Assembly (NCBI RefSeq): GCF_002074055.1
Contig: NZ_CP014619.1
Location: forward strand, 2,489,002-2,513,001
Length of the DNA stretch: 24,000 bases
From: Frondihabitans sp. 762G35
GTDB lineage: Bacteria > Actinomycetota > Actinomycetes > Actinomycetales > Microbacteriaceae
Reading direction: 5' to 3'
Below are positions 1 through 24,000 of this stretch, in pieces. The position numbers were made by a program, and so were the translations under genes. The notes beneath the pieces were generated by a model, which saw nothing but the letters and a program-made list of their open reading frames with translations, had not been told where the DNA came from and did not search any database. The stretch's first letter is position 1. Each line of letters starts with the position of its first letter.

Positions 1-7
1 ACAGGTG

Positions 8-631
8 TCAGAAGACGAGGAGTCCGTCGGTCTTGGTGGTGGCGGTGGTGTAGCGGGCCTGGACGTTCTCCCACGAGACGACGTTCCAGAACGCCTTCAC
101 GTAGTCGGCGCGCACGTTGCGGTAGTCGAGGTAGTAGGCGTGCTCCCACACGTCGAGCATCAGCAGCGGCACGATGCCCAGCGGCACGTTGCCCTGCTGG
201 TCGAACAGCTGGAACACCAGCAGCTTCTTCCCGATGGTGTCGTACCCGAGGACGCTCCACCCCGATCCCTGCACGCCGAGCGCGGTCGCGGTGAAGTGCG
301 ACGTGAACTGATCGAACGACCCGAACTGGTCGTCGATGACCTGGGCGAGGTCGCCGGTGGGCTTGTCGCCACCGTCGGGCGACATGTTCGTCCAGAAGAT
401 CGAGTGGTTCACGTGACCGCCGAGGTTGAACGCGAGGTCCTTCTCCAGCTTGTTCACGTTCGCGAGGTTCCCGCTCTCGCGGGCCTCCGCGAGCTGCGCC
501 ACGGCCGTGTTCGCACCCGTGACGTATGTCTGGTGGTGCTTGGAGTGGTGCAGCTCCATGATCGTGCCCGAGATGCTCGGCGCCAGAGCCGAGTAGTCGT
601 ACGCGAGGTCGGGAAGGGTGTATTCAGCCAC
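8..631 (-). CDS. sodA: Fe/Mn-family superoxide dismutase
   Basis: 207-aa ORF. N-terminus is [13 protein letters not shown], with HHSKHH metal-ligand region and the C-terminal [11 protein letters not shown] family signature. GTG start at 629-631 and stop at 8-10. Strong GC3 bias. Confidence 0.95.
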
Positions 632-856
632 TTTTTGCCACTTTCTCTTGTTGTTTCTCTCAGCCTAGGAGCCCCCGTGCACGGGAGATCGAGGTTTCGC
701 ACAGGAAGCGATCGCGGAGCGACCGCCGACGTCCGAGGCACTCCTCCGTCATACCCTCCGTCGCCGCCTGATGGTGCACGGAGGCGGTCACCGTCGCCGA
801 CAGGGGTCCTGACAGCCGGCGGCGCTAGCGTGCTGGTGGGGCTCCCCTGGGGCGAC

Positions 857-910
857 CGAGCATCTCCGAACACGCGAGCATGTCCGAATACGCGAGCATC
901 TCCGAACACG
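857..910. repeat. 3 x 18-bp head-to-tail tandem repeat directly upstream of the mhuD-like RBS
   Basis: Units are 857-874 CGAGCATCTCCGAACACG, 875-892 CGAGCATGTCCGAATACG and 893-910 CGAGCATCTCCGAACACG. Units 1 and 3 are identical; unit 2 differs at 2 positions. AAGGAAAG follows at 911-918 and the ATG at 924. Confidence 0.9.
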
Positions 911-923
911 AAGGAAAGACACC

Positions 924-1331
924 ATGTCCGTCGTCAAGATCAATGCCATCCATGTCCCCGAGGGCCGGGGGCCCGAGCTCGAGAAGCGATTCGCCGCGCG
1001 AAAGCACTCGGTCGACGGCTCGAAGGGCTTCGAGGGGTTCCAGCTCCTGCGACCTGTCAAGGGCGACGACCGGTACTTCGTCGTGACGACGTGGGACTCC
1101 GAGGAGAGCTTCGCCGAGTGGGCGGCGAACGGTGCGAAAGCGGCGCACGCGGCACCGGAGGGTGCCGCACCGACGGGCCACGGCGCGCCCGCCCACGCCG
1201 GTTCCGAGACCGCCAGCGGCGCGACGGGGCACGGCTCCGACGCACAGCACGGTGCGACCGGCTCCCCGCAGGGCCCCAAGCCCGTCGCGACGGGCGCCGA
1301 CCTCCTCGAATTCGAGGTCGTCGAGCTCTAG
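924..1331 (+). CDS. mhuD: ABM-fold heme-degrading monooxygenase (MhuD/IsdG-like) with a His/Gly-rich insertion
   Basis: 135 aa. MSVVKINAIHVPEGRGPELEKRFA...GFQLLRPVKGDDRYFVVTTWDSEESFAEWA...PVATGADLLEFEVV closely follows my recollection of M. tuberculosis MhuD. Asn7, Trp66 and His75 fall at the same positions. Good SD (AAGGAAAG) 5 nt upstream of the ATG. Confidence 0.75.
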   Translation: MSVVKINAIHVPEGRGPELEKRFAARKHSVDGSKGFEGFQLLRPVKGDDRYFVVTTWDSEESFAEWAANGAKAAHAAPEGAAPTGHGAPAHAGSETASGATGHGSDAQHGATGSPQGPKPVATGADLLEFEVVEL

Positions 1332-1373
1332 CCGACCGAAGCGGCTTCGAGCCCTCGCGCGCTACCATCAGGC

Positions 1374-2081
1374 GTGAGCGCTCGTCAGCCGTTTCTGACC
1401 GCCCTGACGGCTCTCGCATCGGCCTCGGGGCCGTCCGACGACCTGTGCGGTCCGTTCCTCCTGGCGTTGCCCATCCGAGGCGCCGCACTGTCCACACTCG
1501 GCGATCCCCTGGGCAGCGCCACGGTGTGCTCCTCCGACCCTCGGGCGGCCGAGCTGGACGAGATCCAGCTCGACCTCGGGGAAGGACCGTGCTGGGACGC
1601 CCTGGCGACGGACTCCCCCATCCTGCTGTCGGACATCCAGACGTCCGCCGACGACCGCTGGACCTTCGCGTCCCCGGCCCTCCGCGAGACGGGACTCGAG
1701 GCGGTCTTCGCGTTCCCGCTCCGGTACGGGCGGCTCGGCCTCGGTGCGGTCGACCTCTACTCCGACGATCCGGTGCCGCTGAGCGACGACGACGTGGCCG
1801 ACGCGGCCACCCTCGCCGGGGTCGCGGCCCGCCAGGTCCTCCAGCGGGCGCTGCAGCGGCTCGACACGGTCGGCCAGGAGGCGGGAGCGGAGGGCGAGGA
1901 CGCCGTCGACGGATTCGCCCGACGGGAGATCCACCAGGCGACCGGCATGGTCTCGGCCCAGCTCGACATCTCGGTGCAGGATGCCCTGCTCGTCCTGCGC
2001 GGACACGCCTACGCCACCTCGGCCACCCTCCGCGAGGTCGCGGCCGACGTCGTGGCGCGGCGGCTCGACCTCGGCGACTGA
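1374..2081 (+). CDS. GAF-ANTAR RNA-binding regulator (paralog 1)
   Basis: 235 aa with a GTG start. The N-terminal GAF-like region carries the GEGPCWDA motif. The C-terminal ANTAR-like helices are REIHQATGMVSAQLDISVQDALLVLRGHAYATSATLREVAADVVARRL. Confidence 0.85.
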   Translation: MSARQPFLTALTALASASGPSDDLCGPFLLALPIRGAALSTLGDPLGSATVCSSDPRAAELDEIQLDLGEGPCWDALATDSPILLSDIQTSADDRWTFASPALRETGLEAVFAFPLRYGRLGLGAVDLYSDDPVPLSDDDVADAATLAGVAARQVLQRALQRLDTVGQEAGAEGEDAVDGFARREIHQATGMVSAQLDISVQDALLVLRGHAYATSATLREVAADVVARRLDLGD

Positions 2082-2162
2082 GGCGCGGCGAGACCGACCG
2101 TGCGACGACAACGGCGAGAACCCGCCCCGCCACCGCCGCGACCAGCCTCTTAGGATGGGCGC

Positions 2163-2876
2163 ATGACGGACACGACGCGAGAAACCGAGCTGCTCGAGAC
2201 GTTCGTCACGATGGCGGACTCTCTCGTGGTCGGCTTCGACATCCTCGATCTCCTCCAGACGCTGGTGGAGAAGACGACGAAGCTGTTCGACGCGGCCGAC
2301 GCGGGCATCATCCTCGCCAACACGCGCGGCGAGCTCGAGGTCATCGCCTCCACCAGCGAACGCAGCCGCCTGATCGGCCTGCTGCAGCTCGGGTCGGGCG
2401 CCGGTCCGTGCCTGGAGGCGTTCCAGACGGGCAGGGTCGTGTCGGCGACGTCCGTCGACCAGATGACGTCGAGGTGGTCGGTCTTCGCCGACGCCGCGCA
2501 GGAGTCCGGCTACCGCTCGGTCCACGCCATCCCGCTCCGGCTCCGCACCACGTCGCTCGGATCGCTCAACCTCTTCCGCGAGACCGAGGGCGTGCTCAAC
2601 GAGTCCGACGCCGCGGCCGCGCAGGCTCTCGCGGACGTCGCGACCATCAGCCTCCTGCAGGAGCGCACGCTCCGCGAGACCGATGTCGCCCGCGCGCAGC
2701 TGCAGCGCGCCCTCGACAGCCGCGTGGTGATCGAACAGGCCAAGGGCGTCATCTCGCAGCAGCATGGGATCGACATGGACGAGGCCTTCCGCCGGATCCG
2801 CGAGCACGCTCGGGCCTCGCGGACGCGCCTGGTGATCGTCGCGCAGGAGATCGTGGCGAGGCAGCTCACCCTCTGA
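2163..2876 (+). CDS. GAF-ANTAR RNA-binding regulator (paralog 2)
   Basis: 237 aa with an ATG start. GAF region contains GAGPCLEAFQTG. C-terminal ANTAR is VIEQAKGVISQQHGIDMDEAFRRIREHARASRTRLVIVAQEIVARQL. Confidence 0.9.
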   Translation: MTDTTRETELLETFVTMADSLVVGFDILDLLQTLVEKTTKLFDAADAGIILANTRGELEVIASTSERSRLIGLLQLGSGAGPCLEAFQTGRVVSATSVDQMTSRWSVFADAAQESGYRSVHAIPLRLRTTSLGSLNLFRETEGVLNESDAAAAQALADVATISLLQERTLRETDVARAQLQRALDSRVVIEQAKGVISQQHGIDMDEAFRRIREHARASRTRLVIVAQEIVARQLTL

Positions 2877-3086
2877 CCGGGCGCACGGCGACCGCACGGC
2901 AGCACTCGACCGCCCCGCAGCACCCGGCCCGCACGCCACGCCGTCGCACCTCGCCCCGTTGCACACCACCGCGTCTCGCCGTACCGTTGAGACGGCTCCC
3001 CTGCCCCCGGCGCCCCCGCTCGACCGATCCGTTTCCCCGCGGTCAGCGCGCGACGACAGCGCCCCGACGGCCCGACGGAGGAATCC

Positions 3087-3176
3087 ATGATCGTCCCCAC
3101 CGACCCTCCCGACCTCACGTCGATCGAGCCCGTCGAGCCGATGCCGAGCCTCGACGGCGACGACTACCTCGACTGA
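3087..3176 (+). CDS. Candidate small ORF or leader peptide (29 aa, acidic, Pro-rich), absent from the ORF track
   Basis: ATG at 3087 preceded by GGAGG (3077-3081, 5-nt spacer); TGA at 3174-3176. Peptide is MIVPTDPPDLTSIEPVEPMPSLDGDDYLD. 27 of 28 post-start sense codons end in G/C with low GC at position 2, a coding-like pattern. The +1 frame shows only about 70% GC3. Confidence 0.4.
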   Translation: MIVPTDPPDLTSIEPVEPMPSLDGDDYLD

Positions 3177-3274
3177 CGAGGGCACCCCCGGTCCCCGCAC
3201 CACCCGGCACTCCCGCACCCCGGCGGACCCGGCACCCCCGACCGACGGGCGCCGCAGGGCCCTAGGGTGGAACC

Positions 3275-4666
3275 ATGAGCACCGCTGCCGCCGACACCCG
3301 CGCGGGGTCGGGGGTCCTCGGTCGCGGCTATCTCCTCACGACCATCGGCATGTGCGCGCTGATCGCCATCGCCGCGTTCGAATCGCTGGCCGTCACGACC
3401 GTGATGCCCACCGTCTCCCGCGAACTCGACGGCCGGTCCCTCTACTCGCTGGCGTTCGCCGCCCCCCTCGCCTCCAGCCTCGTGGGGATGGTCATCGCCG
3501 GGAACTGGGCCGATCGGAGCGGCCCCCGCATCGTGGTCGTCGTGACGATGGTCTTCTTCGGCGCGGGGCTCCTCGTGGTCGGGACGGCGCCGTCGATGAC
3601 GGTCTTCCTGCTCGGTCGGCTCCTGCAGGGGCTGGGGTCGGGCGGTGTGATCGTCGGCCTCTACGTCATGGTGTCGCGCGTCTATCCGCCTGCGCTCCAC
3701 CCCTCGGTCTTCGCCGGTTTCGCGGCGGCGTGGGTCATCCCCGGGCTCGTCGGGCCGGTCGTGGCCGGCCGGGTGACCGAGACGGTCGGCTGGCACTGGG
3801 TCTTCCTCGGAGCGCTGATCGCGTGCGTGCCCATCTTGGCCATGGTCGCGCCGAGCCTGGCGAAGCTCCGACCGGGCCCCGTCGACCAGGACGCACCCCG
3901 AGTCCCGTGGGACCTCGGCCGCATCGCCTGGTCGGTGGGGGCTGCCGCGGCCGTGGTCGCGCTCAACCTCCTCTCCGAGCTGTCCCCGGGCGTGTCGGCG
4001 GTCGTGATCGTCGCGGCCGTCGTGCTCCTCGCGTTCGCCCTGCGACCGCTGGTGCCGCGCGGCACCTTCCGGGCGGCGAGCGGGGTGCCGACGCTGGTGC
4101 TCCTGCGCGGTCTCGTCAGCGGCGCCTTCACGGCCGGCGACGTCTACATCCCCTTCCTGTTCACGGCGCAGTACGGCTTCTCACCCGCAGCCTCGGGCGT
4201 GACCCTGACCCTCGGCGCGGTCAGCTGGGCGCTGGCGAGCTGGATCCAGGGCCGCCTCGGCGGGCGCGTCTCGCAACTGGCCGGGATCCGGGCCGGCGTC
4301 GTCATGGTGCTTGTCGGAGTGCTGGCGGCGGTCGCGACGGCGCTGTTCCACCTGCATCCTGCGGTGATCATCGTGGGCTGGACGATCACCGGCTTCGGAA
4401 TGGGCTTCATGTACCCGCGCTTCTCCGTCCTGACGCTGCGCTGGTCGGACGACGACGAGCGGGGCTTCAACAGCTCGGCGCTGACGATCTCGGAGGCCGC
4501 CAGCAACGCGGTCGTCCTCGCGCTGACGGGCATCGCGCTCGGGGTCCTCGGCGGGGCGGCCTCGTCGGGCTCGTTCGTCGCCTGCTTCGCCGTCGGGGCG
4601 GCAGCAGCACTCGTCGCTCTCGTCGTCAGCCGGCGGGCCGTCCCGCGCGGGACCGCGCGCGCCTGA
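3275..4666 (+). CDS. MFS transporter
   Basis: 463 aa, hydrophobic throughout with about 12-14 predicted TM helices. MFS motif-A-like GNWADRSGPRIVV lies after TM2. Confidence 0.85.
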   Translation: MSTAAADTRAGSGVLGRGYLLTTIGMCALIAIAAFESLAVTTVMPTVSRELDGRSLYSLAFAAPLASSLVGMVIAGNWADRSGPRIVVVVTMVFFGAGLLVVGTAPSMTVFLLGRLLQGLGSGGVIVGLYVMVSRVYPPALHPSVFAGFAAAWVIPGLVGPVVAGRVTETVGWHWVFLGALIACVPILAMVAPSLAKLRPGPVDQDAPRVPWDLGRIAWSVGAAAAVVALNLLSELSPGVSAVVIVAAVVLLAFALRPLVPRGTFRAASGVPTLVLLRGLVSGAFTAGDVYIPFLFTAQYGFSPAASGVTLTLGAVSWALASWIQGRLGGRVSQLAGIRAGVVMVLVGVLAAVATALFHLHPAVIIVGWTITGFGMGFMYPRFSVLTLRWSDDDERGFNSSALTISEAASNAVVLALTGIALGVLGGAASSGSFVACFAVGAAAALVALVVSRRAVPRGTARA

Positions 4667-4783
4667 CCACAGCGACCCGCGCCGCCGCCGCGCGACCCGC
4701 CGCGAGACGGGGTCACGGGCAGGCAGACGGGCTCCCGGGGAGGACAACCCGACGGCTCCGGTAGGAACCCCGGCCTCACGCCC

Positions 4784-5968
4784 TCAGGCCGCGCGCCAGT
4801 CGAGCGACCCCTGCATGCTCGACGGGTAGGCGGAGGCGATGCGGTCGACGGCCTCCCGGAGCGTCTCGGGGGCGCAGGCGAGGTTCAGGCGGGCGAATCC
4901 CCGGCCCTGGGAGCCGAAGGCGAGCCCGGAGTTGAGGGCGACGTACGCGTGCTCGCGGAGCGCGGTGGCCGGGTCGTCGCCCAGGCCGATCCCGCGGAAG
5001 TCGAGCCAGGCCAGGTAGCCGGCGCGCGGACGGTGGTACACGACTCCGGGGAGGTGCTCTTTCAGGAGCCGGTCGAGCAGTCGGTCGTTCGCGACGATCT
5101 TGGCGACGGCGTCGTCGAGCCAGTCGGTACAGGAGAGCGCGGCTCGATTGGCGTGGAGCCCGAGGATGCTCGTGCGACAGGCGACCTCGTCGTTGAAGCG
5201 GTCGAGGAGCGCCGCCGTACGCTCGTCTCCGGCCACGACGACGGAGCACTTCACGCCGGCGAGGTTCCAGCCCTTGCTCGCGGACGTGACGACCACCGAT
5301 CGGGCTCCCGCCGCCTCGGCGATGGGCGCGAAGGGCGAGAAGACGGCGCCGGGGTGCGTCAGCGGTCCGTGGATCTCGTCGCTGATGACGAGCACGTCGT
5401 GGCGGGCCGCGAGCTCCGCGAGGGCCAGCAGGGTGTCGCGGTCGTGGACCAGTCCGAGCGGGTTGTGCGGGTTGCAGAGGAGGAACACGCCGACGCCCTC
5501 GGCGAAGGCACGCTCGAGGCCCTCCAGTTCGAGCGACCAGACGCCCCAGGTCTCCCGGAGCGGCACCTCGACGACAGCGGAGCGGGCCTCCTCGATCAGT
5601 TCGAAGAACGGCGGGTAGACGGGCGGGGTGATCGCGACGCGGCCGCCGTCGGGCAGCGCGAGGCGGAGTGTCTCGACGATGCCGACGCTGACGTCCGTGG
5701 CGATGTGCACGCGGGCGGGGTCGACCTGCCAGCCCCAGCGCGCCGAGGCGAACTCCGCGAAGGCGGGGGCGAGGGGGCCCGGGCCGTCGAGGTAGCCGAG
5801 GTCGGAGCTGCGGATCCGGGCGACGAGCTCATCGGCGATCGGCTGGGCGATGCCGTAGTCCATCTCCGCGACGAAGAGGGGCAGCACCTCCGGGGCGTAG
5901 CGCGTCCATTTGATCGAGGTGCGCTCCCCGCGGATGCTCTCGACCTCGTCGCTCGTGAACTCGGACAT
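4784..5968 (-). CDS. PatB/MalY-type PLP-dependent C-S lyase (class I/II aminotransferase fold; cystathionine beta-lyase-like)
   Basis: Start chosen at MSEFTSDEVESIRGERTSIKWTRY (ATG 5966-5968). Carries FVAEMDY, LLCNPHNPLG and the PLP-lysine motif SASKGWNLAG. The upstream 43 codons of the track ORF are Arg/Gly-rich with poor codon bias. Confidence 0.9.
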   Translation of the reverse strand: MSEFTSDEVESIRGERTSIKWTRYAPEVLPLFVAEMDYGIAQPIADELVARIRSSDLGYLDGPGPLAPAFAEFASARWGWQVDPARVHIATDVSVGIVETLRLALPDGGRVAITPPVYPPFFELIEEARSAVVEVPLRETWGVWSLELEGLERAFAEGVGVFLLCNPHNPLGLVHDRDTLLALAELAARHDVLVISDEIHGPLTHPGAVFSPFAPIAEAAGARSVVVTSASKGWNLAGVKCSVVVAGDERTAALLDRFNDEVACRTSILGLHANRAALSCTDWLDDAVAKIVANDRLLDRLLKEHLPGVVYHRPRAGYLAWLDFRGIGLGDDPATALREHAYVALNSGLAFGSQGRGFARLNLACAPETLREAVDRIASAYPSSMQGSLDWRAA

Positions 5969-6016
5969 GAGACGACGATGCCGCCTTTCTCCGCCGAGCG
6001 CCACTCCCCGCCCGCG

Positions 6017-6068
6017 GTGTGACACCGCGTGACGACCGACGCCGCTCACCGTGTGACACCGCGTGACG
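6017..6068. repeat. Two perfect 18-bp direct repeats (GTGTGACACCGCGTGACG) upstream of the C-S lyase gene
   Basis: Copies at 6017-6034 and 6051-6068 with a 34-bp period. They sit in the 132-bp gap between the ABC ATPase stop (6101) and the lyase start (5968). Confidence 0.9.
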
Positions 6069-6100
6069 CGGCACCGCCCGACCCAACGCCCTCCCACGGC

Positions 6101-6912
6101 TCAGCCCGCGTGCACCCGCGCCAGGAACTCCCGGGTCGCAGGATGCACGGGCGAGCCCAGCACCTGCTCCGGCGTCCCCTGCTCGGCGATCACGCCGCCG
6201 TGCAGGAAGATCACGCGGTCGGCGACCCGGCGGGCGAAGGACATCTCGTGCGTCGTCATGAGGATCGTGGATCCGGCCGCCTTGAGGTCGGCGACGAGAT
6301 CGAGCACCTCGCCGACGAGCTGCGGGTCGAGCGCGCTCGTGATCTCGTCGAGGAGCAGCAGCTCGGGGTCGCTCGCGATGGCGCGGACGATCGCGACACG
6401 CTGCTGCTGCCCGCCGGAGAGCCGGTCGGGGAACGCGGCTGTCTTGTCGCCCAGGCCGATCCGCTCGAGCCACCGCCGGGCGGTCGCCTCCGCCTCGGCG
6501 CGGGGCGTGCGGTGCACCTTGCGCGCCGCGAGGGTGACGTTGTCGAGGACCGACAGGTGCGGGAACAGGTTGAACTGCTGGAAGACGACGCCGATCCGGG
6601 CCCGCACCGCATCGACCGGGAGGCGCGGATCGGTGATGTCCTCGCCCTGCAGCAGGATCCTGCCGTCGTCGATCTGCTCGAGGAGGTTGACCGACTTCAG
6701 CAGCGTCGACTTGCCGGAGCCGCTCGCCCCGATCACGACGACGCACTCGTGGCGGCGGATCTCCAGGTCGATGCCGCCGAGCACGACGGTGTCGCCGTAG
6801 TACTTGACCAGGTTCTCGACGCGGAGGACGGCGGGCCGGGGCTCCTGCGCTCCGCTGCCTGCCGCAGAGGACCCGCCCGTCGGAGTCGACCCGCCCGTCG
6901 GAGTGGACCCGC

Positions 6913-6916
<4 letters not shown>
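6101..6916 (-). CDS. Polar amino acid ABC transporter, ATP-binding protein
   Basis: Walker A GASGSGKST, signature LSGGQQQRVAI and Walker B LLLLDEITSALD. The GTG start (6914-6916) overlaps the permease stop as GTGA. The N-terminal STPTGG x2 is low complexity. Confidence 0.9.
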
Positions 6917-7800
<884 letters not shown>

Positions 7801-7813
7801 GCTTCGGGCTGTG

Positions 7814-8659
7814 TCACTTCAGGACGGGCACGTCGACGCTGGTCGACAGCCACTTCTTCGTGAGCGCCTCGAGGTCGCCGTCGGCGCGGACGGCGTCGAC
7901 CGCCGCCGAGACCTTCGTCGTCAGAGCGGAGCCCTTCGGCAGGACGAAGGCGAACTGGTCGCCCCCCGCGGTGTCGGGGAACTGGCCGATCACCTTGCCG
8001 CCGTCGAGCTCGGCGCCGGCGAGGTAGAACGCGGTCGGGAGGTCGACGGCGAGCGCGTCCACCTGCCCGCTCTTGAGCGCCAGGACGGCGTCGTCGTTCG
8101 AGTTGAAGATCTTGGGGGTGACCCCCACGTCTTTCTTGACGACGTCGAGGCTCGTGGTTCCGGCGGCGACCCCGAGGGTGAGCTTCTTGAGCCCGGCGAT
8201 CGTGGTGACTCCGATGGCGGACGACTTCGCGTCGGTGACGATCGCCTGCGTGGTCGTGTAGTACGGCGACGAGAAGTCGACGGCCTTCTTGCGGTCGGTC
8301 GTGACGCTGAACTGCTGGAGGTTGACGTCGAAGTCCTTCGGGCCGGGCGCGATGGCGGCGTCGAAGGTGGTGCGCGTCCACACGACGTCCTCCTTGGCGA
8401 AGCCCAGCTTCGCGGCGACGGCGTACGCGACGGCCGCTTCGAAGCCCTGGCCCGACTGCGGCTTGTCGTCGATCACCCACGGCGAATAGGCGGGCTGGCC
8501 CGTGGCCACCGTGAACTTGCCCGGCGTGACGGTGTCGAGGCCGCCCGACGACGACGAGGCGGCGGGCGCGGCGGAGCTGCAGGCGCTGAGCGCGAGCAGG
8601 GCCGCGGCGGCGGCGAGCGCAGCGGCGGTGCGCAGGATGCGGGGGCGGGGCAGCGACAC
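7814..8659 (-). CDS. Polar amino acid ABC transporter substrate-binding lipoprotein (SBP_bac_3-like)
   Basis: Start placed at GTG 8657-8659, with GGAAGG about 7 nt upstream. N-terminus is VSLPRPRILRTAAALAAAAALLALSAC, a signal peptide with an LSAC lipobox. The body is typical of type-3 amino-acid binding proteins. The track ORF's upstream extension to 9073 is rejected. Confidence 0.85.
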   Translation of the reverse strand: MSLPRPRILRTAAALAAAAALLALSACSSAAPAASSSSGGLDTVTPGKFTVATGQPAYSPWVIDDKPQSGQGFEAAVAYAVAAKLGFAKEDVVWTRTTFDAAIAPGPKDFDVNLQQFSVTTDRKKAVDFSSPYYTTTQAIVTDAKSSAIGVTTIAGLKKLTLGVAAGTTSLDVVKKDVGVTPKIFNSNDDAVLALKSGQVDALAVDLPTAFYLAGAELDGGKVIGQFPDTAGGDQFAFVLPKGSALTTKVSAAVDAVRADGDLEALTKKWLSTSVDVPVLK

Positions 8660-8849
8660 GGGAGCACCTTCCAGGGGAGTGGACCCTTGGATCCTAGGAG
8701 ACCGGCGCACCGGTCGCGAACCCGGCCGCAATGTGACGCCGCGAGTCGGCGGGATTCGCGACCCCGCCCTCGCCCCGGCACGCTGGAAGGCAACCGAAGC
8801 CATCGCCGATCCGCCGCCACCGCGGATCCGCAGCCACCACAGAACCGCA

Positions 8850-8890
8850 GCCACCGGGCCGCCACCGAGCGGCCACCGGGCCGCCACCGA
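8850..8890. repeat. Two perfect 19-bp direct repeats (GCCACCGGGCCGCCACCGA) in the metQ 5' region
   Basis: Copies at 8850-8868 and 8872-8890 with a 22-bp period. The second ends 16 nt before the metQ ATG (8907). Confidence 0.9.
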
Positions 8891-8906
8891 CGAAAGGGAC
8901 ACACCC

Positions 8907-9863
8907 ATGTCCACCACCACCCCGGGCGGAACCGCGCCCCAGCTCCCGCCCCGCGCGACGAACCGTCGCCCCCTCGTCATCGGGATCGTCGTCGCCGTCG
9001 TGATCATCGCCGTCGTCGCGGTGTTCCTCGTCGTCAACCGCAGCTCCGCCTCCACCGCCCAGGGCGCGGGCAAGACCGTCTCGATCGGCGTCGCCGACGC
9101 GTCGGAGCCCTACTGGAAGACGTACCAGGCCCTCGCGAAGGAGAAGCTCGGCGTGACGGTCAAGCTCGTCAACTTCTCCGACTACAGCCAGCCGAACCCG
9201 GCGCTCAGCCAGGGCCAGACCGACCTCAACGAGTTCCAGCACATCCAGTACCTGGCCAACTACAACGTCACCTCGAGCGACGACCTGCAGCCGATCGGCG
9301 CCACCGCCGTCTACCCGCTCCCCCTCTACTCGACGAAGTACAAGGAGGCGTCGGCCCTCCCCGAGGGCGCCAAGGTCGCCGTTCCGAACGACGCCGTCAA
9401 CGAGGCGCGCGGGCTCCTGGTCCTCCAGTCGGCCGGTCTCCTGAAGCTGAAGGACGGCGGCACCGCCTTCTCGACGGTGACCGACATCGTCAGCGAGAAG
9501 ATCGCCGTCACGACGCTCGACGCCTCACAGACGGCCGGGGCCCTTCAGGCCGGCTCGGTCGACGCCGCGATCGTCAACCAGAACTACGCCACCCAGGCGG
9601 GCCTCGCGAAGACCGACGCGATCTTCAAGGACGACCCCGCGTCGTCGAGCGCCGCCCCCTACGTCAACGTCTTCGTGGCCCAGAAGAAGGACGCCACGAA
9701 CGAGCTCTACCTGAAGCTCGCCGACCTCTACCACACCGCCAGCGTCGAGAAGGGCGTGCAGGAGGCCAACGCCGGCACCGCGGTCTTCCGGAGCACCTCG
9801 GCCGCCGACCTCCAGAAGGAGCTCGCCACCGTCGAGGCGGACGCCAAGGCGGCCGCGAAGTAG
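8907..9863 (+). CDS. metQ: Methionine ABC transporter substrate-binding protein (MetQ/NlpA family)
   Basis: 318 aa from ATG 8907. It has an N-terminal membrane anchor (RRPLVIGIVVAVVIIAVVAVFLVV) followed by an NlpA-like body (NFSDYSQPNPALSQGQTDLNEFQHIQYL). AAAGGGA lies upstream. The stop TAG overlaps the metN GTG by 1 nt. Confidence 0.9.
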   Translation: MSTTTPGGTAPQLPPRATNRRPLVIGIVVAVVIIAVVAVFLVVNRSSASTAQGAGKTVSIGVADASEPYWKTYQALAKEKLGVTVKLVNFSDYSQPNPALSQGQTDLNEFQHIQYLANYNVTSSDDLQPIGATAVYPLPLYSTKYKEASALPEGAKVAVPNDAVNEARGLLVLQSAGLLKLKDGGTAFSTVTDIVSEKIAVTTLDASQTAGALQAGSVDAAIVNQNYATQAGLAKTDAIFKDDPASSSAAPYVNVFVAQKKDATNELYLKLADLYHTASVEKGVQEANAGTAVFRSTSAADLQKELATVEADAKAAAK

Positions 9864-10897
9864 TGGCGGAGAAGCCCGCCCTCGTCCGTCTGGACGGCGT
9901 CACCAAGGCGTACGACACCCCGGCCGGGCGCCGGGTGGCCGTCGACGACGTGACCCTGGAGGTCCGGGAGGGCGAGATCCTCGGTGTCATCGGCTACTCC
10001 GGCGCCGGGAAGTCGACCCTCGTGCGGCTCATCAACGCCCTGGAGCTCCCCACCTCCGGGCGCGTGTTCGTCGGCGACAGCGAGCTGACGGCGCTACCGG
10101 AGCGGAAGCTCCGCGAGGTGCGCCAGGGCATCGGCATGATCTTCCAGCAGTTCAACCTGTTCCGCTCCCGGACGGTGGCCGGGAACGTCGCCTACCCGCT
10201 GCGGGTCGCCGGCGTGCCGAAGGCCGAGCGGGACGCGCGGACGGCCGAGCTGCTCGACTTCGTCGGGCTGCTCGACCGGGCGCACAGCTACCCGGAGCAG
10301 CTGTCGGGGGGCCAGAAGCAGCGCGTCGGGATCGCGCGGGCGCTCGCGACCAGCCCGCGGCTCCTGCTGGCCGACGAGGCCACGAGTGCCCTCGACCCGG
10401 AGACCACCGGCGACGTGCTGGCCCTGCTCCGCCGCGTCAACCGCGACCTCGGTGTGACCGTCGTCGTCATCACGCACGAGATGGACGCGATCCGGGCCAT
10501 CGCCGACCGCGTGGCCGTCATGGACGAGGGGCGCGTCGTCGAGCACGGCCCCGTCTACGACGTCTTCTCGAAGCCGTCGACCGCGGCGGCGGGCCGGTTC
10601 GTGCGGTCGGTCCTGCAGGATCGGCCCTCCCGCGACACCGTGGATCGCCTGCGCCGGTCCCACAACGGCCGCATCGCCACGATCCAGGTCGCGGAGATCA
10701 AGGGCTTCATCGGGGTCCTGTCCGAGATCTTCACCCGCCACGGCGTCACGACGGAGCTCGTCTTCGGCGGCATCAGCGAGCTGCAGGAGCGGCCCATCGG
10801 CGCCCTGACCTACGAGCTCACGGGGCCCGACGACCGCATCGACAGCGCCCTCGCCGACCTCACCGCCCGATCGATCACCTGGACCGAGGAGCACTGA
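9863..10897 (+). CDS. metN: Methionine ABC transporter ATP-binding protein with C-terminal NIL domain
   Basis: Starts VAEKPALVRLDGVTKAY. Walker A GYSGAGKST, signature LSGGQKQRVGIARAL and Walker B LLLADEATSALD. A NIL-like C-terminal domain of about 100 aa follows. This is only the last 345 codons of the 1108-aa track ORF. Confidence 0.9.
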   Translation: MAEKPALVRLDGVTKAYDTPAGRRVAVDDVTLEVREGEILGVIGYSGAGKSTLVRLINALELPTSGRVFVGDSELTALPERKLREVRQGIGMIFQQFNLFRSRTVAGNVAYPLRVAGVPKAERDARTAELLDFVGLLDRAHSYPEQLSGGQKQRVGIARALATSPRLLLADEATSALDPETTGDVLALLRRVNRDLGVTVVVITHEMDAIRAIADRVAVMDEGRVVEHGPVYDVFSKPSTAAAGRFVRSVLQDRPSRDTVDRLRRSHNGRIATIQVAEIKGFIGVLSEIFTRHGVTTELVFGGISELQERPIGALTYELTGPDDRIDSALADLTARSITWTEEH

Positions 10898-10898
10898 G

Positions 10899-11558
10899 AT
10901 GGACTTCTTCCTGAGCAACGTCGACGTGTTCGTCCGGGCCATCTTCGAGACGCTCTTCATGGTCTTCGTCTCGATGATCGCGGCCGGGATCCTCGGGCTC
11001 GCCCTGGGCATCGGGCTCTACGTCACCCGGCCGGGCAACCTCCTGTCGAACCGCGGGCTGTTCACGACGCTCAACGTCGTCGTCAACATCATCCGGCCGA
11101 TCCCGTTCGTGATCTTCCTCGCGGCCATCCAGCCGCTCACCAGCTCGGTGATCGGCACCACCATCGGCCCGAGCGCCGCGGCGTTCGCCCTCTCGCTGGC
11201 GGCCGCGTTCGCCGTCTCGCGCATCGTGGAGCAGAGCCTCGTGGGAGTCGACCCGGGGGTCATCGAGGCGGCCCGCGCGGTCGGGGCGAGCCCCGTGCGG
11301 ATCATCTTCACGGTCTTGATCCCCGAGGGACTCGGGCCGCTGATCCTGGGTTACTCGTTCATCTTCGTCGGCATCGTCGACATGTCCGCCCAGGCGGGCA
11401 TCATCGGCGGCGGCGGCCTCGGCGACTTCGCCATCGCGTACGGCTCGCAGCGCTACAACTACACGGTGGTCTACATCACGGTCGCCGTCATCGTGGTGCT
11501 GGTGCAGCTCGGGCAGTTCTTCGGCAACTACCTGGCGCGCAAGGCGCTGCGCCGCTGA
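10899..11558 (+). CDS. metI: Methionine ABC transporter permease
   Basis: 219 aa starting 1 nt after the metN stop. Contains the EAA loop VIEAARAVGASPVRIIFTVLIPEG and has 5 TM helices. Confidence 0.9.
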   Translation: MDFFLSNVDVFVRAIFETLFMVFVSMIAAGILGLALGIGLYVTRPGNLLSNRGLFTTLNVVVNIIRPIPFVIFLAAIQPLTSSVIGTTIGPSAAAFALSLAAAFAVSRIVEQSLVGVDPGVIEAARAVGASPVRIIFTVLIPEGLGPLILGYSFIFVGIVDMSAQAGIIGGGGLGDFAIAYGSQRYNYTVVYITVAVIVVLVQLGQFFGNYLARKALRR

Positions 11559-11583
11559 GTCGCGGGGTCGAACTCCGCCGCAG

Positions 11584-11625
11584 GGACGACCCCGTCTCCC
11601 TCTCCGGAGGGGCGACGGGTCGTCC
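11584..11625 (+). terminator. Strong imperfect hairpin after metI (putative intrinsic terminator, no clear U-tail)
   Basis: GGACGACCCCGTCTCCCTC-tccg-GAGGGGCGACGGGTCGTCC gives about 17 bp of pairing with two single-nt bulges or mismatches. It begins 26 nt after the metI stop. Confidence 0.4.
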
Positions 11626-11647
11626 TTCGTCTCCGTACCGTGAGGGC

Positions 11648-12220
11648 ATGACCGCGATCCCGACGAAGACGACGACGCCCCGCTGGTACTCGGAGACTCC
11701 GCGGGGCGCCCTGCGGGCGATCGTGGTCGTCCTCGTCGGAAGCGCCCTGATCGGCGGGCTGACCAGCCCGGCCCAGCAGTACCTGCCCGAGGCCGTCCGC
11801 TCCCTCGCGAACTCCGCCGGGGGGTGGAGCATGTTCGCGTTCCTCCTCGTCTGGGCGTCGCGGGCCCGACCGCTGCTGGGCGCCGTCCTCGGGGCGGTCT
11901 CCTTCCTGCTGATGGTGGAGGCCTACGGCGTCGTCAGCCTCTGGCGCGGTTTCTTCTTCGCCGAGCCGTTCTCCTCCTCCTGGACGCCCATCGCGCTGGT
12001 CGCCGGCCCGGTGTTCGGTCTCGCGGCGGCGTTCGTCCGGCACTCCGACCATCGGTGGCTGCGGGTCGCGGGCGTCGCGGTGCTGAGCCTCGCGCTCGTC
12101 GCCGAGGCGGCCTTCGGCCTGACGGTGGTCCGCGACACGACGAGCCCCGTCTACTGGCTCCTGGAGCTCGCCGCCGCGATCGCCTTCGTCGCCCTGGCTC
12201 TCCTCCGCCCTCGTCCCTAG
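11648..12220 (+). CDS. Hypothetical integral membrane protein (5-6 TM helices)
   Basis: 190 aa with alternating hydrophobic helices and good GC3 bias. I recognise no catalytic motif. The start is uncertain because the SD spacing is poor. Confidence 0.6.
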   Translation: MTAIPTKTTTPRWYSETPRGALRAIVVVLVGSALIGGLTSPAQQYLPEAVRSLANSAGGWSMFAFLLVWASRARPLLGAVLGAVSFLLMVEAYGVVSLWRGFFFAEPFSSSWTPIALVAGPVFGLAAAFVRHSDHRWLRVAGVAVLSLALVAEAAFGLTVVRDTTSPVYWLLELAAAIAFVALALLRPRP

Positions 12221-12255
12221 CCCGTAGCCCGCTCCCGCTCCCGCGCCCGCGCCCG

Positions 12256-12630
12256 CGAGTGGACAGGTGTCGACGCTCCCGGGCGCAGAAACGTCACCAA
12301 GTGTCCACTCGGGGTGGGGGGGTGGGGCGCGGGAGCCGCGCGGGCCGTGGCCGGGGCTCCTGCGCCCCGCGCGAGTGGACAGGTGCCGACGCTCCCCGGC
12401 GCAGAAACGTCGCTGAGCGTCCACTCGGGGTGGGGGTGGGGGGTGGGGCGCCGGAGCCGCGCGGGCCGTGGCCGTGGCTCCTGCGCCCCGCGCGAGTGGA
12501 CAGGTGTCGACGCTCCCGGGCGCGGAAACGTCGACGAACGTCCACTCGCGGTGGGGGTGCCGGAGCCGAGGGCGCGAGTGGACAGGTGTCGACGGTCCGG
12601 GGCGTGGAGACGTCGACGAGCGTCCACTCG
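12256..12630. repeat. Array of four 56-bp palindromic elements (A) interleaved with G-run tracts and a second hairpin (B); tandem unit about 116-121 bp
   Basis: A units are at 12256-12311, 12372-12427, 12493-12548 and 12575-12630. Each is CGAGTGGAC-N38-GTCCACTCG with an inner GTCGACG/CGTCGAC-type stem. B hairpins are at 12324-12368 and 12445-12489 (GGGGCGCGGGAGCC...GGCTCCTGCGCCCC). The array lies between convergent gene ends (12220 and 12679). Confidence 0.9.
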
Positions 12631-12678
12631 GGGAGGGGGACGGCGGGGGCGGGGACGGGGCGAGGCGGGGGGGTCGCG

Positions 12679-13398
12679 TCAGGAGGCGAAGCCGTCGGAG
12701 AGCACGGGCTCGCCCGCGCGCTGCCGCTCCAGGAAGAGCACGATCGACGCGGCCACGGTCCGGCGGGAGTCGCCGTTCAGCACGCGGTGGTCGCCCCGCT
12801 GCACCACGCGCACGGCGCCGAAGGGGAGCTGCGTCGCCCAGCTCGCCGCGTCCGCGACGTCGGTGACGTCGTCGGTGTTCCCGTGGAAGACGAGGCTGGG
12901 CAGGAGGATCGTGCGCGGCTGGGGCAGGACCACCCCGTCGGGCAGGCGCCCGCCGGCACCCACGCCGGCACGACCGCCGGCACCAACGCCAGCACCTCCG
13001 ACCGCACCACCGCGCAGCCCGCCGACGACGGCCGCGTCCGCGGCGCGCGACGCCGACGTGACGAGCCCGGCCAGCACGAGCGCCACGAGTCCCACCGGTC
13101 GCGCCGCCGCGATCTGTGCGGCGAGGGTGGCTCCGACGTCCGATCCGACGAGGACGTGGGGGTGCCTCGTCGTGGTGCTCGACACGGCCCGCAGCACGCC
13201 GATCCGCGCGGACTCCGGGTCGAGCGAGACGTCGTCGAAGGCCTCCACGCGGAACCCCGCGAGGGTGAGCTGGTCGATCAGGAGGCCGAAGTCGGCGGCC
13301 GACTCCCCCGATCCTGCGAGCAGGACGACGGTGCCGCGCTCCTCCCCGCGCGGTCGACCGACGTGGTCGGGCAGCGAGCCGGTGCGGAGAAAGGTCAC
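12679..13398 (-). CDS. Alpha/beta-fold hydrolase
   Basis: 239 aa with a GTG start. Nucleophile elbow VGSDVG (G-x-S-x-G), then later HGNTDD and GDHRV as candidate Asp/His. A Gly/Ala-rich insertion is present (GGAVGGAGVGAGGRAGVGAGGR). Confidence 0.7.
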   Translation of the reverse strand: MTFLRTGSLPDHVGRPRGEERGTVVLLAGSGESAADFGLLIDQLTLAGFRVEAFDDVSLDPESARIGVLRAVSSTTTRHPHVLVGSDVGATLAAQIAAARPVGLVALVLAGLVTSASRAADAAVVGGLRGGAVGGAGVGAGGRAGVGAGGRLPDGVVLPQPRTILLPSLVFHGNTDDVTDVADAASWATQLPFGAVRVVQRGDHRVLNGDSRRTVAASIVLFLERQRAGEPVLSDGFAS

Positions 13399-13480
13399 CC
13401 CCCGATCCTGCGACCTCGACGGCCGCCGGGAAAGGTCGTGACGCTTCGTGACCCCGCGGGTCGGAATGTGTCGCGCCGGG

Positions 13481-14212
13481 TCACTGCCAGTGCAGCGAGT
13501 CGCCCATCGTCCCGGGGGTGTCGAGGCGCGCGAGGTCGAGGGCGACCCCCTCCGGCGAGAGCGCCAGGGCGGTCACCGACAGCGAGGCGTAGTGGTGCCC
13601 GTCGATGACGTCGCTACGGAACAGCGCCTCGTCGTCGTCCGTCGACAGGGCCGACGAGCGTCGGAGCACCTCGAGCCAGCCGTCCCAGGTGCCCGAGTCG
13701 ATGCCCCCGGCGGGCCGGGTCGCCTCGCGGAACTCGGGTCGCCAGCGCGTCTCCCGGGGCACCGAGGCCACGTCGGGCCCCTCGTGCGTGATCACGTGCA
13801 CGCCGGGCGGGAGCTCCGTCGTGACGAGGTCGGTGCCGTCCCAGGTGGTGAAGCGCACCCCGTCGACGTCGGCGTCGACCAGGTTGAAGGTCCGGGTCGC
13901 AGGATGCTCGGGGAGAGGCCCCGCGGAGGTCACCGCGTCGAGCGGCAGGACCCCGCGCGACACGTAGCCTCCGAACGGCACGGGGACGTCCTCGTGCCGG
14001 TTGAGCACGACCGACGCGCGACTCGGGTGGAGGTTCGTCGCGAGCCACGCTCCCCCGGCCTCGCGGTCGTGGACGCCGACGACGTCCGGGCCGCGGTCGG
14101 GCCACCAGGCGGCGGGGGGATCCCACGGGCGGTCGACCGCCTCGTCGCGGAGCCCCAGGAGGACGACGGGCCAGCGGGCGCTGGGGTCGAAACTGACGAT
14201 CACGGTGCACAC
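13481..14212 (-). CDS. NRDE-family protein (TANGO2/DUF833 homolog)
   Basis: 243 aa. GTG-TGC start gives M-C-T-V-I-V, with Cys2 as in Ntn-type NRDE proteins. The NRHED segment sits at the family's NRDE motif position. Confidence 0.8.
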   Translation of the reverse strand: MCTVIVSFDPSARWPVVLLGLRDEAVDRPWDPPAAWWPDRGPDVVGVHDREAGGAWLATNLHPSRASVVLNRHEDVPVPFGGYVSRGVLPLDAVTSAGPLPEHPATRTFNLVDADVDGVRFTTWDGTDLVTTELPPGVHVITHEGPDVASVPRETRWRPEFREATRPAGGIDSGTWDGWLEVLRRSSALSTDDDEALFRSDVIDGHHYASLSVTALALSPEGVALDLARLDTPGTMGDSLHWQ

Positions 14213-14268
14213 GAAGGCCAGGATAGAGGGGCGGAGCCGAACCCTTCGCAGGAACGGACGGCATCACC

Positions 14269-15540
14269 GTGGGCGATCGACTCAACATCGTGGTCGGGAT
14301 CACCGGCGGCATCGCCGCCTACAAGGCGGCCACCGTGGTGCGGCTCCTCGTGAAGGCCGGGCACGACGTGCACGTCGTGCCGACCGAGAGCGCGCTGCGG
14401 TTCGTCGGGGCCCCGACGCTGGAGGCCCTCAGTCGCAACCCCGTGACGACGTCGATCTTCGACGACGTGGCCGCGGTGCGCCACGTCGCACTCGGCCAGG
14501 CGGCCGATCTCGTCGTCATCGCGCCGGCGACCGCCAACTCCCTCGCCAAGCTCGCCGCCGGGATGGCGGACGACCTGCTCGGCACCACCGTCCTGGCCTC
14601 CCGGGCACCGCTCGTCGTGGCACCGGCGATGCACACCGAGATGTGGTCGAACCCGGCCACGGTGGCGAACGTCGCGACGCTCCGCTCCCGCGGGGTGGTC
14701 GTCGTGGGCCCCGCGTCGGGCGAGCTCACCGGCGGCGACAGAGGCCCGGGGCGTCTGAGCGAGCCGGAGGAGATCGTCGCGGCCGCCCTCGCCGCCGTCG
14801 TCCCCGCCCGGGGCGACCTGCCCGGCCGAGACCTTGCCGGCCACGACCTGCCCGGCCGAGACCTGGCCGGGCGGCACGTCGTCGTCACGGCGGGCGGCAC
14901 GCGGGAGCCGCTCGACCCGGTGCGATTCCTCGGCAACCGGTCGAGCGGGCGCCAGGGTGTGGCGCTCGCGAGGGCAGCGGCCGACCGCGGCGCGCGCGTG
15001 ACCCTCGTCGCCGCCCACCTCGACGCCGACGTCGCGCAGCAGGCGCCCGGCACGGGTATCACCGTCGTCGAGGCGTCGACGACGAGGTCGCTGCAGGAGG
15101 CGGTGACCGCGGCCGCACGCGACGCCGACGTGGTCGTGATGGCCGCCGCTGTCGCCGACTACCGGCCCGAGCGGGTCGCCGACGCGAAGATCAAGAAGGC
15201 GGGCGACGGGGCCGACCTGACGCTCCGGCTCGTCGAGAACCCGGACGTCCTCCGCGGGCTCGTCGAGACGCGGCGCCCCGGGCAGATCGTCGTCGGCTTC
15301 GCGGCGGAGACCGCCGAGTCGCGCGACGAACTTCTCGCGCTCGGCCGCGCGAAGGCCGAGCGGAAGGGCGCCGACCTCCTCGTGCTGAACACCGTGGGCT
15401 GGTCCGCGGGCTTCGGCACCGCGGACAACGACGTCGTCGTGCTCGACGCCTCGGGCACCGAGGTCGCTGCCGCCCGCGGTTCGAAGCGCGAGGTCGCCGA
15501 GGCCGTCCTCGACGAGATCGTCGGCCGCCTCCTGCGCTGA
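14269..15540 (+). CDS. coaBC: Bifunctional phosphopantothenoylcysteine decarboxylase / phosphopantothenate-cysteine ligase
   Basis: 423 aa. CoaC motifs are GITGGIAAYK and PAMHTEMW. CoaB motifs are GNRSSGRQG, AAAVADYRP and KIKK. Confidence 0.95.
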   Translation: MGDRLNIVVGITGGIAAYKAATVVRLLVKAGHDVHVVPTESALRFVGAPTLEALSRNPVTTSIFDDVAAVRHVALGQAADLVVIAPATANSLAKLAAGMADDLLGTTVLASRAPLVVAPAMHTEMWSNPATVANVATLRSRGVVVVGPASGELTGGDRGPGRLSEPEEIVAAALAAVVPARGDLPGRDLAGHDLPGRDLAGRHVVVTAGGTREPLDPVRFLGNRSSGRQGVALARAAADRGARVTLVAAHLDADVAQQAPGTGITVVEASTTRSLQEAVTAAARDADVVVMAAAVADYRPERVADAKIKKAGDGADLTLRLVENPDVLRGLVETRRPGQIVVGFAAETAESRDELLALGRAKAERKGADLLVLNTVGWSAGFGTADNDVVVLDASGTEVAAARGSKREVAEAVLDEIVGRLLR

Positions 15541-15546
15541 GGCACG

Positions 15547-16659
15547 CTAGAGCCAGGCCTCCGCGAGCAGCTCGTACGACCGCACCCGGTCGGCGTGCGC
15601 GTGCGCGAGGGTCGTGACGAGGAGTTCGTCCGCACCGGTGACGCGCTGCAGGGTCTCGAGGCGCTCGACGACGGTGGTGGCGGAGCCGACGAAGCGGGTG
15701 TCGACGCGGTCGCGCACGTTCTCCTCGGCGGCGGCGTCGAGTGGCGCCGCGAGCGCCTCCTCGGGCGACGGGTAGGCGATCGTGCCCTCGCCGGTGCGGA
15801 TCGAGCGCACCCACTGCGGGAACCCCAGCCCGAGCCGAGCCGCCTCGGCGTCCGTCCCGGCGACGAGCGCATCGGCGGACACGATCACGTGGGGCCGGGG
15901 CAGCACGCCCGGGACGAACGCCGTCCGGTAGGCGGCGACCGCGTCGAGCACGCTCGTCGGGGTCGAGTGGTAGTTCGCGCCGAAGGGCAGGCCGAGCCGC
16001 CCCGCGAGCCGGGCGCTCTCCCCGCCGCTCGAGCCGTGGATCCAGACCTCCGCCCCGCTCCCCTCGGCGGGCAGGATGGGGACGATGTCGCCGGCGGGCC
16101 CGCGGAAGGTCCCGTCGAGGGCCCGCAGGATGCCCGTCACGACCTCCTCGAACGGGACGCTCGTCCCCCGGTCCACCAGTTCGGCGAGCAGGCCGAAGCG
16201 CCCGCGCGAGGGCGAGACGCGCACCGGCTGCGGCAGGAGGAGCCCGTCGACGACGCGCGCCGCCGGCGGGGACGGGAGCGCGGCCGGCGGGGACGCGGCC
16301 GAGGCCGTTCCGGCCGACGTGACGGACCGCCCCAGTCCGAGGTCGACGCGACCGTCGAACAGCGAGGCGACGAGACCCGCCGCCTCGGCGAGCTGCAGCC
16401 CGGCGTGGTGGCCGGACAGGACCGCGGCGGTTCCCACGCGGATCCTGCTGGTCTCGCGCGCGAGGAGGCCGAGGAACGCCAGCGGCGCCGAGCCGGCGAG
16501 GCCCGGGTTGAGGTGGTGCTCGGCCAGCCAGAAGCGCCGGTAGCCGAGCTCCTCGGCGCGTCTCGCGAGGTCGAGGGAGTCGCGGAGCGCTTCGGTCGCC
16601 GTCCGCCCGGTCGACACGGGGGTGAGATCGAGCACGGAGAGGGGCACGCGCGGGGTCAT
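15547..16659 (-). CDS. LLM-class (luciferase-like) flavin-dependent oxidoreductase
   Basis: 370 aa. Contains ELGYRRFWLAEHH and RVDLGLGRS, typical of the MsnO8/LLM family. It is convergent with coaBC, with a 6-bp gap. Confidence 0.9.
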   Translation of the reverse strand: MTPRVPLSVLDLTPVSTGRTATEALRDSLDLARRAEELGYRRFWLAEHHLNPGLAGSAPLAFLGLLARETSRIRVGTAAVLSGHHAGLQLAEAAGLVASLFDGRVDLGLGRSVTSAGTASAASPPAALPSPPAARVVDGLLLPQPVRVSPSRGRFGLLAELVDRGTSVPFEEVVTGILRALDGTFRGPAGDIVPILPAEGSGAEVWIHGSSGGESARLAGRLGLPFGANYHSTPTSVLDAVAAYRTAFVPGVLPRPHVIVSADALVAGTDAEAARLGLGFPQWVRSIRTGEGTIAYPSPEEALAAPLDAAAEENVRDRVDTRFVGSATTVVERLETLQRVTGADELLVTTLAHAHADRVRSYELLAEAWL

Positions 16660-16751
16660 GCCACCAGCCTGCCCCGGCCGGGGCCCGCGCGCACGCCGCG
16701 TGACCCCGCGAGACGTGCATCCGGGCCCGGCGGACGGCTTAGTCTTTTCGG

Positions 16752-17444
16752 ATGGTCACCGTCGTTCTGCCCTGGCGTCCCCAGCCCTCCCGCCTCGAGG
16801 CCTTCGAGGCCGTCAGCGCGTGGTACCGCGAGGCGCTGCCCGACGCCGAGGTCGTGACGGTCGACTCCGACGACGACGTCTTCAACCTGGCGCGCTGCCG
16901 CAACCTGGGGATCCGGCGGATCGACGACCCGTCGGAGGTCGTGGTCATCGGCGACGCCGACACCGTGCCCCAGCGCGCGGCCCTCGTCGAGGCGATCGAC
17001 GCGGCCCGCGACTCCGACCTGGTGCACCTGCCGTACACGCGGTACCACTGGCTCGGCCGGGAGGGCACGGCGTCCTACCTCGCCGGGGTCGCCCCGGAGG
17101 AGTGCGCGTACGAGCTCGTCCGCGGCGCCTGCTCGGGCGTCTACGTGACGACTCCCCGCACCTGGTGGAAGCACGGCGGCCAGGACGAGCGCTTCCGAGG
17201 CTGGGGCTTCGAGGACGCCGCCTGGTACGTCGCCCACGAGACGCTGCTCGGCGAGCCGCCGAGGCGCCACGAGGGGATCGTCTTCGCGCTCCACCACGAG
17301 ACGCAGCTCCGCGAGGGGCCGCAGTACGACGCGAACGCCGCGCTGATGCAGCGCTACCGCGACGCGTCGGTCGACCGCGACGCCATGGAACGCTTCGTGT
17401 TCGGCGACGACTCAGCGGCGCGGAACGACGTCACCGCCTCGTAG
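16752..17444 (+). CDS. GT-A fold glycosyltransferase (GT2 / galactosyltransferase-C-terminal-like)
   Basis: 230 aa. Begins VTVVLPWRP, with NLARCRNLG, the DxD-like GDADT and RFRGWGFEDAAW (the GWGxED motif). Confidence 0.7.
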   Translation: MVTVVLPWRPQPSRLEAFEAVSAWYREALPDAEVVTVDSDDDVFNLARCRNLGIRRIDDPSEVVVIGDADTVPQRAALVEAIDAARDSDLVHLPYTRYHWLGREGTASYLAGVAPEECAYELVRGACSGVYVTTPRTWWKHGGQDERFRGWGFEDAAWYVAHETLLGEPPRRHEGIVFALHHETQLREGPQYDANAALMQRYRDASVDRDAMERFVFGDDSAARNDVTAS

Positions 17445-18721
17445 GCGCGCTCCCGGCCCGGGACCCTCCGTAACGACTCCCCCAGGGCGTCGAGCCGACG
17501 GGTCGACTCCGGGTCGCGGTCGAGCACGCGCCGGAGGGCGTCGGCGAGGTCGTCGACGGTCGCCTCGTTCGGCGCGAGGGCGATGCCCGTGCCCGCGCTC
17601 TCGAGCGCCGCGGCTCCGGCGAACTGGTCGGTCGAGAACGGCAGGACGACGACGGGCACTCCGTACGTCGTCGCCTCGGTGACGCTGTTGTTGCCGCCGT
17701 GGGTGACCGCGGCTGCGGCGGAGCCGAGCAGGCGCACCTGCGGCAGGAACTCCCGCACGAGCCACGACTCCGGGATCTCGCCCAGGTCGGCGCGGTCGGC
17801 GGAGCCCGAGGCGATGGCGGCGCGCACGCCCACGAGGCGCAGGGCTTCCACGACCTTCGCCACGACGTCGGAGCGGACGGACAGGAAGCTGCCGAAGCTG
17901 ACGTAGACGAACGGGGCGTCGGACGACCGGAGCCAGGCGTCGACCTCGGGGTCGGCGGGCTCGTCGCGCGCGGCCGAGCCGAGGAAGGCGTGCGGCGGGA
18001 GCAGCGCGACCCGGGCCGGGTCGGCGAGCTCCCCGGGGTAGTTGAGCAGGAGGAGGTCGCCGTGCTCCTCGAACGCGGACGTCGACGGCGGGGCATCGGG
18101 CGCCAGCTCGGCGAGCGCCGCGTTCCACTCGGCCGTGAAGGACGCGCTCACCCGGTCGCAGAGCTCGCGGAGGGCGTCGAGCTCGGCGGGATCGGGACGG
18201 AAGGCCTCGGGCCACGCCGGCGGGTAGCCGTAGACCTCGTCGCCCACGGGCAGCGCCGTCGGGTGCCCGAGGACCACGTCGGCGTAGGGGATGCGGGCGG
18301 CGGTGAGCGCGAGCCGGGCGCTGAAGGCGAGGTGGTCGACGATCACGTGGTCGGCCCCGACCTCCTCCACGACCCGGAGGACGGCCCGCGCGGTCTCGAC
18401 CGGCTGCCACATCAGGTCGGTGAGCCGCTCGGCCGCCTGGTAGGCGAGCGTCGGCACCATCCCGCGCCGGGTCGCGTCGAAGAAGCCGCGCAGCGAGTCG
18501 TCCTCCCCCTCGGGCTGCTCCTCGGCGCGGATGACGCCGGGGTTCGACCCTCGGGCGAGCTGCAGGTGCGCCCGCTCGAAGCCGAACGAGCGGACGATCG
18601 AGTCGGTCGCCTCGCCCGTGGCCACGACCACGCGCTCCCCGCGGTCGCGCCAGGCCGTGCCCAGGGTGGCGAGCGGCAGGAGGTGCGAGGCGTAGTCCGG
18701 GCTGATGATGAGCAGCGTCAT
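17354..18721 (-). CDS. GT1-family (UDP-glycosyltransferase / MGT-like, GT-B fold) glycosyltransferase
   Basis: 455 aa from MTLLIISPDYASHLLPL. Nucleotide-sugar signature is THGGNNSVTEATTYGVPVVVLPFSTDQFAGA. Its ATG overlaps the stop of the upstream gene as ATGA (18718-18721). Confidence 0.85.
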   Translation of the reverse strand: MTLLIISPDYASHLLPLATLGTAWRDRGERVVVATGEATDSIVRSFGFERAHLQLARGSNPGVIRAEEQPEGEDDSLRGFFDATRRGMVPTLAYQAAERLTDLMWQPVETARAVLRVVEEVGADHVIVDHLAFSARLALTAARIPYADVVLGHPTALPVGDEVYGYPPAWPEAFRPDPAELDALRELCDRVSASFTAEWNAALAELAPDAPPSTSAFEEHGDLLLLNYPGELADPARVALLPPHAFLGSAARDEPADPEVDAWLRSSDAPFVYVSFGSFLSVRSDVVAKVVEALRLVGVRAAIASGSADRADLGEIPESWLVREFLPQVRLLGSAAAAVTHGGNNSVTEATTYGVPVVVLPFSTDQFAGAAALESAGTGIALAPNEATVDDLADALRRVLDRDPESTRRLDALGESLRRVPGRERAYEAVTSFRAAESSPNTKRSMASRSTDASR

Positions 18722-20883
18722 CGCTGGGCCACGCTCCGGTCGAGGTGCTCGACCTCGTCGCGGTGGACGCCCGCGTAGACGCCGGCCAGGGCCCCCGCCA
18801 TCGCCTGGATCGTGAAGCTGCGCTCGACGGTGGCGCGGGAGCGTGCGGCACGGTCGTCGGACTCCTCCGACTGGGCCCGGTCGAACGCCTCCGCCATGGC
18901 GTCGCGCAGGGACTCGAGATCCCAGGTGCGCGTGGTGAAGCCGGTGTCGCCGTTCTCGACGTAGGTGGCCGGGCCGCCGCCGTCGGGGGCGACCACGATG
19001 AGCCCGGTGCCCATCGCCTCGAGGAGCGCGATGCCGAACTCCTCCTTGAGGCTGCCGCAGACGTAGATCCCGCGCGGGGCGTTGAGCCCCGGCATGCCGA
19101 AGCGGGCCGCTGCGACCCAGCGGGCGACGGTGTCGTTGGGCCGGTGGCCGGGCAGCAGGAGCCCCGCCTCGCGCTGTCCCGTCGCCCCGACGACCTCGGC
19201 CATCAGGTCGAGCTGCTCGCGCTCGTCGGTCGACGGGTGCCGGAGGTTGCCGCCGATCAGGAGGAGGTTCGCGCGGTCGCGGAGCGGGCCGCGGCCCCAG
19301 GCCTCGACGATGGTCGCCATGCCCTTCACGCGGTGGAACCGGCCGACGCTGACCACGAGCGGCAGCGACCGACGCTCCGCGGGGAGGGTCTCGAGCATCC
19401 TGCGGAGTTCGTCGAGGGGCTCGGTCGCCGGCCGGCCCGCCGCGTGGTCGGCCGCTTCGGTGACGGATCGGTCGACGACGCCGAGGTCGATCCCCTCGGG
19501 GACGATCGAGTGCCGTTCCGGGTGGGCCGTGATGTCGATGCCGACGAGCTCGCGCATGTCGGTCTCGAGGGTCGGGCGCGGGAACAGCACCGTGTGGGAC
19601 GCGTTCGAGGCGAGCTGCTGCACCAGACGGGAGCGGAACCAGAAGTGCTCCTGCTCGTCGGTCTCGCCGAAGTTCCAGCGGGTGAGACGGCCCGAGAGGT
19701 CGAGGGACTGGATGACGGCGTGGGGGTCCGGAGCGACGGTGAAGACGACGGGGATGTCGAGCTCGCGCGCGACGTCGGCCGCGGCGAGGCTCCCGACGTC
19801 GGCCATGCGCAGGTGCAGGAGGTCGACGCCTCCGGCCGCCCGGAGCATCCGGCGGATGCCGCGGCGCGCCGCGACGCGGAGCGGCCAGGCGTTGGCGGAC
19901 TGGACGGGCTCCGAGAGGAGCGGGATGCGGCCGTAGACGTGGCCGGCGTCGGCGGAGGCGATCTCCGCGACGCTCTCGAGCGCGCCCGCGACCGACCCGC
20001 GCGACATCGTGATGACCCGCTGGACGGTCGCGCCGTCGACGCCGGGCGTCCGCGCGAGCGCGTCGCCGAGGCGGACGAGGAGGGTGGCGATGCCGCCGTT
20101 GTCGCCCGATCCCGCCTGCGAGAGCTCCGCGTCGATGTCGGCGTGGAGGAAGAGCTGGGCGATCGTGAGGGCGTCCCCGCGGCGGACCGGGATGTCCTGC
20201 CGGGCCGAGAGGTCGACCACGGCGAGGCGGGCCACGTCGGCGAGGTGCGAGTCGCCCGCGGCGAGCTGCTCGAGGACCGCTGCGATCTCGGCGTCGCCCC
20301 GCCGCTGGCCGAGCGCCGAGACGGCGGCGATGCGGACCCGCTCGTCCTCCGCGCGGTCGCGGGCCACGGCGAGGAGCGGCCGGGTGGCGATCGCGCTGCG
20401 GACGAGACCGAGCGTCTCGACCAGGCGGTAGCGCGCGTCCGGGTCGAGGATCCCGAGGAGGGCCCCCTCGATGCCGACGGCGACGTGGCCGGGAGCGGAA
20501 GCCGACCACTGCTCGAGGGTGCGCTGGGCGACCATCGAGGCGAAGCCGCCGCTCGAGACGAGACCGATGAGGCGTCCCATCGTGTCGAAGCGCGGGAGCC
20601 GGGCGCCGAGCGCCTCGGCGGCGTGCTCGCGGAGGAACCCGCGGTCGCTGGAGAGCAGGTCGGAGAGCGCGACGTCGGCCTGGACGTCGAAGACCTCCGC
20701 GAGCGCGTGGGTGGCGGCGATGGCGGAGAGCTGGTCGTCGCCGGCGAACGCGGACTTGAGGACCCGGATCGTGCGCGCGCCGCCGTTCCGCCCCGCGTCG
20801 AAGGCGAGGTCGTCGGCGAGGCGCATCGAATCGACGAGACGATCGGCCTGCTGGACCGCATCGAGAGAGGTCTGGATTCCCAT
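18718..20883 (-). CDS. HEAT-repeat domain fused to a GT4 (sucrose-phosphate-synthase-like, GT-B) glycosyltransferase
   Basis: 721 aa. The N-terminal 230 aa or so carry PBS-lyase/HEAT-like repeats (e.g. REHAAEALGA, ERVRIAAVSALGQRRGDAEI). The C-terminal part has SGDNGGIATLLVRLGDALA, SVGRFHRVKG and the E-x7-E motif EEFGIALLEAM. GGAAAGG lies upstream of the ATG. Confidence 0.85.
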   Translation of the reverse strand: MGIQTSLDAVQQADRLVDSMRLADDLAFDAGRNGGARTIRVLKSAFAGDDQLSAIAATHALAEVFDVQADVALSDLLSSDRGFLREHAAEALGARLPRFDTMGRLIGLVSSGGFASMVAQRTLEQWSASAPGHVAVGIEGALLGILDPDARYRLVETLGLVRSAIATRPLLAVARDRAEDERVRIAAVSALGQRRGDAEIAAVLEQLAAGDSHLADVARLAVVDLSARQDIPVRRGDALTIAQLFLHADIDAELSQAGSGDNGGIATLLVRLGDALARTPGVDGATVQRVITMSRGSVAGALESVAEIASADAGHVYGRIPLLSEPVQSANAWPLRVAARRGIRRMLRAAGGVDLLHLRMADVGSLAAADVARELDIPVVFTVAPDPHAVIQSLDLSGRLTRWNFGETDEQEHFWFRSRLVQQLASNASHTVLFPRPTLETDMRELVGIDITAHPERHSIVPEGIDLGVVDRSVTEAADHAAGRPATEPLDELRRMLETLPAERRSLPLVVSVGRFHRVKGMATIVEAWGRGPLRDRANLLLIGGNLRHPSTDEREQLDLMAEVVGATGQREAGLLLPGHRPNDTVARWVAAARFGMPGLNAPRGIYVCGSLKEEFGIALLEAMGTGLIVVAPDGGGPATYVENGDTGFTTRTWDLESLRDAMAEAFDRAQSEESDDRAARSRATVERSFTIQAMAGALAGVYAGVHRDEVEHLDRSVAQR

Positions 20884-21068
20884 GGCGAGCGCCTTTCCGA
20901 ACGGCCCGAAACGAGGCCTCGACGAAGCGCTCGGCCTCCGACTATAACCGGCCCCGGTGTCGACCGGCAGGGACGCCGGATCCGGTGTTCATCGGGGGTC
21001 TCCCGGGTCGGCTAACGTCGAGTGGTCCGGCGGAGCGTCGGCTCCATCCCACCCTCCCGGAGACCCCT

Positions 21069-22292
21069 GTGCGCGTAGTGACCATCGGCGACGTCGGCGT
21101 GCTCGACGACATGATCCACATCGGCGACGAAGCCATGTTCGAGGAGTTCGTCCGGCAGGTCCGCGAGCGCGGAGCGACCGCCGTCACGGGCGTCTCCGCG
21201 AACCCCGGGGAGACCGCCCGGCGCTACGGGATCGACGCGGTCCCGACCATCGGTTTCGCCCCGAAGCCGCTCGGCGATCGTCCCGGCCAGGAGGACCGGC
21301 TGCGCCGCGTCCTCGACGCGGCGGCCGGCGACCGCACGCGGCTCGGAGACGACGACCCGGCCTGGCGGGTCATCGACGCGATCCGCGACGCCGACGCGGT
21401 CGCCGTCTCGGGCGGCGGCAACATGGCTTCCAACTGGTCCCTCCACATCTTCGAGCGCGCGGCGATCGGCGCTCTGGCGTCTCTCTTCGGAAAGCCCCTC
21501 GTCGTCAGCGGCCAGACCATCGGCCCCGAGCTGTCGAGCGAGGACCGCGTCCTCGTCGGCGGCCTCCTCCGATCGGCGGCGCTCGTCGGCGTGCGCGAGC
21601 GCGCCTCGCTGGCCCTCGTGCAGGGTCTCGGCATCGACGCCGAGCGTCTGAGCGCGACCATCGACGACGCGAGCTTCCTGGGGCAGGAGCCGGCGGGCGC
21701 GGCCCGAGACGAGCATCCTGCGCGCCCCTACTGCGCCGTGTCGCTCTCCACGCACGTCGGCGACGCCGACCGCGACGCCTACGTCACGGGGGTCGCCGCC
21801 CTGCTCGACGCGATCGTCCGGGAGACCGGGCTCGAGATCGTCTTCCACGCGCACTTCGCCTCGCTCGACGCCTCGCTCGAACGCGGCGACTCCGTGATCC
21901 ACCGCGACGTCGCGAGCAGGATGCAGAGCGCGGCCCCGCGCGTCGCCCCCACGTCGACGTCGCACGACTCCGCCCGGCTGGCGAAGAACGCCGACCTCGT
22001 CGTGTCGAGCCGCTACCACCCGGCCGTCTTCGCCGTCGCCGCCGGCGTCCCCACCGTCGGCATCGCCGTCGACGAGTACACGACCGTGAAACTCACCGGC
22101 GCTCTCGGCAACCTCGGCCAGAGCGGGGTGGTGTCGGGGGCCCAGGTCGTCGACGGTTCGGCGATCGTCCCGGCCCTCGCGGTGTGGCGGGAGCACGACG
22201 GCATCCGCGGGAGCCACGCGGCCGCGATCGACGGCATCCGCGCGGCCTCCGACGCGTGGTGGGGCCGCGTCGGGGCGGCGCTCCGGGGCTGA
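21069..22292 (+). CDS. Polysaccharide pyruvyl transferase family protein (CsaB/WcaK-like)
   Basis: Start set at GTG 21069 (VRVVTIGDVG) with GGAGA 6 nt upstream. The 28 codons after ATG 20985 have poor GC3. Motifs include GGGNM and VVSSRYHPAVFA. Confidence 0.8.
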   Translation: MRVVTIGDVGVLDDMIHIGDEAMFEEFVRQVRERGATAVTGVSANPGETARRYGIDAVPTIGFAPKPLGDRPGQEDRLRRVLDAAAGDRTRLGDDDPAWRVIDAIRDADAVAVSGGGNMASNWSLHIFERAAIGALASLFGKPLVVSGQTIGPELSSEDRVLVGGLLRSAALVGVRERASLALVQGLGIDAERLSATIDDASFLGQEPAGAARDEHPARPYCAVSLSTHVGDADRDAYVTGVAALLDAIVRETGLEIVFHAHFASLDASLERGDSVIHRDVASRMQSAAPRVAPTSTSHDSARLAKNADLVVSSRYHPAVFAVAAGVPTVGIAVDEYTTVKLTGALGNLGQSGVVSGAQVVDGSAIVPALAVWREHDGIRGSHAAAIDGIRAASDAWWGRVGAALRG

Positions 22293-22308
22293 CCCGAGCC
22301 GCCCGGCG

Positions 22309-23619
22309 TCAGCCGTTCTTCTTGGAGCAGGTCTGCTGCGCGGCCGTCTGACCCGTCACCGACGGCGGCAGCGTCGCCGTGGGCGCGCTGCCGGTGGTGG
22401 CCGGCGTCGTGGGAGCACCGGACGACGGGGTGGCCGGACTCGTCGCCGGAGTCGCGGGGGTCGTGGCGGGGGTCGACGGTGAGGCATCCTGCGCGCCGTC
22501 GCCGGTCGTCCCCGTGAGCTGCAGCGGCGTGTCCTGCACGAGGGCCTGGTTGAGCTGCTGCGCGGCGTAGGTGTTCGGGACGACCCGGTTGACGTTCTCG
22601 GGATCGGTGCCGACCGGGTACTGGAGGAACACCATGTTGGACAGGCCCACCGTCTGGACCGCCTGGAACATGCCGAGGAGCGACTGGGCGTTCAGCGTGT
22701 CGGACGTCGTCATGTTCTCGGTCGCGGCCTTGGCGATCCCGTAGAGCTTGAAGGGGTTGGCGAGGGTCTTCGACGAGACGAGCTGACGAGCCAGCGACGA
22801 CATGAAGACCTGCTGGTTGCTGATCCGGCCGAGGTCGCTGCCGTCGCCGACGCCGTGGCGGCTCCGCAGGAACGAGAGCGCCGTCGGGCCGACCAGGGTC
22901 TGCTCCCCGGCCTGGAGGTCGAGGGCCGGGATGACGTTGTCGTCGACGATCGGGGTCGCCAGGCAGACGGTGACGCCGCCGACCGCGGTCGAGATCGCCG
23001 AGGTGCCGGAGAAGGTCACGGCGGCGGCGTAGGGGATTGTGAGGCCGGTGAGCTGCTCGATCGTCAGGACCGCGCAGGAGAGGCCGTGCGCCTCGTCGCC
23101 GCCGCGGCTGAGGGCCGTGTTGAGCATCGCCTTGCTGCTGGAGTACGACTGCCCGCCGGAGGCGGTGGGGCACGACGGGATCGGGATCTCGAGGTCGCGC
23201 GGGAAGCTCACGACCGAGATGCTCTTATGGTCGCGCGAGATGTGGAGCAGGATGTTGACGTCGTTGTTGCCGGAGCCCGCGCTCGCGGCGGTCTCGCCCG
23301 GGTTCGCGTAGACGCCCTGGCCGCTCCGGGTGTCGGTGCCGATGACGAGCATGTTGACCTCGCCGACCGACTGGCCCTCCGGGGCCTTGGGGACCGGGAC
23401 GGCCGTGCGACCGGGCAGGACCGCGAGGTGGACCTGCGGCTTCGAGCTCGCGAGGACGTCGGCCGTGGCGTAGGCGCCCACGCACGCGGTGCTGAGGACG
23501 CCGACGGCGACCACGACGCCGACGAGGCGGAGGAAGGCGGCGACCGGGTGCGACTTCTTGAGTCGACCGTGCCGCACCTGGGCGGACCGCCCGCTGACCC
23601 TGCTACCGCCGTCTGTCAT
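22309..23619 (-). CDS. LCP (LytR-CpsA-Psr) family glycopolymer-peptidoglycan ligase
   Basis: 436 aa. It has an N-terminal TM anchor, NMLVIGTDTR, ISVVSFPRDL and RSRHGVGDGSDLGRISNQQ, followed by a Pro/Thr-rich C-terminal tail. Confidence 0.9.
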   Translation of the reverse strand: MTDGGSRVSGRSAQVRHGRLKKSHPVAAFLRLVGVVVAVGVLSTACVGAYATADVLASSKPQVHLAVLPGRTAVPVPKAPEGQSVGEVNMLVIGTDTRSGQGVYANPGETAASAGSGNNDVNILLHISRDHKSISVVSFPRDLEIPIPSCPTASGGQSYSSSKAMLNTALSRGGDEAHGLSCAVLTIEQLTGLTIPYAAAVTFSGTSAISTAVGGVTVCLATPIVDDNVIPALDLQAGEQTLVGPTALSFLRSRHGVGDGSDLGRISNQQVFMSSLARQLVSSKTLANPFKLYGIAKAATENMTTSDTLNAQSLLGMFQAVQTVGLSNMVFLQYPVGTDPENVNRVVPNTYAAQQLNQALVQDTPLQLTGTTGDGAQDASPSTPATTPATPATSPATPSSGAPTTPATTGSAPTATLPPSVTGQTAAQQTCSKKNG

Positions 23620-23706
23620 CGAGTCTCCCCGGAAGTCGTGAACATACTTCTTCTCACACTACGGGGTCGGCTGCGCAGGATGCGGTCGATCACGCCCCCG
23701 GTTCGG

Positions 23707-23783
23707 GGGTCGCGGCCGGGTCACGGCCGGGTCGCGGCCGGGTCGCGGCCGGGTCACGGCCGGGTCGCGGCCGGGCCGCAGCC
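23707..23783. repeat. 11-bp tandem repeat (6 full units plus 1 degenerate) upstream of the LCP gene
   Basis: GGGTCGCGGCC and GGGTCACGGCC units start at 23707, 23718, 23729, 23740, 23751 and 23762 in the pattern A-B-A-A-B-A, i.e. a 33-bp unit x2. A degenerate GGGCCGCAGCC unit follows at 23773. Confidence 0.9.
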
Positions 23784-23813
23784 CGGCCGGCAACCCGGCC
23801 GCAGCCCGGCCGG
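23768..23813 (-). terminator. GC-rich hairpins just downstream of the partial minus-strand CDS (putative terminator)
   Basis: Hairpin 23768-23789 has a 9-bp stem CGGCCGGGC/GCCCGGCCG with a CGCA loop. A second, weaker hairpin lies at 23795-23813. The 17-mer GGCCGCAGCCCGGCCGG repeats at 23774-23790 and 23797-23813. Confidence 0.35.
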
Positions 23814-23818
23814 CGCCG

Positions 23819-24000
23819 CTCAGTGGCAGCCGGGCATCGTGCGCTGCACCGTGTCTCCGCAGACGGTGCCGCCGGAGGGCGCCGAGTCGACGACCCGCGT
23901 CGTGACGGACGTCGACTCCATCGCCGTGCCGACGGGCAGCTCCGCCGCCGCCGCGTCGGTGACGATCGTCCGCTCGCCGATGAGGAGGCCCGTCGACGGG
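23819..24000 (-). CDS. 3' end of an unidentified CDS (partial, continues beyond the window)
   Basis: My hand translation of the minus strand gives ...PSTGLLIGERTIVTDAAAAELPVGTAMESTSVTTRVVDSAPSGGTVCGDTVQRTMPGCH*. GC3 is near-uniformly high. The stop TGA is at 23819-23821. Confidence 0.5.

What the first reader, a model, noticed from the sequence alone, without database searches (positions are those of the whole stretch)
12221..12678. Roughly 460-bp array of alternating hairpin repeats between convergent genes (REP/BIME-like or a structured RNA)
Four elements of exactly 56 bp share the form CGAGTGGAC-N38-GTCCACTCG. They lie at 12256-12311, 12372-12427, 12493-12548 and 12575-12630.

Each folds the same way: a 9-bp outer stem, a 3-4 nt internal loop, a 5-7 bp inner stem built on GTCGACG/CGTCGAC, and a 16-nt apical loop (CTCCCGGGCGCAGAAA-like).

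Between the elements are G-run tracts and a second, unrelated 14-bp-stem hairpin: GGGGCGCGGGAGCC-N17-GGCTCCTGCGCCCC at 12324-12368 and 12445-12489. The higher-order tandem unit is 116-121 bp, and the third unit is truncated to 82 bp.

A C-run tract lies on the left (12221-12255) and a G-run tract on the right (12630-12673). The array fills the whole gap between two convergent CDS, so it could be any of:
- a stacked bidirectional terminator or transcriptional insulator
- a REP/BIME-like genome-wide repeat, possibly linked to a RAYT-type transposase encoded elsewhere
- a structured ncRNA
- a protein-binding array

I know of no described repeat family with this sequence.
Basis: seen in the sequence. 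Interest (0 to 1): 0.7.

Follow-up and report, generated by a model that had tools for sequence, protein, structure and literature searches.

The report
Palindromic repeat array, REP-like, in Actinobacteria
The gap between two convergent genes holds a non-coding stack of four copies of a 56-base palindrome, and in other Actinobacteria this palindrome family is scattered behind genes and brackets a DUF559-type nuclease gene, much as REP elements pair with their transposase in E. coli.

Summary
Four exact CGAGTGGAC-N38-GTCCACTCG elements, two copies of a second 45-nt hairpin, and G- and C-runs fill the 458-bp non-coding gap between a DUF6518 gene and an alpha/beta-hydrolase gene of Frondihabitans sp. 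762G35.

The array is a locally amplified minisatellite with units of 116, 121 and 82 bp. A related metagenome contig keeps it at the same locus. Relatives in which the hydrolase is followed directly by another gene lack it.

The 56-mer belongs to an apparently undescribed family of 56-59-nt palindromes in high-GC Actinobacteria. The outer stem is conserved and the inner stem covaries. Members usually sit 2-50 nt after stop codons.

The main new result concerns Flexivirga caeni and one metagenome contig. There, two palindromes of this sequence type bracket a gene for an AbiEi-like/DUF559 (Vsr-fold) nuclease. Four homologous genes in Arthrobacter and Tsukamurella are each bracketed by their own 60-66-nt palindromes. 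For three of these four palindrome types, solo copies are scattered through the same genome, where located in convergent gaps or just after stop codons.

This is REP/RAYT logic with a different enzyme. At this locus the hairpins most likely act as tail-less 3' stem-loops that terminate or insulate transcription. No such gene lies in the 24-kb window.

The parts
11648..12220 (+). Left flanking gene, DUF6518 membrane protein. Its stop codon lies 36 nt before hairpin 1.
   Evidence: Pfam PF20128 at E 1e-46. 100% identical to Frondihabitans sp. 762G35 AS850_12010.
12221..12255 (+). C-rich, G-poor tract (C=22, G=9) that + strand transcripts meet first. It is also a degenerate right arm of hairpin B and pairs with the G-run after hairpin 1.
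   Evidence: (I1, D2).
12256..12311 (-). 56-nt palindrome copy 1 (CGAGTGGAC...GTCCACTCG). It folds better on the - strand (-32.7 against -25.9 kcal/mol; 3 G.U against 1).
12312..12323 (+). G-run 1. Together with the start of hairpin B1 it forms a G-quadruplex motif on the + strand.
   Evidence: All three + strand G4 motifs of the 24-kb window lie in this array.
12324..12368 (.). Hairpin B copy 1, with a 14-bp stem (GGGGCGCGGGAGCC/GGCTCCTGCGCCCC).
   Evidence: -38.7 kcal/mol on the + strand and -33.7 on the - strand.
12372..12427 (-). 56-nt palindrome copy 2. The - strand folds at -31.4 kcal/mol with 4 G.U; the + strand at -26.4.
12428..12444 (+). G-run 2 (G4 motif).
12445..12489 (.). Hairpin B copy 2.
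   Evidence: -35.9 kcal/mol on the + strand and -33.3 on the - strand.
12493..12548 (-). 56-nt palindrome copy 3. The - strand folds at -38.5 kcal/mol with a 13-bp inner stem and a tetraloop; the + strand at -32.9.
12549..12574 (.). Shortened spacer. It keeps a short G-run and the left arm of hairpin B; the rest of B is deleted, which gives the 82-bp unit.
12575..12630 (.). 56-nt palindrome copy 4, the most diverged copy. The + strand folds at -33.2 kcal/mol and the - strand at -30.0.
12631..12678 (-). Tract that is G-rich on the + strand (G=35, C=8). On the - strand it is the C-rich, largely unstructured leader that hydrolase transcripts meet first. It is a G4 motif on the + strand.
   Evidence: the - strand folds at only -3.1 kcal/mol.
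12679..13398 (-). Right flanking gene, an alpha/beta hydrolase (Hydrolase_4). Its stop codon lies 49 nt from hairpin 4.
   Evidence: 100% identical to AS850_12015.

Best explanation
The gap is a non-coding cluster of REP-like palindromes that grew on the spot by tandem duplication. The unit is the 56-nt palindrome, a G-run and the 45-nt hairpin B. One unit later lost hairpin B.

The 56-nt palindrome belongs to a family of 56-59-nt elements found in several orders of high-GC Actinobacteria. The outer stem, (GAT)CGAGTGGACAG...CTGTCCACTCG(ATC), is conserved in sequence. The inner stem is conserved only as a structure.

Where a cognate gene is seen in other genomes, two palindromes of this same type bracket a gene for a protein with an AbiEi-like DNA-binding N-terminus and a DUF559/Vsr-fold nuclease C-terminus. 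Further solo copies sit just behind stop codons of unrelated housekeeping genes.

I therefore read the family as the dispersed partner of that nuclease gene, spread or maintained by it. This is the logic of REP elements and RAYT, but with a different enzyme.

At this locus the copies are solo. Their local effect is most likely at RNA level. Each of the two convergent transcripts first crosses a C-rich, G-poor, unstructured tract that resembles a Rho-loading site. It then meets very stable stem-loops without U-tracts. These end or insulate transcription and protect the 3' end, chiefly for the hydrolase mRNA on the - strand.

Shown:
- the anatomy and the non-coding nature of the gap
- conservation at the orthologous locus
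- family membership and covariation
- the bracket of palindromes around the gene in 6 of 6 loci
- solo dispersal of three of the four palindrome types tested, with located copies behind stop codons

Inferred:
- that the nuclease acts on the palindromes
- that Frondihabitans encodes such a gene
- the termination role
For: Anatomy and non-coding nature.

Orthologous locus.
- L007 carries metI then DUF6518 (83% aa identity). A C-run and the same palindrome follow the stop codon, and a second copy starts 85 nt later, where the contig ends.
- In L048 and L049 another gene follows the hydrolase after 13 and 86 bp, and there is no such palindrome.
- In L051 the same hydrolase is followed by a different 58-nt, 26-bp hairpin (-59 kcal/mol).

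The family.
- A window-derived pattern with 23 specified bases hit only 2 of 185,579 species genomes, both Actinobacteria.
- Metagenome hits in high-GC contigs cluster at 55-59 nt although 48-70 nt was allowed. They also share unselected features, GTCG at positions 14-17 and ATC flanks.
- L024 has 3 copies in 7 kb, L001 has 2 in 8 kb and L002 has 3 in 8 kb.

Covariation on 20 members, using a symmetric gapless alignment.
- 82% of cells are paired, against 64.8% in shuffles (0 of 500 shuffles reach it) and 30-39% when the partner is slid.
- 16 of 25 pairs change on both sides.
- The covariation score is 0.401 against 0.116.

Position: members lie 2-50 nt after stop codons of unrelated genes such as rsmB, mutY-like and a carboxyltransferase.

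Strand. Window copies 1-3 and L007 have 3-6 G.U pairs on the - strand against 0-1 on the + strand.

Gene link, same sequence type.
- L002: a 287-aa gene at 6641-7504 on the - strand, with palindromes at 7594-7650 and 6568-6624.
- L024: a 320-aa gene at 5411-6373, with palindromes at 5196-5251 and 6405-6460.
- The two proteins are 33% identical (E 6e-14).

Gene link, other sequence types. Homologues in Arthrobacter (three loci) and Tsukamurella are each bracketed by their own 60-66-nt palindromes.

Solo copies of these gene-flanking types.
- Tsukamurella: about 10 sites in 8 genome pieces. The three sites I located lie in two convergent gaps and 8 nt after a stop codon.
- Arthrobacter StoSoilB13: at least 20 sites of one type and about 5 of the other, positions not examined because the records carry almost no annotation.

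The protein.
- DUF559 lies above the Pfam cut-off in L002, and 14 of 19 members hit it.
- PADLOC AbiEi models match the N-terminal part at E down to 6e-11.
- PDB 3hrl, a DUF559 protein, matches at E 1.4e-6, with a weak match to a mobile-intron protein.

Termination role.
- There is no T-tract terminator in the gap.
- PMC13613805 reports that actinobacterial 3'-end stem-loops have long stems, often lack U-rich tails, and have the highest Rho-dependency scores.
- C-rich 5' flanks recur in the family.
Against: - No DUF559-like gene lies in the 24-kb window (tblastn). I could not read the rest of the Frondihabitans genome.
- No second locus of the palindrome was found in the window or in about 85 kb of other Microbacteriaceae loci. 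In this lineage the element may be confined to this array.
- The link between the window copies and the gene-flanking copies rests on a shared outer stem of 9-15 nt, equal length and equal architecture. The searches that found the relatives required that stem. I also chose which metagenome hits to count as family members partly because they fold.
- Only six gene loci from five genomes were examined.
- Nothing shows that the nuclease binds or cuts the palindromes. Palindromes on both sides of a possibly toxic gene could simply be insulating terminators.
- Termination and transcription at this locus are untested.
- Hairpin B and copy 4 fold slightly better on the + strand.
Confidence: 0.55

Rival explanations
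1. Locally evolved bidirectional terminator or insulator only. The hairpins arose in place between the convergent genes. Their resemblance to hairpins elsewhere is an artefact of searching huge databases for a palindromic 20-mer among the many long terminator hairpins of Actinobacteria.
For: - The position in a convergent gap, and a C-rich tract ahead of the hairpins in both directions.
- Long stem-loops without U-tails are the norm at actinobacterial 3' ends (PMC13613805).
- In a hairpin only about 11 of the 20 pattern bases are independent. By my own estimate, a few chance hits are therefore expected in the metagenome scan.
- L051 has an unrelated hairpin behind the same hydrolase gene.
Against: - Several copies sharing the stem occur within single short contigs: L024 has 3, L001 has 2 and L002 has 3.
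- Lengths cluster at 55-59 nt although 48-70 nt was allowed, and unselected positions are shared.
- Copies at 82-88% identity are dispersed in Tsukamurella.
- The same palindrome lies on both sides of the DUF559 gene in 6 of 6 loci.
Confidence: 0.15
2. Classical REP/BIME or REPIN elements mobilised by a RAYT (Y1, IS200/IS605-type) transposase encoded elsewhere in the genome.
For: They are dispersed extragenic palindromes behind genes. REP clusters reiterated in tandem together with flanking DNA are described (PMC3733652).
Against: - No Y1 transposase is present in the window or next to any family member examined.
- The gene actually flanked by the palindromes has a PD-(D/E)xK-type fold.
- The element is 56 nt, not 20-40 nt. 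It has no conserved GTAG or CGTC tag, and the copies are in direct rather than alternating orientation.
- The REP survey I read lists no Actinobacteria.
Confidence: 0.05
3. A DNA-level protein-binding array. The repeated GTGGACA/TGTCCAC motif matches 7 of 9 positions of the actinobacterial DnaA box TTGTCCACA (from my own knowledge). The array would titrate or position a DNA-binding protein such as DnaA, a nucleoid protein or gyrase, as BIMEs do.
For: - There are eight GTCCAC hexamers within 375 bp.
- Some relatives carry extra direct half-arms or 9-nt-periodic GTGGAC runs: L024, L020 and L052.
- A perfect TTATCCACA lies between the upstream palindrome and the DUF559 gene in four loci and nowhere else in the held loci.
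Against: - The ninth base of the box is T, not A, in almost every member (19 of 20), and conservation extends beyond the box (ACTCG).
- Inner-stem covariation and the G.U strand bias point to a folded single strand rather than a duplex site.
- No binding data exist.
Confidence: 0.08
4. A neutral minisatellite left at a rearrangement junction. On this view the array has no function and is just an unstable palindromic repeat.
For: - The array lies at one edge of a 6.6-kb block (two ABC transporters plus DUF6518) that the syntenic relative L048 lacks.
- Unit structure differs between the window and L007.
- One unit shows a palindrome-type deletion.
Against: - The hairpin is kept across a divergence of 83% aa identity, with changes that preserve or extend pairing on the - strand. 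L007 has 23 bp with 6 G.U on the - strand against 18 bp on the + strand.
- Family-wide covariation is strong.
Confidence: 0.1
5. An independently transcribed structured small RNA or riboregulator.
For: Strong folding with z = -6.7 and -7.6, and a G.U bias for one strand.
Against: - No Rfam family matches even at E<=10.
- No promoter-like site is found.
- Family members occur behind unrelated genes and in either orientation relative to them.
- The repeats are near-perfect palindromes without conserved loops.
Confidence: 0.03

Closest known systems
REP/BIME elements and REPINs with their RAYT (Y1) transposase (E. coli, Pseudomonas, Stenotrophomonas)
   Same: - Both are imperfect palindromes dispersed in extragenic DNA, mostly just behind genes and in convergent gaps.
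- Clusters can be reiterated in tandem together with flanking DNA.
- A single gene is flanked on both sides by the cognate palindrome.
- Different gene paralogues in one genome each have their own palindrome type, as in Arthrobacter StoSoilB13.
   Different: - The flanked gene encodes an AbiEi-like plus DUF559/Vsr-fold (PD-(D/E)xK) protein, not a HUH/Y1 transposase.
- The palindromes are 56-66 nt rather than 20-40 nt.
- There is no GTAG or CGTC tag.
- Copies in the window array are all direct.
- The hosts are Actinobacteria.
- Copy number in the source genome is unknown and appears low in this lineage.
Tail-less 3'-end stem-loops and Rho-dependent terminators of Actinobacteria
   Same: - Both are long G+C-rich stems without a U-tract, placed shortly after stop codons and in tail-to-tail gaps.
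- A C-rich, G-poor tract lies upstream on each incoming transcript.
- PMC13613805 describes this as typical of the phylum.
   Different: - Ordinary terminators are not sequence families. Here the same palindrome recurs within and between genomes and brackets a specific gene.
- Four copies plus two further hairpins are stacked at this locus.
MIRU-VNTR-type intergenic minisatellites of mycobacteria
   Same: Both are tandem intergenic units of tens to about 120 bp, and the organisation varies between relatives (window against L007).
   Different: From my own knowledge, MIRUs are not palindromic hairpins and sit between co-directional operon genes, with small overlapping ORFs.
Vsr/DUF559-fold nucleases, including EDxHD homing endonucleases of mobile introns (PDB 3r3p) and the DUF559 protein 3hrl
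   Same: The C-terminal domain of the palindrome-flanked protein matches DUF559 (Pfam), MTES_1575 and 3hrl. It carries an invariant D...E-Y-D-G-x-x-H...D...R signature. The fold includes selfish homing enzymes (PMC3424549).
   Different: These genes are free-standing, are fused to an AbiEi-like domain, and lie between two whole palindromes rather than inside an intron. No activity has been shown.
AbiEi antitoxins of type IV toxin-antitoxin systems
   Same: The N-terminal part matches PADLOC AbiEi models at E down to 6e-11. From my own knowledge, AbiEi proteins bind inverted repeats in their own promoter.
   Different: There is no AbiEii toxin partner next to the gene, and the C-terminal domain is a nuclease fold.

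Membership tests
REP/BIME (RAYT-associated) | An imperfect palindrome of about 20-40 nt. | tested here: not met
   The element is 56 nt. Relatives are 53-66 nt.
REP/BIME (RAYT-associated) | A conserved GTAG or CGTC tetranucleotide at one end. | tested here: not met
   The ends are (GAT)CGAGTGGAC. No GTAG or CGTC is conserved at the foot. The definition is from PMC3733652.
REP/BIME (RAYT-associated) | High copy number dispersed through the genome. | tested here: inconclusive
   There is one locus in the 24-kb window and none in about 85 kb of related Microbacteriaceae loci. Other Actinobacteria carry 2-3 copies per 7-8 kb. The source genome could not be scanned.
REP/BIME (RAYT-associated) | A Y1 (RAYT) transposase gene flanked by the repeats. 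| tested here: not met
   There is no Y1 gene in the window or beside any member. The gene that is flanked is DUF559-type. The whole genome was not testable.
REP/BIME (RAYT-associated) | Alternating orientation of REPs within a BIME cluster. | tested here: not met
   All four copies are direct repeats in register (family D1).
Intrinsic (Rho-independent) terminator | A G+C-rich hairpin followed by a U-tract. | tested here: not met
   Hairpins are present, but no T-run follows on either strand. The terminator scan finds none in the gap.
Actinobacterial tail-less 3' stem-loop / Rho-dependent terminator | A long stem without a U-tail, downstream of a stop codon or in a tail-to-tail gap. | tested here: met
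   The class description is from PMC13613805.
Actinobacterial tail-less 3' stem-loop / Rho-dependent terminator | A C-rich, G-poor, unstructured tract on the transcript near the termination site. | tested here: met
   The + strand RNA tract 12221-12255 has C=22 and G=9. The - strand RNA tract 12678-12631 has C=35 and G=8 and folds at -3.1 kcal/mol. This is composition only.
Actinobacterial tail-less 3' stem-loop / Rho-dependent terminator | Mapped transcript 3' ends and dependence on Rho. | not testable with these tools
   This needs Term-seq with and without bicyclomycin or Rho depletion.
CRISPR array | 24-48-nt repeats separated by unique spacers, with cas genes nearby. | tested here: not met
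   The repeats are 56 nt and the 'spacers' are themselves repeated. No cas gene is present in the window.
Known RNA families (Rfam 15) | A covariance-model match. | tested here: not met
   There are 0 hits at gathering score and only chance-level hits at E<=10.
Palindrome family CGAGTGGACAG...CTGTCCACTCG (defined here) | A 55-59-nt hairpin with this outer stem and a covarying inner stem, in intergenic DNA after a stop codon. | tested here: met
Palindrome family CGAGTGGACAG...CTGTCCACTCG (defined here) | A cognate AbiEi/DUF559 gene bracketed by two copies in the same genome. | not testable with these tools
   This is seen in L002 and L024.

The most novel reading that the evidence does not exclude
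High-GC Actinobacteria carry a second, independent REP/RAYT-like partnership. In it, a single-copy gene for an AbiEi-like plus DUF559 (Vsr/EDxHD-fold) nuclease sits between two copies of a 56-66-nt palindrome and is responsible for spreading or maintaining that palindrome type through the genome. The palindromes are then co-opted as 3'-end stem-loops. On this reading, the Frondihabitans array is a product of this system, or the empty tandem-palindrome site of such a gene.
Probability: 0.35. Interest if true: 0.8.

Novelty: new variant of a known kind. Interest (0 to 1): 0.65.

Why it matters
Dispersed palindromes with a cognate enzyme (REP/RAYT) are known mainly from Proteobacteria, and the REP survey I read lists no Actinobacteria.

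If the link found here holds, it has three consequences.
- A large, uncharacterised family of actinobacterial 'DUF559/endonuclease domain-containing' proteins gains a concrete DNA partner and a testable function.
- It would explain why some of the long tail-less stem-loops at actinobacterial gene ends are sequence families rather than independent terminators.
- It would be a case of a PD-(D/E)xK-type nuclease, rather than a HUH transposase, associated with a REP-like repeat population.

There is also a practical point. These palindromes break short-read assemblies. L007 ends inside a copy, and many homologue contigs are only 1-2.5 kb long.

Tried and rejected
- Rfam at gathering score and at E<=10 gave nothing.
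- BLAST of the array against plasmids and phages gave nothing. The L024 consensus against plasmids gave only chance hits.
- The viral-contig pattern scan gave nine hits, with at most partial inner pairing; I judged them chance matches from the sequence, without folding them or calling ORFs. A viral scan for the DUF559-like protein found no relative.
- Full-text searches for six sequence strings returned only unrelated primers. Searches for DUF559 together with palindromes found no description.
Two window proteins and P0001 are not on record in the contig index. A guessed plasmid accession does not exist in the collection.
- Synteny through other DUF6518 homologues (L003, L008, L044, L046) led to unrelated contexts.
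- A MAFFT alignment of whole hairpins misaligned the inner stems, and RNAalifold saw only the outer stem. I replaced it with a gapless symmetric alignment.
- A free-energy threshold alone does not pick out these elements in DNA of 70% or more G+C. The scan returned 54 'hairpins' in the window, many of them inside genes.
- Hypotheses rejected:
  - CRISPR: the spacers are repeated and there is no cas gene.
  - A coding sequence: there is no GC3 signal.
  - A target of the ANTAR regulators encoded 10 kb away. I judged this from memory of the ANTAR dual-hexaloop motif, not by a test.
  - An integron attC site and a hammerhead ribozyme. Both were rejected on recalled core motifs that are absent.
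- tblastn of a Rathayibacter homologue and of the L024 protein against plasmids found nothing.
Full report
**1. The observation**

The window is high-GC (0.70-0.77). It comes from Frondihabitans sp. 762G35 (Microbacteriaceae): both genes next to the array are 100% identical to AS850_12010 and AS850_12015.

The pattern CGAGTGGAC-N-GTCCACTCG occurs exactly four times, at the stated coordinates. None of 100 shuffles gave a match. Spacings are 116, 121 and 82 bp, and TRF reports a 121-bp period. The second hairpin, the C-run and the G-runs are all as described.

The flanking ORFs are real convergent genes: DUF6518 at E 1e-46, and a Hydrolase_4 protein. The 458-bp gap is non-coding. GC is 0.78/0.79/0.78 at the three codon positions in every frame, against GC3 of 0.91-0.95 in the neighbouring genes. 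The unit lengths are not multiples of three.

On the - strand the apex pairs further through G.U pairs, giving a 13-bp inner stem and a tetraloop in copy 3.

**2. Local history**

L007 is a metagenome contig with the same metI-DUF6518 synteny and 83% aa identity. Behind its stop codon lie a C-run and the same palindrome. A second copy starts 85 nt later, and the contig ends inside it. Its - strand folds with 23 bp, 6 of them G.U, at -34.7 kcal/mol. Its + strand folds at -22.3 kcal/mol.

Window copies 1-3 show the same bias, with 3-4 G.U pairs on the - strand against 1 on the + strand. The - strand is the sense strand of the hydrolase gene.

In relative L048 (hydrolase 63% identical) the order is coaBC, TANGO2, hydrolase, aminotransferase, and only 13 bp follow the hydrolase. 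The window therefore carries an extra block of about 6.6 kb (6098-12678) between these two genes, holding two ABC transporter sets, DUF6518 and the array. The array sits at the edge of that block.

L049 also lacks the element. L051 has a different hairpin behind the same hydrolase: 58 nt, 26 bp, -59 kcal/mol.

The 82-bp unit is a 121-bp unit that has lost most of hairpin B.

**3. A wider family**

A tight, window-derived pattern found two hits among 185,579 species genomes: a Jiangellales MAG (L001) and Flexivirga caeni (L002). By my own rough estimate, about 0.1-0.2 hits were expected by chance.

A looser pattern found 26 metagenome contigs. The high-GC hits are clean hairpins of 55-59 nt although 48-70 nt was allowed. 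They share unselected features: GTCG at positions 14-17, ATC/GAT flanks, and in several an apical GCGACACGCCGGCGTGTCGC.

Single short contigs hold several copies. L024 has 3 in 7 kb plus extra half-arms, L001 has 2 in 8 kb and L002 has 3 in 8 kb. These are therefore repeats, not independent terminators.

To measure covariation I joined the first 25 and the last 25 nt of each of 20 members with an artificial AAAA loop. This forces a gapless, symmetric alignment. On it, 82% of cells pair, against 64.8% in shuffles (0 of 500 shuffles reach it) and 30-39% when the partner is slid. Sixteen of 25 pairs change on both sides, and the covariation score is 0.401 against 0.116.

Two caveats apply. The outer nine pairs were required by the searches. 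I also chose which metagenome hits to count as family members partly because they fold.

Members lie 2-50 nt after the stop codons of unrelated housekeeping genes. Their 5' flanks tend to be C-rich and their 3' flanks G-rich.

No further copy exists in the window or in about 85 kb of other Microbacteriaceae loci.

**4. What the family is linked to**

In L024, the ORF between palindromes b and c is a 320-aa protein with weak DUF559/MTES_1575 hits.

There, a 287-aa gene at 6641-7504 on the - strand has a palindrome 90 nt upstream of its start (7594-7650). A second palindrome of the same type and orientation lies 16 nt after its stop (6568-6624). My exact pattern had missed this one because it has one mismatch.

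The four homologues found in the plasmid collection show the same bracket, each with its own palindrome sequence:
- Arthrobacter sp. ERGS1:01 (L052)
- Arthrobacter sp. StoSoilB13, two paralogues (L053 and L054)
- Tsukamurella tyrosinosolvens (L055), where 64-nt palindromes abut the start and stop codons

That makes 6 of 6 genes, from five genomes.

The gene-flanking palindrome types are themselves dispersed as solo copies.
- Tsukamurella has about 10 sites in eight genome pieces at 82-88% identity. The three I located lie in two convergent gaps and 8 nt after a stop codon.
- StoSoilB13 has at least 20 sites of one type and about 5 of the other. Their positions were not examined, because the records carry almost no annotation.

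The protein has two parts.
- The N-terminal part is AbiEi-like, matching PADLOC models at E down to 6e-11.
- The C-terminal part is DUF559/MTES_1575. L002 scores above the Pfam cut-off, and 14 of 19 members hit it. It matches the DUF559 structure 3hrl at E 1.4e-6 and, weakly, a mobile-intron protein. The alignment has invariant D, E, H, D and R positions.

Homologues are annotated only as 'DUF559/endonuclease domain-containing protein'. They occur in Flexivirga, Rudaeicoccus, Arsenicicoccus, Rathayibacter, Microbacterium and Naasia, and many sit on contigs of 1-2.5 kb.

I found no paper describing this association. One survey lists DUF559 proteins as enriched among genes with predicted inversion-type inverted repeats (PMC9881135).

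**5. Mechanism**

What is shown is the anatomy, the family, the bracket around the gene, and the solo dispersal.

I infer REP/RAYT-like logic: a gene-encoded DNA-binding nuclease spreads or maintains its cognate palindrome. In Frondihabitans the four copies are solo elements amplified in tandem.

Their likely local effect is at RNA level. There is no U-tract. Each incoming transcript first crosses a C-rich, G-poor tract and then meets very stable stem-loops. According to PMC13613805, long tail-less stem-loops with high Rho dependence typify actinobacterial 3' ends.

I rank this composite reading at 0.55. The rivals are a purely local terminator, a RAYT-driven REP, a DNA-binding array, neutral junk and an sRNA. 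They are weighed in their own sections.

**6. Verdict**

The REP-like reading is right in spirit, but the partner enzyme appears to be different, and the ncRNA reading is not supported.

Relative to REP/RAYT this is a new variant of a known kind.

The weakest link is that no DUF559-type gene was seen in the 24 kb available, and the rest of the source genome could not be read.

Noticed in passing
window 6098-12678, compared with L048 10001-11900: Relative to a syntenic Frondihabitans-like contig, the window has about 6.6 kb extra between the hydrolase and aminotransferase genes. The block holds an ABC ATPase with its permease, metQ/N/I and DUF6518. The palindrome array sits at the edge of this block, and gene order here differs in every relative examined (L048, L049, L051).
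   Followed up: partly
L002 7557, L052 2936, L053 2946, L054 2947; L024 about 5350: A perfect TGTGGATAA/TTATCCACA (the E. coli-type DnaA box) lies between the upstream palindrome and the start of the DUF559-type gene in four loci. L024 has ATATCCACA instead. The exact 9-mer occurs nowhere else in any locus held or in the window. Its orientation relative to the gene differs between Flexivirga and Arthrobacter.
   Followed up: partly
window 12311, 12427, 12630 (+ strand); 12254 (- strand): All three + strand G-quadruplex motifs (four G3+ runs) of the 24-kb window lie in the array, each directly after a palindrome. One of the five - strand motifs is the left C-run. Each strand therefore reads as a palindrome followed by a G4 motif.
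   Followed up: partly
L017 1720-1889: A different tandem array lies in an activated-sludge actinobacterial contig. It has three 48-nt palindromes, GCTACGTCGCAGTAAGTG...CCTACTGCGACGTAGC, spaced 61 nt apart, with GCTAC/GTAGC ends reminiscent of GTAG-tagged REPs.
   Followed up: no
L034 2263-2326 and 3430-3493; L054 5619-5684: Further long palindrome families occur in actinobacterial loci. L034 has two 64-nt copies of CGTT(G/C)TTCTTACCGGTGTGGTCGCT.... A solo copy of the L053-type palindrome lies 1.7 kb from the L054 gene.
   Followed up: no
L024 5170-5195 and 2075-2095; L052 2810-2880; L020 6562-6626: Extra direct half-arms lie next to some palindromes. Examples are CCAGTGGACACTTCCTGCCGG before two L024 copies and three direct arms before the L052 upstream palindrome. 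One hairpin is built from 9-nt-periodic GTGGAC units. This looks like iterated protein-binding sites or slippage.
   Followed up: no
window 1374-2081 and 2163-2876 (+): Two adjacent GAF-ANTAR regulator genes (RNA-binding antiterminators) are conserved next to ABM and MFS genes in L048 too. No link to the array was found.
   Followed up: partly
window 6019-6067: A direct repeat of TGTGACACCGCGTGACG, two copies 38 nt apart, lies between the ABC ATPase stop and the aminotransferase start. It could be an operator. On the - strand it folds at -37.8 kcal/mol.
   Followed up: no
window 23707-23812: A tandem 11-mer (GGGTCGCGGCC, 7 copies, continuing as CGCAGCCCGGC) lies just upstream of the LytR_cpsA_psr gene. 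It is the strongest 64-nt fold in the window at -62 kcal/mol.
   Followed up: no
window 12950-13026 (inside the hydrolase gene): A 12/24-nt tandem repeat encodes a Gly/Ala/Val-rich insert (GGAVGGAGVGAGGRAGVGAGG). It makes this hydrolase about 20-35 aa longer than its Frondihabitans homologues.
   Followed up: no
L051 6655-6714: A 58-nt hairpin of 26 bp (-59 kcal/mol) lies 40 nt behind the orthologous hydrolase in another relative. Its outer stem is unrelated, but it shares GGACGCGACAC / GTGTCGCGTCC with L001 and L024 family members.
   Followed up: partly
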